Positions 1 through 43,297 of a stretch of DNA of 43,297 nucleotides are shown piece after piece. The DNA is from a virus. Under the pieces are notes generated by a model. It was not told the DNA's origin, searched no databases, and was given only the letters and a program-made list of their open reading frames with translations. Numbering within the stretch: the stretch's first letter is position 1; every line of letters begins with the position of its first letter. The translations under genes and the position numbers were made by a program. The DNA lies in IMG/VR virus record IMGVR_UViG_3300045988_110724, positions 1 through 43,297 of that record. The stretch is one strand, 5' to 3'.

Positions 1-77
1 GTCTCTGTAGCCAAAATTAGATTTCAACAGGAATACGGAAGCATTCCTGTCCATAGTTCCTTGAAGTGCTCCCTGTT
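1..77. repeat. Terminal direct repeat copy 1, identical to 43221-43297. It is an assembly overlap of a circular or circularly permuted genome.
   Basis: The same 77-nt string gtctctgtagccaaaattag...agtgctccctgtt was read at both contig ends. Confidence 0.95.
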
Positions 78-375
78 CGAGATTATCAGCCATCAGATTA
101 AGCATCTGTGAGAGAAAAATCGTTGTTTCATGATTAGGTCTCTCAGCAATCCATCTGTTAACAGTGTCTGGTGAAACTCCAAGGCAGACACATAGACCTC
201 TCAAGGTAGGAACTCTGTTGTTTTCATCGCAGTAAGTAAGATATTCATAACTTCTGTTCTTGATTGTATCAAAATCGTTGATTGTTGCCCTTTTCAATTT
301 GAGCATTTCTCTTGCACGTGCGACAGGCAGCTTGCTTTCGCCTATCTCATTGTAATCGAACTTCTTTTTTGCCAT
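1..375 (-). CDS. terS: Terminase small subunit (gp3-type DNA-packaging protein), N-terminal 125 codons. The ORF wraps the contig junction and continues at 43220.
   Basis: ATG at 375-373 with a GGAGG RBS at 383-387. Hand translation gives MAKKKFDYNEIGESKLPVARAREMLK...VPTLRGLCVCLGVSPDTVNRWI...ASVFLLKSNFGYRD. The HTH-like PTLxGLxxxLGVSxxTxxxW motif and the C-proximal FLLKxNFGxxD motif are typical of Firmicute phage TerS. Confidence 0.8.
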   Translation of the reverse strand, partial: MAKKKFDYNEIGESKLPVARAREMLKLKRATINDFDTIKNRSYEYLTYCDENNRVPTLRGLCVCLGVSPDTVNRWIAERPNHETTIFLSQMLNLMADNLEQGALQGTMDRNASVFLLKSNFGYRD

Positions 376-443
376 TTTTTTACCTCCAAAATATCGAATT
401 TCTAAAAAAGTCTTGACAAAATAAATGACCGATGGTCAGATTC

Positions 444-541
444 AACCCCCTACTTTCATGTGTCACATTCACACATCCCCCCCGGCAAAAAAATCGCACA
501 CACACAAGGGGGATGGGTGGTCAGTATATGCCTAGTGGGGG
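444..541. repeat. Nested inverted repeats built on C- and G-tracts upstream of terS
   Basis: CATCCCCC (474-481) pairs with GGGGGATG (508-515) across a 26-nt loop containing A7 and (CA)5. An outer C5 (446-450) pairs with G5 (537-541). The TGACC-GAT-GGTCA palindrome lies at 426-438. Confidence 0.6.
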
Positions 542-570
542 AAATATGTGGATTTTGACACCCTTTCCTA

Positions 571-804
571 TACCACCTATATAGAAATACATATATACAT
601 ATTTTTACTCTCTATACTATTTACTTATATATAAAATACCCCAATACCCCATAATATATAAAAAAGTAAGTATATATCAATGTTTTTTATATGTGAATTT
701 TTATGAATCACATAGGGTATTAGGGGTATGATGGTATCATTTTAAGGACTATTATTTAAATAGTGAAAAATACGCAAGTGGTGTTAGGGGTGTTTTAAAA
801 CACC
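571..804. repeat. Iteron clusters in inverted orientation flanking an AT-rich spacer; candidate replication origin
   Basis: ATACCAC at 571-577. ATACCCCA occurs twice in tandem at 636-651. About 60 bp of nearly pure A/T follows. Inverted copies are GGGTAT (715-720), GGGGTAT (723-729) and TGGTAT (732-737). A 16-bp perfect palindrome GGTGTTTTAAAACACC lies at 789-804. The region sits immediately 3' of the primase-helicase gene. Confidence 0.5.
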
Positions 805-821
805 ATAAGTTACGTACCGCC

Positions 822-3287
822 CTATTTTTTCACCAAAAACCACTGTTTATGTATCAATTTCAGTTCGCAATCCAAGCCATCACGCTCCTTGAAATAATCA
901 ATTGCACCCTTCAGATTCTTGTAGAAGGTATTTCTCCCCGCTACTCTGTATCTGCATTTTTCACACCATTCTGTATATATCTCATGCACTCTGTTGGCCT
1001 TCATCGATGTAAGAGTCATGCCGTTATCAACCCAGTCAAACTCGTTGAGAAATTCGACAACGTGGTTGCTCTCGATGACAAACTCGTATTCTAAATCCTT
1101 GTCCTCATCTATCTCGCTGAATCTGTAGCCGTTCTCAATCAGCCTGACATAACCATCAATGCTCCACCACAATACTGCAGGCAGCACATCTTCGCTTGTG
1201 AGGAGTGCGTCGATTCCTGGTATCGCTCTGAATACGTGGATGTCATCCACCCTTGACTCGTCTGTAGTGAATGTATTGATGAACTTATGCTTCGTACCCT
1301 CGAATCGTCTGAGCCATCCGCCGTTTGACTTGTTCGCTCTTGGCAATTCGTTGCAGTCGATGAATATCTTGCATCTAGGCTTGAATTCAATACGTGGCTT
1401 GCCCTTCACATCTGTTGATATGACATCATTTGATGTGATCGCCTTGAAGATAGGCTCTGCCTCCTTGATGTCGCTTGTCGCTTCGTGACAGAAATTTACA
1501 TACTTGCCTAATAACTGTAATGTGTCAAAGCGCCCGCCTAGACGGCTTAATTCTAGAGTACTGCATAATTTGCCGTCACCCAGCAGTGCACTCAGCACCT
1601 TTGTCAGTACACTCTTTCCGTTGCTTCCGTTTCCATAGAACAGGTACGCCTTGTCCTGTATGCTGTGTTCCATGAACACCGAGCCGAAGTACTCTGCAAA
1701 TCGCTTGATAAGTTTCTCGTCACTGCTTGTGGTGCTGCTTAGGAAATCCTCCCAGTCCTGGCTGTATGCATTCTCCCTGTACTCGTAGTTGAGTACATAG
1801 TCGTTGAAGTCATCGGGATTGCGCTTTCTAGTGAATCTGTAATAGCCGTCAAAAGGATTCTCTGTGAAATACAGCGTGCCGTTCTTGAGATTAAGACAGT
1901 TCACCTGGTTAGGCAGCGTATCATCATATACGATTGTTCTGACCTTGTTCAGTATCGCTGATTCAAGATTGAATGATACATCGAACATCTCCATGATTCC
2001 CTGTCTGATGAGTGCATCATCACATCTGCTCCAGTACGTGCCGTTGAAACGGTAGAAGCCTAGAGATGGATTGCATCTCAACTTATAGTCGTAGTTAGCG
2101 ATGAACTCATGGGCATATTCATCATTTGTCTTGCCTCTTGTCAGTTCCCTTCGTATTTCCTTCATTTCCTCGCCGTCAGCGCCTAAAACTTCCTTGGCGT
2201 ATTGCAATATGGCTTTCTTCTTAACTCTGCTCATGTAAGGACTGTGTGCCTTGTAGACGTATTCCATCAGTTCATCCATATCAGACATCGTAGTCTTCAG
2301 ATACCATAGCGTGCCGTCCACTGCATAATCATTTAATAGCGCACTAGGTGATACTCCGGCGCAGTAGCAGTCGCTCACATCCTTGCCGTACTTCTTAGGA
2401 ATGTTGACTATAACGAACGGAATATTGTGTTCGAACAGCTGCTTTGCAGTTGCTGTTGTGAACTGCACGCCTCTTCCGTCATTGTCGTAGCAGATGGCAA
2501 CACGCTTGAATTTCTTGGCAATCTTGCATAGATACTCCGTCTGCCTGTTAGACAGTCTCGTAGCACTCGAGAGGACTCTGTAGCCTTCCTGGTAGAATGT
2601 CAAGAAATCGAATACTCCTTCTGCAATGACGATTGTATCATTGTCAGCATAAATCTCGCTTCTGTTCAGTGTATCAAGGCCGTACAGCGTATTCTCCTTG
2701 AATGCCTCCTCCAGGTATGGTTTCTTATATTTAACTACATCATACTCGCTTCTGTTTCTAGCGCAGTAGTAGACGCAGTTGTTGTTCTTGAAAATAGGGA
2801 TGATGATACGTGGTACATCCACCATCTCACCGTTAGGTGATTTCTCCTTGAACACATGACTTCCTATATAAAGGTTATTTATGGTACTGTCATTGATCTT
2901 TCTTTGATGCAGATACTCTATATCCTCTTCCGTCAGTTCATTGTGCCACTGCAGTATGGCGTTATTCCATTCTCTGTAGTTCTGCTTGTATTCTGTATCA
3001 TTGAATGCAAGATTGAAACGATGGCACATATCCTTGAATGCCATGGACTTATCACCATCATACTTTGCGTATGCAAGCATGTCTGTAACATCTCCTCCGA
3101 CACCGTCACTGAACGAGAACCAGGAGTCTTCACTCACCATGACACTGTTGGGATTATGTCCTTCATGAATAAAAGAGGGGCAACGATATGTGCCCCCGTT
3201 CTTATGCAGTTCGATGCCCAGTTCTGCAGCGAGTTCAATGCAGTTTATATTCTGTTTTATTTCGTCATACAACCTCATAGTAATCAA
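822..3287 (-). CDS. Bifunctional DNA primase / SF3 (D5/P4-type) helicase
   Basis: 821 aa. An N-terminal CHC2-like zinc finger (CPSFIHEGHNPNS), Toprim motifs (VIAEGVFDFLT ... CYDNDGRG) and a C-terminal Walker A (FYGNGSNGKS) in a D5/P4 primase C-terminal-like context. Confidence 0.85.
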   Translation of the reverse strand: MITMRLYDEIKQNINCIELAAELGIELHKNGGTYRCPSFIHEGHNPNSVMVSEDSWFSFSDGVGGDVTDMLAYAKYDGDKSMAFKDMCHRFNLAFNDTEYKQNYREWNNAILQWHNELTEEDIEYLHQRKINDSTINNLYIGSHVFKEKSPNGEMVDVPRIIIPIFKNNNCVYYCARNRSEYDVVKYKKPYLEEAFKENTLYGLDTLNRSEIYADNDTIVIAEGVFDFLTFYQEGYRVLSSATRLSNRQTEYLCKIAKKFKRVAICYDNDGRGVQFTTATAKQLFEHNIPFVIVNIPKKYGKDVSDCYCAGVSPSALLNDYAVDGTLWYLKTTMSDMDELMEYVYKAHSPYMSRVKKKAILQYAKEVLGADGEEMKEIRRELTRGKTNDEYAHEFIANYDYKLRCNPSLGFYRFNGTYWSRCDDALIRQGIMEMFDVSFNLESAILNKVRTIVYDDTLPNQVNCLNLKNGTLYFTENPFDGYYRFTRKRNPDDFNDYVLNYEYRENAYSQDWEDFLSSTTSSDEKLIKRFAEYFGSVFMEHSIQDKAYLFYGNGSNGKSVLTKVLSALLGDGKLCSTLELSRLGGRFDTLQLLGKYVNFCHEATSDIKEAEPIFKAITSNDVISTDVKGKPRIEFKPRCKIFIDCNELPRANKSNGGWLRRFEGTKHKFINTFTTDESRVDDIHVFRAIPGIDALLTSEDVLPAVLWWSIDGYVRLIENGYRFSEIDEDKDLEYEFVIESNHVVEFLNEFDWVDNGMTLTSMKANRVHEIYTEWCEKCRYRVAGRNTFYKNLKGAIDYFKERDGLDCELKLIHKQWFLVKK

Positions 3288-3867
3288 TGTCCTTTCCTAT
3301 AAATTCCTTGTATTTCTCCACATCCAGCACATCACTCAGCTGTATCTCACCTTTGTCGAGCTGCTCTCCGAGCCTTTTGAGCTGTGCCACCTCTCCATTC
3401 TTCGCATAGAGCATATTGTTCGGATAGCATTTCTTTCTGAACAGGAAATACATGGCCCGTCTGTACTGCTTGAAGTCGCAGTCGCTTGCAACCCATACAT
3501 GATAGTTCATCTTTGCGAAGATATACCAGTACCTTCTGAATGCCTTCTTGTTAAGATAGAAGTCAAGCGTATGTCTTGTTACGTTCGGCTCATTAGTGAA
3601 GAAGAATTCATTTATCTCATAAATCGTGCCTTCGAAGACAACTTCGTTTGTTGTCTTATCTACTACTATCCTGTCTCTAGCGAATGTCTGTGTAATAGGC
3701 AGTCTCAGTTCGTTTCTGATGTAGTTAGGATATGAGCCGTACTTTTTCTTGAAGTACAGTTCCTTGACACCCAGGCTTTTGAGTTCCTCGACATATGGTG
3801 GTCTATGCTTCTGCTTATAGAAATCAAGTACGATCTTTCTGTATAGATCACCTCTGTAATCGCTCAT
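3265..3867 (-). CDS. Hypothetical early protein. The N-terminus resembles a homing-endonuclease-associated repeat (HEARO-like) DNA-binding module.
   Basis: 200-aa ORF in the operon. The segment PPYVEELKSLGVKELYFKKKYGSYPNYIRNE is the basis for the weak, by-eye family call. Confidence 0.5.
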   Translation of the reverse strand: MSDYRGDLYRKIVLDFYKQKHRPPYVEELKSLGVKELYFKKKYGSYPNYIRNELRLPITQTFARDRIVVDKTTNEVVFEGTIYEINEFFFTNEPNVTRHTLDFYLNKKAFRRYWYIFAKMNYHVWVASDCDFKQYRRAMYFLFRKKCYPNNMLYAKNGEVAQLKRLGEQLDKGEIQLSDVLDVEKYKEFIGKDIDYYEVV

Positions 3868-3888
3868 GACTAATCACCACCTTTCTTA

Positions 3889-4365
3889 TCATCTGATGAA
3901 TCTTTTCTGAAATTCTCTTATTGTCTCTCGACCTGGTACGCTGCTTTTATCAACTTTCTTGTATTTTGAATTGACCGTATGTATCAAGAAAGTATATCTG
4001 TTAGTTCCCATGGCTGATTCAATATTATTGTAATACTTGTTTGAAATCATCACTACATCGTCTATGTCGATTGTTCTTCCTTCAAAATCAAATGTGCCGT
4101 GTTCCTTTTTCGGTCTGAACTCTTTAAGGTATCTAAGCATGTCTTTGGCTAAGCGTTCATCATAGAATTTCATCGAATGAATCTGCTTTCCGTTATGAAA
4201 GAACTTTATCAGCCATGCATTTCCTCTCATATTAAAGTCTGCCGACTCCATACACCATGTGACATTATCCAGGTTAATCAGATAAAAGCGATTCTTCAGC
4301 GCATAGAACTGTGCTGAATTGACTGGATTTCTGAATGTGCACCATACTTCTGCTAGTCTTGCCAT
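3889..4365 (-). CDS. Hypothetical protein
   Basis: 158-aa ORF, co-oriented and tightly spaced with its neighbours. No motif recognised. Confidence 0.6.
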   Translation of the reverse strand: MARLAEVWCTFRNPVNSAQFYALKNRFYLINLDNVTWCMESADFNMRGNAWLIKFFHNGKQIHSMKFYDERLAKDMLRYLKEFRPKKEHGTFDFEGRTIDIDDVVMISNKYYNNIESAMGTNRYTFLIHTVNSKYKKVDKSSVPGRETIREFQKRFIR

Positions 4366-4386
4366 TTAAGATTCCCCCTTTCCACA

Positions 4387-4563
4387 TTACCACATGGCAT
4401 ACAGCACAAGCAGCAGCATGATAGTTATCAGTCCTGCAAGAACGAAGAAATCTCTGTTCGAGTGTTTCAGTTCTTCGTGTAGTCTATCATTCTGTTTCAG
4501 CAGTTTTTCGTTGGTTTTCTGCATATTATCAATTACTTTTGTAAGTTCTTCATTGTTCATCAT
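4387..4563 (-). CDS. Small tail-anchored membrane protein
   Basis: The ORF track gives 4387-4581. The likelier start is ATG 4563, six nt after AAGGAG (4570-4575). The protein has a coiled N-terminus and a C-terminal TM segment (FFVLAGLITIMLLLVLYAMW). Confidence 0.55.
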   Translation of the reverse strand: MMNNEELTKVIDNMQKTNEKLLKQNDRLHEELKHSNRDFFVLAGLITIMLLLVLYAMW

Positions 4564-4831
4564 TTGCTTCTCCTTTCTCAATAAATTCTATAATCGTATC
4601 AAACTCTGTTTTATTTGGCTTAACTCTAGAACGAGGAAAGACATTAAGACTAACTTGTTTATATTCCGGCCTCATCAGATCATCAAGGATAAGATTGCAT
4701 AGATACTCTAGTCTCATTCTCTCATCGTTGTAGTAATCCACTTCACACATAGATAAGAACTTAAGCCATAGTTCCTTGTACCATAGCAGTTTGATATCCG
4801 CTGGCGTTAGTTCGCTTTTCTTCTGCATCAT
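4550..4831 (-). CDS. Hypothetical protein
   Basis: 93-aa ORF. Its start overlaps the stop of the upstream small ORF (ATGA). Confidence 0.55.
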   Translation of the reverse strand: MMQKKSELTPADIKLLWYKELWLKFLSMCEVDYYNDERMRLEYLCNLILDDLMRPEYKQVSLNVFPRSRVKPNKTEFDTIIEFIEKGEANDEQ

Positions 4832-4995
4832 TCTATTCCCTCCTGTTCTATAGGATATAGAGTCAGTATTGCATACTGTTCCTGTGCATACGCTCTATAT
4901 CCTATTATTCTGTATCTGCTTCTTAGTTCATCGATTACATCACTTAACTGTCTCATTGAATAGTAATCGACTTTCTTGTAAATGTACTCATTCAT
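4828..4995 (-). CDS. Hypothetical small protein (55 aa, below the ORF-track cutoff)
   Basis: Hand translation: MNEYIYKKVDYYSMRQLSDVIDELRSRYRIIGYRAYAQEQYAILTLYPIEQEGIE. ATGA overlaps with both neighbours indicate translational coupling. Confidence 0.45.
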   Translation of the reverse strand: MNEYIYKKVDYYSMRQLSDVIDELRSRYRIIGYRAYAQEQYAILTLYPIEQEGIE

Positions 4996-6516
4996 CATTG
5001 ACTGATATAATCATTTCTGAACATATTACCCATGATTGCTTCTAGCACATTTACAACGATAGAATTACCAGCTTGTTTATAAAGCTGTGTGTCTGAACAG
5101 ACTGTTCGAGCCTTGTTGAAGTCTTCATCATCAAACCCCATCAGACGCCAGCATTCTCTAGGTGTTAATTTTCTAATTCTGATGTTCTCCATGTTACTGT
5201 CCTCCGTAATTACTGCCTGTTGAGGACTGGTGCTGAGGGTGTTTGCCTTACCCTCACACACTCTTCCTCTTCTTGTATTGCTGTTTGGATAGGCAATATT
5301 AATGCTGTCTCCAATGGTTGCTTCTGCATACCCTTTCTTGGTTGCTTCTGCAATTCTGACAATAGGTCTATTATCCATTATCTTTGTCTCATGTCCTCCC
5401 GACGCTCTAGTGGTAATGGTAGGACACATTCCATCCATTCCATAGATGCGTCGAGATTGTTCATACTTAATGTTTGTGTATTCTGCTACAAGATTACATC
5501 GTTTCATTCCTTGCTACTCCTTTATCATCATAGGACTTTTATAATCACATGCAGTAAGTGTTCTAGCTGCACCATTAGGGTCATAGACAGTGTTACTCTG
5601 ATGCTGGGTGCCGTTCTCTGATTTCTTTATATACCCTACTTGCCTCACAATGCCATCTGTAGGCTTTTCAATCAGTTTAGATGACATTTCATCAGAGAGA
5701 TAATATCGTTCATCGACATTATCTTCCAATATACTGCTAACACCATTTTCTGTAATATGATTAGCGGTGTCTCTTGTTGGAATAGTTGTTACTGTGGTTG
5801 CAATCTTTGCTTCTTCTCTCTCTACAGGAGAGAATTTGAATCCGTAGCCTTTTTCCTCATTAATATGATTCTTCGTAAATCTGCGTTTGACGCATTCGCT
5901 TGAAAGGAAATACTTTTCATCGATATCTTCAACAGGTTCTAGTTTATCCATGAGTACTGTGTCTGATTCAATCGGTGAAGGGAATGTATAGCCTGTGTCA
6001 ATATCCTTTCGAATGCTGATGCAGAAGACTCTCTCTGTTCTGCGGGATGCCATAATCAACTGCGTTAAGTACTTGCCAATAATTGTTGTAGCCCAGTTCA
6101 TCGAGCCATCCAAGCCACCCTTCAAAATCTGGTCTGAATTTCTTTCCTACTAGATTTTTGACATTTTCCATGATCAGATATTTAGGGAGCGTATCATCTG
6201 ACTGGGCTTGAGCAAGAAGTCTCTGAACTTCATATAATAGTCCACTTCTTGTCTCGCCTTTAACAATTCCTTTTAGCTGCCCAGCGAGACTTATATCCTG
6301 GCATGGAAAGCCGTATGTCCATAGATCTGCATAATCTAGTTTTTCTACCTTTGAGATATCACCATAGTTTCTAGTTTCACCATAAATGCTGTTATATGAT
6401 TTGATTGCATACTTATCAATCTCGCTGATACCCACAATTTCATGTGGGATGCCGAGACGAATCAGAGCCTTTCTGAATGCTCCAATTCCGGCGAATAATT
6501 CATTAACTGTTAGCAT
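4995..6516 (-). pseudogene. DNA (cytosine-5)-methyltransferase with an unusually long, apparently triple-TRD variable region, interrupted by one frameshift and one in-frame TAG
   Basis: Motif I FAGIGAF, motif IV GFPCQDIS, motif VI ENV and motif VIII QNRE in ORF 5998-6516. The reading frame continues as RVFCISIRKD in ORF 5514-6125. Motif IX RKLTPRECWRLMGF and motif X YKQAGNSIVVNV lie in ORF 4995-5507. The frame break is at the (CT)4 run 6029-6036. An in-frame TAG lies at 5514-5516. Confidence 0.85.
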
Positions 6517-6527
6517 TAAATACCTCC

Positions 6528-7025
6528 TTATCTTCCAACGACTTTTGATAATAAGTCTTCATACAATTTCTTGAACATGTCTCTTTCTGCAGTAAGTTGG
6601 ATTTCTTTCTGCATTGAGGCTAATTCCGTATCATTATTAGGTTCTGCATCGTTAGCAGATACCACGGGTACATTCATGCCTAGAGAACGTCTTAATCCAC
6701 GCTCGATATTCTTCATCTCTTCATCACTTACAGTTCTCACATAAGTACCGATTCTATCCTTTTCAACAGTATGGATAGTTTCGCAGAGAGCAGTAGAAGG
6801 TGTTTTGCAGAACACATCTACATGAGTAGGCATGTCTCTCTTGATTTTTGTTGTAAGATAGACAACCTCAACATATTCGCTTCCTCTGTTTAGGTGGTCA
6901 TCTGATACGATTACACCAGGTCTTCCTGTAGTATCGTACGAATAAGAATCATTGAAATTCTTAGAATATGTGATATAGAAGATATCTCCTCTTTTAACTT
7001 CTCTTGTATTTAGACTATAGTTCAT
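6528..7025 (-). CDS. MazF/PemK-family (CcdB/MazF fold) toxin-like protein with a roughly 50-aa coiled C-terminal extension
   Basis: The segment RGDIFYITYS...GRPGVIVSDDHLNRGSEYVEVVYLTTKIK...LCETIHTVEKDRIGTYVRTVSDEEMKNIERGL follows the MazF/PemK pattern (GDI..v.f....RP.vVvS.......v.v.p.T......v.......Qi.tvdk.Rl....g.l). Confidence 0.7.
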   Translation of the reverse strand: MNYSLNTREVKRGDIFYITYSKNFNDSYSYDTTGRPGVIVSDDHLNRGSEYVEVVYLTTKIKRDMPTHVDVFCKTPSTALCETIHTVEKDRIGTYVRTVSDEEMKNIERGLRRSLGMNVPVVSANDAEPNNDTELASMQKEIQLTAERDMFKKLYEDLLSKVVGR

Positions 7026-7036
7026 AATATTTCTCC

Positions 7037-7150
7037 TTAATCAATAAAATGTAAAATTGCTAATACGATTGCTAAAATAATAAGTACTCCAAAGCCCACA
7101 AGAAATCGTATACCTTGTATTGCAAAATATAACTGCATTAAGTCACTCAT
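7037..7150 (-). CDS. 37-aa hydrophobic peptide (single TM)
   Basis: Hand translation MSDLMQLYFAIQGIRFLVGFGVLIILAIVLAILHFID, with a GGGAGAA RBS 7 nt upstream. A second, weaker 24-aa TM ORF lies at 7163-7237 (MDIIGILLMAGTIILIAIGFFWKE). Confidence 0.4.
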   Translation of the reverse strand: MSDLMQLYFAIQGIRFLVGFGVLIILAIVLAILHFID

Positions 7151-7244
7151 TTTATTTTCTCCCTATTCTTTCCAAAAGAAACCAATAGCAATAAGTATGA
7201 TTGTGCCTGCCATGAGCAGAATGCCTATGATATCCATAATTGCA

Positions 7245-7493
7245 CTATTCATCTTCATTCTCCTCTTCGTCTACAAGACAACCGTTATGTGAGTACCAAA
7301 ATTGATGAAAGTGTCTTCTGATTACGTGTAGTAGTTCGTTGCAACATTCTTCACACAAATCAAGTTTTACAATTGCCGTTTTAGTTTGAGACGACCCGAC
7401 CAATTCGACGGGCACGGTCACGGTTTTAACTTCATCCATCGATAATTCATCCTTGCAGTGGTCGCAGATGTAATAATCTTTCAGAATGCGCAT
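7245..7493 (-). CDS. Small zinc-ribbon protein
   Basis: 82 aa with CDHC...CEEC Cys pairs and an acidic tail. Confidence 0.55.
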   Translation of the reverse strand: MRILKDYYICDHCKDELSMDEVKTVTVPVELVGSSQTKTAIVKLDLCEECCNELLHVIRRHFHQFWYSHNGCLVDEEENEDE

Positions 7494-7494
7494 C

Positions 7495-7917
7495 TTACTT
7501 GCCTCCTTTTATAATCTTCTTCATTTTTTCAAGCATTTTCGTGATATTCTTTTCACTTGCCCAGGCTTTCTTCACTCCCATGTTTTCATAGAATTCCATA
7601 ACGCCAGAAGCATATGATTGGTTTTGCTTAATACATCTATCGTACTCAGCACGCTTGTTACGTGCATCAGCATATCTTCCCCATTCACTGACATCGTTCA
7701 TAGCATCATTAATAGCCATCCACAAAGCCTCTCTCATACCTTGGTAGTACCTAAATGAGGCGATATCCCAGTTTTCTAAAATCTTATGTTCTGCTTCCAA
7801 TTCATCGCAGTACTTCTCCAATGCCTCTGCATATCCTTTGAAGTTTACTAACGGTCTGCCTTCAGCATCTATAAGTATGGCAAAATCTATTTCTTTAGGT
7901 CTTTTATTCATCTTCAT
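7495..7917 (-). CDS. Hypothetical protein
   Basis: 140-aa ORF in the operon. Confidence 0.6.
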   Translation of the reverse strand: MKMNKRPKEIDFAILIDAEGRPLVNFKGYAEALEKYCDELEAEHKILENWDIASFRYYQGMREALWMAINDAMNDVSEWGRYADARNKRAEYDRCIKQNQSYASGVMEFYENMGVKKAWASEKNITKMLEKMKKIIKGGK

Positions 7918-8293
7918 TCATCTCCTCTGCAATCAGTTCCATTACTCGGTCATGTAATCGTTGAACTTCATCAAGTATCATGTTTTTCGTTCTTTCCGAT
8001 GATTTTTGGTTGACAAGCAAGGAAATGTTTTCCTCTTGAAGTTCCTTACACTCCTTATTTAATTCTATATAATGTGCTTTTAAAGTTTTGTAATTCTCTA
8101 GAAGCCTGTTATAGTCTTTGGCATGTCTTAATCTCTGCTTCTCGTTTTTATCGACCTGTTCATAATATATCTCTCTTAACTGTTCGTTCACTTTTGACAG
8201 ATTTTGATAAAGTCTTTTGTAAACTTCACAATCATTTTCGAGCCTCTTGCACTTCTGCTTGAGTGTTTCTCTTTTATTCCAAAGTTTAGTCAT
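7904..8293 (-). CDS. Hypothetical coiled-coil protein
   Basis: 129 aa with heptad-like K/E/L-rich composition. Confidence 0.55.
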   Translation of the reverse strand: MTKLWNKRETLKQKCKRLENDCEVYKRLYQNLSKVNEQLREIYYEQVDKNEKQRLRHAKDYNRLLENYKTLKAHYIELNKECKELQEENISLLVNQKSSERTKNMILDEVQRLHDRVMELIAEEMNEDE

Positions 8294-8498
8294 CTTCTAT
8301 GTACCCCTCCTCATAAAGTTCGCTGTATAAATTGTTGAATTTGACAACAAGTTCGTTGTAATTTTTGCGTAGGTCATCATAATCACCACGCAATTCTTTA
8401 TTCTCTTTCTTTAACTTTGCCCAGTCGTAAGCAAGTTTTTCATGAGCCTTGTAAAGAGTGTCATAATCTTCTAGTTTTTCTTTATCAGTCATCATCAA
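8286..8498 (-). CDS. Hypothetical coiled-coil protein
   Basis: 70-aa ORF overlapping both neighbours by a few nt. Confidence 0.5.
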   Translation of the reverse strand: MMMTDKEKLEDYDTLYKAHEKLAYDWAKLKKENKELRGDYDDLRKNYNELVVKFNNLYSELYEEGYIEDD

Positions 8499-8958
8499 TC
8501 ACCTCGCAGTTGCCAAGCACATCTTCGATTAACGTAGGTTCTGAGTCTTCCCACTGCACGAATTGGAATAATTTGTTAAATACTCCAAGCCAACTTGCAC
8601 CACGGCCTGTCCACAAATTATTGGCCTTATTTTTCACTGGTTCGACATCAAAAACATAAATGGCGCCGTTTTCATTTCTAGCGATATACATGTGTCTTGT
8701 ATTGTCAGAAAGATATTTTAGAATATCATACTCAAACTTACTCAATTTGATAGGTTGTTTATATTCAGACAGAAGCCACTTCAATTTAGTTTGTGTACAC
8801 AGCACTTTTGCTTTGGTTTTAGAAAATTTGCAATTCTTGCATACCATGGTAGTGCAATTTTTAACGCTATTATCTCTGCAATCAAAGGCGATAAAATCTT
8901 GTTCATTCTCGTTGATAACTTTTAACAACTCATTCTTATACTTTTCTCCATTAATCAT
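8485..8958 (-). CDS. Hypothetical protein, paralog A of a tandem pair
   Basis: 157 aa. The C-terminal motif FNKLFQFVQWEDSEPTLIEDVL is shared with the next gene. Confidence 0.6.
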   Translation of the reverse strand: MINGEKYKNELLKVINENEQDFIAFDCRDNSVKNCTTMVCKNCKFSKTKAKVLCTQTKLKWLLSEYKQPIKLSKFEYDILKYLSDNTRHMYIARNENGAIYVFDVEPVKNKANNLWTGRGASWLGVFNKLFQFVQWEDSEPTLIEDVLGNCEVIDDD

Positions 8959-8961
8959 TTT

Positions 8962-9273
8962 CTAATACTCCACCTTATCTAAAGCATCTTTAATCAATGT
9001 AGGCTCTTCATCTTCCCATTTGATAAATTTGAAAAGATTTTCGAACGGGCCTAAGAATTCTATATCATTCGGCTTAGTGTCGCTTCTATTCCAATAAACA
9101 TAGCCGATGTTATCATCAGTTTTTTCTTTATGAGGTTTATCTTCATAAATACACAAACTGTTATCCTGGTCTCTTGCAATCCACTTAAAATGAGTGCGGT
9201 TTTCAAGATAATTCAAGATTACAACTTCTACAAAAGCGGCGCTAAAACCAAAATATTCACCTTTCTTATACAT
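8962..9273 (-). CDS. Hypothetical protein, paralog B of a tandem pair
   Basis: 103 aa with the C-terminal motif FENLFKFIKWEDEEPTLIKDAL. Confidence 0.6.
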   Translation of the reverse strand: MYKKGEYFGFSAAFVEVVILNYLENRTHFKWIARDQDNSLCIYEDKPHKEKTDDNIGYVYWNRSDTKPNDIEFLGPFENLFKFIKWEDEEPTLIKDALDKVEY

Positions 9274-9529
9274 GTTTCTTGCCCTCCTTAAAAAGTTCGA
9301 TAGAACTGATATTACTTACATTGAGTGTGACTGCTGATACGTTTACTCCACTCATCATTTCTTTAATTTCAAAATTATCTGTTTCAGAAAAACCAATCCA
9401 TATTTTTCCACGTGCTACAGCATTTCGGATGTTATCCCACGCTATTTCGATATTCGTTCCAGGTTTCTCTGTTCTGACTGTGATTCTGTAATACTTGCCA
9501 TTGTTTGTATTGATAAATACGCTATTCAT
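9266..9529 (-). CDS. Hypothetical protein
   Basis: 87-aa ORF in the operon. Confidence 0.5.
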   Translation of the reverse strand: MNSVFINTNNGKYYRITVRTEKPGTNIEIAWDNIRNAVARGKIWIGFSETDNFEIKEMMSGVNVSAVTLNVSNISSIELFKEGKKHV

Positions 9530-9941
9530 CTTTCTTGTCCTCCTTGTTTAACTTCTTGAAGATATAGTCAACACCTTCTTTAATGCTTTCTGTAGCCTTG
9601 TCTACGTTTTCGTATGTTACGTATTGAGCAACCAGCATCTTATACATTGTTTCTTCAGAAGGAGTAACTACGTACACACTCGTAATAATACAAGCAACAA
9701 TTGATAACTTTTTGAAGGCTCGAATAAGCGCTTTTATGGTAGAAGCGTTATCCTTGCTACGATAATAAGAATCTTCTGATTTGAACCATAATGTTGCTAT
9801 TCCTATACAAATCAACATTAAGATTGTCATATAAATAGCAACCACACTGACTTCTTTTAAACCTTTTAAGACCTCGATTAGATAAAAAATCCAAGGATTA
9901 ATAATCGCCATTTTTCTCACTCCCATCTCATGTATAAGCAT
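9522..9941 (-). CDS. Membrane protein (3 predicted TM segments)
   Basis: Hydrophobic stretches INPWIFYLIEVL, VVAIYMTILMLICIGIATLWF and LSIVACIITSVYVV. The likely true start is ATG 9911 (MAIINPW). Confidence 0.55.
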   Translation of the reverse strand: MLIHEMGVRKMAIINPWIFYLIEVLKGLKEVSVVAIYMTILMLICIGIATLWFKSEDSYYRSKDNASTIKALIRAFKKLSIVACIITSVYVVTPSEETMYKMLVAQYVTYENVDKATESIKEGVDYIFKKLNKEDKKDE

Positions 9942-10276
9942 TCAAGAGGTATATCTTCTGCTTGCTCTAAAATGCAGTCTCTTATTGAAAGTAATGCATT
10001 GAGGGCACTGGGCATTCTCCTCCAATCGTTTTCAGGTATTAATCCAGCATACCCATAAGGGTTATGCGTTAATTCTTTAATTCCTTTGTTTAAATGCTCT
10101 ACTGCATAATCACATCTATAATATTCTTCGCTTTTGAAGTTCCAGTCCATGCAGCTTCTAAATAATTTTCCTAAGTTATAACTAGGAGAAGAATGAAATG
10201 GTTCTGCAATCAATGCATATTTATCACATCCTTCTACTTTTACATAAATGCCGATATCGTAACTCATAATGATCAC
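9917..10276 (-). CDS. Hypothetical protein
   Basis: 119-aa ORF in the operon. Confidence 0.55.
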   Translation of the reverse strand: MIIMSYDIGIYVKVEGCDKYALIAEPFHSSPSYNLGKLFRSCMDWNFKSEEYYRCDYAVEHLNKGIKELTHNPYGYAGLIPENDWRRMPSALNALLSIRDCILEQAEDIPLECLYMRWE

Positions 10277-10605
10277 CCCACCTTTTTAAGTGCTCTATCC
10301 ACTTCTCGATTTATTTTGAATTTCTGCCATTCTATGACTTTATTGATATCCAAGTACCCTAGAGAAACCAACTCAGCGATACAGATTAATATATCAGCAA
10401 CCTCTTCGTGCAGATTACGTTCATACACGCCACGGAACCCATGTCTTTTGACTTTTGATATTGCTTGGATTAACTCTGCGCATTCTTCCGATGCGATAGT
10501 AAGAGTTAAATCATCGCCATTAAGATGTGCGACTTTATCTAATTCAAGTATTCTGCTTTGTGGGAGTTTTAATAATTCCACCAATCTACTTATTTCTTTA
10601 TACAT
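10273..10605 (-). CDS. MazG-like nucleoside triphosphate pyrophosphohydrolase
   Basis: The ExxE and ExxD helices ASEECAELIQAISK and LHEEVADILICIAEL. The ORF track extends to 10704, but ATG 10605 follows an AGGAGAAG RBS and overlaps the upstream stop at 10598-10600. Confidence 0.6.
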   Translation of the reverse strand: MYKEISRLVELLKLPQSRILELDKVAHLNGDDLTLTIASEECAELIQAISKVKRHGFRGVYERNLHEEVADILICIAELVSLGYLDINKVIEWQKFKINREVDRALKKVG

Positions 10606-11242
10606 TCTTTTCTTCTCCTGTAATGAGTTCTGCATTAGGTAGTCTTTCAATCCATTTGCAGAAATCTTTCCATTCATCCAACTTGTGATTTCTGCGAGTT
10701 TCATAGATATTCAACAGATTTTCGTAGTTCATAGTTACTGTTCTCTTTTGGTTGTAAGAAGAAGGCAGTAACTGGATCATCTGCCACCAGTCTGACTTTT
10801 GGCCCTTTCTTTCACCACTTTCGATACCGCAGTATAACTTTCTATAAATGTTCAGCGTTGGAATGATGTGTAATTCTAAGATGTCTGTTGTCAGCATGTC
10901 ACAATGTTCATGACTGAAATCATCTAACGTGAACTCTTTATCGTGAATCTTATGCATAGTACTGCAACTATTTGCTACAGTGCCGACTTTATAAGTATCA
11001 AATTCCTTCCACCAATAAAGTGGTGCAGTGATATCAACACTTACAAAAATCTGTCTTAAGAACTTTCTATGACTAGGACCAGCGTGAACTAATCTCTTCA
11101 TTAGTTCCTTATCTTTTTTACCTAGTAAAACCAGGTCATAATCAACGAAAGTATCACTCTTATCCCAACTGTTCATAGGGTTTCGCATACCTCTAACAGC
11201 GTGCTCAAATCCCCAAATATCTGCATATTTTAAAGTAATCAT
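10598..11242 (-). CDS. ThyX-like (flavin-dependent thymidylate synthase fold) protein lacking the canonical RHR..S motif
   Basis: 214 aa. SHRKFLRQIFVSVDITAPLYWWKEFDTYKVGTVANSCSTMH aligns by eye with the ThyX core [40 protein letters not shown], but RHR is replaced by DTY. Confidence 0.45.
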   Translation of the reverse strand: MITLKYADIWGFEHAVRGMRNPMNSWDKSDTFVDYDLVLLGKKDKELMKRLVHAGPSHRKFLRQIFVSVDITAPLYWWKEFDTYKVGTVANSCSTMHKIHDKEFTLDDFSHEHCDMLTTDILELHIIPTLNIYRKLYCGIESGERKGQKSDWWQMIQLLPSSYNQKRTVTMNYENLLNIYETRRNHKLDEWKDFCKWIERLPNAELITGEEKNV

Positions 11243-11259
11243 TTAACTTTTCCCCCTTT

Positions 11260-11580
11260 TTAAATTGCTACTGTCAATGCAACATAAAATGCAATGACTG
11301 CCACAAGGATTGCGATTGCAGCTCGGTAGTTCTCTAGCTGTTCTTCCTTGCTAGACAGCATCTCTTCTTTATATCTAAGTTTGCCTCTTAAATCATTGAT
11401 TTCATCGCAGTATCTTTCGCGGCGTTCACAGGAACGGCGTTCCAACTCACGGTAATCTTCCATCAAGTCTTCATAATCTTCATAGATTGCGTTTAATTTT
11501 GTAACTTTGCTTTCGATGCTTTCAGCCTGCCTTAGAAGATCGTCTACAGGCGTTGTCATATATGACTTTTCTGCCATCAT
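11260..11580 (-). CDS. Coiled-coil protein with a C-terminal membrane anchor
   Basis: The probable start is ATG 11580, after AAGAGGTG. The C-terminal TM segment is AAIAILVAVIAFYVALTVAI. Confidence 0.5.
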   Translation of the reverse strand: MMAEKSYMTTPVDDLLRQAESIESKVTKLNAIYEDYEDLMEDYRELERRSCERRERYCDEINDLRGKLRYKEEMLSSKEEQLENYRAAIAILVAVIAFYVALTVAI

Positions 11581-11800
11581 TTTCACCTCTTTCACTTAAT
11601 TCTAAATATTTGCTTAAGTACCATCTTGCTTTTCTGATATCTTCGAGACCGTTCTTATTGGTATGTCGATATAGATATTTGAATGCATTGCAGATGCAGA
11701 AGTTTTTTACTGCTTCTACACCTTGCGTTTCTTCCATGACTTCAATGCACTCAAACTTCCCTGTCTCATAATGAGACGGGTGGTTCACACAATCATTCAT
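11522..11800 (-). CDS. DUF3310 (SaV-like) phage protein
   Basis: The signature is VNHPSHYETGKFECIEVMEE...NAFKYLYRHTNKNGLEDIRKARWYL. Confidence 0.75.
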   Translation of the reverse strand: MNDCVNHPSHYETGKFECIEVMEETQGVEAVKNFCICNAFKYLYRHTNKNGLEDIRKARWYLSKYLELSERGENDGRKVIYDNACRRSSKAG

Positions 11801-11975
11801 TTGTGTCCTCCTCTAACTTATAAATTCTAAATTTCTTATTTCCGTTTCTATATAATTTGGTGTAGAAATGGTGCAGAGACACACCAAGATAGCACGCACA
11901 TTCTTGAGCATTGCCGACGCAGACACACATATCTTCTGCATCATATATCGCATACAGATTTTTCTTTTTTCTCAA
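11793..11975 (-). CDS. Hypothetical small Cys-rich protein
   Basis: 60-aa ORF in the operon. Confidence 0.45.
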   Translation of the reverse strand: MRKKKNLYAIYDAEDMCVCVGNAQECACYLGVSLHHFYTKLYRNGNKKFRIYKLEEDTNE

Positions 11976-12318
11976 TCGCTATGACCTTTTCTATGTCTTC
12001 TAAGTTTCTTACGACATATACTCTATGATTGATTGATTTTAGGAATTTGTGGTAATCCTCTTGAACTTTTCTTAATCTGCTACCTTTTTTATCTGTTTTC
12101 ATTTCTACCCAAAACACCTCTCCGTTATTCTTTAGAACTAATAGATCCGGTGTTCCTTCAATGCCTACTTTTATAGGATTTAAAGTCTTTGTATAGTAAG
12201 TTCCAACAACCATTCTGTATGGTGTGAAGCCAGCTTCGGACAGTTCCACCATCACCTTGTTTTGAATAATATGTTCTAGCTGCATATTCCCTTCAACCTC
12301 ATTTGGATATGTACCCAT
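11941..12318 (-). CDS. VRR-NUC domain nuclease
   Basis: GTPDLLVLKNNGEVFWVEMKTDKKGSRLRKVQEDYHKFL matches the PD-(D/E)xK VRR-NUC core. The start may be ATG 12285. Confidence 0.75.
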   Translation of the reverse strand: MGTYPNEVEGNMQLEHIIQNKVMVELSEAGFTPYRMVVGTYYTKTLNPIKVGIEGTPDLLVLKNNGEVFWVEMKTDKKGSRLRKVQEDYHKFLKSINHRVYVVRNLEDIEKVIAIEKKEKSVCDI

Positions 12319-13601
12319 GCGACAGAGTAGCCACGTTCTCTAGCGATTCTCATAAGTTCATCACGGCTTCTAGCACGGCCTACTTCCATTCTCATCTCTT
12401 TTTTCTTTTTGTTTAGTTCTTCGACCTCTTGCTCTTTCACCACTCTCAGTTTGACATCTTCCATCTGCTTCAGTTCTCTACCCTTGACTTCGTATTCATA
12501 TCCGCAGTAAGGACACTTGTCAGCAGTCTTGAACACCTTGAAGCACTGAGGACAGGTACGGATAGAAAATGACCCATCGTCATTTATCATCTTTCTTTTC
12601 TTTGCACCGTCCAAGGACCATTCTCTGTCACTTGTTGGCAGACCATGTCTCTGAAAGTTTCCTACATAATCGATGATGACTGCCTTCTTTCCTTCTTTTG
12701 GAGTAAGACATCTCATTGACTGCTGAATGTACAGAGCAAGCGACATTGTCGGTCTGAGCAGTAAGCAGCACTCGCAGTCCGGAACTGTAATCCCTTCACT
12801 GATAAGTCCTACATTGCATAGTATTTTGAATCTGCCCTGTTTGAAATCGTTCATGACTTTCTCACGTTCACTCGATGGTGTGTGACTGTCTAGATGAACC
12901 GCACTTACACCATTCGCAATAAACAAATCTCTAACTTTCTTGCTATGCTCTATAGACACGCAGTAAGCGATGGCTTGCTTGCCATCAGCGAGTTCCTTGT
13001 AATACTTGAAAATATCGCCATAGACGCAGTTTTTAGTGAATAGGTCTTGTAATTCACTTGTACGATAATCGCCCCTCACAATCGCTATATCACTTGCGTC
13101 GATACCGATATTAGGCGCATAGTAGTCATAATTGCTGATTGCTCCTTGCTTCATTAATTCATTGGCCGTTATCCCCTGTACAATACAGTCGAACAGCGAT
13201 AATCTGTCACCATTCAATCGTGTAGGAGTTGCAGTGAATCCAACTACAAGAACCTTGTAATGTTCGCATACCTTCTTATAGCTGCTTGCCTCACTCAAAT
13301 GACATTCGTCAATGAAAATGACCGATGGTTTTTTAAACTCTCCTAAATGATTGGCTTCTGTAAAGACACTCGCAACTCTAGCATTTGTTATGCTTAACTC
13401 ATTAAGCAATGCTTTGTGCTGCTTCATCAGTTCTTTTCTATGAACAAGTACCAAGCCATAACCTTTTAGGTTTTTTATCATCTCAGCCATGAGAAACGAC
13501 TTGCCACTTCGGCAAGGCATCTGAATAAGTATTCCTCTCTTGCCTTGCCTAATGGCTTCTACCGTTTTCATGTATAGGTCTTCTTGATAATCCCTTAACA
13601 T
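12276..13601 (-). CDS. SF2 DEAD/DEAH-box helicase with a C-terminal zinc ribbon
   Basis: Walker A MPCRSGKS, DEAH-type box FIDECH, motif III FTATP, and CPQCFKVFKTADKCPYCGYEYE. Confidence 0.85.
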   Translation of the reverse strand: MLRDYQEDLYMKTVEAIRQGKRGILIQMPCRSGKSFLMAEMIKNLKGYGLVLVHRKELMKQHKALLNELSITNARVASVFTEANHLGEFKKPSVIFIDECHLSEASSYKKVCEHYKVLVVGFTATPTRLNGDRLSLFDCIVQGITANELMKQGAISNYDYYAPNIGIDASDIAIVRGDYRTSELQDLFTKNCVYGDIFKYYKELADGKQAIAYCVSIEHSKKVRDLFIANGVSAVHLDSHTPSSEREKVMNDFKQGRFKILCNVGLISEGITVPDCECCLLLRPTMSLALYIQQSMRCLTPKEGKKAVIIDYVGNFQRHGLPTSDREWSLDGAKKRKMINDDGSFSIRTCPQCFKVFKTADKCPYCGYEYEVKGRELKQMEDVKLRVVKEQEVEELNKKKKEMRMEVGRARSRDELMRIARERGYSVAWVHIQMRLKGICS

Positions 13602-13613
13602 AATCCCTTAAGA

Positions 13614-14081
13614 TTAGAACTGAACATCATCAAGTGAATCAATTGATGGTGGTGTTAATGACTTTGGCTTTGTATTGGCATCACCAGGTTCTTGCCATGC
13701 TGGTAAGTTCATTGCCTGTTTCTTGCTTAAGAAATAGTGAACACCTGTACGATCGCCTCCGTACTGATCTTTCTCTTTTCTTGTCTTTAATGCACCGACT
13801 TTGCCGACCCACTGACTTGCTTCCATATTCCCTCTAGGAATATCAAAACTGTCATAGATAGACTGTAATTTCTGGTTTACGATTGATGCATGAGATGCAT
13901 CAAAAACAAGGTTGTAGAATAATTTCTGATTATGACCACTGATATCAAGCATCAGACTGATCATCGGTTTTCCTGTTGATGTTGTTGTTTCTTCTGCCGT
14001 CTTGATACGACATCTGTACATACCTTGAGGTAACTCAATAAACTCGTTTTCTACCTCTTCAAATCCCCAATTAATTGCCAT
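13614..14081 (-). CDS. DUF669-type single-strand-binding-like protein
   Basis: Its position between the Sak4-like ATPase and the helicase is typical. The acidic-aromatic C-terminal tip SLDDVQF resembles an SSB tail. Confidence 0.6.
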   Translation of the reverse strand: MAINWGFEEVENEFIELPQGMYRCRIKTAEETTTSTGKPMISLMLDISGHNQKLFYNLVFDASHASIVNQKLQSIYDSFDIPRGNMEASQWVGKVGALKTRKEKDQYGGDRTGVHYFLSKKQAMNLPAWQEPGDANTKPKSLTPPSIDSLDDVQF

Positions 14082-14770
14082 TATTTATTTCCTCCTGTAC
14101 TGAATAAATCTTCCTGTCTGCACGCTTTTCTGTCATCGTGCTGATTCTTTGCATAGACATTCTTTGTTGAAAGAAGTCTGATTACTCTTTCTCCTGTAGA
14201 TGTGATTTCTAGATGACCAACCACATCACATAGACCACACACATTGTCTCTAGCACTTTTCTGAATTCTAGGCATGAATGATGTATACTGTTCTCCTGTC
14301 GGTGAAGTGACATCCACTAATTCCTGCCATGCCGTTAATAGAATTCTCTTCTGTAATGTTTTTAGATTTCTGATGATTCTAGCCAAGCCAAACTGAAATT
14401 TCTGATAATCGCCTTGTGAAGGAACACCATCATTTCTTCCAAGCTGACCATAATAAGATAGGATGCAGCTCTGTAATTCGCTTACGTTATCGATTGCGAT
14501 ATTGTCATATTTATCCGTATTGCTTGCTAACCACGCAAGTGCTTCGTTCATGCTGTTTACAATATCGTCTACATCGATATCAATAATTAGAATCCCTTTG
14601 GCATTAGGACTGTTCTTTAAGACACCGCTTGTCTTATCGATATCTAAGACAACTGTCTTGCCTGGCAGTTTTCCAATCGTTGTTGTTTTTCCATCACCTG
14701 GTTTTGCATAAAGCAGACAGGTGAACGCTTCTTTTTCGATGTTATCTGCTGTGTACGTTTTTAAAGCCAT
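14081..14770 (-). CDS. Sak4-like RecA-fold ATPase (AAA_24 type) recombination protein
   Basis: Walker A YAKPGDGKTT, Walker B-like IAIDNVSEL, a size of about 230 aa, and synteny. Confidence 0.7.
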   Translation of the reverse strand: MALKTYTADNIEKEAFTCLLYAKPGDGKTTTIGKLPGKTVVLDIDKTSGVLKNSPNAKGILIIDIDVDDIVNSMNEALAWLASNTDKYDNIAIDNVSELQSCILSYYGQLGRNDGVPSQGDYQKFQFGLARIIRNLKTLQKRILLTAWQELVDVTSPTGEQYTSFMPRIQKSARDNVCGLCDVVGHLEITSTGERVIRLLSTKNVYAKNQHDDRKACRQEDLFSTGGNK

Positions 14771-15576
14771 TTCTTTTTACCTCCGTTTTCGTTTAACTCT
14801 TCGTTTGTTGATGACTTCTTTTCGAAGTCAACTAACGTTTCAGCATCTCCGTTATAGTTGCTGCAGATGCCCGAGAAAGGACAGCCAAGAATAGAACACG
14901 CTCTATCATTTCTGTAGAAGAACTTCTCTCTGTCACATCTTTTGATTTCCTTAGCCATGGCAACTAGATTTTTTCTCTGTTCTTCTAGTTCTTCCTTTGT
15001 ACGACTTACAGTGAATACTCTGATCTTTCTTTCTGTATCTTCGTCATACCATGCTTCACAACGTTCAATGTATTCGTCTAATGTCTCTGTCTTCTTTAGA
15101 CGAATTGTTGGCTTAGTGATTACTGTGTAAGTAACCGGTCTAGTTTCTTCCTTGGCAATCAGATAATTACTTACCTGGTCGTTCATGAAATCAACCTTGT
15201 ACATATACTCGTCGGTAATGTAGTTGCCTGTTGTTTTATGTTCAATCAATCCGTCAACAGACACCGCATCAATCTTTCCTTTCAGATAGATGCCTCTTGC
15301 TAAGCGATATCTGAATTCCTGTTCAACATCGACAATCTTTGGTAACTGAGGGAGAATATACTTGATGAATGCTCTTGCCATTGCATCTGTATAATCATGA
15401 CTTTCAGTGAATGATCCTGTTGTAAGGATTTCTTCTACCTTTGCGTGATAGCTGCTACCTATTGCTAATGCCTCGTTCTCTTTCTTAGGTTTAAGCAATT
15501 CTCTGTATTCAAACCAATATCTTCTTCTACAGTCCTTGAAGTTATTAATCTGACTTGTTGTGACTTCGTAAATCAT
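14761..15576 (-). CDS. PD-(D/E)xK exonuclease, Cas4/RecB-like with a Fe-S Cys cluster
   Basis: GKIDAV...LIEHKTT nuclease core. An N-terminal Cys (FKDCRRRYW) plus C-terminal CSILGCPFSGIC. Confidence 0.75.
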   Translation of the reverse strand: MIYEVTTSQINNFKDCRRRYWFEYRELLKPKKENEALAIGSSYHAKVEEILTTGSFTESHDYTDAMARAFIKYILPQLPKIVDVEQEFRYRLARGIYLKGKIDAVSVDGLIEHKTTGNYITDEYMYKVDFMNDQVSNYLIAKEETRPVTYTVITKPTIRLKKTETLDEYIERCEAWYDEDTERKIRVFTVSRTKEELEEQRKNLVAMAKEIKRCDREKFFYRNDRACSILGCPFSGICSNYNGDAETLVDFEKKSSTNEELNENGGKKKWL

Positions 15577-15603
15577 TTTGTCTACCCCTTTCTTCTTGCT
15601 TAC

Positions 15604-15711
15604 TCGTAAGCACCTAGAGCCGTGGGATGGATTTTGGAAAATGATAGGAGAAATGACAAATGAGAAAATGTCTTACAACAGTCTTGCTCCCACGGCCGTA
15701 GATGCTTACGA
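15604..15711. repeat. Long imperfect inverted repeat: 24-bp arms with 3 mismatches and a 60-nt loop carrying four AAATG(A/T) repeats
   Basis: Left arm 15604-15627 tcgtaagcacctagagccgtggga; right arm 15688-15711 tcccacggccgtagatgcttacga. Confidence 0.7.
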
Positions 15712-15719
15712 ATCTACTT

Positions 15720-15953
15720 TTATTTTGTATATTTCTTGAACAACGCTTCTATGACCTCATCAGTTGGACTCATATTCCACTCGGTCATATAAGATATAAA
15801 TGCCTTTCTAGGTATGTGGACCGTTCTTCGTCCATTCTCTCCTTCCACAACAGAGCCAGGCATTACACCCTGCTGTATCGCATTGATGATGAACTCTCTG
15901 CTCTTGTGAGTGAGTTCCATCGCTTCGCTGACACTCATGTTCCATTCGTCCAT
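15720..15953 (-). CDS. Excisionase-like / MerR-type HTH DNA-binding protein
   Basis: 77 aa. MSVSEAMELTHKSREFIINAIQQGVMPG...VHIPRKAFISYM resembles HTH_17/Xis proteins. Confidence 0.5.
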   Translation of the reverse strand: MDEWNMSVSEAMELTHKSREFIINAIQQGVMPGSVVEGENGRRTVHIPRKAFISYMTEWNMSPTDEVIEALFKKYTK

Positions 15954-16007
15954 TGAGTTCTCCTTTCTTATCGTGCGTTTTTCACGTACTCTTGCATAAA
16001 AAAATAA

Positions 16008-16211
16008 TTAGAATTCTACATCGTCATAAAACACTTTACGTGTAGGGTTCTTTTCATTGTAGTAATTCAATAAATTATTGAATGCTCCTAATTCCATCTT
16101 TGCAGGTTTTTTCTCCCATTTAAGATATGTAGGTACTGAACATCCACACAATTCACTTGCACCTTCTGCAGTTAAATCAGCGCCAATTCTAATTTGTTTG
16201 ATTGTCAACAT
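16008..16211 (-). CDS. Cro-like XRE-family HTH regulator
   Basis: 67 aa containing LTAEGASELCGCSVPTYLKWEK, and divergent from the CI-like gene. Confidence 0.65.
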   Translation of the reverse strand: MLTIKQIRIGADLTAEGASELCGCSVPTYLKWEKKPAKMELGAFNNLLNYYNEKNPTRKVFYDDVEF

Positions 16212-16262
16212 TCATTTCACTTCCTTCCTTTGCCGTCCGTTTCTAACGGACTTCATGGCTAT

Positions 16263-16291
16263 ATAATACAGCCGTGAGCGTGCGTTGTCAA
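16263..16291 (-). promoter_or_regulatory. Early lytic promoter (TTGACA-17-TATTAT on the minus strand) overlapped by an operator
   Basis: The -35 box maps to plus-strand 16286-16291 and the -10 box to 16263-16268. TTGTCAACA occurs at 16285-16293 and again at 16202-16210; a related GTTGTTGGCAAC lies at 16357-16368. Confidence 0.6.
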
Positions 16292-16357
16292 CAATCTTTT
16301 TGAAGTTTTTTTATCTTTTTTTACTATTCATAAAATTATTTTATTTTTATAAAACGG

Positions 16358-16386
16358 TTGTTGGCAACGGAATGAAATGTTAAAAT
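16358..16386 (+). promoter_or_regulatory. Candidate repressor promoter (TTGTTG-17-TAAAAT)
   Basis: Read from the sequence upstream of the CI-like gene. Confidence 0.4.
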
Positions 16387-16413
16387 GATGATGTAGAAAG
16401 AGAGGTGATATTT

Positions 16414-16662
16414 ATGAAAGATGATTATTATAAAAACGTTGGCTCGTTCTTTAAATTAAAAAGAGAACGTAAAGGTGTATCAATAAATGACACTGCTTCA
16501 GCAATGGGTCACGCAAAAAGTTGGTATTATGATATCGAAATAGGCAGAAACAGAATCTGCCTAAAAGAATGTTTTGAAATATGTGAGTACTTAGATACTA
16601 ATATGAATGAATTACAAGAATATATAAATAAGCATTACTACAATAAAAATAAAAAAAACTAA
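16414..16662 (+). CDS. CI-like XRE-family HTH repressor (short form, no peptidase domain)
   Basis: LKRERKGVSINDTASAMGHAKSWYYDIEIGRN HTH. ATG 16414 follows a GAGAGGTG RBS. The ORF track starts at GTG 16405. Confidence 0.65.
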   Translation: MKDDYYKNVGSFFKLKRERKGVSINDTASAMGHAKSWYYDIEIGRNRICLKECFEICEYLDTNMNELQEYINKHYYNKNKKN

Positions 16663-16672
16663 ATATTTAAAT

Positions 16673-16706
16673 AAAAAAAGGCATCCTAGCGCCAACCAGG
16701 ATGCAA
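16673..16706 (-). terminator. Minus-strand intrinsic terminator between the CI-like gene and int
   Basis: Hairpin GCATCCT-N10-AGGATGC (16680-16703) is followed on the minus strand by T7 (plus-strand A-run 16673-16679). Confidence 0.5.
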
Positions 16707-16807
16707 CGTTCGTAAAAGAAACCATCTCATAAAGTCCTTTTACGTGTATGATTATATCATGATTGGCACGTACAAGGCAAAAGTAAATAGAAAGGACGTG
16801 CCACATT

Positions 16808-17944
16808 ATGGCTAGAAAGACTAGATTTGGGCGCAGACCGAACAATACAGGAACTGTAGTTAAACTATCGGGCAAGAGAAGAACTCCGTTCTGTGCCCGC
16901 GTAATGAGCGATGAACGTGATATCATAACAGGCAAGAAGAAGCAGATATGTATTGGCACATTCGCTACTCGTGAAGAAGCATTGAATGCCTTATCTCTTT
17001 ACTCATTAAAGAAATCCAACAGTATAACGAATGAAGAAGCAAGAAACCTTGCCCCTAATCTGTTTGATGAAATTCAAAGAAAGACTCAAAAACGTGTACC
17101 GACTTTCAAAGAGATCTACGATATTCTTTACGAAGAAGAAATTTCAAAACTTTCAAAATCAGCACGTGACGGCTACAATTCATGGATTAAGAAGTTTAAA
17201 CTGTTACATGATAGAAGAATAGACACTATCTCTTTGATGGATCTCCAAGAAATTTTTGATAACAAGGAAGTTGGCAATAGCCTACACGTGCACATGAAGG
17301 TGCTATGTTCTAAGATTTTCAAGTACGCAGTGATCCATCAGTATATTCCGAGAGACTTCGATTATACATCATATATTAGAGTAGCCGAGTACAAAGAATC
17401 AGAAAAACATTATCCGTTTACTATCGAGGAAATAAGGAAAATAAAGGCACTTGACACCCCAGAAGCGCATATCATGCTTATCTACATCTATACAGGTTGT
17501 CGAGCCTCAGAATTAATTAAGATTGATAGAAGCAATATACATATAGACGAATATTGCAATGATGATGGCACTGAAATGCGTATAAGTTACATTGTCACTG
17601 GCTCAAAAACTGAGGCTGGAAAGAATCGAGTAATACCAATACATGACGATATCAAGCAGTATGTAATTGATGAATTGTTAAGAGATGATAAAAGGCTCAT
17701 TGATTCGTGCTATGGCAATATTGCAAACAAATCAGTACTGCCAAAAATTAATGATGCGCTTGGAGCCAAGCACACAATGCATGATACTAGAAAAACTTTC
17801 GCTTCTCTATGTCAGTTAAATAACGTCAATGTATATGTGCGAAAGAAAGTTCTAGGTCATAAAATGAATGATATCACTTTTGATGTGTATACTAACGAAA
17901 GTAAGAACGTGCTGTTTAATGAGATCAATAAGATAAAATTATAG
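16808..17944 (+). CDS. int: Tyrosine site-specific integrase
   Basis: 378 aa. The C-terminal catalytic region has CRASEL, HDTRKTFAS and LGHKMNDITFDVYTN (R..H-x-x-R..H..Y pattern). Confidence 0.9.
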   Translation: MARKTRFGRRPNNTGTVVKLSGKRRTPFCARVMSDERDIITGKKKQICIGTFATREEALNALSLYSLKKSNSITNEEARNLAPNLFDEIQRKTQKRVPTFKEIYDILYEEEISKLSKSARDGYNSWIKKFKLLHDRRIDTISLMDLQEIFDNKEVGNSLHVHMKVLCSKIFKYAVIHQYIPRDFDYTSYIRVAEYKESEKHYPFTIEEIRKIKALDTPEAHIMLIYIYTGCRASELIKIDRSNIHIDEYCNDDGTEMRISYIVTGSKTEAGKNRVIPIHDDIKQYVIDELLRDDKRLIDSCYGNIANKSVLPKINDALGAKHTMHDTRKTFASLCQLNNVNVYVRKKVLGHKMNDITFDVYTNESKNVLFNEINKIKL

Positions 17945-17973
17945 CGTTCCAATAGCGTTCTAATAGCGTTCCA
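17941..17973 (+). repeat. Three tandem 11-bp repeats ATAGCGTTC(C/T)A overlapping the int stop codon
   Basis: Read directly. Further ATAGCG copies lie at 17999-18004 (inverted) and 18292-18297. Confidence 0.9.
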
Positions 17974-18031
17974 ATTGTGATATACTTATTGTGTCAGCGC
18001 TATAAGTACTCTAAGTGAGCATAGCTGCGAA

Positions 18032-18057
18032 AGCCACTCCAAGGGGTGGCTTTTTTT
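18032..18057 (+). terminator. Intrinsic terminator of int
   Basis: AGCCACTCC-AA-GGGGTGGCT hairpin followed by T7. Confidence 0.7.
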
Positions 18058-18232
18058 GTTACTGATTTGTTACTAATTAAGCACTTTTAACTACTTTTCA
18101 CCACTAAAAAATGGCTTAAAATCAAGGTTTTTTGATTTAAATTTATTCATCATCGGTATAATAAAGTGGCTTAAATACAGGGCTTTTTGAGTGCTTGTTA
18201 CTAATTTGTTACTAGTTGAGTGCTTTTTAGTG
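18055..18232. repeat. attP-like repeat field: two roughly 33-bp direct repeats, each holding tandem TTGTTACTNA 10-mers, bracketing two TGGCTTAAA..GG.TTTTTGA boxes
   Basis: TTGTTACTGATTTGTTACTAATTAAGCACTTTT at about 18056-18088 versus TTGTTACTAATTTGTTACTAGTTGAGTGCTTTTT at about 18196-18229. Boxes lie at 18112-18135 and 18167-18190. Confidence 0.6.
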
Positions 18233-18274
18233 ATAATTTACAGTAAAAAAAGCGAAATATATAATACATAATCA

Positions 18275-18303
18275 TTGACAATTTGTCATGCATAGCGTGT
18301 AAT
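18275..18303 (+). promoter_or_regulatory. Promoter of the moron gene (TTGACA-17-TGTAAT)
   Basis: The -35 box is at 18275-18280 inside the palindrome TGACAATTTGTCA. The -10 box is at 18298-18303. AAGGAG RBS, then ATG 18329. Confidence 0.55.
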
Positions 18304-18328
18304 CTTGAACGTAAGGAGATGACAATTA

Positions 18329-18583
18329 ATGGTTAGTAGTATTGTTCAAGAAACAGAGATTTTAATAAAATACATGGGTAGTTTCATTTCTCCATGTACC
18401 GCTAATTATATCGATGACTTATTGAAGAGTTATCATTTGCGTTGCGAGGGTGTCGAAGATGTAATCCTTGAAGCACTATATTTTAAAGCATTCGCAGAGG
18501 CGATAGAAGTCGCAAAGAGTCAATTGAAAGAACAAGGTATTGAATATGATGTACTTATTGCTGCACATGTAATAGAGGAATAA
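18329..18583 (+). CDS. Hypothetical acidic 84-aa protein (moron between attP and the lysis cassette)
   Basis: Stand-alone plus-strand ORF with its own promoter, RBS and terminator. Confidence 0.6.
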   Translation: MVSSIVQETEILIKYMGSFISPCTANYIDDLLKSYHLRCEGVEDVILEALYFKAFAEAIEVAKSQLKEQGIEYDVLIAAHVIEE

Positions 18584-18596
18584 CAATTTAGACAAA

Positions 18597-18627
18597 TAAA
18601 AAAAAGACAGGTTGCCGCCTGTCTTTT
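18597..18627. terminator. Bidirectional intrinsic terminator
   Basis: A9, then GACAGG-ttgccg-CCTGTC, then TTTT. Confidence 0.75.
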
Positions 18628-18632
18628 CGAAT

Positions 18633-18695
18633 AGCAGAAACAAAGGTTGTCCACTAATCTACTAGTTCATCTATATTTTAGCATTTGTTTCTGCT
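18633..18695. repeat. Perfect 12-bp inverted repeat with a 39-nt loop, just 3' of the endolysin gene
   Basis: AGCAGAAACAAA (18633-18644) and TTTGTTTCTGCT (18684-18695). Confidence 0.85.
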
Positions 18696-18708
18696 CGTGT
18701 CAATCAGA

Positions 18709-19653
18709 TTAACATCCCATCATCTTTTTGATTGTGTTCTTACCAGCGACTCCATCAGCGTTTAATCCGTGATCTCTCTGAAAGTTCTGTACACATTCTT
18801 TTGTCTTATCTCCAAAGATTCCATCTGTCCACTTAGCATCATAGCCGTAGCAGTACAACGCAATCTGAACTGCTCTTGCAAGTTCCTGTCTTTCACCTTT
18901 CTTAACATAGTGATTGCCTAGAGCGTCTAATGTCTTTTCTCCAACAATACCGTCTACCGTTAACTTCTTACCGTAATCAAGATTGATTGCCTTCTGAAAA
19001 CATCTAATAATGTTATTCTTAGTGTTAGGACCGAAATATCCATCTACAGCGATATTGTGGTCGGCATAGTAGTTAGAACGTAACTGTCCTACTTTTACAA
19101 TCTCACTTCCACCCTTAGAAGACTGTACAGCATGAGTTTCCTGTGCTCTTACTCCGATAATACCTTCAACAATCGCAGTAGCGCACTTATCAACATTCCA
19201 ATGATCCTTGTCGTTCTGATTGTCTACAAAACAGCATTCTACTAATAATGCTGGGGCTTTAGCCTTTCTCAATACATATAGATTTTTAGTCTTTACGCCT
19301 CTATTTCTGATGCCTAGGGCGTCTGCAATATCATTTGCGATTCTATCGGCGTGAGGTTTAGCTGCTGAATTTTCATTGATTACATATACCTCTGTACCAG
19401 TGCCTTTTCCACCGTTAAGATGGATTGACACATCAAGGTTAGCCGTATGAGCGTTGCACTTATTTACAATTGCTTTTAAGTTAGAATTCTGATTTTTCCC
19501 ATTATCGTCAGTACAGTCATAAACGACGTGTCCTTTAGTACGTAGTAGTTCAATTACTTTGTTTTTAACTTTTCTGTCTTCGTTAACTTCGTCTAATAGT
19601 CCACTTGCGCCACGACACTTTAAAGAATGTCCAGCGTGTACATTAATAATCAT
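18709..19653 (-). CDS. Endolysin: N-acetylmuramoyl-L-alanine amidase (Amidase_3-like) with two C-terminal PG_binding_1 repeats
   Basis: An N-terminal MIINVHAGHS...GASGLLDE and a VECCFVDN-type amidase core. The C-terminal repeats are DGYFGPNTKNNI, VDGIVGEKTLDAL, DGIFGDKTKECVQNFQ and ADGVAGKNTIKKM. Confidence 0.9.
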   Translation of the reverse strand: MIINVHAGHSLKCRGASGLLDEVNEDRKVKNKVIELLRTKGHVVYDCTDDNGKNQNSNLKAIVNKCNAHTANLDVSIHLNGGKGTGTEVYVINENSAAKPHADRIANDIADALGIRNRGVKTKNLYVLRKAKAPALLVECCFVDNQNDKDHWNVDKCATAIVEGIIGVRAQETHAVQSSKGGSEIVKVGQLRSNYYADHNIAVDGYFGPNTKNNIIRCFQKAINLDYGKKLTVDGIVGEKTLDALGNHYVKKGERQELARAVQIALYCYGYDAKWTDGIFGDKTKECVQNFQRDHGLNADGVAGKNTIKKMMGC

Positions 19654-19670
19654 ACTTTATACCTTCTTTC

Positions 19671-19916
19671 TTATAATTCAATTCTTTCAATTTCTGCTCG
19701 AATCTTTAGAATGCGAATATAATTCCCTAAATACTTTTTCTGTTCTTTTAAGAGTTCTAATGAGCATTTAGGAATGAATGTCAAAGTACGAGCCTCATAC
19801 TTGACAGTCATATCATCTAACTTGTCATATCTGATTTTTGCCTGCCAGTATTCTGCTTTAAATCTGTCTTTGTATTCAGCACTATTCATTAGTTCGATTG
19901 TGTCCTGTAATTCCAT
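19671..19916 (-). CDS. Conserved hypothetical protein between holin and endolysin
   Basis: 81 aa. The SAEYKDRFKAEYWQ...L.EQKKYLGNYIRIL pattern is seen in many Firmicute phage lysis regions (recollection only). Confidence 0.55.
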   Translation of the reverse strand: MELQDTIELMNSAEYKDRFKAEYWQAKIRYDKLDDMTVKYEARTLTFIPKCSLELLKEQKKYLGNYIRILKIRAEIERIEL

Positions 19917-19918
19917 AA

Positions 19919-20377
19919 TTATTCTCCTTTGTTAATAGCGTTTTCTGCTACTTCTAAGCCTTTAGTTAGTACAGATGGTACATTGTCTCCGGCTTCTACA
20001 AAATTCTCGATGATACTTCTAAGTTCATTAACGATTAAAGATGCTAGAGTGAACCAACCTACGTATGTTGTGATAGTTAAATCGACATTGATAGTCTGTC
20101 CAATCTCAATAAAGATTGCAGAGGCTAAGAAAGCAACTAAGACCATCAACCAATAGCCTAATTTTTTCCAAACACCACGTACCCCTTTAGCGGAATTTTC
20201 TTTGCCTGTTAATCTAGACTTTCTAATCCCTGTGATGTAGTCAATGATGTTTAATGTCAAAAAGCCTACGAATAAAAACCAATGTGTGCCTAATGCAGCA
20301 GTTAACACCGCTACAATAGTGCCTCCGATTGCGTTAATCGCATCCATGTATTTTAATGATGTATCATATAATTTCAT
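19919..20377 (-). CDS. Holin (Phage_holin_4_1-like)
   Basis: Several TM segments, plus the NIIDYITGI and IVNELRSIIEN motifs. ATG 20377 follows AAAGGAGAAGG. The ORF track start at 20431 overlaps the tail gene. Confidence 0.8.
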   Translation of the reverse strand: MKLYDTSLKYMDAINAIGGTIVAVLTAALGTHWFLFVGFLTLNIIDYITGIRKSRLTGKENSAKGVRGVWKKLGYWLMVLVAFLASAIFIEIGQTINVDLTITTYVGWFTLASLIVNELRSIIENFVEAGDNVPSVLTKGLEVAENAINKGE

Positions 20378-20390
20378 ATTTCCTTCTCCT

Positions 20391-22253
20391 TTAAGCATAT
20401 GAGTAAATAAATGTGCCACATACGTATGCACTATTTACATTGTCTTTCAATGATGTGATGGTCCATTGATTCTTTGTACCATCGTTGGCTATGGGGTAAA
20501 AACGTATCACTAAAGTTCCGCCTGGATAAACAGCAGGAACAAAAACATTTTGCCTAGGCTTTTTATCGTTAGGGAAATTACTCCATATATATCCACCTGT
20601 GTTTCCACCAATTGGAGCAGTCAACGAACCATTCCAGTTTATTTCGCAGAGTTTCAATCCGTCGTTATATCGGTATTTCAGTGTAATGCCACACCCATTA
20701 GCACCACACGAATACCATTGTGACCAGCCAATAACTCTATGCTGTATTTTCCTATCCTTAAGAACAGGAATCCATGTATCTATTTGATTCTCTGTATCAA
20801 AATCAAATACATAGCCGTTGTATGACTGTGCTTCAAGAGGCATATCCACCTTTAATTTCCCACTCTCTGCCTTGCATCCAACTCCAATCCCTCTGCCGTC
20901 AGCAGAAAAATCAAGCAGTTTGAACGAAGGAGCGATAGCAGCATAAGATGCAACACCATCTGTAGTGAAGTAATCCTTCACAAGCACTCTGAACGAGTAG
21001 GCATTATCCGTATTGAATTTGCCGGCAGATGATATATATACCTTGTTTTCTGCACTGTATGAATCTGTATAAGTTGCGAGGGTTGTCCATACCTCGCCGT
21101 TTTTATACTGGATCATGACAGTCTTATCATTCTTATTGTTAACAGGTGCAACTGAAAATGAATAAGTAATCTTAACTGCCGTGCCTTCATCGTCAGCCTT
21201 ATTAGATGTCACATTCCAACGTTGAGCACTCACATTTTTTACCGTTGGCGAATGCCACTCTGTGACGCTAATATTCTTAGACAGTGTAGCCTTCTGCCCT
21301 CTCGAATCTGTAACTGTTGATTTAAGAACAACTGTACCAGAAGATTTAAGAGGCTGAGTTGTAAAGAAACTGTTAGGGCCAGGTATGAGCTGCCCATCAA
21401 TCTCATTGTTGTAATAAGTGATTGTAGCGCCGTTCTTCGCCGTAGCAGATACATTACACTTGACCTTAGAAACACCCTGTATAATCGTTGATGCACCGAA
21501 TCTGCTTGCAATGGTGGTATCTTCATTTGTGTATGTGATACCTGTAACAGTTGGTCCATAACCTGAGGGAAGTACAACATCCAAGGTACAGTAATTACTA
21601 CCGATGAATTTACCGGAACGACTGTATGTATCTACTCTGAAACAAATATAGAACTGTGAAGCATTGGGCATCTTATTAATCAGTGAAGTTGGAACTGTCC
21701 ATTTGAATTCATCATTCCACTGATTATCAGCAATCTGTTCAGTCTTATCATAAAAGCTGTACGTTATTACATGTCCGAAATCAGATGATGCTCTAGGTGT
21801 TTTGATTGTGACACTGTTTCCAAAATAAACTGATGCTGGAGAACAGTAAGGCTTTGTTGCTCGAGGAATAACATCGCAGTCAATACCGCCCGAAGCAGAC
21901 ACACTGCCCACATAACTACCCGAAAGAGTTACCTTCAATTCTTGTGAGAATGAGAAATCAAAATGCTTGCCACCATTGCTGTCATGTGGAATCTTGATAT
22001 TATTAACTGTCGCAAGTGTCTTGGTTCCACTGCCTCCAATAGTCACACCACCAGACCATATGAGCACACCATTTGCCCACATAGAGCCGTATTTAGTAGC
22101 GTTTGAGTTAATATTCCACTTATAGTATTTAGTTAGTGTAGCAGTCCATAAATCATAGTTTCCGTCAACATTAACTCCTGTTCGTGTCATTGTCATTGTG
22201 ACATTACCATTGCCACCACCAAACGATGCACTGCATGTTGCGCTTGTTGCCAT
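20391..22253 (-). CDS. Tail fibre / receptor-binding minor structural protein
   Basis: 620 aa. It is the last gene of the tail module, has beta-rich S/T/N/G composition, and no enzymatic motif was seen. Confidence 0.6.
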   Translation of the reverse strand: MATSATCSASFGGGNGNVTMTMTRTGVNVDGNYDLWTATLTKYYKWNINSNATKYGSMWANGVLIWSGGVTIGGSGTKTLATVNNIKIPHDSNGGKHFDFSFSQELKVTLSGSYVGSVSASGGIDCDVIPRATKPYCSPASVYFGNSVTIKTPRASSDFGHVITYSFYDKTEQIADNQWNDEFKWTVPTSLINKMPNASQFYICFRVDTYSRSGKFIGSNYCTLDVVLPSGYGPTVTGITYTNEDTTIASRFGASTIIQGVSKVKCNVSATAKNGATITYYNNEIDGQLIPGPNSFFTTQPLKSSGTVVLKSTVTDSRGQKATLSKNISVTEWHSPTVKNVSAQRWNVTSNKADDEGTAVKITYSFSVAPVNNKNDKTVMIQYKNGEVWTTLATYTDSYSAENKVYISSAGKFNTDNAYSFRVLVKDYFTTDGVASYAAIAPSFKLLDFSADGRGIGVGCKAESGKLKVDMPLEAQSYNGYVFDFDTENQIDTWIPVLKDRKIQHRVIGWSQWYSCGANGCGITLKYRYNDGLKLCEINWNGSLTAPIGGNTGGYIWSNFPNDKKPRQNVFVPAVYPGGTLVIRFYPIANDGTKNQWTITSLKDNVNSAYVCGTFIYSYA

Positions 22254-23017
22254 CAGTCACCACCTACTTTCTTAAAGGTTAAAGATCCATCGTGGTTAAC
22301 AATGAATCCGAAGTTCCCAATCCTTAAAGAACTAGAAACTTCGATGTTTGAGTTATACATTCTGTTATTGGCAAAATACGCTACTTCGTCATTATTCTGA
22401 AGAATAGAGTATTTGCTGTTTGTCTGTTTGGTTTTGAATTCAGATTCCTGTTTACCTATCTCTATGCCTTCTGCATTGAATCTGATATAAGTGTTCAGCT
22501 GAGTCTGATTGTTTGATACAGTATCAGAAAGAGAACTAAAGTCTTCTTTCTTTACAAATCCCATCTGAATGCTTTCTGTTGTCTGCTGAATAGTAGATAC
22601 AGTAGAAGCAAGGTTTGCGCCGTCAGAGGCACTGTAATAATTCTCTGATACTGTCTGTAAGATGGATGCCTTGGTCTGCTCAATAGATGAAGAAGCATCC
22701 TTGGTTGCCTGCTGCAGCTGATTGTTCATGTTGTTTATTCTGTTATCGTAATCATCAATGATTGACTTTAGGTCATTTGCAAGCACTGGGGTGGTCGTTG
22801 TATATGTTCCATCATCCCATAATATCTTCGACCTAACCCAGTAATAATGCTTGTCAATGTAGTCATCGGGAACGCTTTTCCACCCGCTACTGCTTGCGTT
22901 GGGCATTTTCGTTGCAGAATCTGATAGATAATACTCCGGAGTGATTGAGCGAATCCCCTGCCCGTCCTCGCCATCATTGACTCTCACGAGGGTCATGCTA
23001 GCCGATGCCTTAATCAT
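22253..23017 (-). CDS. Minor structural protein with a central coiled coil (tail fibre component)
   Basis: 254 aa. An N-terminal motif YYLSDS...GW...P......YYWVRSKILWDDGT is related to the repeats in the neighbouring genes. Confidence 0.55.
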   Translation of the reverse strand: MIKASASMTLVRVNDGEDGQGIRSITPEYYLSDSATKMPNASSSGWKSVPDDYIDKHYYWVRSKILWDDGTYTTTTPVLANDLKSIIDDYDNRINNMNNQLQQATKDASSSIEQTKASILQTVSENYYSASDGANLASTVSTIQQTTESIQMGFVKKEDFSSLSDTVSNNQTQLNTYIRFNAEGIEIGKQESEFKTKQTNSKYSILQNNDEVAYFANNRMYNSNIEVSSSLRIGNFGFIVNHDGSLTFKKVGGD

Positions 23018-23021
23018 ATGA

Positions 23022-24074
23022 TTATCCTTCTAACTGTGCACTGAATGTTGCCTTGTTCGTAATATCGCCTGCACCAATTGTATATGTTGCTCCTGTTGCT
23101 ACTGCAGTAGTTCCACCATCCTTGTACCACTTGATAGTTCCTAATGCAGATAACGCAGAACCAGTCACTTCAACTCCACCCTTGTAGACATGAGCAGTTA
23201 AAGTTGTAGCAATAGCTGTATTTTTGAAGATTGTTCCACCACTTGAAGTGATTGCCATTGTGATAGCATCTAAACCATCCTTCCCATTTGTGCCGTTTGT
23301 ACCTTTGTAGGAAACTGAATATGATTCAGTATGCTTACCATCAGAATAGTTTACAACAGTCTTTGTCCATAAGTACTGACCATTTGCCACGTCAGGCACT
23401 GTAGTACTCCAAGTTCCTGTTGGAGGAGTAGTGCCGCTTGTGCCAGCCTGGTATGTTACAGATGTTGAACTTACAGTAACGCTTGTACCGTTTGAACCAT
23501 TTGAGCCGTTTGTACCCTTGTAAGAAACTGAATATGCTTCTGTTGACTTGCCGTCAGAGTACTTGACTACTGTCTTAGTCCAAAGGAACTGCCCATTAGG
23601 TACATTAGGTACTGTTGCGCTCCATTCTCCTGTTGGCTTAGTAGTTCCACTTGCACCAACCTGGTATGTTACCGAAGTAGAACTTACAGTAACGCTTGTA
23701 CCATTCTGACCTGTCTGCCCCTTGAATGCGATTGAGTAACTGAATGTCTTGTTGATAGTGATATCACCGTCAACAACGATAGGAATAGTAATAGTACCAC
23801 TCTTAGTTAATGCAGATGTGGCAGTGATTGTGATTGTTGGCATTGGTGCTTTTCCATCAGATACCGCTGAAATTCCTGTAGGACATGTAATAGTTCCTAC
23901 GGTACATGGAACCTGTTCACTACCACATAATGCCATTACCTGTGTAGTAGTTGTCTGTGTGCCGTTTACAGAAGTAGTAGTACCTAAGAATGTATAGTTG
24001 TCATTAGTTAATACGACGGAATAACCATCGGTTAAGTCGATAACGTCAATCTGATTGACCGCTTTAATTGCCAT
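23022..24074 (-). CDS. Tail fibre-like protein with an internal 71-aa tandem duplication
   Basis: NGTSVTVSSTSVTYQ.G.SGTT.PTG.WS.TVP.V.NGQ.LWTKTVV.YSDGK.TE.YSVSYKGTNG occurs twice (aa 124-194 and 195-265). Confidence 0.65.
   Translation of the reverse strand: MAIKAVNQIDVIDLTDGYSVVLTNDNYTFLGTTTSVNGTQTTTTQVMALCGSEQVPCTVGTITCPTGISAVSDGKAPMPTITITATSALTKSGTITIPIVVDGDITINKTFSYSIAFKGQTGQNGTSVTVSSTSVTYQVGASGTTKPTGEWSATVPNVPNGQFLWTKTVVKYSDGKSTEAYSVSYKGTNGSNGSNGTSVTVSSTSVTYQAGTSGTTPPTGTWSTTVPDVANGQYLWTKTVVNYSDGKHTESYSVSYKGTNGTNGKDGLDAITMAITSSGGTIFKNTAIATTLTAHVYKGGVEVTGSALSALGTIKWYKDGGTTAVATGATYTIGAGDITNKATFSAQLEG
23280..23705. repeat. Two tandem 213-bp DNA repeats inside the CDS at 23022-24074
   Basis: For example, cttacagtaacgcttgtacc recurs with a 213-nt offset (about 23467 and about 23680). 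Confidence 0.8.
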
Positions 24075-24084
24075 AATTTTCCTC

Positions 24085-26034
24085 CTAAATGTTTAATTCG
24101 CAGTTGAACACTGCTTTGAATTTAATGTCTTTTGCTGAAATAGTGAACATGAACCCATTATCATTCAGTCTTGTATCATCTAATGGAATCTTGCTGAATT
24201 CTGTCTCTCCGTGCCTTTTAATGAACCACTGCAGATATGCATTATCTCCAAATGTTTCTCTCAGTTTTGAAGAGTTATCAATCACAACTCCACCCACATA
24301 GATATTTACTGTGAATATAGTTGCCACATCACTGTTCTTGAATGTCGTACCATTTGATGATTCTATACACAACAATATAGAATCCTCGCCCTTAGCACCT
24401 GTGATGCATACAGGAGTGCTGTACGTGACTGTATTGTTGATCGTTGTGGCTGTTCTCTGCCATATATAGAATCCAGGACGCCAAGTCGGTGCAGTCTCTG
24501 ACCAACCTGTTTCTGGTGGTGTAACTCCATCGCTCGAACTAGCATACTCACATACGAATTTCTTTACTGAACCCTGTGCTTCTTTAAGCGCTTCATCAGC
24601 CTTATTCTCAACTCTTTCAAACGCTCTAATTTTCACTTCGCCTTTTTCGTTCACATATAGGCTAGGGTTGCTTATCTCCCCTTTATCATCTCTTTCACCT
24701 ATCTTAATAACACCGTTATCAAGGTTAAGTTCGAACATCTCTCCGGTTATAACGCCAGTCGTGATAGCATTGGCACTGAAATTTCCTTCCAGGTCAAATG
24801 CAATCTTTGCGAATGTTTTGCCGCCATCAACACTGTAGCCAAGACCGCCACTAGAGAATTTCCACATCTTAGTGTCATCACGTAGTGTCGGCGTGTTCAT
24901 GATAGACCAGCCACTAGGCTGCCCTTCTTCGTTGAAGTCTACTCTGTAATATCCACCGTTATGTCCTAGAATGTTCTCACTGTTTGTCTTGAGTGCATTT
25001 GTGAGTGTATTGTACAATCGCTTTACGACCAGCTGTGTAGGCGAGTTTGATGTACTCATCACAATCTCACCGTTAGAGCCTTTGCAAGTGATACTGTCCT
25101 TCATACCCGTCAGATTGAGTGTGTGCTCACTTAGAATGACATTGTGGAATACACCATTGTTATCTTCTACTTTAATGATGTCACTTATCTGAAGTGATGG
25201 ATTACCTCTCCATTCAACAGTCGATGGACTATAAGTAAAGCCATTCACTTTCTTGTATATTCCATCGAGAATTTCCCGTGTCATGTATGGATTCTCAAAC
25301 GATATGCCATAGCCGTTACCACTAATCAATCCATTGCAGGCCGCGCTTGTAATCCTTACATCATTATCGGATGTTAACTTGAATCCACTCTGAAACTGAT
25401 TATCCCATTTGACTTTAAAGCCACTGTCTTTAAACCAGTAGCCTATCAGTTTGTTGCTTTCATTCATGCGACCGTTCAATCCCATAAGTCCTAGGCAGTA
25501 GCCCATGAATGTTTTACAGGTGATGTTTTCCTGGTAGCCATCCAATGTAATGCTTGGGATATTGTCAATTGCAGATGTGATATTACACTGTCTGCATATA
25601 TCTTGTATTACTTCTTCTAATAACGCTGGATATTTAATGCCTGGCTTGTATTCTGCATTCATTCTATAGATGCTATCGTAGCCGCTGACAGTGACGATCT
25701 TACTGCCCATGCTGCTTTCTATCTCATCTATATAGAATGTTCCTTTATCCACAAACTCATATTTACCATTCACAAGCAGTCCACTTTGAATGCTGAATAT
25801 TCCGTTTTTTAAAGGGATTGTATTGTCGGGCATTTCGAACTCCACGACTGCCTTCGCACTGTTGAGTTCACCAATTGTGACTTTTTCATCAGAATTCGCT
25901 ATCTCATTCAGTGAAACAGAGATAACTTTATCATCATCCAATAAAGTATTTCCGTTGAATTTCACTCTTGCTTTAATGCTTCTAGAAGGACCAACTATAA
26001 CATCTTGATATTGTCTGCTTGTGTTAATCATCAT
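24085..26034 (-). CDS. Tail tip / baseplate hub protein (Tal-like phage minor structural protein)
   Basis: 649 aa, two genes downstream of the tape measure. The C-terminus carries the same PPETGWSETAPTWRPGFYIWQRT module as the fibre genes. Confidence 0.6.
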   Translation of the reverse strand: MMINTSRQYQDVIVGPSRSIKARVKFNGNTLLDDDKVISVSLNEIANSDEKVTIGELNSAKAVVEFEMPDNTIPLKNGIFSIQSGLLVNGKYEFVDKGTFYIDEIESSMGSKIVTVSGYDSIYRMNAEYKPGIKYPALLEEVIQDICRQCNITSAIDNIPSITLDGYQENITCKTFMGYCLGLMGLNGRMNESNKLIGYWFKDSGFKVKWDNQFQSGFKLTSDNDVRITSAACNGLISGNGYGISFENPYMTREILDGIYKKVNGFTYSPSTVEWRGNPSLQISDIIKVEDNNGVFHNVILSEHTLNLTGMKDSITCKGSNGEIVMSTSNSPTQLVVKRLYNTLTNALKTNSENILGHNGGYYRVDFNEEGQPSGWSIMNTPTLRDDTKMWKFSSGGLGYSVDGGKTFAKIAFDLEGNFSANAITTGVITGEMFELNLDNGVIKIGERDDKGEISNPSLYVNEKGEVKIRAFERVENKADEALKEAQGSVKKFVCEYASSSDGVTPPETGWSETAPTWRPGFYIWQRTATTINNTVTYSTPVCITGAKGEDSILLCIESSNGTTFKNSDVATIFTVNIYVGGVVIDNSSKLRETFGDNAYLQWFIKRHGETEFSKIPLDDTRLNDNGFMFTISAKDIKFKAVFNCELNI

Positions 26035-26049
26035 CGCCCCTCCTTCTGA

Positions 26050-26412
26050 TTATTTCTCGATAAGGTTGAATGTTATATTATCCCATATCCATTCTTGACT
26101 TGCCCTATCATATTTGAACATCTGACAGTTTCTATCACCGACATAAGCTGTCATTGTTCGTTTCCCAAGTTCCGGATCTAGGTATGTGACAGTAACGAAT
26201 TCATCCTTGACGGCTTGCAACAGGCGTTCTGCCTTTGACTGCGGAATAGCAGCGAAAGTCAAGATGACTTTTTTCTTGACCCCCGCTCTATCTCGTAGCA
26301 TATCTCCGTTTTGGTTTCTTCCGCTTCCGTCCTCCCTGTCAACATCGCTTAGCTGTACTTCGTATTTGCTAGGGAAACACCCGTAGCCATTTATTACTAG
26401 AATATATTCCAC
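26050..26412 (-). CDS. Small tail protein in the distal-tail-protein position
   Basis: 120 aa, directly downstream of the tape measure. Assignment is by position only. Confidence 0.4.
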   Translation of the reverse strand: MEYILVINGYGCFPSKYEVQLSDVDREDGSGRNQNGDMLRDRAGVKKKVILTFAAIPQSKAERLLQAVKDEFVTVTYLDPELGKRTMTAYVGDRNCQMFKYDRASQEWIWDNITFNLIEK

Positions 26413-26427
26413 GTTGTCTCCCTCCTT

Positions 26428-29400
26428 TTAGAATAATAAAGGACTATGTCCTGTCTGCTTGACTTTGCCATTATGGTATTCGATGACAGACTCACCGATT
26501 GCTCTGCCGTTAAGAACGTTCTGTACTGTGATTCTCGTAGTACCACCATTGTTAGGACTATTTACGCCAACCATCGCACTTCTTACGGCACTTGCGATAC
26601 CCTGTACAATCTGATCGTTGTTCGCAACGGCAGTTCTGCGTCCGATACGACCTACTAATTCCGGACCAGCTTCTCGAGCAATGAACATCTGACCTGTGTC
26701 CGGAAATCCACCTCCAGCACGTAAATCAATATTAAATCCAAAATTCCCTATTTTTAATACTTTCTTGGCAACTTCAAGACCCAATTTTATTGGTTTAAAA
26801 GTAGGAATTGAATTTAGAAAAGATGCTAGGGTTTTCTCAGCAGTCTTTGTAGCCACTTTAAATTCTGCTTGGTGAGACTCAAACTGCTTTTTACTGTTTT
26901 TACTAGTCTTATCAACTTCGTTAGTGACTTTATGACTGTCGTTGCTGATTTTCTTGGCTAGGTTGTCAATATACTTCTGACCTTGCTCAGTACCATTCTT
27001 TTGTGCATCTTTCAATTCGTTTACGTAGCGTTTTCCGTCTTTGCTCTTTTTGTCGATTCCATACTTATCAAGTAAAGACATCAAGGCATTGTACTGCTCT
27101 TTTTTAACTGCTTTGATATCATCAGCCTGCTTTTTCAGATTATCATACTGTTTCTTTAACTCAGCCTTATCGGCTTGTGTTAATTCAGCACCTTTTGCTT
27201 TTGCAGTAGAAAGCATCTGCTCGTAAGTCTTGCCTTGACTGAATGCTTTCTGAGCCAAGTCACCAAGCAACTGAATTCTCGCTTGTTTGCTCGCTTCCTG
27301 TTCTGTCTTACTTAATGTCTGCCATACTTTTCCGTTTTCATCGCACTTGGCGTTAAGGTCATTTAAACCGTTCGCTAAAGAACTGTATGTATAAGTGCCA
27401 TCTTTCGCTAACACTCCATATTGTTCGACAATAAATGCAGTAGAACTTTCAACAGTTCCATCAGCAGACTGTATTGCAGCATTGTATTCGTTCAAGCCAT
27501 CGGTGATGCTTGTGACTTTGTCTTTAGCACTGCCTACAGCTTTGCCATACTTTTCAGTTATTTCTAGCTGCTTGTGATATTCTTCCGTTAAAGAAGCACT
27601 TGGCTCCTGTCCACTCTCCCACGCTTTTTTGAGTTTTCCGAGGAGTTCTTCTTCTCTTTCTTTTGATTTATTGTACTTACTAGTTGCTTCAGTTAACTGT
27701 TCTTGGGCTTTGATTCTTTCCTTCTCTGCCTCAATGAATTTTTCACTGTATGCTTCGATAACAGCTTTTCGCTTAAGCGCTTCAATGTTTTCGTTGATTT
27801 TTTGTTTTTCTTCATCCCAGTTAGAAATAACACCGTCATGAATTTCGATATTCGTTCCTAATCGGTTGTTGAGTTCATCAACGAAGAATTGTGCCTGCTT
27901 TACAGTGCCTGTAATTTTACCGTTCGCATCTACGATTCCATATAATCTGCTAGCATAATCCTGTGCAACAAGAGCATTTTTTTGTCCTTGCTCTGCGTTC
28001 TTTCTCGCTTCTGCATTGGCTTTTTTCCATTCTTGTGCCTGTTCTTTCAATCCATCAGAAAGTCTCTTAGCTGATGATAATGCTCTTTCCTGTGCATCAG
28101 AATTATCCTTAACTCTGCTTGTAAATATTGCTAATGCAGCGACTGCGATAGTTATAGCACCAGCAACAGCCACTAATGGATTGGCTGCAAGGAACGCAAA
28201 TGCACCACCTAATAAACCTGTTGCAGTTGTTGCTCCACCTTCAGCCACGGTCAATACACCGAGTTTTGTACCTAACGCAGTAACGGCGGTACTTACTCCA
28301 CTTAGTATACCGTTGGCATCATTTAATCCTTTGAAGCCAGTGACTAATGTATCAAGTGCCTTATGTGACTTAACAAAATCCTGTACTAAAAGTTCAAGTG
28401 CAGAGATTCCTTCACTCTTGAAAAGTTCAAATACTACCTTCAACTTGCTTACGGTACTGTTTACATCGTTCAAGTCATTGATTACTTTGCCCCACTTCAT
28501 AGAAGCGATAAGCGTTGCTACAGTGGTAGTTAATGCTGCTAACAACGTTTTTGACTGACCGATAGCCTTCAATGCTTTTCCTAATGCACTGATGCCAACC
28601 AAAATAGTGTTCCCTACTAATTTTCCTAGGGCAACAGCTAATTTTTCAAGGAAAGTGATGAATGGTCTTAAATTCTTAAGAGCAGCACTGACTCCCTTCA
28701 AAGCATCTGCTAAAGCACTAACTCCTGTAGGAATAACTTTTTCAATGCCCCATTTTGCTAATGGTAACAGTACATTCTTGAATGCATCACTTAGATATTT
28801 CCCTACGATATCTGAAAGTTCTTTAAAAGCCTTTGACAAACTATAAGCGCTCTTTAATGCAGGCTTGAAATCAAGATAGAAAGCAAAATTGCTCAACTGC
28901 TCACTAATGTCTTCAACAGAATGAAGTAAATTATTTGCAGCATCCCATAGATTCTGAATGATCTTTGTTCCTAATCCGGCTTCATCCCATGCTTCTCTGA
29001 AACGCTTTGCTAGATATCCGACAAAATCGCATAAGTTCTTAACGATTAGCAGAATTTCACTTACCGTCTTCTTGCCTGTGCCGTTCTGCCATACCTCTCC
29101 AAATGATTTGCCTATACTCTTTGTGAGTTTGAATAATTCATCCAAAGCAAACTTAAAACTGTCCATGACCGCCTTGCCATACTTGTTCCAACTGTCAGTG
29201 ACAGGCTTAAATAGTTCCTTTAACTTCTTTTCTATTTCGTCTGTGTCTTTCTTTAAGCCTTTTAAGAAATCATATTGTGGCAAGTCGATATCACCGATAC
29301 CACCACCGCCACCGACTCCACCAGAGCCTCCTCCACCGCCGGAGCCGCCACTGTCAGAGTCGTTCTTTGGACTGTTTAGAATGTTTAATTCATCAAATCC

Positions 29401-30792
29401 TAATGTCTGTAGTTCTTTCTTTAGGTCTTTTACTTTCTTGGTTGCTCCACCCACTGATGAGCCTGCATCCTTAGCACTGTCTGCCATATCATCCATAGCA
29501 CCAGAGCCTTTTTCTAAGTCGCTATAATCAATGGTTGGTAATTTAAATCCGAACAAGCCTGCTACAAAACTAGCAAACTTGTTTAAAAGGTCAACTGCTA
29601 CCTGTATATATGGAATTACTGCCGTAGCAAATACGCTCGCAATATTACCAATTGCACGTCTAAGTACATGGAACTGCTGTGTCAAAATACGTACAGCGTT
29701 ACTAGGCGTATTGATTGTACGTGCCATATCATTGAATACATCTACCTTGCTGGCATTATTCATGATAGTGATGTATCTCATGATTGCCTGTGTGTTCTGA
29801 TCCCAGGTACTTACGTTGCCTTGTAAACCATATTTAAGACCTGTCTGTTTAACCATTGCGACAGACACATTGTTACCATACTCCTTCAAGCCTTTAATCT
29901 GTCCGGACATGGCACTCTGTATTTTATCGAAAGCAGTGCTTACATCTACGTTCATTAAAGAACTATAGTCATATGATAACTGTGTTAGGTTCTGCGACAT
30001 TATCTGTGCTTTGTCACTTGCTACGCCAAAGCCTTCAATCATCATATTAAGTGTGCCCTGGTACTCCATCCACTTACCTGGATCGATGCCCATAGCATCA
30101 CTGACTTTTTGAGCAAATTCGCCAGCACTTTGTGCAGCACTGCCCATTGCAACATTGAACAGATTTAACTGTTCTATGTATTCAGCACTTTCATTATAAA
30201 AGAAACCGAACGTCGAATTCAGTGACGAGAAAGTAGAATGTATTCCTCTTGCTCCGCTTACTAAAGAACTGATTGCTGAAAACAGTCCACCTGTATGAAC
30301 CTTAGCACCTCTAGATTTAGAATTATAGGTATCTAGAGACTTGGATGCAGAGGCTACTGCACTCGGCATTTTACTAAACACATCAGACAGCTGATTGCCG
30401 TTCTGTGCAAGTGGTGCCATGGCACTTGAAATCTGATTCATCTGCCCGCTGAACTTGCCTAAGTCTGCTTGGTCTAGTTTGCTGATGGTTTTAGATATAT
30501 TTGATAAACTGTTCAAAGTTTTGCCAAGACCACTATCGCCGATTTTTTCTAAAGGCTTTAATGCTTCAACGAGATTTCTTATTCCTTTAGAAAAAGCGTC
30601 AACATTCTTGGTGTTTAAACCATTGACTGTCTTGTCAAGTCTTGAAAGAGAGTTCAAGGTAGTTGCAATATTGCCGTCAATCTTAATACCTTGATTTAAT
30701 CTTTGAAGTGCACCTGTCAACTTATCTATTGCGCTGACTGTTCCATCAACATCACTTTCGAATACTATCGATAATTTATCTATATCAGCCAT
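26428..30792 (-). CDS. Tail tape measure protein
   Basis: 1454 aa, highly alpha-helical and A/K/L-rich, with TM-like segments, a Gly-rich linker SGGSGGGGGSGGVGGGGG, and a position after the G/GT chaperones. Confidence 0.9.
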   Translation of the reverse strand: MADIDKLSIVFESDVDGTVSAIDKLTGALQRLNQGIKIDGNIATTLNSLSRLDKTVNGLNTKNVDAFSKGIRNLVEALKPLEKIGDSGLGKTLNSLSNISKTISKLDQADLGKFSGQMNQISSAMAPLAQNGNQLSDVFSKMPSAVASASKSLDTYNSKSRGAKVHTGGLFSAISSLVSGARGIHSTFSSLNSTFGFFYNESAEYIEQLNLFNVAMGSAAQSAGEFAQKVSDAMGIDPGKWMEYQGTLNMMIEGFGVASDKAQIMSQNLTQLSYDYSSLMNVDVSTAFDKIQSAMSGQIKGLKEYGNNVSVAMVKQTGLKYGLQGNVSTWDQNTQAIMRYITIMNNASKVDVFNDMARTINTPSNAVRILTQQFHVLRRAIGNIASVFATAVIPYIQVAVDLLNKFASFVAGLFGFKLPTIDYSDLEKGSGAMDDMADSAKDAGSSVGGATKKVKDLKKELQTLGFDELNILNSPKNDSDSGGSGGGGGSGGVGGGGGIGDIDLPQYDFLKGLKKDTDEIEKKLKELFKPVTDSWNKYGKAVMDSFKFALDELFKLTKSIGKSFGEVWQNGTGKKTVSEILLIVKNLCDFVGYLAKRFREAWDEAGLGTKIIQNLWDAANNLLHSVEDISEQLSNFAFYLDFKPALKSAYSLSKAFKELSDIVGKYLSDAFKNVLLPLAKWGIEKVIPTGVSALADALKGVSAALKNLRPFITFLEKLAVALGKLVGNTILVGISALGKALKAIGQSKTLLAALTTTVATLIASMKWGKVINDLNDVNSTVSKLKVVFELFKSEGISALELLVQDFVKSHKALDTLVTGFKGLNDANGILSGVSTAVTALGTKLGVLTVAEGGATTATGLLGGAFAFLAANPLVAVAGAITIAVAALAIFTSRVKDNSDAQERALSSAKRLSDGLKEQAQEWKKANAEARKNAEQGQKNALVAQDYASRLYGIVDANGKITGTVKQAQFFVDELNNRLGTNIEIHDGVISNWDEEKQKINENIEALKRKAVIEAYSEKFIEAEKERIKAQEQLTEATSKYNKSKEREEELLGKLKKAWESGQEPSASLTEEYHKQLEITEKYGKAVGSAKDKVTSITDGLNEYNAAIQSADGTVESSTAFIVEQYGVLAKDGTYTYSSLANGLNDLNAKCDENGKVWQTLSKTEQEASKQARIQLLGDLAQKAFSQGKTYEQMLSTAKAKGAELTQADKAELKKQYDNLKKQADDIKAVKKEQYNALMSLLDKYGIDKKSKDGKRYVNELKDAQKNGTEQGQKYIDNLAKKISNDSHKVTNEVDKTSKNSKKQFESHQAEFKVATKTAEKTLASFLNSIPTFKPIKLGLEVAKKVLKIGNFGFNIDLRAGGGFPDTGQMFIAREAGPELVGRIGRRTAVANNDQIVQGIASAVRSAMVGVNSPNNGGTTRITVQNVLNGRAIGESVIEYHNGKVKQTGHSPLLF

Positions 30793-30839
30793 ATAGTTTT
30801 AAACCTCCTTCCTTAAAAAATAAGGCTCTCGGTTTGGCT

Positions 30840-31235
30840 CTAAACTTTATATAGATTAACGAAGTTTCGCATCCACGCTTCTGCCTGGACCTCTGCTTCT
30901 TTCTTTAATTCTTCTTCTTGCTTTACCTCATCAAATTCATAAGGCTTATCAGCATAATTTTTGCACTGTTCCCCTTCCTTACGGCACCATGTATTGAACA
31001 CAATAGCCGATACGGCATCATAGATATACATTCCATTTATCCAAGCCATCTGATTATCATAATCAAACTTCATTTTCTTGGCTTTCTGATAATATACCGT
31101 AAGATATGGGTCACTACGCCAATACTGTTCATAGGTCATCCCTAGTGCAAGATAATAGGGAAACCACTCATTCATTAATTTCCTGTAATCGTTCGTGGAC
31201 GCATCAGCATCACTTTCGCTTTCTATACTGTCCAC
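30840..31235 (-). CDS. T-extension of the tail assembly chaperone, expressed as a GT fusion by -1 frameshift. It has no independent AUG.
   Basis: The frame is -1 relative to G. The ORF opens before the G stop, and the track start is an internal GTG. Confidence 0.7.
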   Translation of the reverse strand: MDSIESESDADASTNDYRKLMNEWFPYYLALGMTYEQYWRSDPYLTVYYQKAKKMKFDYDNQMAWINGMYIYDAVSAIVFNTWCRKEGEQCKNYADKPYEFDEVKQEEELKKEAEVQAEAWMRNFVNLYKV

Positions 31236-31549
31236 TCGATTGCGTTTTTTTCTGGTTCTCCTAGGAATTCGATTGGTTCAGAGAACATTTCTACAAGCAC
31301 TGCAAATAGATGCTCTTTATTGCCAAGATTCTTTAAAATATTTTCTCTTGTTTCGATATCTGTATCTTGATGATTCATTTCAAATGAATTAATGAATAAT
31401 TCATAAATCGCATCAAGTGGATTCTGAGCTGCTTTTTCAATTTCAAAGCCTTCTCCAACCATCTTACCGACAATTTCTCTTGTATAACCTAATTCATAAT
31501 TCTTGCCTTCGTATGCAAACTTGATTGTTGTGCTTTTTGATTTTTCCAT
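31223..31549 (-). CDS. Tail assembly chaperone G
   Basis: 108 aa between the major tail and tape measure genes. The slippery A_AAA_AAC lies 7 codons before its stop. Confidence 0.75.
   Translation of the reverse strand: MEKSKSTTIKFAYEGKNYELGYTREIVGKMVGEGFEIEKAAQNPLDAIYELFINSFEMNHQDTDIETRENILKNLGNKEHLFAVLVEMFSEPIEFLGEPEKNAIEWTV
31244..31250 (-). promoter_or_regulatory. Programmed -1 ribosomal frameshift heptamer A_AAA_AAC
   Basis: The minus strand reads cca gaA AAA AAC gca. A -1 slip gives ..KK RNRVDSIESE.., joining the 30840-31235 frame. Confidence 0.7.
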
Positions 31550-31578
31550 ACTTGCTTATCTCCTCTATAAATTATTAA

Positions 31579-31606
31579 AAAAAGGCGCCGATTAAAGCGC
31601 CTCTAA
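31579..31606 (-). terminator. Intrinsic terminator/attenuator after the major tail gene
   Basis: The minus strand reads AGGCGC-tttaatc-GGCGCCT followed by T7. Confidence 0.7.
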
Positions 31607-31607
31607 C

Positions 31608-32081
31608 TTATACGTTATCAGTGCTTTTTGCTCCCCATTCAGGTGCACCTGTAGGTGTGATATATAAGTTAGTTTCTAAGATGCTGTTTACTTCAATTGC
31701 TGGTAAACCTGTCTTTGATGGCTGACCACTAAAGTAAACAGATTTTGCTAACTTAGGATGCTTGATTTCAAACCATGTAGCCTTGCCTGTCTTTGCAGCT
31801 TCTTCGTACTTTTGAATTAAGGCATCCCAAACTGTAATGAGTTCCTCTGTTAGGTTTGCTGTGAACGCTAATGCTCCACCTAAGTCCTTTAAGCCTTCGA
31901 TATAAGTCTTGTACTCTGTTTCCATTAGATCAGTAGATTCTAAAGTTTCGGGACTTGGATTTAGTTCCGGAACGGACTTGATATCCGGAATTACAGTGTA
32001 CCCAGCAGTTGGTCTAGTGCCTGCTGTCGCTTCAACGGCATATCCTACAGTTACACCAGCTGTGTTGATTGCTACTCCCAT
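31608..32081 (-). CDS. Major tail protein
   Basis: 157 aa beginning MGVAINTAGVTVGYAVEATAGTRPT. Assigned by position upstream of the chaperones and by the terminator after the gene. Confidence 0.75.
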   Translation of the reverse strand: MGVAINTAGVTVGYAVEATAGTRPTAGYTVIPDIKSVPELNPSPETLESTDLMETEYKTYIEGLKDLGGALAFTANLTEELITVWDALIQKYEEAAKTGKATWFEIKHPKLAKSVYFSGQPSKTGLPAIEVNSILETNLYITPTGAPEWGAKSTDNV

Positions 32082-32092
32082 ATTTATCCTCC

Positions 32093-32482
32093 TTAATATT
32101 GTGTTTCATTTTCTTTCTTATATCTCATGATTCTTCTTGCTATAGTATCATCAGCGTTAACCATTGGCTGGTTAAGCATTCTGCAATAGCCATGAGTTTT
32201 CAAAACATTGTCAATTACTAACGATATCGATTTGCATATTTCTTCTTTCTGCTCTTTATCATTAGAATAGATTTCAATGTATTGAGTAATATGAGCAACA
32301 TTTTCCATCTCGTCAAATGTACTATATCGTTTGTTTACTACGTTGTTTTCTTGAATGATAGATACTGCCGGAAATCTAGGTGGTTCAGAAGATAATTGTT
32401 TTCCGATAATATAGATATCATGAAACTGTTTCCTAAGTTCATTTGCAATTTCAGCAAATAATCCATCTTCTTTGTCAATCAC
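32093..32482 (-). CDS. Tail terminator / tail completion protein
   Basis: 129 aa; synteny only. Confidence 0.5.
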   Translation of the reverse strand: MIDKEDGLFAEIANELRKQFHDIYIIGKQLSSEPPRFPAVSIIQENNVVNKRYSTFDEMENVAHITQYIEIYSNDKEQKEEICKSISLVIDNVLKTHGYCRMLNQPMVNADDTIARRIMRYKKENETQY

Positions 32483-32967
32483 TGTTGAAACACCTTCTTT
32501 ACAATATCAATAAGTTCTGCTCTCAAAGTCTCGTATGTGCCATGAGCGAACGGTCTAGAAGGCATACCTTTTGTCCACTGCCATTCGCCTTCATCACGAT
32601 AATACCACCCATCATCACCATGATTATTGACATCATAGTGATATCCGATGGTATCGTGTGGATGCGGCGAACGTGAGCCAACGATTCCGGTTCCGAATTC
32701 TACAAATAAAGCGTGGTCAGATGCATTGTAAATAGTGACTGTTCTACCTGTGCATTCATATGACACACTATTGATTAAATCGTCCTTAGAATAAGGCATT
32801 GGATAGGAATCTATCTCTCTGACCATCACTTCAAAGCCATGCTCGCCCAGTTCTTTCATGAGAACGGCCTGCTTATATTTCAGTGTTTTCTGATATTCCT
32901 TAAGACTAGAGATGGCTTGACTGATACTTTCATCGTTCAGCCTAACCTTTATATTCCTTGATTGCAT
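32479..32967 (-). CDS. HK97 gp10-family head-tail joining protein
   Basis: ALFVEFGTG motif and synteny. Confidence 0.65.
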   Translation of the reverse strand: MQSRNIKVRLNDESISQAISSLKEYQKTLKYKQAVLMKELGEHGFEVMVREIDSYPMPYSKDDLINSVSYECTGRTVTIYNASDHALFVEFGTGIVGSRSPHPHDTIGYHYDVNNHGDDGWYYRDEGEWQWTKGMPSRPFAHGTYETLRAELIDIVKKVFQQ

Positions 32968-33280
32968 ATCTCTTCTCCCTCTTGCTTACTGCGACTTTTG
33001 TCACTACGTAATTGTGGGTCTCTGACGTATCGACGCCAATCCATAATCTAGAATATTCATCAATAGGGCAGTTAGTATCTGTCGTAACCATCTCTCTGTC
33101 ATAATCAGTATCTTTACCGAATACGTTATAATTCGAATCGCCTTTTGCTGCAGAAAGTGAAATTTTTAATTTTGTCGGCTCAGTATAGCCGCCTATTCTG
33201 TTGCCGTATTTATCCGTAGCACTATCCTTTTGGAACAGTGCATAGTAGATTGTGAACTGATCTCTCTTGAAGTTTCTCAT
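32942..33280 (-). CDS. Head closure protein (head-tail adaptor)
   Basis: 112 aa; synteny. Confidence 0.5.
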   Translation of the reverse strand: MRNFKRDQFTIYYALFQKDSATDKYGNRIGGYTEPTKLKISLSAAKGDSNYNVFGKDTDYDREMVTTDTNCPIDEYSRLWIGVDTSETHNYVVTKVAVSKREKRYAIKEYKG

Positions 33281-33616
33281 TTAGAATACCTTCGCTTTAG
33301 GAATAATTTCCCTTAAAAGTGCAGGCGAAACATCGGCGCTTGCCCATTGTCTTGTTACTGCATTTTCTGTGTGAGTCAGTTCTCCTTCTGCACCGGCTTT
33401 TGCAAATAATTCCACTGCAATTCTTATCTGCAGATCCTTGTATCTATTCTCAAGAATATATTCTCCGTTGTCATCAACAGGAAAATCATGATAAGGATAG
33501 CGATTTGAGAGGATGATTAACTTAGCACTTTGCAGAAGAACCACTAAATCATCGTCATCAACATCATCATCTTTTAATTTGATTCTTAGTATTTCTTCCT
33601 GTGTCATGTTTATCAT
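33281..33616 (-). CDS. Head-tail connector (gp6-like) protein
   Basis: 111 aa with an acidic N-terminal helix; synteny. Confidence 0.55.
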   Translation of the reverse strand: MINMTQEEILRIKLKDDDVDDDDLVVLLQSAKLIILSNRYPYHDFPVDDNGEYILENRYKDLQIRIAVELFAKAGAEGELTHTENAVTRQWASADVSPALLREIIPKAKVF

Positions 33617-33631
33617 CCCCTTTCATATTCA

Positions 33632-33772
33632 CTATTCCACTTCTTTTGCGAACTCTTTTTCAATGAGTTCCATTGCTCTGATTTCTGTGACTTTAATTAC
33701 ATCCCCTACTTTACGTAGGGTCTTTTTGTTTTTTGCGTCATAAAACGCTTTAATCACTTCTACTTTCTTCAT
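33632..33772 (-). CDS. Hypothetical 46-aa protein between the capsid and connector genes
   Basis: Hand translation MKKVEVIKAFYDAKNKKTLRKVGDVIKVTEIRAMELIEKEFAKEVE, with an AAAGGGG RBS. It is below the ORF-track cutoff. Confidence 0.45.
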   Translation of the reverse strand: MKKVEVIKAFYDAKNKKTLRKVGDVIKVTEIRAMELIEKEFAKEVE

Positions 33773-33785
33773 TCTCTACCCCTTT

Positions 33786-34649
33786 CTAGACTGTAGGAAT
33801 TTCATCCCCCGCAGCTTGACCAACAGTTGCACTCTTAACAACCTTTACAATGTAGTTCTGATTTGTTAAGGCGAAAATACCATACTTTCTTAAGAAAACT
33901 GTGTTTTCACGCTTGTTAGCATTTTCTGCTGAACGGCTTCCTCTAGTTGAAGATTCGGCTTCTGCACCCTTCTTGTTGTAGTAAGTGACTGCTTCTTTAG
34001 TTGCTACTGCAAATTCTCCTTCTTTTGCTAATGCAGATGTGTAGATGTTTACACCAGCAACAGTTCCGATGTAGCCGCTACGTGCATATGCTTCTACGTA
34101 CTTTAATAAATCTCCTAGATTCTTACGGATTTCTGCAGTGTCTTTCTTATTAACTAATGCGAAAACGCCTAAGCCTGTGATTTCAGTTGATTCGCTGATT
34201 TTTAAGTCTTTGATAGATGCTACTGCATCAACGAAAGAGTTGAAATCAAACTTGGCAGTTTCCACTTTCTGAGTGGCTTTCGCAAACTCTGCGATAGCCT
34301 TCTTCTGAGCAGTGTTGAACATATCAACTGCCTGGTGCTCTAAGCCTTTATCAACTACTAATGGATCTTCCATTTCATCTTCATCATACCAATCGAATCT
34401 GTTCTGTAATGTCTCGATTGTGTATTCTGTTTCAGTGTAGTTGGCTGTGATTGACTTAGTGTTCCCTTCACCCTTTGCTACTGTTTCTGTACCGTCAGTT
34501 GCTACATAGGTACGGATTTTTTTCTTCATGCCAGGTTCGCCTGTTAATGAGTTATCAACAGTGCAGAACTGCATTAAATCTAGATATGTCTGGTATTGGT
34601 CTTCAAACTTGTTTTCCAATACATAATTAGGATATGGTGTGTTTGCCAT
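33786..34649 (-). CDS. Major capsid protein
   Basis: 287 aa, directly after the scaffolding gene. Its composition is typical of small HK97-fold capsid proteins that lack a delta domain. Confidence 0.75.
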   Translation of the reverse strand: MANTPYPNYVLENKFEDQYQTYLDLMQFCTVDNSLTGEPGMKKKIRTYVATDGTETVAKGEGNTKSITANYTETEYTIETLQNRFDWYDEDEMEDPLVVDKGLEHQAVDMFNTAQKKAIAEFAKATQKVETAKFDFNSFVDAVASIKDLKISESTEITGLGVFALVNKKDTAEIRKNLGDLLKYVEAYARSGYIGTVAGVNIYTSALAKEGEFAVATKEAVTYYNKKGAEAESSTRGSRSAENANKRENTVFLRKYGIFALTNQNYIVKVVKSATVGQAAGDEIPTV

Positions 34650-34654
34650 ATATG

Positions 34655-35230
34655 TTATTCTCCTTTGCCGTAAATTGACTGATATTCACTAGGATTTTCT
34701 TCAGCGAACTTCATCTGTTCCCTTAATGACATTGTGCTTAACTTCTCTTTTGTCATGATATCGTCGTGATTATCGTCCTGTCCTGGCGTTTTTGTATTGT
34801 TTAACGCCTCTGCTTTGTATTTCTTGTTTAATTCAGCATTAAAAATCTCTTGCTGCTTGAAAAATGATTTCATATCACCCTCGGCTAAAGCACTAGCCAC
34901 TTTGTGCGCACTCTCCTCGTTATATCCCATAGATATGAATTTTTTCTCATTTTCCATGATTGATAGTTTTTTTGTGAGATCAGCATTTTGACTGGCCAAT
35001 TCATCCATCTGTCTCTGAGTTTCTTCTTTATTAATTTCTTCCTGTGATTTATTCGCATTGAGCTGCTTTCTATAACTGGCTGCTTCCTTTGCGTTTTTAT
35101 CACTCTTATCTTTCATAGCGTTATATTCTCTGACTGATACAGTAGAATTGTCTGCTTCTAACATTTCGATTAAATCTTCGATTGTTGTGTCTTCAGTTAA
35201 TCTAGCGCCTAAAATTTCTCTTACGTTCAT
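34655..35230 (-). CDS. Scaffolding protein
   Basis: 191 aa, K/E-rich and helical, lying between the portal and capsid genes. Confidence 0.75.
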   Translation of the reverse strand: MNVREILGARLTEDTTIEDLIEMLEADNSTVSVREYNAMKDKSDKNAKEAASYRKQLNANKSQEEINKEETQRQMDELASQNADLTKKLSIMENEKKFISMGYNEESAHKVASALAEGDMKSFFKQQEIFNAELNKKYKAEALNNTKTPGQDDNHDDIMTKEKLSTMSLREQMKFAEENPSEYQSIYGKGE

Positions 35231-35244
35231 TTTGGTTCTCCTTG

Positions 35245-35340
35245 CTCTTTAAAGTTTTTCTCTAACTATGTATGTGCTTTTTAAAGTTTTTCTCTAACTA
35301 TATATGTGCTCTTTAAAGTTTTTCTCTAACTCAAATATAC
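35245..35340. repeat. Three tandem 32-bp repeats in the portal-scaffold intergenic region
   Basis: Copies at 35245-35276, 35277-35308 and 35309-35340. The core is CT(C/T)TTTAAAGTTTTTCTCTAACT, and each copy contains the palindrome CTTTAAAG. Confidence 0.9.
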
Positions 35341-35353
35341 TTACCTAAATATG

Positions 35354-36877
35354 CTAACCGGAATTTACGAATGACATCTGTATATTCTGGTCATCTGTAA
35401 CTGTTGCTGGGTTATCACCCTGTGGATCGTTCTGCAAGTCTTTGCCTTTGCCATCATCATTGATGTCAGCTTTCAATTCTGTGTTGTATGCTGCATCCAG
35501 GTACTCCCTGCTGTCCACATACACCTGTTGAGGGTCGCTGAATAAGTCAGCAGTCTGAATGGCAACTCTTGGATGGATGCCGAATGTCTTCATATTTAGA
35601 AGCCCCTGTGTCTTGACAAGCATATTAGTGACCTTGTTTCTAGAGAACTTGATGTCAATATCTCTTAGTTTGACTTCTTCCTTAACAACTGTATTGCTTC
35701 GGTCGAGAATGTTTTTAACGATAGCGAGGAACTTCTTTTCCCCTTCGTCAAACATCTCTTCAAGTCGATAAGCATCTTCTTCTGCTTCCTGCCATCCACC
35801 ACTCAGCATAGATGACTGCCCTGTTGTAGAACCACTCTGTGCTTCCCTAGAAGGCATTGCGCAGATCTGCAGTAACTGGGCATATAAGTAATCACTCAGA
35901 CTCTGAATTTCATTCTGATTGAGTGATGTCTCAATCGTCTTTACGGACGCTGTAGTTCCGTTTCTGCTTGTTGTGGATAATGCACCGTTCTCTCTAAGTT
36001 CGTCATAGTCTTCTTTATTCATGTCAACGTTATCAAACCAAATGAATGACTGTACATTCTGTGCCAGTCCATTCAGTCTGTCGCTTGTGCATGTGTTGAT
36101 CGCATTTAACAGCCCGATGGCTCTCTCAAAGCAGCCCATCTTGTCATAATCCTGTCGATATTCAACGATAGGGATTGCTCCGATACCATTTACGCTTTCT
36201 TCGACCTCGCCGACATGTGTATCTGTGAACTGAAACACCCTGTCATTCGTGTAGGCCGTATAATGCGTTTCTTCTACAATCCCTTTATCATTCATATCAC
36301 GCCAGTATGTGACTGCAAGTAACGGATCGTGAAAAATGTCGGGACTGTAGATGATGAATGTGTTCATAGGGTCCAGGTTGACAATTCTAAAAGGTGTATA
36401 AGCAGTTTTGTCCTTCTGAGGAAAAACACCTCTATATCCCACACCGCATGTCAGAAATGTCTTTGCTAGTTCCTGGTCCTTTGTGTGCTTTCTTTCGTCA
36501 AAACACATACTGTTTAATTCACCGATGTACCCATCGTCCTCATCTGATGTAGTCTCGCTCTTCAATTCCTGTTCAGCCTTCTGAACATATCTGATTGGCG
36601 AGCCAAACACGAAAGCTGTCTTGAAATTAACAATCTGTGATGCGTGATTCTCTACTATCTTCTCGTTGATTTCGGGTCTTACAGGTTTCTCTCTATCAAG
36701 GATGTCCTGTCTTCCCTTCTCGTACTCGATAAGGTACTTTATATCCTTACGATTTAATTCGTGCGTCTGCATCGCATATGTGACTACTTTCTGAACATTA
36801 TCTCTTGTGATTTCTGATTCACTTGAATAGATTGTCTTTCTGCCTCTGTTAATCACCAGCGTTGCCTCCTTCCACAC
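35354..36877 (-). CDS. Portal protein (SPP1 gp6-like)
   Basis: About 500 aa downstream of terL. The probable start is GTG 36856, 8 nt after AGGAGG; the track start GTG 36877 is also possible. Confidence 0.85.
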   Translation of the reverse strand: MWKEATLVINRGRKTIYSSESEITRDNVQKVVTYAMQTHELNRKDIKYLIEYEKGRQDILDREKPVRPEINEKIVENHASQIVNFKTAFVFGSPIRYVQKAEQELKSETTSDEDDGYIGELNSMCFDERKHTKDQELAKTFLTCGVGYRGVFPQKDKTAYTPFRIVNLDPMNTFIIYSPDIFHDPLLAVTYWRDMNDKGIVEETHYTAYTNDRVFQFTDTHVGEVEESVNGIGAIPIVEYRQDYDKMGCFERAIGLLNAINTCTSDRLNGLAQNVQSFIWFDNVDMNKEDYDELRENGALSTTSRNGTTASVKTIETSLNQNEIQSLSDYLYAQLLQICAMPSREAQSGSTTGQSSMLSGGWQEAEEDAYRLEEMFDEGEKKFLAIVKNILDRSNTVVKEEVKLRDIDIKFSRNKVTNMLVKTQGLLNMKTFGIHPRVAIQTADLFSDPQQVYVDSREYLDAAYNTELKADINDDGKGKDLQNDPQGDNPATVTDDQNIQMSFVNSG

Positions 36878-37007
36878 GAATTTCTATCTCTTTCTTGTCT
36901 ACCTTGCACCAGAGATAAAGCGTACCGCTTGTATCGTCGCTTACTCTGCCTAGTATCTTCTTTTTTCCTCTCTTCAAGCAGAGAGGACAATATATATTCT
37001 TTTTCAT
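36849..37007 (-). CDS. Small Cys-rich KTR-like zinc-finger protein (52 aa)
   Basis: MKKNIYCPLCLKRGKKKILGRVSDDTSGTLYLWCKVDKKEIEIRVE. A GGGAGGA RBS lies before ATG 37007. This is an internal start within the 82-aa track ORF. Confidence 0.5.
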   Translation of the reverse strand: MKKNIYCPLCLKRGKKKILGRVSDDTSGTLYLWCKVDKKEIEIRVEGGNAGD

Positions 37008-37127
37008 TGATTTCCTCCCTGTAATGAATAGATATGAGGGATGCCTTGTAGGTGACATAGGGGGTAGGCAAATGAATGCAGGCATCCCTAATATCATTGT
37101 ATTTTGCAGAGAGAGAAACGGCGCCTT

Positions 37128-38786
37128 TTAGCATGGTCTTTTGAATATTTTTTTCATCGTTCCATAGCCTCCGTACAGTCTGTCACACAACTGCGACAAG
37201 CTGTCGGGAGCATCGTCGTGCTCATTCTTACCGAGTATCTTGAATGAGAACAGGTTATTCATGAACATTGAATATTCTTTTGAACGTTTGCCTGGCTCAA
37301 GGAAATAGAACTCTCTAATATCGGGCGCATTCTGAAATATACGCACCTCTTTTGCCTTTGTTGTCGGCGCACTGTGTGATGTTATGACACACTTGTAATC
37401 AAGTCGTGCAAGTTCCTTCTCTACATCTTCAGCGTACCCTTCACCACCATTATTCTTTTCGACATCGCAGTCCTGTACACCCCACGAAGCGATTTTCTTC
37501 GCTACTTCCGGCTGTGTTATTCTCTTATCGCCGTTATTGAACACAACGTCTGGTATATATACTGTTCCGTCTGCATACTGATAGGCTATCGGAGCACTCA
37601 CGTAGTCACCGCCGCCCCAGGCAGTATCTACTACGGTCAGTCTTCTGATTGGTTCCTCACTTGGCAGTATTCCGTTATAGAACTTCATATCTCCACCGTT
37701 GAACAATGCACCCTCACGTTCTACAGGCTCTCCCTGGTACTGTGCGAACCATGAAGCCATGTCGTTATTTCTCTCGAATGACGCCCTTCTCTGCTGATAG
37801 TATTCAGTAGAGAATCCAACACCATAGTCATAGTCGAAATTGGATTCATCATTCTCATTGAGCGCTGGCAGATTCACAATCTTGTACTTTCTTGACCTGT
37901 AGTTCGGATCATTCAATATAAGGTCCTGTCTTAGGCCGGCCGGGTCCACGAGCGACCATCTAGTACCTATCCATAACACCTTGCTCCCCTGTTTTGCACG
38001 TGTGATGAGGTTGTTATCTACTAATTTCCATGTCTTGTACATACGCTCCGGATTGAGTGCTTCTTCGATACCGCCAATCAAGTCATCACCGATAAGCACG
38101 CCGTTACAGTCACATGAACCGTTCAGTGTTCCATAGATAGAACGGCATGTAAGTGTTGGATATCTCTTCTTTCGCTCTAAATCCAATGTGTTTAATCTAG
38201 AGTTCTGATTCACTATGACGGATGCCGGAAAAATCTCACTGTATGTATAGGTCATATTGTCATTGATGATTTCATTTATACCTTCATAGAATGAATGCGT
38301 AATCGTGTCAGAGAAACTGCTGTACAGATTCGTCTTCTCTGAATTGATTCCCATGAGCCACGTAAGAAAGAACATGATTAATGTTGTCTTGCCTACTCGT
38401 GGCGGCATGGAAATAAACAGTTCCTGTAGATTTCCGTCATGGAGTGCCTGTAAGTCCTCTACAACGGTTCTCAATACCTTCATTCGTGGACGGTAGAACT
38501 GCTCATTGACAGGTCTGTTTATCTCGAGATAAAGCATGTAGTCCTCGAACGAATAATGCGCCGTAAACAGGAATGTCTTCTTATACATCTGATACATGTT
38601 GTATCGCTCCTCGATATCCTTGCTTCTGTTGCTGTTCGCTTCAGCAAGTCTGTGTCTTAAGTCCTTATTCAGATGCAGAAGCGTATCTTTATCGTTCGTA
38701 GCGTAGCAGTTCAATACAATGTCATACTTGGCAGTAAGACTGTCAGTACTCTTGTACAGTTTCACTTTCTTCTTATCTATTGCCAT
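37128..38786 (-). CDS. terL: Terminase large subunit
   Basis: 552 aa. Walker A MPPRVGKTT, Walker B-like VLIGDDL, and a C-terminal nuclease region with VDTAWGGGD. Confidence 0.9.
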   Translation of the reverse strand: MAIDKKKVKLYKSTDSLTAKYDIVLNCYATNDKDTLLHLNKDLRHRLAEANSNRSKDIEERYNMYQMYKKTFLFTAHYSFEDYMLYLEINRPVNEQFYRPRMKVLRTVVEDLQALHDGNLQELFISMPPRVGKTTLIMFFLTWLMGINSEKTNLYSSFSDTITHSFYEGINEIINDNMTYTYSEIFPASVIVNQNSRLNTLDLERKKRYPTLTCRSIYGTLNGSCDCNGVLIGDDLIGGIEEALNPERMYKTWKLVDNNLITRAKQGSKVLWIGTRWSLVDPAGLRQDLILNDPNYRSRKYKIVNLPALNENDESNFDYDYGVGFSTEYYQQRRASFERNNDMASWFAQYQGEPVEREGALFNGGDMKFYNGILPSEEPIRRLTVVDTAWGGGDYVSAPIAYQYADGTVYIPDVVFNNGDKRITQPEVAKKIASWGVQDCDVEKNNGGEGYAEDVEKELARLDYKCVITSHSAPTTKAKEVRIFQNAPDIREFYFLEPGKRSKEYSMFMNNLFSFKILGKNEHDDAPDSLSQLCDRLYGGYGTMKKIFKRPC

Positions 38787-38813
38787 ATTTCCTCCTTATC
38801 TCTTTCATTGCAC

Positions 38814-38850
38814 AAAAAAAGAGCCTACACCATATGTGGTGCATGGCTCT
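38814..38850 (-). terminator. Intrinsic terminator after the recombinase gene, immediately upstream of the terL RBS
   Basis: The minus strand reads GAGCC..CACCAcataTGGTG..GGCTC followed by T7 (plus-strand A-run 38814-38820). Confidence 0.6.
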
Positions 38851-39412
38851 AGGCTCTATGCTTATAATACGTTGCTCTGCTCACATTGCACTGCTTGCAG
38901 GCTTCTGTTATTGATACACCCTGTCTGACCAGGTTATCTACCTCTTCGATTGAGACAGTCGGTCTTCCGATGCTCTTTCCTCTCTTGCGTGCGGCTTTGA
39001 GACCTTCGACGGTTCTCTCCACCATCATGTCATGCTCCTGCTGGGCAAGTGATGAAAGCACCTCGAGGATTATGTTGTTTATCATCTCGATGATCCATTC
39101 CTGTCCGTCCAGTTCAATCATGGTCGTAGGCATATTAAGTATTCTTATTATAACACCCTTTTCCTGGAAAAACCTAATCTCGTCCTTTATGAGCTGTTTA
39201 TTTCTTCCAAGTCTGTCGAGTGCGTGGATGTATAGTTCATCCCCTTTTTTTATCGTTTCCTTCAACTTGCAGTAGTTCGGTCTGTCGATTCTTGTGCCCG
39301 TGTACTTGTCACTGTAAATATAGTCTACATTGTATGAGCGCAGGCTGTCTATCTGCCTGTCGAGAGACTGCTTTCCTGTACTCACTCGTGCGTAGCCGTA
39401 TTTCATCGCCAT
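38849..39412 (-). CDS. Small serine recombinase (resolvase/invertase family) with a C-terminal HTH
   Basis: An N-terminal YGYARVSTGKQSLDRQ catalytic Ser motif, LDRLGRN, and a C-terminal HTH GVSITEACKQCNVSRATYYKH. 187 aa. Confidence 0.9.
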   Translation of the reverse strand: MAMKYGYARVSTGKQSLDRQIDSLRSYNVDYIYSDKYTGTRIDRPNYCKLKETIKKGDELYIHALDRLGRNKQLIKDEIRFFQEKGVIIRILNMPTTMIELDGQEWIIEMINNIILEVLSSLAQQEHDMMVERTVEGLKAARKRGKSIGRPTVSIEEVDNLVRQGVSITEACKQCNVSRATYYKHRA

Positions 39413-39672
39413 TTCCCTCTGTTATCTTCTCTATCGGGCACTTCATCTAGTACGACTGTTCTTTCTGCTCTGTCATTACCGCCTCGTGGTCTGATGATGA
39501 TGTCGTAGTCAAGTTCGTTGCATATGTTGATTAGGATGCTGACCTTTGTATCACTCACTCTAGATATATTGCCAATACTGGCACTACTCTTATATCCTAG
39601 TCTGTCTGCAAGTCTAGCAAATGAGCTGTTATTGTCATCAATCATCTTTCTTAAGCATTCTTTTAAGTTCAT
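39403..39672 (-). CDS. XRE-family HTH regulator, translationally coupled to the recombinase
   Basis: ATG 39672 lies 8 nt after AGGAGG. The HTH is SSFARLADRLGYKSSASIGNISR. Its stop overlaps the recombinase start. Confidence 0.65.
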   Translation of the reverse strand: MNLKECLRKMIDDNNSSFARLADRLGYKSSASIGNISRVSDTKVSILINICNELDYDIIIRPRGGNDRAERTVVLDEVPDREDNRGKWR

Positions 39673-39692
39673 AATATCTACCTCCTGTGCAT

Positions 39693-39734
39693 AGTATATC
39701 ATTACTCTTGGTATGTGTCAACACTATTTAGTGT
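39693..39734 (-). promoter_or_regulatory. Promoter of the HTH-recombinase operon (TTGACA-17-TATACT) with an adjacent 14-bp palindrome
   Basis: The -10 box maps to plus-strand 39693-39698 and the -35 box to 39716-39721. The palindrome ACACTATTTAGTGT lies at 39721-39734. Confidence 0.6.
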
Positions 39735-39867
39735 ATGTCCTTAAAAATAGGCCGTCGGTGGTAGCGGGGTTGAGCAGTATTGGTAAAACCATCAAAAAAA
39801 TGGGGAGGGCGGGGCTATATATAAAAACGTTGTCTAAAAAACGAACGATTAAAAGACATTATAAAAT

Positions 39868-39948
39868 AATCATTATTTAATGATTTTTATTATTGACATT
39901 AGTCATTATCTAATGTATTATACAGGTGTAGTCATTAATAAGTGACTA
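39868..39948 (+). promoter_or_regulatory. Promoter of the amidoligase operon (TTGACA-17-TATTAT) embedded in operator-like palindromes
   Basis: The -35 box is at 39893-39898 and the -10 box at 39916-39921. AATCATTA-TT-TAATGATT lies at 39868-39885. TAGTCATTA occurs at 39900-39908 and again within the palindrome TAGTCATTAATAAGTGACTA at 39929-39948. Confidence 0.6.
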
Positions 39949-40177
39949 AAGATAGTTCATTGACAATTGAATAACGTGAAAATCTCAAAAGGAAAAGAGA
40001 AACGTATATATACATATTGCTATGTATAGTACTGAAAAAGAAAAGAGATTAATCCACAACGTACCAATCTATATATAGATGTACATATTAGAATTAATCT
40101 CTTTATATTAGTGCTATATGTTTAGCCGACAAATAGCAACATGATTATATCATATGTTTTTCTTAAGGTAAAACATT

Positions 40178-41572
40178 ATGGATAATAATTTAGTAAAGTA
40201 TTATGACCACAACGAATTTTCATTTATTTCTATGGAGAAATTAGAAGAATTAAAAGATGAATATTATATTGAATATTCTACCTTAGAAGATTGCTATATC
40301 AATAAAGATACCAGCGATTATGGTTATTGTGATAATGATCTTTTAACTAATGATACTATAGAAAATGGAGATTATATCTATTGTGAAGATACAGAAGATT
40401 ATCAACCAACCGATTACACTGTACATCTAGAAGATACAGACGAATATGTAACGGAGAATTATGAATACCAATATTGTAGTGAATGTGGATCATATTTTAG
40501 TCGTGACTATGAAATGCATTGTCGCGGTGACAATTATTATTGTGATGATTGTTGGGAGGACATGGAACCTGTTATTTATGATTATCATTGTTATCGCGAT
40601 GGTTATTACCCACGTTCTCTAGCACGTGAAAGTCCATTGTTTATGGGGTTTGAATTAGAAGTTGACAACGTACGCGGTGATTGTGAAAGTTTAGCTGCAA
40701 GCGTATTAGATGGTGACAGTACAGACGTATTACATTGTGAATATGATTGTACAGTGGCCTTTGAATTTATTAGTCAACCATGTACACTAGCATATCACAA
40801 GAACCAACATTATAACGATTGGTTCTTTAATGAACTAGATGGCAATTGTGAAAGTCACGACGCTGGTACTTGTGGTTTACACGTACACGTTAACAAGTCG
40901 TTTTTTGATGATCGCAGTTATAACAGATTGAAAACAATTCTTTTCTTCTTTAAAGAGGAATTATTCCAATTTTCACGCCGCCAGCGTTGGGATTATGGTT
41001 ATTCTGACTTTGGAGAAATAATCCGTAAAAACAATGTAACAATGCATAAAGCAAAAAATACTAAACACTATGGCCATTCTACATGGTTCAATGAAAATAA
41101 TAGTTCTACTTACGAATTTAGATTTTTCCGTGGAACTCTTAAGTATGAAACATTTATGGCAAGTCTTGAACTAGTCCACAATATTTGTATGGCTGCAATG
41201 AGTAATAAAGATGTTATCACATGGGATTCACTTCTAGATGGTGATTATTGTAGAGAATACAGCGAATCACGTGAAATCTATTGCGATAGTGAATTGAATT
41301 TAGGTGAGTTAGAAAAGAAAGAAAACGAATTAATGCAAGCAATCAAAAAAGGTTTAGAGGAAAATGTTTTTATCAATTTAAATCATGTTTGTGTTGGTGA
41401 GATTGTAGGAGATACAATCGTTTTCTATTGTCTCTATAACAATAACGGAGAACTACACAAACGCCGTCAAAACTATATTGATCTATCGGAGTTTGAAACC
41501 TTTGAAACACACGGCTATTACTACTTATGTAATAGAAAAGAACTTTCTAACTTGTTAGGGGGTGAATTCTAA
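40178..41572 (+). CDS. Glutamine-synthetase-like amidoligase (Amidoligase_2 family) with a Tyr/Asp/Glu/Cys-rich N-terminal extension containing a zinc ribbon
   Basis: Catalytic-domain motifs FMGFELEV, YDCTVAFEFISQP, GTCGLHVHVNK and TYEFRFFRGTL. The N-terminal 150 aa are low-complexity and include CSEC-x10-HC-x6-CDDC. Confidence 0.8.
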   Translation: MDNNLVKYYDHNEFSFISMEKLEELKDEYYIEYSTLEDCYINKDTSDYGYCDNDLLTNDTIENGDYIYCEDTEDYQPTDYTVHLEDTDEYVTENYEYQYCSECGSYFSRDYEMHCRGDNYYCDDCWEDMEPVIYDYHCYRDGYYPRSLARESPLFMGFELEVDNVRGDCESLAASVLDGDSTDVLHCEYDCTVAFEFISQPCTLAYHKNQHYNDWFFNELDGNCESHDAGTCGLHVHVNKSFFDDRSYNRLKTILFFFKEELFQFSRRQRWDYGYSDFGEIIRKNNVTMHKAKNTKHYGHSTWFNENNSSTYEFRFFRGTLKYETFMASLELVHNICMAAMSNKDVITWDSLLDGDYCREYSESREIYCDSELNLGELEKKENELMQAIKKGLEENVFINLNHVCVGEIVGDTIVFYCLYNNNGELHKRRQNYIDLSEFETFETHGYYYLCNRKELSNLLGGEF

Positions 41573-42438
41573 TGTGCATTATTGCAATCAAGCCAGCTCA
41601 TCATAAAATGATAGATGAGACAACGCTAGAAACAATGTTTAACACCAACCCCGACGGCGCGGGTTATATGTACGCTTATAACAATAGAGTACATATCAAA
41701 AAAGGTTTCATGACATTAAAGGAATTGTTAAATAGCCTTGATAATCTGAAAAAGAAAATCAATATTGAAGAAATACCCTTGATCTTACATTTTCGTATCT
41801 CTACTAGTGGGAAAACAGATGGCGCCACTTGCCATCCTTTTCCTGTCACTAGTGATTTAAGCGCACTAAGAAAAACCCATGTTATAACTAACTTAGGTAT
41901 GGCGCATAATGGTATTATTGGTGATTTTGAAGAAAAGAATAGTATCTATAGCGATACACAATTATTTGTGAATAAGTGTGTATCATATCTCTATGATATA
42001 AATCCTAAATTCTTACACGATGATAGAACGAAAAAGCTGCTAGAACCTATTATAAATGGTTCACGCCTGGCGTTTCTAGACAGTCACGGCAATATATACC
42101 GTTATGGTGACTGGATCGAAAACGATGGTATCTATTATAGTAATGAGGGCTATATCCCATGGCAAACACGCTATTATCATATTAATGATACTTATTATAG
42201 TAAGTACTATTATGGTGATGATTATTATTACTATGGTGATGAGGACCAGGAACTAAAAATTTTAGAGAAATTAGAAGCCTATGAAGAAATCACAAACAGT
42301 GAAGATATCTGTTATATTAGAACTATGTATGATATAGTAGAAGAAACGGAAAACACGGAAATTTATGACGTGGTCGGTATGTTTGTAAAGGTTGATCCTA
42401 TCGCAAGCCGTGCTATTCGTATCGAGGGGGTTGATTAA
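41572..42438 (+). CDS. Class-II (Ntn-type) glutamine amidotransferase-like protein with a poly-Tyr/Asp segment and a C-terminal extension
   Basis: Cys2 nucleophile (MCIIAIK), HFRISTSGKTDGATCHPF, MAHNGIIGDF and YSDTQLF. Its start overlaps the upstream stop (TAATG). The tail is YYHINDTYYSKYYYGDDYYYYGDED. Confidence 0.8.
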   Translation: MCIIAIKPAHHKMIDETTLETMFNTNPDGAGYMYAYNNRVHIKKGFMTLKELLNSLDNLKKKINIEEIPLILHFRISTSGKTDGATCHPFPVTSDLSALRKTHVITNLGMAHNGIIGDFEEKNSIYSDTQLFVNKCVSYLYDINPKFLHDDRTKKLLEPIINGSRLAFLDSHGNIYRYGDWIENDGIYYSNEGYIPWQTRYYHINDTYYSKYYYGDDYYYYGDEDQELKILEKLEAYEEITNSEDICYIRTMYDIVEETENTEIYDVVGMFVKVDPIASRAIRIEGVD

Positions 42439-42588
42439 TTGTTTAGATTATTGATTTATTTATGTTTTTTTCCGTTGTGGTTGATATGGTGGTTTATTAA
42501 AATTGTAGCGTGGTTCATGCTGCAGCTTGAAATATTCTTACTTAGTTTCAATGGTAGTAGTGCAATAAAAAGAAGAAGAAGATGGTAA
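42439..42588 (+). CDS. 49-aa hydrophobic peptide with an RRRRW tail (TTG start)
   Basis: Hand translation (M)FRLLIYLCFFPLWLIWWFIKIVAWFMLQLEIFLLSFNGSSAIKRRRRW. GAGGGGG lies 8 nt upstream, and the operon terminator overlaps its 3' end. Confidence 0.45.
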   Translation: MFRLLIYLCFFPLWLIWWFIKIVAWFMLQLEIFLLSFNGSSAIKRRRRW

Positions 42589-42602
42589 CATCTTCTTTTT
42601 TG
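42571..42602 (+). terminator. Intrinsic terminator of the amidoligase operon
   Basis: AAGAAGATG-gtaa-CATCTTCTT followed by TTTTTG. Confidence 0.75.
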
Positions 42603-43085
42603 TCGTTCATAAATAATTATAGTTCTATGAATTAATTATAGTTCTATAAACGTTTAAGGATCACAAGTGATACGCTATTATAAAGCGTTCTAAGAGACTT
42701 TTATATAATGGTGATATAAATATACCATAACCACATAAGCAACGCTTAAAATTGAAATATAGGCTTTCTATACAATGCAGCTTATACATACCAATTGTAG
42801 AGATATTCCACAGGGCTTTAAATAGCCCTTTTAAGCGTGTTTTATACTATCATGATATAATTATCATCTTTCATATAAATGTGCCTTAGAATTGAAATAT
42901 AGCCCATTTAAGGCTATAGGTGCATGTAATCTATACTAATACAAGAACGAAAGATTTTACATAGAACCACGAAAAAATCCATACTCAAGAAAATAGGAAA
43001 AATACGGCAAAATTTCAGATGTCATAATGCGCCGTCAAAATTTTCGCACGCATGGTGACAGAATTTTCACGTGCATATGTAAAAA

Positions 43086-43114
43086 GGTGAGCAAAAAAAC
43101 GCTCACCTTTTTTT
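43086..43114. terminator. Bidirectional intrinsic terminator directly after terS
   Basis: A5, then GGTGAGC-aaaaaaac-GCTCACC, then T7. Confidence 0.8.
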
Positions 43115-43220
43115 ATTTCTCTTCAAAATCTGCATCTATAACGACCGCAGAAATTTCCTTTTCAATCTGTTCAATCGATTTGCTTTCAGAAACCATATGA
43201 TGGACCTTCACATCCTGGTT
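43113..43220 (-). CDS. terS: Terminase small subunit, C-terminal 35 codons plus stop. Together with 1-375 the protein totals 160 aa.
   Basis: In-frame continuation NQDVKVHHMVSESKSIEQIEKEISAVVIDADFEEK, with TAA at 43115-43113, followed immediately by a hairpin terminator. Confidence 0.8.
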   Translation of the reverse strand, partial: NQDVKVHHMVSESKSIEQIEKEISAVVIDADFEEK

Positions 43221-43297
43221 GTCTCTGTAGCCAAAATTAGATTTCAACAGGAATACGGAAGCATTCCTGTCCATAGTTCCTTGAAGTGCTCCCTGTT
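43221..43297. repeat. Terminal direct repeat copy 2 (duplicate of 1-77)
   Basis: Exact match to nt 1-77. Confidence 0.95.

What the first reader, a model, noticed from the sequence alone, without database searches (positions are those of the whole stretch)
38787..43112. terS and terL are split by a 4.3-kb island carrying a serine recombinase and at least two terminators
The small and large terminase genes are normally adjacent and co-transcribed. Here terS (wrapping the contig ends, stop at 43113) is followed by:
- a bidirectional terminator (43086-43114);
- about 480 bp of non-coding repeats;
- the convergent amidoligase operon;
- an independently promoted XRE-HTH + 187-aa resolvase/invertase operon, which ends in a terminator (38814-38850) only about 20 nt before the terL RBS.

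This suggests either recombinase-mediated insertion of a cassette into the packaging operon, or a site-specific inversion or resolution function. It also implies that terL and the late genes need antitermination, read-through or an unrecognised promoter.
Basis: partly seen in the sequence, partly recalled or inferred. Interest (0 to 1): 0.65.

Follow-up and report, generated by a model that had tools for sequence, protein, structure and literature searches.

The report
Conserved recombinase module between terminase genes
The DNA separating this gut phage's two packaging genes is not a recent insertion but an old, widely shared layout in phages of gut Clostridia: a slot for swappable accessory genes next to a conserved small DNA recombinase whose role is still unknown.

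Summary
terS (window 375..1 joined to 43220..43113) and terL (37128-38786) are 4.3 kb apart. Between them lie three intrinsic-terminator-like hairpins and two divergent sigma-70-type transcription units. One encodes amidoligase, GATase and a 49-aa membrane peptide. The other encodes an XRE-like HTH protein and a 187-aa serine recombinase.

The insertion reading fails its own test. All 27 close relatives (TerL 92-98%) carry the same order, and I found no island-free variant. Among 49 GTDB Clostridia prophages chosen on TerL alone, terS was found upstream in 40 and touches terL in one (median gap 3.8 kb). Twenty-four have a same-strand serine recombinase just upstream of terL.

Only the cargo looks foreign: it is low in GC, fast-evolving, replaced by defence-like genes elsewhere, and inverted in one lineage. 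The HTH protein and recombinase have core-like GC.

About 160 related contig stretches show no inversion and there are no long inverted repeats, so invertase activity on phage DNA is unsupported. A tyrosine integrase handles integration.

My best guess, at low confidence, is a resolvase-type function near pac that manages genome topology. HTH recognition-helix alleles track operator alleles at the cargo promoter. terL has no promoter of its own and must be reached by read-through.

The parts
1..375 (-). 5' part of terS (start ATG at 375; continues across the circular junction)
   Evidence: 160-aa ORF, Pfam GP3_package 54.9 bits, phrog_606 terminase small subunit
43113..43297 (-). 3' part of terS (stop at 43113-43115; 43221-43297 duplicates 1-77)
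43081..43112 (.). Bidirectional intrinsic-terminator-like hairpin (12-bp perfect stem, A-run and T-run flanks) ending terS
   Evidence: I22; both arms invariant in 20 relatives
42601..43080 (.). Variable non-coding spacer; only short, chance-level repeats
   Evidence: 46% invariant columns; no real tandem array; no Rfam hit
42573..42600 (+). Hairpin plus T-run that ends the cargo operon
   Evidence: AAGAAGATG-GTAA-CATCTTCTT followed by TTTTTG
42439..42588 (+). orf49: small hydrophobic peptide with a basic C-terminal tail; third gene of the cargo operon
   Evidence: intact 47-49-aa ORF in all 20 relatives, in two protein alleles
41572..42438 (+). Class-II (Ntn, Cys2) glutamine-amidotransferase-like protein, 288 aa
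   Evidence: phrog_25883; homologue carries GATase_4, weak; N-terminus MCIIA
40178..41572 (+). Amidoligase_2-like protein with Cys-rich N-terminus, 464 aa
   Evidence: PF12224, 20.2 bits, just below the 22 cut-off; phrog_16683 E=1.9e-32; phrog_2443 amidoligase
39928..40177 (+). Highly conserved, strongly structured 5' leader of the cargo operon
   Evidence: mean pairwise distance 0.042; dG -59.8 kcal/mol, z -5.35
39848..39951 (+). Cargo promoter (TTGACA-17-TATTAT, 39893-39921) within a hypervariable operator region carrying palindromes (for example AATCATTAttTAATGATT, 39868-39885)
   Evidence: mean pairwise distance 0.38; alleles track the HTH recognition helix
39733..39847 (.). Single-copy GC-rich non-coding block directly upstream of the hth-rec promoter; its 39748-39774 core is near-invariant while its 39775-39815 part exists in two alleles. 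Candidate recombinase (res-like) or activator site
   Evidence: unique in the genome; kept in L034; no bacterial copy
39693..39734 (-). hth-rec promoter (TTGACA-17-TGnTATACT) with the palindrome ACACTAttTAGTGT abutting the -35
39403..39672 (-). XRE-like HTH regulator, 89 aa (the first-listed ATG at 39702 lies inside the promoter)
   Evidence: (HTH_3/HTH_26 weak in homologues)
38849..39412 (-). Small serine recombinase, 185-187 aa, overlapping the hth stop codon
   Evidence: catalytic S11, R9, D66-R67, R70 invariant; gamma-delta, Tn3, Sin, Gin all about 1e-22
38814..38850 (-). Intrinsic-terminator-like hairpin plus T7-8 between rec and terL
37128..38799 (-). terL with its RBS (AAGGAGG 38793-38799); first gene of the late operon

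Best explanation
The 4.3-kb stretch is an ancestral, self-contained early or moron-type module. It sits in a gap between terS and terL that is characteristic of a large clade of temperate, headful-packaging siphophages of gut and rumen Clostridia.

**Part A: cargo.** This is an acquired, exchangeable operon of amidoligase, class-II GATase and a 49-aa membrane peptide. It has its own sigma-70 promoter, a long structured leader and its own terminator. The divergently encoded XRE-like HTH protein regulates it (inferred).

**Part B: recombinase.** This is a core-like, catalytically intact small serine recombinase, translationally coupled to the HTH gene.

**Insulation.** Terminators separate the module from terS on one side and from terL on the other.

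**Most likely role of the recombinase (inferred).** It is neither the integrase nor an invertase of phage DNA; a tyrosine integrase elsewhere handles integration. It most likely works in resolvase mode on a single-copy site beside its own promoter. There it would manage the topology or multimer state of the pac-packaged genome through resolution or cyclisation. Cre/lox does this next to pac in P1, and the same is presumed for the small serine recombinase next to terS in phiCD38-2.

**Late transcription (inferred).** Transcription from terL onwards must come from read-through of the rec terminator, much like lambda PR'/tR', or from a promoter type the scan cannot see.

**Confidence by part.**
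- Architecture, ancestry and the cargo/core split: about 0.85.
- HTH protein as cargo regulator: about 0.6.
- Read-through requirement: about 0.6.
- Resolvase/topology role: about 0.3.

The single confidence figure of 0.45 is for the whole package.
For: **Ancestry.**
- 27 IMG/VR relatives (TerL 92-98%) are collinear, in the order terS, gat, amid, hth, rec, terL.
- Recombinase homologues at 52-73% identity sit in the same place in phages whose TerL is 38-92% identical.
- Of 49 GTDB loci picked on TerL alone, 24 have a same-strand serine recombinase within 3 kb upstream of terL. terS was detected upstream in 40 of them and is adjacent to terL in only 1, with a median gap of 3.8 kb.
- Minimal terS-rec-terL forms exist in L166 and L169.

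**Cargo versus core.**
- GC is 0.30-0.35 for the cargo and intergenic regions, against 0.40 for hth, 0.45 for rec and 0.44 for terL. The island is the lowest-GC 4.3-kb window in the genome.
- In L034 the flanks are 90-92% identical but amid and gat only 54%.
- Other lineages carry FtsK-like ATPases, an RNaseH-RnlA toxin or an Mrr nuclease in the same slot.
- The cassette is inverted in L043.

**HTH protein as regulator.** Seven operator alleles match the recognition-helix alleles (adjusted Rand index 0.71, permutation p about 5e-5). The same index is 0.14 against rec and 0.21 against the HTH C-terminus, and the block lying between operator and gene does not co-vary.

**Recombinase is active.** The catalytic residues are invariant across 20 homologues down to 47% identity.

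**Not the integrase.** A tyrosine integrase lies at 16808-17944. Prophage contigs end beside it and are collinear through rec.

**Candidate site.** A single-copy block abuts the hth-rec promoter, between divergent promoters as res does in Tn3. Its core is near-invariant.

**Precedent.** phiCD38-2, a headful-packaging plasmid prophage, has a small serine recombinase directly upstream of terS.

**Read-through.**
Against: - No recombination site has been identified. The conserved block shows no clear res-like subsites and is not recognisable beyond close relatives.
- This phage integrates, has no ParA/ParB that I saw, and encodes its own Sak4-like annealase and exonuclease. The need for a resolvase or cyclase is therefore not obvious.
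- Classical small serine resolvases need supercoiled circular substrates, which fits dimer resolution better than cyclisation of linear DNA.
- The candidate site lies about 3.4 kb from terS. Cyclisation would need a terminal redundancy of 8% or more.
- Different serine-recombinase subfamilies occupy the same slot, and rec identity is uncoupled from TerL identity below 90% (rho 0.08). That also fits a mobile or repeatedly recruited gene.
- The operator/HTH association could partly reflect linkage. A distance-based correlation was weak (rho 0.15), and the AlphaFold model of the HTH protein is poor (pLDDT 47).
- No antiterminator or late sigma factor was found in the ORFs I scanned.
Confidence: 0.45

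Rival explanations
1. One reading: the recombinase recently inserted the 4.3-kb island as a cassette into an intact terS-terL operon.
For: - terS and terL are adjacent in most phages (general knowledge) and in two distant relatives, L147 and L182.
- The island is the lowest-GC stretch of the genome.
- A recombinase gene sits at one edge.
Against: - There is no island-free variant among the 27 close relatives.
- The same split occurs in nearly all relatives down to about 35% TerL identity.
- rec and hth have core-like GC.
- No direct repeats flank the island.
Confidence: 0.04
2. The recombinase is a Gin/Hin-type DNA invertase. It would flip either the roughly 3-kb cargo cassette next to it or a promoter segment, giving phase-variable expression.
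For: - The best PHROG hit is 'DNA invertase'.
- The layout of a 3-kb segment beside the recombinase gene resembles the Mu G segment with gin.
- The amidoligase-GATase cassette lies in the opposite orientation in L043.
- Cargo is usually antisense to the packaging genes.
Against: - The two intergenic regions share no inverted-repeat pair above chance. The only invariant blocks in the terS-side spacer are the terminator arms.
- None of 27 loci around the island, and none of 132 loci covering the rest of the genome, show an inverted segment.
- L043 is a compact, fixed co-directional arrangement in a distant lineage.
Confidence: 0.12
3. The serine recombinase gene is itself selfish or mobile and has repeatedly targeted the terS|terL junction. 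Alternatively, it is the anchor of an integron-like platform that captures and exchanges cargo cassettes in the adjacent slot.
For: - At least three kinds of serine recombinase occupy the same position in phages with similar TerL: about 57%-identical, about 30-40%-identical, and forms of about 250-290 aa.
- Recombinases about 40% identical sit before unrelated TerL families.
- Minimal terS-rec-terL forms exist.
- Cargo beside the recombinase is extremely diverse: 95 clusters among 124 ORFs.
- In L034, rec is 73% identical while both flanks are about 90%.
Against: - No repeated att-like sequences bound the cargo in the window or consistently in 15 other loci.
- There are no island-free close relatives.
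- Ordinary homologous recombination between mosaic phages explains allele replacement equally well.
- About half of the clade has the gap and its cargo without any recombinase.
Confidence: 0.2
4. The recombinase is a second integration/excision enzyme, like the small resolvase-like integrase of Ralstonia phage phiRSM. Alternatively, it acts on host DNA, for example by flipping host invertible loci.
For: - Small serine recombinases can integrate phages (phiRSM, from my own knowledge). Many Ralstonia phage records match.
- A unique GC-rich block beside the gene could be an att core.
Against: - Prophage-derived contigs end at the tyrosine integrase and run straight through rec and the block.
- An exact-match scan of 241 million metagenome records found the block core only in phage relatives, plus two unrelated high-GC chance hits.
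- GTDB prophages inside contigs of about 100-3,300 kb keep terS, rec and terL contiguous.
Confidence: 0.05
5. The recombinase has been domesticated as a DNA-binding regulator or insulator of late transcription and no longer recombines DNA.
For: - It sits exactly at the early/late boundary, co-transcribed with a regulator, directly before a conserved terminator and terL.
- No recombination product was detected in any assembly.
Against: The nucleophile serine and the arginine and aspartate residues of the active site are invariant over deep divergence, which argues for retained catalysis.
Confidence: 0.07

Closest known systems
Cre/loxP of phage P1, located a few kb from pac (from my own knowledge; the P1 genome paper is reference 9 of PMC8026635)
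   Same: - A site-specific recombinase gene lies a few kb downstream of the packaging start in a headful-packaging temperate phage.
- It is expressed independently of the late genes.
- Its proposed roles are dimer resolution and cyclisation of terminally redundant DNA.
   Different: - Cre is a tyrosine recombinase with a known 34-bp site and no topological constraint.
- P1 is a plasmid prophage.
- Here the enzyme is a serine recombinase, the site is unknown and the phage integrates.
Small serine recombinase gp55 of Clostridioides phage phiCD38-2 and relatives (phiCD111, CDSH1)
   Same: - A small resolvase/invertase-type recombinase sits at the early/late boundary beside the packaging genes of a headful-packaging siphophage of a Clostridia host (Table 1 of PMC8026635).
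   Different: - gp55 lies upstream of terS, not between terS and terL.
- It does not appear among the top 40 matches to the window's recombinase, all of which are below 37% identity. It is 52% identical to the L095-type recombinase.
- phiCD38-2 is an extrachromosomal prophage with ParA/ParB.
- As far as I know, its function has not been tested either.
Tn3 / gamma-delta resolvase with res; Sin and Bin3 resolvases
   Same: - Same fold and catalytic residues (PDB hits about 1e-22, aligned end to end).
- The gene lies next to an intergenic region with divergent promoters and a single-copy conserved block.
   Different: - No recognisable res subsites.
- Regulation seems to be delegated to a separate HTH protein.
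- The setting is a phage packaging module rather than a transposon or plasmid.
Gin (Mu), Cin (P1), Hin, Pin DNA invertases
   Same: - Same family (33-35% identity; Gin structures score 1.5e-21).
- Phage-borne.
- A roughly 3-kb segment lies beside the gene.
   Different: - No flanking inverted repeats, and no inversion in about 160 related contig stretches.
- Not next to tail-fibre genes.
Lambda PR'-tR'-Q late antitermination (from my own knowledge)
   Same: A constitutive-looking promoter is followed by a strong terminator immediately before the first late gene, and the late operon has no promoter of its own.
   Different: - Here two genes (0.85 kb) lie between the promoter and the terminator.
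- No Q-like protein or late sigma factor was identified.
Accessory/defence-gene hotspots at fixed positions in phage genomes, such as the P2/P4 hotspots and lambdoid morons (from my own knowledge)
   Same: - A fixed slot with conserved flanks.
- Cargo that is low in GC, independently transcribed, terminator-bounded and highly variable, including nuclease, toxin and ATPase genes.
   Different: - The slot splits terS from terL.
- In about half of the clade it is accompanied by a serine recombinase.

Membership tests
Small serine recombinase (resolvase/invertase family, PF00239) | N-terminal catalytic domain with the Ser nucleophile in a YxRVST..Q motif and conserved Arg/Asp residues | tested here: met
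   PF00239 scores 96.4 bits against a cut-off of 23.3. S11, R9, Q15, D66, R67 and R70 are invariant in 20 homologues. The protein aligns end to end with gamma-delta resolvase.
Small serine recombinase (resolvase/invertase family, PF00239) | Short C-terminal HTH DNA-binding domain; total length about 180-210 aa | tested here: met
   Length is 185-187 aa. HTH_7 scores 22.6 bits, just under the 23.8 cut-off, and is recorded for close homologues. The alignment to the gamma-delta HTH reaches residue 184.
DNA invertase subfamily (Hin/Gin/Cin/Pin) | Two inverted recombination sites flanking an invertible segment adjacent to the gene | tested here: not met
   No inverted-repeat pair above chance, and none conserved. 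No inverted segment in 27 plus 132 related loci.
DNA invertase subfamily (Hin/Gin/Cin/Pin) | Fis-dependent enhancer within or near the gene | not testable with these tools
   No sequence model is available, and Clostridia hosts lack a characterised Fis equivalent.
Resolvase with res site (Tn3, gamma-delta, Sin, beta) | Single res site with several recombinase-binding subsites adjacent to the gene, usually overlapping its promoter | tested here: inconclusive
   A unique 115-bp block (39733-39847) with a near-invariant core abuts the promoter. No dyad subsites could be recognised, and the block is not detectable in distant relatives.
Resolvase with res site (Tn3, gamma-delta, Sin, beta) | Resolution of direct repeats of the site in vivo or in vitro | not testable with these tools
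   Needs a recombination assay.
Recently inserted genomic island | Island-free close relatives (empty site) | tested here: not met
   None among 27 relatives at 92-98% TerL identity. Adjacent terS-terL occurs only in L147 and L182, at 39-48% identity.
Recently inserted genomic island | Flanking direct repeats or att sites | tested here: not met
Recently inserted genomic island | Deviant base composition | tested here: inconclusive
   Met for the cargo part (GC 0.30-0.35 against a genome value of 0.387) but not for hth and rec (0.40 and 0.45).
Small terminase, P22 gp3 type | Match to GP3_package above the curated cut-off | tested here: met
   54.9 bits against a cut-off of 29.4; phrog_606.
Large terminase | ATPase plus RNaseH-like nuclease domains | tested here: met
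   phrog_38 E=1.8e-64; PF22530 scores 30.9 bits against a cut-off of 27. The portal gene follows.
Amidoligase_2 plus class-II GATase phage pair | Amidoligase_2 domain and an adjacent Ntn-type amidotransferase with N-terminal Cys | tested here: inconclusive
   PF12224 scores 20.2 bits, below the 22 cut-off. phrog_16683 is E=1.9e-32 but unnamed, and phrog_2443 'amidoligase' is E=7.9e-5. The partner starts MCIIA, and a homologue has a weak GATase_4 hit.
Intrinsic terminator | GC-rich hairpin followed by a T-tract on the transcribed strand | tested here: met
   Termination efficiency was not tested.
Known anti-phage defence systems (PADLOC) | Match to any PADLOC model | tested here: not met
   No hit for rec, hth, amid, gat or orf49.

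The most novel reading that the evidence does not exclude
The pac-proximal gap between terS and terL is a dedicated accessory-gene platform of gut Clostridia phages, and the serine recombinase beside terL is its engine. The recombinase would either capture and exchange cargo cassettes, as a serine-recombinase analogue of an integron. Or it would recombine a pac-proximal site to cyclise or multimerise headful genomes. In both cases the first DNA packaged, and in first-headful particles the first injected, would carry early-acting counter-defence cargo.
Probability: 0.15. Interest if true: 0.75.

Novelty: new variant of a known kind. Interest (0 to 1): 0.45.

Why it matters
It changes how this class of gut and rumen phage genome should be annotated. 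A terS several kb from terL is normal here, not a mis-call or an assembly error, and the gap is where accessory, defence-like genes should be looked for.

It also singles out a conserved, catalytically intact small serine recombinase with no counterpart above 37% identity in the cultured phages of the collection searched. Its fixed position before terL in many lineages points to an unrecognised step linking site-specific recombination with packaging or late expression.

If the recombinase proves to act on a short single site, it would be a compact new tool enzyme. It would also be a handle on how these abundant but uncultured phages handle their genome topology.

Tried and rejected
1. **Invertible segment.** I searched for inverted repeats in the island and genome-wide and compared orientation in 27 plus 132 related loci. 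The only minus-strand hit was a palindrome at 40024-40104 aligning to itself. The 12-nt inverted repeat at 39569/39775 around the hth promoter is at chance level.
2. **Repeats bounding the cargo.** In 15 diverse loci nothing was consistent. L036 has 54-81-bp direct repeats flanking rec, but the window has no counterpart.
3. **A shared motif.** GTAGCG..GGG appeared to link the window and L036, but it is not general.
4. **att-like copy of the GC-rich block.** The metagenome scan returned only phage relatives and two unrelated high-GC hits.
5. **Alternative neighbourhoods of the identical recombinase protein.** None found.
6. **L037 against L036.** The break in mid-terL has no homology to the window beyond the break, so I treat it as a probable chimeric assembly.
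7. **Distance-based covariation of operator and hth.** This was weak (rho 0.15). The categorical allele comparison was the informative test.
8. **AlphaFold model of the HTH protein.** It was too poor to use (pLDDT 47).
9. **Database screens.** Rfam, tRNA and PADLOC scans found nothing.
10. **Late sigma factor or antiterminator.** None found in the ORFs between 3.2 and 11.2 kb that I scanned.
11. **Literature.** Four searches found no description of this layout.
12. **Bacillus cereus homologue.** Its genomic context was uninformative.

Full report
**What the window is.** The contig ends share a 77-bp direct overlap, so this is a circular 43,220-bp phage genome.
- Almost all genes are on the minus strand.
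- It encodes a tyrosine integrase (16808-17944), a Sak4-type annealase and exonuclease, a primase-helicase, a complete siphovirus late region and an endolysin.
- Related IMG/VR contigs end just beside the integrase. They are therefore excised prophage pieces, and the window is the circular form.

**Checking the observation.** It is confirmed.
- terS is a 160-aa ORF that crosses the junction (375..1 joined to 43220..43113). It matches P22 gp3-type small terminases above Pfam's cut-off.
- terL (37128-38786) and portal follow 4.3 kb further on.
That ORF is a 49-aa hydrophobic peptide, intact in all 20 relatives.
- On the minus strand the gap holds an XRE-like HTH gene and a small serine recombinase.
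- The HTH gene almost certainly starts at 39672 (89 aa). The upstream ATG lies inside the -10 box of its own promoter.
- Three terminator-like hairpins are present.
  - The one after terS (43081-43112) has invariant arms in 20 relatives.
  - The one between rec and terL folds at -27.5 kcal/mol (z -4.5). Its hairpin and 7-8 T tract are present in every close relative, with the inner stem partly degraded in L021 and L022.
  - A third ends the cargo operon.
- The '480 bp of repeats' is the weakest part. It has only short, chance-level repeats and no tandem array, and it is the least conserved stretch.

**Is it an inserted island?** No.
- A scan of IMG/VR with TerL returned 27 relatives at 92-98% identity. 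Every one that reaches far enough has the order terS, GATase, amidoligase, HTH, recombinase, terL. All are collinear with the window over about 20 kb.
- Homologues of the recombinase at 73, 59, 57, 55 and 52% identity sit in the same place, immediately upstream of terL with terS several kb further up. Their TerL proteins are 92, 57, 56, 55 and 38% identical.
- To avoid selecting on the recombinase, I scanned one genome per GTDB species with a TerL alignment. Hosts are gut and rumen Clostridia (Oscillospiraceae, Acutalibacteraceae, Ruminococcus, Lachnospiraceae, Christensenella and others).
  - Forty-nine loci had at least 3 kb upstream of terL.
  - Twenty-four of them have a same-strand serine recombinase within 3 kb of terL.
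  - terS was found upstream in 40 and touches terL in only one. The median gap is 3.8 kb.
- The cultured Clostridium phage Maintenon (TerL 42%) also has a 2.6-kb gap.
- Minimal forms with only the recombinase between terS and terL exist in L166 and L169.
- The split is therefore a clade character, and the recombinase next to terL is its most constant occupant.

**What is foreign and what is core.**
- The island as a whole is the lowest-GC 4.3-kb window of the genome. This comes from the cargo and the two intergenic regions (0.30-0.35).
- hth (0.40) and rec (0.45) match terL (0.44).
- Among close relatives the cargo evolves faster than its flanks. In L034, terS, hth and terL are 89-92% identical while the amidoligase and GATase are 54%.
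- In L043 the cassette lies in the opposite orientation.
- In other lineages the slot holds unrelated genes, mostly antisense. These include FtsK/SpoIIIE-like ATPases (recurrent), an RNaseH-RnlA-type toxin, an Mrr nuclease and a ParA-like ATPase. In all there are 95 sequence clusters among 124 ORFs.
- This is the signature of an accessory-gene hotspot.

**The HTH protein.**
- The 100 bp around the cargo promoter (39848-39951) are hypervariable, with seven alleles in 20 genomes. The promoter hexamers, the 250-nt leader and the block upstream stay conserved.
- The variable residues of the HTH protein cluster at positions 28-40, where a recognition helix is expected.
- Each operator allele goes with one helix allele in 19 of 20 genomes. 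The adjusted Rand index is 0.71 (permutation p about 5e-5). It is 0.14 against recombinase alleles and 0.21 against the C-terminal half of the same protein.
- I infer that the HTH protein is the specific regulator of the cargo promoter rather than a recombination factor.
- Linkage could contribute to the association, and the structure model was too poor to confirm helix positions.

**The recombinase.**
- It is a complete small serine recombinase. The nucleophile serine and the active-site arginines and aspartate are invariant over deep divergence.
- It is equally similar to gamma-delta/Tn3 resolvase, Sin/Bin3 and Gin, so sequence does not tell resolvase from invertase.
- It is not the integrase. 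Prophage contigs end at the tyrosine integrase and run straight through the recombinase region.
- I found no evidence for inversion: no inverted-repeat pair above chance, none conserved, and no inverted segment in 27 loci around the island or 132 loci covering the rest of the genome.
- The best candidate site is a single-copy, GC-rich 115-bp block (39733-39847) directly upstream of the hth-rec promoter. It lies between the two divergent promoters, as res does in Tn3.
  - Its 39748-39774 core is near-invariant, while the 39775-39815 part exists in two alleles.
  - It is kept in L034 but not recognisable further out.
  - It has no copy in bacterial contexts.
- A single site per genome is what a resolution or cyclisation system needs.
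- Precedents are Cre/lox beside pac in P1 (my own knowledge) and the small serine recombinase directly upstream of terS in phiCD38-2, a headful-packaging plasmid prophage.
- On that basis I favour a resolvase-type, genome-topology role, at only about 0.3.
- Different recombinase subfamilies occupy the same slot, and rec and TerL identities are uncoupled below 90%. This keeps a mobile-gene or cassette-platform reading alive, at about 0.2.

**Late transcription.**
- In many close relatives the T-tract of the rec terminator is only about 9 nt from the terL ribosome-binding site, so there is no room for a promoter.
- The late region down to the endolysin has fewer sigma-70-like sites than shuffled sequence, and none better than 9 of 12 on the coding strand.
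- The nearest strong promoter on that strand is the hth promoter.
- The simplest model resembles lambda. A constitutive promoter makes a short hth-rec transcript that stops at the terminator, and a lytic-phase factor allows read-through into terL.
- I found no antiterminator or late sigma factor in the ORFs I scanned, so this step is inferred.
- terS sits at the end of the replication-side transcription unit and has its own terminator. The two terminase genes are probably transcribed separately.

**Comparison with known systems and novelty.**
- The parts are familiar: a small serine recombinase, an XRE-like regulator, an amidoligase/GATase phage pair and intrinsic terminators.
- What I could not find described is the conserved layout. 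That layout is terS, then a variable antisense cargo slot, then HTH and serine recombinase, then terL, across a large clade of uncultured gut Clostridia phages.
- No cultured phage in the collection has a recombinase more than 37% identical.
- I class it as a new variant of a known kind.

**Verdict.** The insertion reading is wrong, the inversion reading is unsupported, and the read-through inference is reasonable.

Noticed in passing
window 1-77 and 43221-43297: An exact 77-bp terminal direct repeat shows the contig is a circular assembly of 43,220 bp. Genes that touch the ends, terS among them, must be read across the junction.
   Followed up: yes
window 39928-40177 (+): The 250-nt leader of the amidoligase operon is about 96% conserved among 20 relatives. 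It folds into one long hairpin (dG -59.8 kcal/mol, z -5.35) that includes a perfect 12-bp inverted repeat (40042-40053 with 40093-40104). There is no Rfam match. It may be a regulatory RNA element.
   Followed up: partly
window 39848-39951 and 39555-39590: The operator region of the cargo promoter exists in seven alleles among 20 near-identical phages. Each allele pairs with a matching allele of the HTH recognition helix, an immunity-like specificity system for a cargo operon.
   Followed up: yes
window 42439-42588 (+): An unannotated 47-49-aa hydrophobic peptide with a basic tail (KRRRRW) is intact in all 20 relatives, in two protein alleles. It directly follows the GATase stop codon.
   Followed up: partly
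window 4995-6516 (-): A Dcm-type cytosine-5 DNA methyltransferase appears split over two or three overlapping ORFs (4995-5507, 5514-6125, 5998-6516). This could be a frameshifted gene, a sequencing error or programmed frameshifting.
   Followed up: no
window 6528-7025 (-): A MazF/PemK-type toxin ORF (Pfam E=2e-17) lies in the early region. No antitoxin partner was looked for.
   Followed up: no
window 17941-18250: 11-bp tandem repeats (ATAGCGTTCYA, three copies) start at the integrase stop codon, and a 56-nt direct repeat lies 139 bp apart. These are probably attP arm-type sites. Prophage-derived relatives end in this region.
   Followed up: partly
window 35243-35338: Three tandem copies of a 32-bp unit lie in the short gap just downstream of the portal gene, before the scaffold-like gene.
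   Followed up: no
window 23284-23705 (-): A 209-nt tandem duplication (79% identical) lies inside the tail-fibre/host-specificity gene 23022-24074.
   Followed up: no
window 376-821: The 446-bp gap between the primase gene and terS contains several copies of a TAGGGGT(A/G)T-like motif in both orientations, plus C- and G-rich runs. It is a candidate pac-related or late-regulatory region and was not analysed.
   Followed up: no
L036 7893-7973 and 8710-8790 (same in L037): In a relative with a 57%-identical recombinase, 54-81-bp direct repeats (98% and 89% identical) flank the recombinase gene. They carry several copies of a TATCCCTTTTGT / GGATAGCGAAGGGGAG motif. They could be duplicated regulatory or recombination sites.
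   Followed up: partly
L037 5945 versus L036 10254: Two contigs carrying the identical recombinase are 99.5% identical up to the middle of terL and then diverge completely. L037 continues with unrelated minus-strand genes. This is probably an assembly chimera, but a real rearrangement was not excluded.
   Followed up: partly
L043 6033-8410: In one lineage (rec 55%, TerL 55%) the amidoligase-GATase cassette lies on the same strand as terS and terL, inverted relative to the window and all other relatives.
   Followed up: partly
L132 6133-7338, L139 4422-5207, L028 4043-5047 and about 20 other loci: FtsK/SpoIIIE-like ATPases are the most recurrent cargo in the terS-terL slot of related prophages, usually antisense and just downstream of terS. 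L126 carries an RNaseH-RnlA-type toxin and an Mrr nuclease in the same slot.
   Followed up: partly

What the first reader, a model, noticed from the sequence alone, without database searches (positions are those of the whole stretch)
39868..42602. Self-contained amidoligase + class-II glutamine amidotransferase + micro-membrane-peptide operon of unknown function
Seen in sequence:
- The 464-aa ORF carries the hallmark motifs of the GS-like Amidoligase_2 family: GFELEV, GLHVHV and EFRFFRGT.
- The next ORF begins MCIIAIK (a Cys2 Ntn nucleophile) and carries the class-II GATase motifs R.sT.G..HPF, HNGII and SDTQL.
- The two ORFs overlap by 1 nt (TAATG).
- They are followed, with no gap, by a 49-aa TM peptide ORF and a clean terminator.
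- They are preceded by a consensus-like sigma-70 promoter wrapped in palindromes.
- The operon runs opposite to the whole late operon and looks AT-richer than its flanks.

Established knowledge: to my recollection, this amidoligase/GAT-II pairing was noted only by comparative genomics (Iyer, Aravind and co-workers, 2009), as a predicted phage system forming amide or peptide bonds on a metabolite or protein. I know of no biochemical or biological characterisation.

Inference: this is a lysogen-expressible moron. It could make a small amidated or gamma-glutamyl-type molecule or a protein tag, with a role in counter-defence, host takeover or superinfection exclusion.
Basis: partly seen in the sequence, partly recalled or inferred. 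Interest (0 to 1): 0.85.

Follow-up and report, generated by a model that had tools for sequence, protein, structure and literature searches.

The report
Phage amidoligase plus Ntn-amidotransferase accessory cassette
A temperate gut-bacterial phage carries a repressor-controlled three-gene cassette (an ATP-dependent amide-bond ligase, a glutamine-amidotransferase-like hydrolase and a tiny membrane protein) that belongs to a very common, often-annotated phage gene pair whose chemistry and purpose are still untested.

Summary
All three ORFs are genes under purifying selection, and the promoter, palindromes, 1-nt overlap, terminator and low GC are as described.

ORF1 (464 aa) is a GS/GCS-fold carboxylate-amine ligase of the Amidoligase_2 lineage. 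ORF2 (288 aa) is a class-II (N-terminal Cys) glutamine-amidotransferase-fold protein with the glutamine-binding residues intact. Direct Pfam hits are sub-threshold. Homologue profiles and AlphaFold/Foldseek settle both assignments.

The pairing is not rare. A GAT-II gene sits directly downstream of the amidoligase in 140 of 149 related phage or genome loci with room to check. The pair is already annotated in LUZ24-like, Marvin-like, OM43 and many other phages. I found no functional study.

New here:
- The cassette also contains an invertase-type serine recombinase and an 89-aa regulator whose sequence co-varies with the operators on the amidoligase promoter.
- The cassette splits terS from terL in a complete 43.2-kb circular genome.
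- A GAT-II–GGACT fusion occurs in a related phage.

Most likely chemistry (confidence about 0.4): the ligase makes a γ-glutamyl-type amide and the Ntn partner cleaves or unloads it. The rival is Gln-dependent amidation. Verdict: a new member of a known, uncharacterised kind, of moderate interest.

The parts
38849..39412 (-). Small serine recombinase (resolvase/DNA-invertase type, 187 aa). It is the second gene of the divergent operon, and its start overlaps the regulator's 3' end.
   Evidence: Pfam Resolvase PF00239 at 2.2e-27 plus HTH_7. PHROG 125 'DNA invertase' at 1.2e-49. 95-97% nt identity among relatives.
39403..39672 (-). 89-aa putative DNA-binding regulator. The listed ORF runs to 39702, but the likely start is M11 at 39672, behind a GGAGG site.
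   Evidence: No profile hit. Its variable segment (residues ~27-45) falls into three classes that match the three operator classes at the promoters exactly: window/L008/L009/L013, L003/L011/L016, and L006.
39693..39734 (-). Sigma-70-like promoter for the regulator-recombinase operon (TTGACA-17-TATACT with TG), with the adjacent palindrome ACACTATTTAGTGT at 39721-39734.
   Evidence: Promoter scan, 11 of 12 matches. Sequence reading. The palindrome changes with regulator class in relatives.
39831..39858 (.). 28-bp palindrome TGTCTAAAAAAC-GAAC-GATTAAAAGACA (12+4+12). It is a candidate binding or crossover site for the serine recombinase.
   Evidence: Nearly invariant in 9 aligned sequences, whatever the operator class. 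No second copy in the genome above chance. Function is inferred only.
39867..39949 (.). Three operator-like repeats (TAATCATTATTTAATGA, TAGTCATTATCTAATG, TCATTAATAAGTGACTA), lying upstream of -35, between -35 and -10, and just downstream of -10.
   Evidence: Repeat finder families D2/D3 and I9/I10. This is the most variable stretch of the cassette (0.62-0.72 identity), and it co-varies with the regulator.
39893..39921 (+). Sigma-70-type promoter of the amidoligase operon (TTGACA-17-TATTAT).
   Evidence: It is a consensus match only; no transcript data.
39995..40165 (+). Long imperfect hairpin in the ~250-nt 5' leader, ending about 13 nt before the start codon.
   Evidence: RNA fold of the + strand: -60.1 kcal/mol, z = -5.7, 0 of 200 shuffles as stable. 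The - strand gives -54 kcal/mol, z = -4.0. 96-98% conserved. No Rfam family.
40178..41572 (+). Amidoligase (464 aa). It has an N-terminal beta-hairpin / degenerate Zn-ribbon (LIM-like) array (~1-150), a GS/GCS-fold catalytic core (~150-350) and a C-terminal beta-rich domain (~396-464).
   Evidence: 20 of 27 homologues hit PF12224. Invariant residues are G157, E159, E161, D190, E196, H227, C232-G-L-H235, H237, R267, R268, E313, R315, G319 and T320. AF2 pLDDT is 92. Foldseek finds YbdK, Dop and GmaS and 43 viral matches at E <= 1e-3, most of the named ones 'amidoligase'.
41572..42438 (+). Class-II (Ntn) glutamine-amidotransferase-fold protein (288 aa). It has an Ntn domain (1-198), a Tyr/Asp-rich disordered linker (199-221) and a small C-terminal domain (224-288).
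   Evidence: 10 of 25 homologues hit GATase_4 and 3 hit GATase_6. Invariant residues are C2, R75, T78, H88-P89, N113-G114 and D128-T129. AF2 pLDDT is 88. Foldseek finds the GFAT1/GlmS glutaminase domain and PurF (E = 5e-7, prob 1.0).
42439..42588 (+). 49-aa hydrophobic protein with a basic C-terminus (KRRRRW). It is translationally coupled to ORF2, with GAGGGGG lying 8 nt upstream.
   Evidence: The ORF is kept open in 14 of 14 sequences. ATG sits in a TAATG overlap in 9 and TTG is the start in 5. pN/pS is 0.29 with third-position bias. It is called as a gene in L163. Maximum KD hydropathy is 2.04.
42572..42601 (+). Intrinsic-terminator-like hairpin overlapping the stop of the small ORF. It also reads as a terminator on the - strand.
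43113..43297 (-). 3' part of terS (160 aa), given as context. The gene continues at window 78-375 because the window is a circular genome with a 77-nt terminal overlap.
   Evidence: Python reconstruction. PHROG 606 'terminase small subunit' at 4.1e-10. PF16677 GP3_package on the orthologue in L163.

Best explanation
**What it is**
- It is a three-gene operon (amidoligase, class-II Ntn amidotransferase-like protein, 47-49-aa membrane peptide).
- It is one copy of the widespread phage and mobile-element 'Amidoligase_2 followed by GAT-II' module.
- Here it lies inside a 4.3-kb low-GC cassette that also encodes its own regulator and an invertase-type serine recombinase.
- The cassette sits between terS and terL of a complete 43.2-kb temperate phage of Erysipelotrichaceae (Holdemanella/Catenibacterium-type hosts).

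**How it most likely works**
1. ORF1, a GS/GCS-fold carboxylate-amine ligase, uses ATP to activate a carboxylate as an acyl-phosphate. The carboxylate is most probably the gamma-carboxyl of glutamate or of a Glu residue.
2. ORF1 joins that carboxylate to an amine, giving a glutamine-like gamma-glutamyl amide.
3. ORF2 binds that gamma-glutamyl amide as a glutaminase binds glutamine. Arg75/Thr78 would hold the alpha-carboxylate, Asp128 the alpha-amine, and Asn113-Gly114 would form the oxyanion hole.
4. ORF2 cleaves the amide through a Cys2 thioester, releasing or handing on the amine.

The pair is therefore a load/unload ('glutamate carrier' or writer/eraser) system, not an ammonia-channelling synthetase. 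The fast-evolving Zn-ribbon/LIM-like N-domain of ORF1 suggests a macromolecular partner. The membrane peptide suggests action at the membrane or envelope. The 89-aa regulator represses the operon's promoter, so expression is probably transient (on entry or induction) rather than constitutive.

**Shown:** gene reality, folds, conserved catalytic residues, synteny, and operator-regulator covariation.

**Inferred:** substrates, direction of flux, complex formation, timing of expression and biological role.
For: **Folds and residues**
- ORF1's fold matches YbdK, Dop/PafA and GmaS, all enzymes that make or break gamma-glutamyl or carboxylate-amine bonds.
- ORF2's fold matches the glutaminase domains of GFAT/GlmS and PurF.
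- ORF2 has an invariant set C2, R75, T78, N113-G114, D128. The profile aligns HFRIsTsG and AHNGII with GlmS HTRWATHG and VHNGII.
- In the 150 best of 12,629 family clusters, the match starts at or close to residue 1 of the protein, as an N-terminal nucleophile requires.

**Gene context**
- GAT-II lies directly downstream of the amidoligase in 68 of 73 IMG/VR loci and 72 of 76 GTDB loci.
- Start and stop codons overlap, which indicates coupled translation.
- In phage C75C1 the partner of the amidoligase is a fusion of GAT-II (residues 1-160) with a GGACT/AIG2 gamma-glutamylamine cyclotransferase (residues 167-285; 2.7e-21). This ties the Ntn domain to cleavage of gamma-glutamyl amides.
- Amidoligase plus gamma-glutamyl cyclotransferase pairs are also reported in Clostridium prophages (PMC11318856).

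**Characterised precedents for 'GS/GCS-like ligase loads, class-II GATase-type enzyme unloads'**
- FzmN (a GS homologue) puts acetylhydrazine on Glu, and FzmA (an AsnB homologue with an N-terminal Cys) hydrolyses glutamylhydrazine. TsnB9 behaves likewise (PMC6133997).
- EgtA makes gamma-Glu-Cys and the amidotransferase-type EgtC removes the glutamate (PMC5790434).
- From my own knowledge, I know of no GS-fold enzyme fed ammonia by a GATase.

**Partner and regulation**
- The N-domain of ORF1 has dN/dS 0.25, against 0.08 for the catalytic core.
- Regulator class matches operator class in all 8 comparable sequences.
Against: - No substrate, product or complex has been observed; everything about the chemistry rests on analogy.
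- Conservation of the glutamine-binding residues fits free glutamine as substrate equally well.
- Foldseek ranks true amidotransferase glutaminase domains (GFAT/GlmS/PurF) first. EgtC is not in the 50 hits shown.
- Tight translational coupling and 94% synteny are also what a two-subunit amidotransferase would show.
- A ligase and a hydrolase acting on the same bond look futile unless a transfer or processing step lies between them, and no such third enzyme is conserved.
- The small membrane ORF recurs in only some lineages.
- The 89-aa protein has no profile hit, so its DNA binding is inferred from covariation alone.
Confidence: 0.4

Rival explanations
1. Two-subunit glutamine-dependent amidotransferase. 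ORF2 hydrolyses free glutamine and channels NH3 to ORF1. ORF1 ATP-activates a carboxylate on a cell-envelope component (for example D-iGlu or mDAP of peptidoglycan, or a teichoic-acid or capsule carboxylate) or on a metabolite, and converts it to a carboxamide. The result would be lysogenic conversion or superinfection exclusion. This is functionally like MurT/GatD.
For: - The full set of glutamine-binding and catalytic residues is present.
- The best structural matches are genuine amidotransferase glutaminase domains.
- Translation is coupled and adjacency is 94%.
- The membrane peptide in the operon fits an envelope target.
- The literature repeats the Iyer-2009 idea of cell-wall modification that prevents superinfection (PMC10580990; PMC11318856).
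- MurT/GatD is a precedent for a ligase plus a separate GATase amidating peptidoglycan (PMC3267633, listed).
Against: - I know of no GS/GCS-fold synthetase that receives ammonia from a GATase (own knowledge).
- Characterised class-II GATase domains that channel ammonia are fused to their synthase, whereas stand-alone ones such as EgtC are hydrolases (plus own knowledge).
- The GAT-II–GGACT fusion is hard to rationalise if the Ntn domain only supplies ammonia.
- No AMID-GAT fusion was seen in 159 loci.
Confidence: 0.3
2. Protein or peptide tagging system (Pup-like, or the Iyer-type 'peptide ligase plus thiol peptidase'). ORF1 ligates an amino acid or a small peptide to a host or phage protein carboxylate or lysine. 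ORF2 acts as an Ntn peptidase that matures the tag or removes it. The small ORF could even be the substrate or the anchor.
For: - Foldseek hits include Dop and PafA.
- ORF1 has a LIM/Zn-ribbon-like N-terminal array typical of protein-protein recognition. LIM PF00412 is found in 2 homologues and the PDB profile hits are to LIM proteins.
- That domain evolves three times faster than the catalytic core.
- Several loci carry two amidoligase paralogues around one GAT-II, which suggests successive ligations.
- Aravind-group papers propose peptide ligation and protein modification for linked ligases in phages (PMC4431377).
Against: - No conserved tag or substrate gene accompanies the pair.
- ORF2 keeps the Arg/Asp pair that reads the free alpha-carboxylate and alpha-amine of a glutamyl group. 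This points to a small gamma-glutamyl head group rather than an internal peptide bond.
- The small ORF is not conserved outside a few lineages.
Confidence: 0.12
3. Part of a phage DNA or nucleotide hypermodification pathway, in which the amidoligase and amidotransferase decorate a modified base.
For: Amidoligase and glutamine-amidotransferase Pfam hits co-occur with thymidine-hypermodification genes in some viral contigs (PMC8989533).
Against: - The cassette holds no 5-HMUDK, aGPT-Pplase, dUMP hydroxymethylase or TET/JBP gene.
- The ten other window proteins scanned are ordinary replication, lysis and integration functions.
- The module also sits in many loci whose only shared neighbours are recombinases, DUF960 and DUF3846.
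- The operon is divergent from, and separately regulated from, the replication genes.
Confidence: 0.05
4. A prophage-encoded defence or abortive-infection module in which the membrane peptide is the effector and the enzymes sense or arm it.
For: - It is an accessory, low-GC, separately regulated cassette in a temperate phage.
- Small hydrophobic ORFs follow GAT-II in several lineages.
Against: - No PADLOC model matches any of the five cassette proteins.
- The same enzyme pair is carried by strictly lytic phages such as the LUZ24-like group (PMC3890496), where host defence makes little sense.
- The peptide is absent from most loci.
Confidence: 0.07

Closest known systems
Phage Amidoligase_2 (PF12224) + class-II GATase gene pair, as annotated in LUZ24-like/tf/UFV-P2 Pseudomonas phages, Mycobacterium phage Marvin gp105/gp106, OM43 phages MEP401/402 and phiEco32 (predicted by Iyer et al. 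2009)
   Same: - The two folds, the gene order (ligase then GAT-II), the tight coupling and the phage or mobile-element location are the same.
- Marvin gp105 is 26% identical to ORF1 and gp106 is 28% identical to ORF2, with MC- at the N-terminus.
- The function is unknown in all of them.
   Different: - The LUZ24-like phages add a COOH-NH2 ligase (PF14395) and an ATP-grasp enzyme, and their GATase is a 486-aa GATase_6 protein. Neither addition is present here.
- This version has a degenerate Zn-ribbon N-domain, extra C-terminal domains on both proteins, a trailing membrane peptide, and a dedicated regulator plus serine recombinase.
- It sits between terS and terL of a temperate Firmicutes phage.
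Glutamate-carrier pairs: FzmN/KinL (GS-like) with FzmA (AsnB-type class-II GATase), and TsnB9
   Same: A GS-superfamily ligase loads an amine onto the Glu gamma-carboxyl. An N-terminal-Cys class-II GATase domain then hydrolyses the gamma-glutamyl amide to release the amine (PMC6133997). This is the logic proposed here.
   Different: - Those are Streptomyces natural-product enzymes.
- FzmN is a canonical GS homologue, and FzmA carries a fused synthetase domain.
- Here the ligase is from the distant Amidoligase_2 branch and the Ntn protein stands alone.
- No sequence-level relationship beyond the superfamily was shown.
EgtA / EgtC of ergothioneine biosynthesis
   Same: - A GCS-type ligase makes a gamma-glutamyl compound, and a stand-alone amidotransferase-type hydrolase later removes the glutamate (PMC5790434).
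- ORF2 homologues hit GATase_4, which I recall (not tested here) is EgtC's Pfam family.
   Different: - In that pathway, intervening enzymes (EgtB, EgtD) give the cycle a purpose. No such partners are conserved here.
- EgtC was not among the 50 Foldseek hits shown.
PafA / Dop (pupylation ligase and depupylase)
   Same: ORF1 shares the GS-like carboxylate-amine ligase fold; Dop is at ranks 2, 7 and 9 and PafA at rank 24. The writer/eraser idea is shared too.
   Different: - In the Pup system both writer and eraser are GS-like, and no Ntn protein is involved.
- TM-scores are low (0.19-0.25).
- No Pup-like tag gene is present.
MurT / GatD peptidoglycan amidotransferase
   Same: A separately encoded ligase and glutaminase are co-transcribed and together amidate an envelope carboxylate (PMC3267633). 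This is the model for the main rival explanation.
   Different: MurT has a Mur-ligase fold and GatD is, from my own knowledge, a class-I (triad) GATase. Both folds differ from those found here.

Membership tests
Amidoligase_2 (Pfam PF12224; GS/GCS carboxylate-amine ligase superfamily) | Profile match above the curated threshold | tested here: inconclusive
   - The direct hit is E = 5.9e-4 at 20.2 bits, below the cut-off of 22.
- 20 of 27 aligned homologues match PF12224 (best 3.2e-10).
- PHROG 2443 'amidoligase enzyme' scores 7.9e-5 and PHROG 16683 scores 1.9e-32.
- Membership therefore holds by transitive homology.
Amidoligase_2 (Pfam PF12224; GS/GCS carboxylate-amine ligase superfamily) | GS/GCS-like catalytic fold | tested here: met
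   - The AF2 model has pLDDT 92.
- The top PDB matches are YbdK 1r8g (prob 1.0, E = 4.8e-4), Dop and GmaS.
- There are 43 BFVD matches at E <= 1e-3, most of the named ones 'amidoligase'.
Amidoligase_2 (Pfam PF12224; GS/GCS carboxylate-amine ligase superfamily) | Conserved acidic/His/Arg motif set (GxExE, CGLHxH, RR, ExR..GT) | tested here: met
   These residues are invariant in a 60-sequence alignment reaching down to 24% identity. I could not check their 3-D clustering at an active site, because no coordinates were accessible.
Amidoligase_2 (Pfam PF12224; GS/GCS carboxylate-amine ligase superfamily) | ATP-dependent carboxylate-amine ligation | not testable with these tools
   This needs an enzyme assay.
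Class-II (Ntn) glutamine amidotransferase | Cys directly after the initiator Met as the N-terminal nucleophile | tested here: met
   M1-C2 is invariant in 58 sequences. In the 150 best family representatives the match starts at or close to residue 1.
Class-II (Ntn) glutamine amidotransferase | Profile match to GATase_2/4/6/7 | tested here: inconclusive
   - The direct GATase_4 hit has E = 0.12.
- 10 of 25 homologues hit GATase_4 (best 2.4e-9) and 3 hit GATase_6.
- The sister subfamily partner in L027 hits GATase_6 at 2.8e-13 and GATase_7 at 4.8e-8.
Class-II (Ntn) glutamine amidotransferase | Ntn alpha-beta-beta-alpha fold like the GlmS/PurF glutaminase domains | tested here: met
   The AF2 model has pLDDT 88 overall and over 90 across most of residues 1-190. 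Foldseek finds GFAT1, GlmS (including the 1xff glutaminase domain) and PurF at prob 1.0, with E down to 5e-7.
Class-II (Ntn) glutamine amidotransferase | Glutamine-binding and oxyanion residues (Arg, Asn-Gly, Asp) | tested here: met
   R75, N113-G114 and D128 are invariant. The R..T.G and HNG motifs align with those of GlmS 1xff. The GlmS residue numbers are from my own knowledge.
Class-II (Ntn) glutamine amidotransferase | Ammonia transfer to a coupled synthase (true amidotransferase function) | not testable with these tools
   No complex model or assay was available.
Phage 'amidoligase + GAT-II' conserved neighbourhood (Iyer et al. 2009; Pfam PF12224 description) | GAT-II gene adjacent to the amidoligase on the same strand | tested here: met
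   The window has a 1-nt overlap. Adjacency holds in 68 of 73 IMG/VR loci and 72 of 76 GTDB loci.
LUZ24/phiEco32-type extended cluster (adds COOH-NH2 ligase PF14395 and ATP-grasp) | Extra ligase genes in the cluster | tested here: not met
   The cassette holds only three genes between the promoter and the terminator. In L163, an 84%-identical relative, the precomputed annotations show no such domains on flanking genes.
Known anti-phage defence systems (PADLOC-DB v2) | Any component model match | tested here: not met
   None of the five cassette proteins gives a hit at E <= 0.1.

The most novel reading that the evidence does not exclude
The cassette is a mobile, repressor-gated 'writer/eraser' machine. 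On phage entry or induction, the amidoligase, held at the membrane through the 49-aa peptide, would install a gamma-glutamyl-type amide on a host envelope or protein target chosen by its fast-evolving Zn-ribbon domain. The Ntn partner would remove or transfer that mark. This would be a previously unrecognised class of phage-encoded covalent host modification, used for superinfection exclusion or counter-defence and shared by thousands of phages and integrative elements.
Probability: 0.15. Interest if true: 0.8.

Novelty: new member of a known kind. Interest (0 to 1): 0.4.

Why it matters
- **Scale of the gap.** The amidoligase/GAT-II pair is one of the more common unexplained enzyme modules in phage genomes. 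The ORF2 family alone comprises 12,629 clusters at 50% identity. It has been annotated for about 15 years without an assay.
- **Payoff of solving it.** Working out its chemistry would annotate thousands of genes. It could also reveal a new way for phages to modify hosts.
- **What this locus adds.** It supplies context rather than novelty: a cognate repressor-operator pair, a membrane peptide, a GAT-II–GGACT fusion in a relative, and a domain under faster evolution. These narrow the hypotheses to gamma-glutamyl-amide chemistry at the membrane.
- **Where to test.** Culturable, tractable phages such as LUZ24 and Marvin already carry the pair and are better experimental entry points than this uncultured gut phage.

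Tried and rejected
**Searches that found nothing useful**
- Near-identity DNA searches of the operon and of 21 kb of the late region against 50,697 phage records gave no match.
- Rfam at permissive E-values over 39400-43297 gave nothing credible.
- PADLOC gave no hit and NCBIfam no specific family for the enzymes.
- A sequence-profile search of the PDB with ORF1 found only LIM proteins. With ORF2 it found only a marginal GlmS hit. Fold comparison was needed for both.
- Pfam scans of ten unusually long GAT-II homologues, made to look for informative fusions, showed nothing.
- The plasmid search gave only 7 weak hits, all on non-mobilisable replicons. A 'leading-region anti-defence' idea therefore got no support.
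- There are no tRNAs in the window and no notable tandem repeats at 42500-43200.

**Hypotheses rejected**
- *Invertible-promoter (inverton) idea*, prompted by the adjacent DNA invertase. No long inverted repeats flank the promoter. The 28-bp palindrome has no partner site above chance.
- *Coding potential of the conserved G-rich stretch 39748-39830.* Frame-breaking 1-nt indels among relatives rule it out. It has no RNA structure signal on either strand.
- *'Exceptional' conservation of the 5' leader.* It is 96-98% identical, but terL and the recombinase are 95-97% identical too.

**Papers not held**
- Iyer et al. 2009 (PMC3268129) and Mageeney et al. 2012 (PMC3347389) are not in the library. 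Their content is cited second-hand or from memory.
- The Klebsiella CfmP paper that mentions amidoligases concerns an ATP-grasp enzyme and is irrelevant.

Full report
**1.

The window contains the three consecutive + strand ORFs described. They are 40178-41572 (464 aa), 41572-42438 (288 aa, starting MCIIAIK) and 42439-42588 (49 aa, TTG start).

- All the quoted motifs are present.
- ORF1's TAA and ORF2's ATG share base 41572. A purine-rich AGGGGGTGA lies upstream.
- A TTGACA-17-TATTAT promoter sits at 39893-39921. It is surrounded and overlapped by three copies of a TCATTA..TAATGA-type palindrome.
- A hairpin followed by a U-run ends the operon. Its energy is -15.7 kcal/mol (z = -4.5), with only 3 G-C pairs, and it also reads as a terminator on the other strand.
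- GC falls to about 0.32 across 40-43 kb, from 0.39-0.45 in the flanks.

Two small corrections apply. The invariant glutamates are E159 and E161. The direct Pfam matches are sub-threshold: Amidoligase_2 scores 20.2 bits against a cut-off of 22, and GATase_4 has E = 0.12.

**2. All three are real genes**

I compared the window with eleven close relatives from IMG/VR.

- dN/dS is 0.25 for the ORF1 N-terminal domain, 0.08 for its catalytic core and 0.09 for its C-terminal domain. For ORF2 it is 0.07 (Ntn domain) and 0.15 (linker plus C-terminal domain).
- The small ORF stays open in 14 of 14 sequences. It has pN/pS 0.29 and a clear third-codon-position excess of differences (611 against 300 and 234).
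- The small ORF begins with an ATG inside a TAATG overlap in nine relatives and with TTG in five sequences. A gene caller found it independently on a 471-kb bacterial contig.
- It is strongly hydrophobic, with a basic C-terminus.

**3. What the proteins are**

*ORF1*
- It has 399 database relatives at E <= 1e-3. The closest come from Holdemanella and Catenibacterium.
- 20 of 27 aligned homologues match PF12224 Amidoligase_2, and two also carry LIM domains.
- A 60-sequence alignment keeps G157, E159, E161, D190, E196, H227, C232-G-L-H235, H237, R267, R268, E313, R315, G319 and T320 invariant.
- The AlphaFold model has pLDDT 92.
- Its best PDB matches are YbdK (a GCS2 carboxylate-amine ligase), the Pup enzymes Dop and PafA, and gamma-glutamylmethylamide synthetase. 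It also matches 43 viral models at E <= 1e-3, and most of the named ones are called 'amidoligase'.
- Residues 1-150 form a run of beta-hairpins. This is a degenerate version of the CxxC zinc-ribbon/LIM arrays seen in relatives.

*ORF2*
- It has 1,525 relatives at E <= 1e-3. A full HMMER scan of 1.84 billion representatives finds 12,629 clusters, and in the 150 best the match starts at or close to residue 1.
- Ten of 25 homologues hit GATase_4 and three hit GATase_6.
- C2, R75, T78, H88-P89, N113-G114 and D128-T129 are invariant.
- The R..T.G and HNG motifs align with those of the GlmS glutaminase domain.
- The model has pLDDT 88, with a disordered Tyr/Asp-rich linker at 199-221.
- It matches the GFAT1/GlmS glutaminase domains and PurF, with E down to 5e-7 and prob 1.0.

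**4. The pairing is common and already known**

- I took the 80 best IMG/VR loci and the 80 best GTDB loci that encode an ORF1 relative. A class-II GATase gene lies directly downstream on the same strand in 68 of 73 and 72 of 76 loci that have room to check.
- There are two GAT-II subfamilies. One is the ORF2 type. The other is more PurF/AsnB-like (GATase_6/7).
- The pair is annotated in Pseudomonas phage UFV-P2 and other LUZ24-like phages, there together with a COOH-NH2 ligase and an ATP-grasp enzyme (PMC3890496).
- It is annotated in Mycobacterium phage Marvin as gp105/gp106, and in about 20 cluster relatives.
- It is annotated in the OM43 phages MEP401/402 and more than 30 metagenomic genomes (PMC10580990).
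- The 2023 OM43 paper states that the functions 'remain to be explored'. It repeats the ideas of Iyer et al. (cell-wall modification, exclusion) and Mageeney et al. (secondary metabolites).
- My searches found no biochemical or genetic study. Iyer 2009 itself is not in the library.

**5.

*The genome*
- The window is a complete circular genome: a 77-nt terminal overlap gives 43,220 bp.
- It is a temperate phage, with a tyrosine integrase, an Amidase_3/PG_binding_1 endolysin and a primase-helicase.
- Close relatives sit on bacterial contigs of up to 471 kb.

*The cassette*
- The operon is part of a ~4.3-kb cassette lying between terS and terL.
- terS (160 aa) runs on the - strand from 375 across the window ends to 43113. 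terL is at 37128-38786.
- The rest of the cassette is a divergent two-gene operon. It has its own sigma-70-like promoter at 39721-39693. It encodes an 89-aa protein and a 187-aa serine recombinase of the resolvase/DNA-invertase type.

*The regulator*
- In an alignment of nine intergenic regions, the stretch around the amidoligase promoter is the most variable part of the cassette.
- That stretch falls into discrete operator classes.
- In the eight sequences where the 89-aa protein could be extracted, its variable segment falls into exactly matching classes: window/L008/L009/L013, L003/L011/L016, and L006.
- The 89-aa protein has no profile hit. The covariation nevertheless makes it the best candidate for a specific repressor, because one operator lies between the -35 and -10 elements.
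- So the operon is gated. It is not simply a constitutive 'moron'.

*Other conserved elements*
- A 28-bp 12+4+12 palindrome lies at 39831-39858 and is present once per genome. It could be the recombinase's site, for example for multimer resolution.
- A long hairpin lies in the 250-nt leader at 39995-40165 (-60.1 kcal/mol, z = -5.7).

*Recombinases elsewhere*
- Small serine recombinases also sit next to the enzyme pair in unrelated loci. This hints at a mobile unit.

**6. Mechanism**

The data fix the two folds and their catalytic residues, but not the substrates. I weighed two chemistries.

*(A) Ammonia channelling.* ORF2 is a glutaminase that feeds NH3 to ORF1, which amidates an ATP-activated carboxylate. 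This is functionally like MurT/GatD.

*(B) Load and unload.* ORF1 makes a gamma-glutamyl-type amide, and ORF2 recognises it as a glutamine analogue and cleaves or unloads it.

I favour (B), at about 0.4 against about 0.3 for (A), for four reasons:
- ORF1's structural relatives all make or break gamma-glutamyl or carboxylate-amine bonds.
- In phage C75C1 the amidoligase's partner is a fusion of the GAT-II domain with a GGACT/AIG2 gamma-glutamylamine cyclotransferase. Amidoligase plus gamma-glutamyl cyclotransferase pairs are also reported in Clostridium prophages. Both alternative partners are enzymes that break gamma-glutamyl amides.
- Characterised systems use exactly this logic. FzmN loads acetylhydrazine on Glu and the AsnB-type FzmA hydrolyses glutamylhydrazine, and TsnB9 behaves likewise (PMC6133997). 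EgtA and EgtC do the same in ergothioneine synthesis (PMC5790434).
- From my own knowledge, I know of no GS-fold enzyme served by a GATase. The stand-alone class-II proteins that have been studied are hydrolases.

Points against (B):
- The residue set fits free glutamine equally well.
- The best fold matches are true amidotransferases.
- A ligase and hydrolase acting on one bond need an intervening step, and no conserved third gene supplies one.

The faster-evolving Zn-ribbon N-domain suggests a macromolecular target. The membrane peptide, which recurs as unrelated tiny hydrophobic ORFs after GAT-II in L017, L050, L059 and L074, suggests a membrane location. Both points are inference.

I rate the DNA-hypermodification and defence-system readings as minor.

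**7. Verdict**

This is a genuine, well-formed instance of a known but functionally uncharacterised phage module, so it is a new member of a known kind. Its cassette architecture gives useful leads:
- the cognate repressor and operators;
- the recombinase and its candidate site;
- the leader hairpin;
- the membrane peptide;
- the position between terS and terL.

The central mystery is not specific to this locus. It is better attacked in culturable phages that carry the same pair. Interest is about 0.4.

Noticed in passing
window 39403-39702 (-) and 39721-39734, 39867-39949: The 89-aa protein encoded divergently from the operon has no family hit. Even so, its variable segment falls into three classes that match the three classes of palindromic operators at both divergent promoters in all 8 comparable sequences. 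This looks like a modular, immunity-like repressor/operator pair dedicated to the cassette.
   Followed up: yes
window 38849-43112, with terS at 43113-43297 plus 78-375 and terL at 37128-38786: The recombinase, regulator, amidoligase, GAT-II and peptide cassette (~4.3 kb, the operon half at GC 0.32) separates terS from terL. terS has its own hairpin terminator at 43081-43112. The packaging and structural genes may therefore depend on the cassette's - strand promoter or on read-through.
   Followed up: partly
window 1-77 = 43221-43297: The first 77 nt are repeated at the end of the window. The window is therefore a complete circular assembly of 43,220 bp, cut inside terS.
   Followed up: yes
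window 39831-39858: The 28-bp palindrome TGTCTAAAAAAC-GAAC-GATTAAAAGACA (12+4+12, the layout of a resolvase site I) is nearly invariant in relatives and present once per genome. It is a candidate site for the adjacent serine recombinase, possibly for multimer resolution. No inversion partner was found.
   Followed up: partly
window 39748-39830: A G-rich, conserved non-coding block (GGCCGTCGGTGGTAGCGGGGTTGAGC...GGGGAGGGCGGGG) lies between the two divergent promoters. Frame-breaking indels exclude coding, and neither strand gives an RNA-structure signal. Its function is unknown.
   Followed up: partly
window 39995-40165 (+): The ~250-nt 5' leader of the amidoligase mRNA folds into a ~170-nt imperfect hairpin (-60.1 kcal/mol, z = -5.7) that ends just before the ribosome-binding site. 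It contains G-U pairs that slightly favour the sense strand. No Rfam family matches.
   Followed up: partly
window 40178-40630 (ORF1 residues 1-150): The N-terminal domain is a degenerate zinc-ribbon/LIM-like hairpin array in which only one CxxC...CxxC unit (C100/C103/C122/C125) is left. It evolves about three times faster at non-synonymous sites than the catalytic core (dN/dS 0.25 against 0.08).
   Followed up: partly
L162:4001-4897 (Phage C75C1, OQ984151.1): The amidoligase partner in this phage is a single protein that fuses a class-II GATase N-domain to a GGACT/AIG2 gamma-glutamylamine cyclotransferase domain. The record annotates it only as 'gamma-glutamyl cyclotransferase'.
   Followed up: yes
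L026, L028, L031, L038, L040, L044, L060, L061, L070 (IMG/VR): In unrelated elements a small serine recombinase (183-247 aa) lies downstream of amidoligase-GAT-II, in most of them immediately after GAT-II. DUF960, DUF3846 and large serine integrases are often nearby. The enzyme pair may travel as a recombinase-associated cargo unit on integrative elements as well as on phages.
   Followed up: partly
L023, L039, L046, L067, L076 (IMG/VR): Some loci carry two amidoligase paralogues with one or two GAT-II genes, in tandem or interleaved. This suggests successive ligation steps in those elements.
   Followed up: no
window 165-190 and 29842-29867: Two further TGTCT-N16-AGACA palindromes occur, making 3 in the window against 0.4 expected by chance. 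One lies inside terS, where pac sites of gp3-type terminases often lie. No link to the cassette was established.
   Followed up: no
L002:3971-5332 (Mycobacterium phage Marvin gp105 and cluster relatives): GenBank annotates the amidoligase homologue gp105 as 'glutamine amidotransferase domain protein'. It is actually the Amidoligase_2-type ligase (PF12224 weak hit, 26% identity to ORF1). Only gp106 is the GATase.
   Followed up: partly
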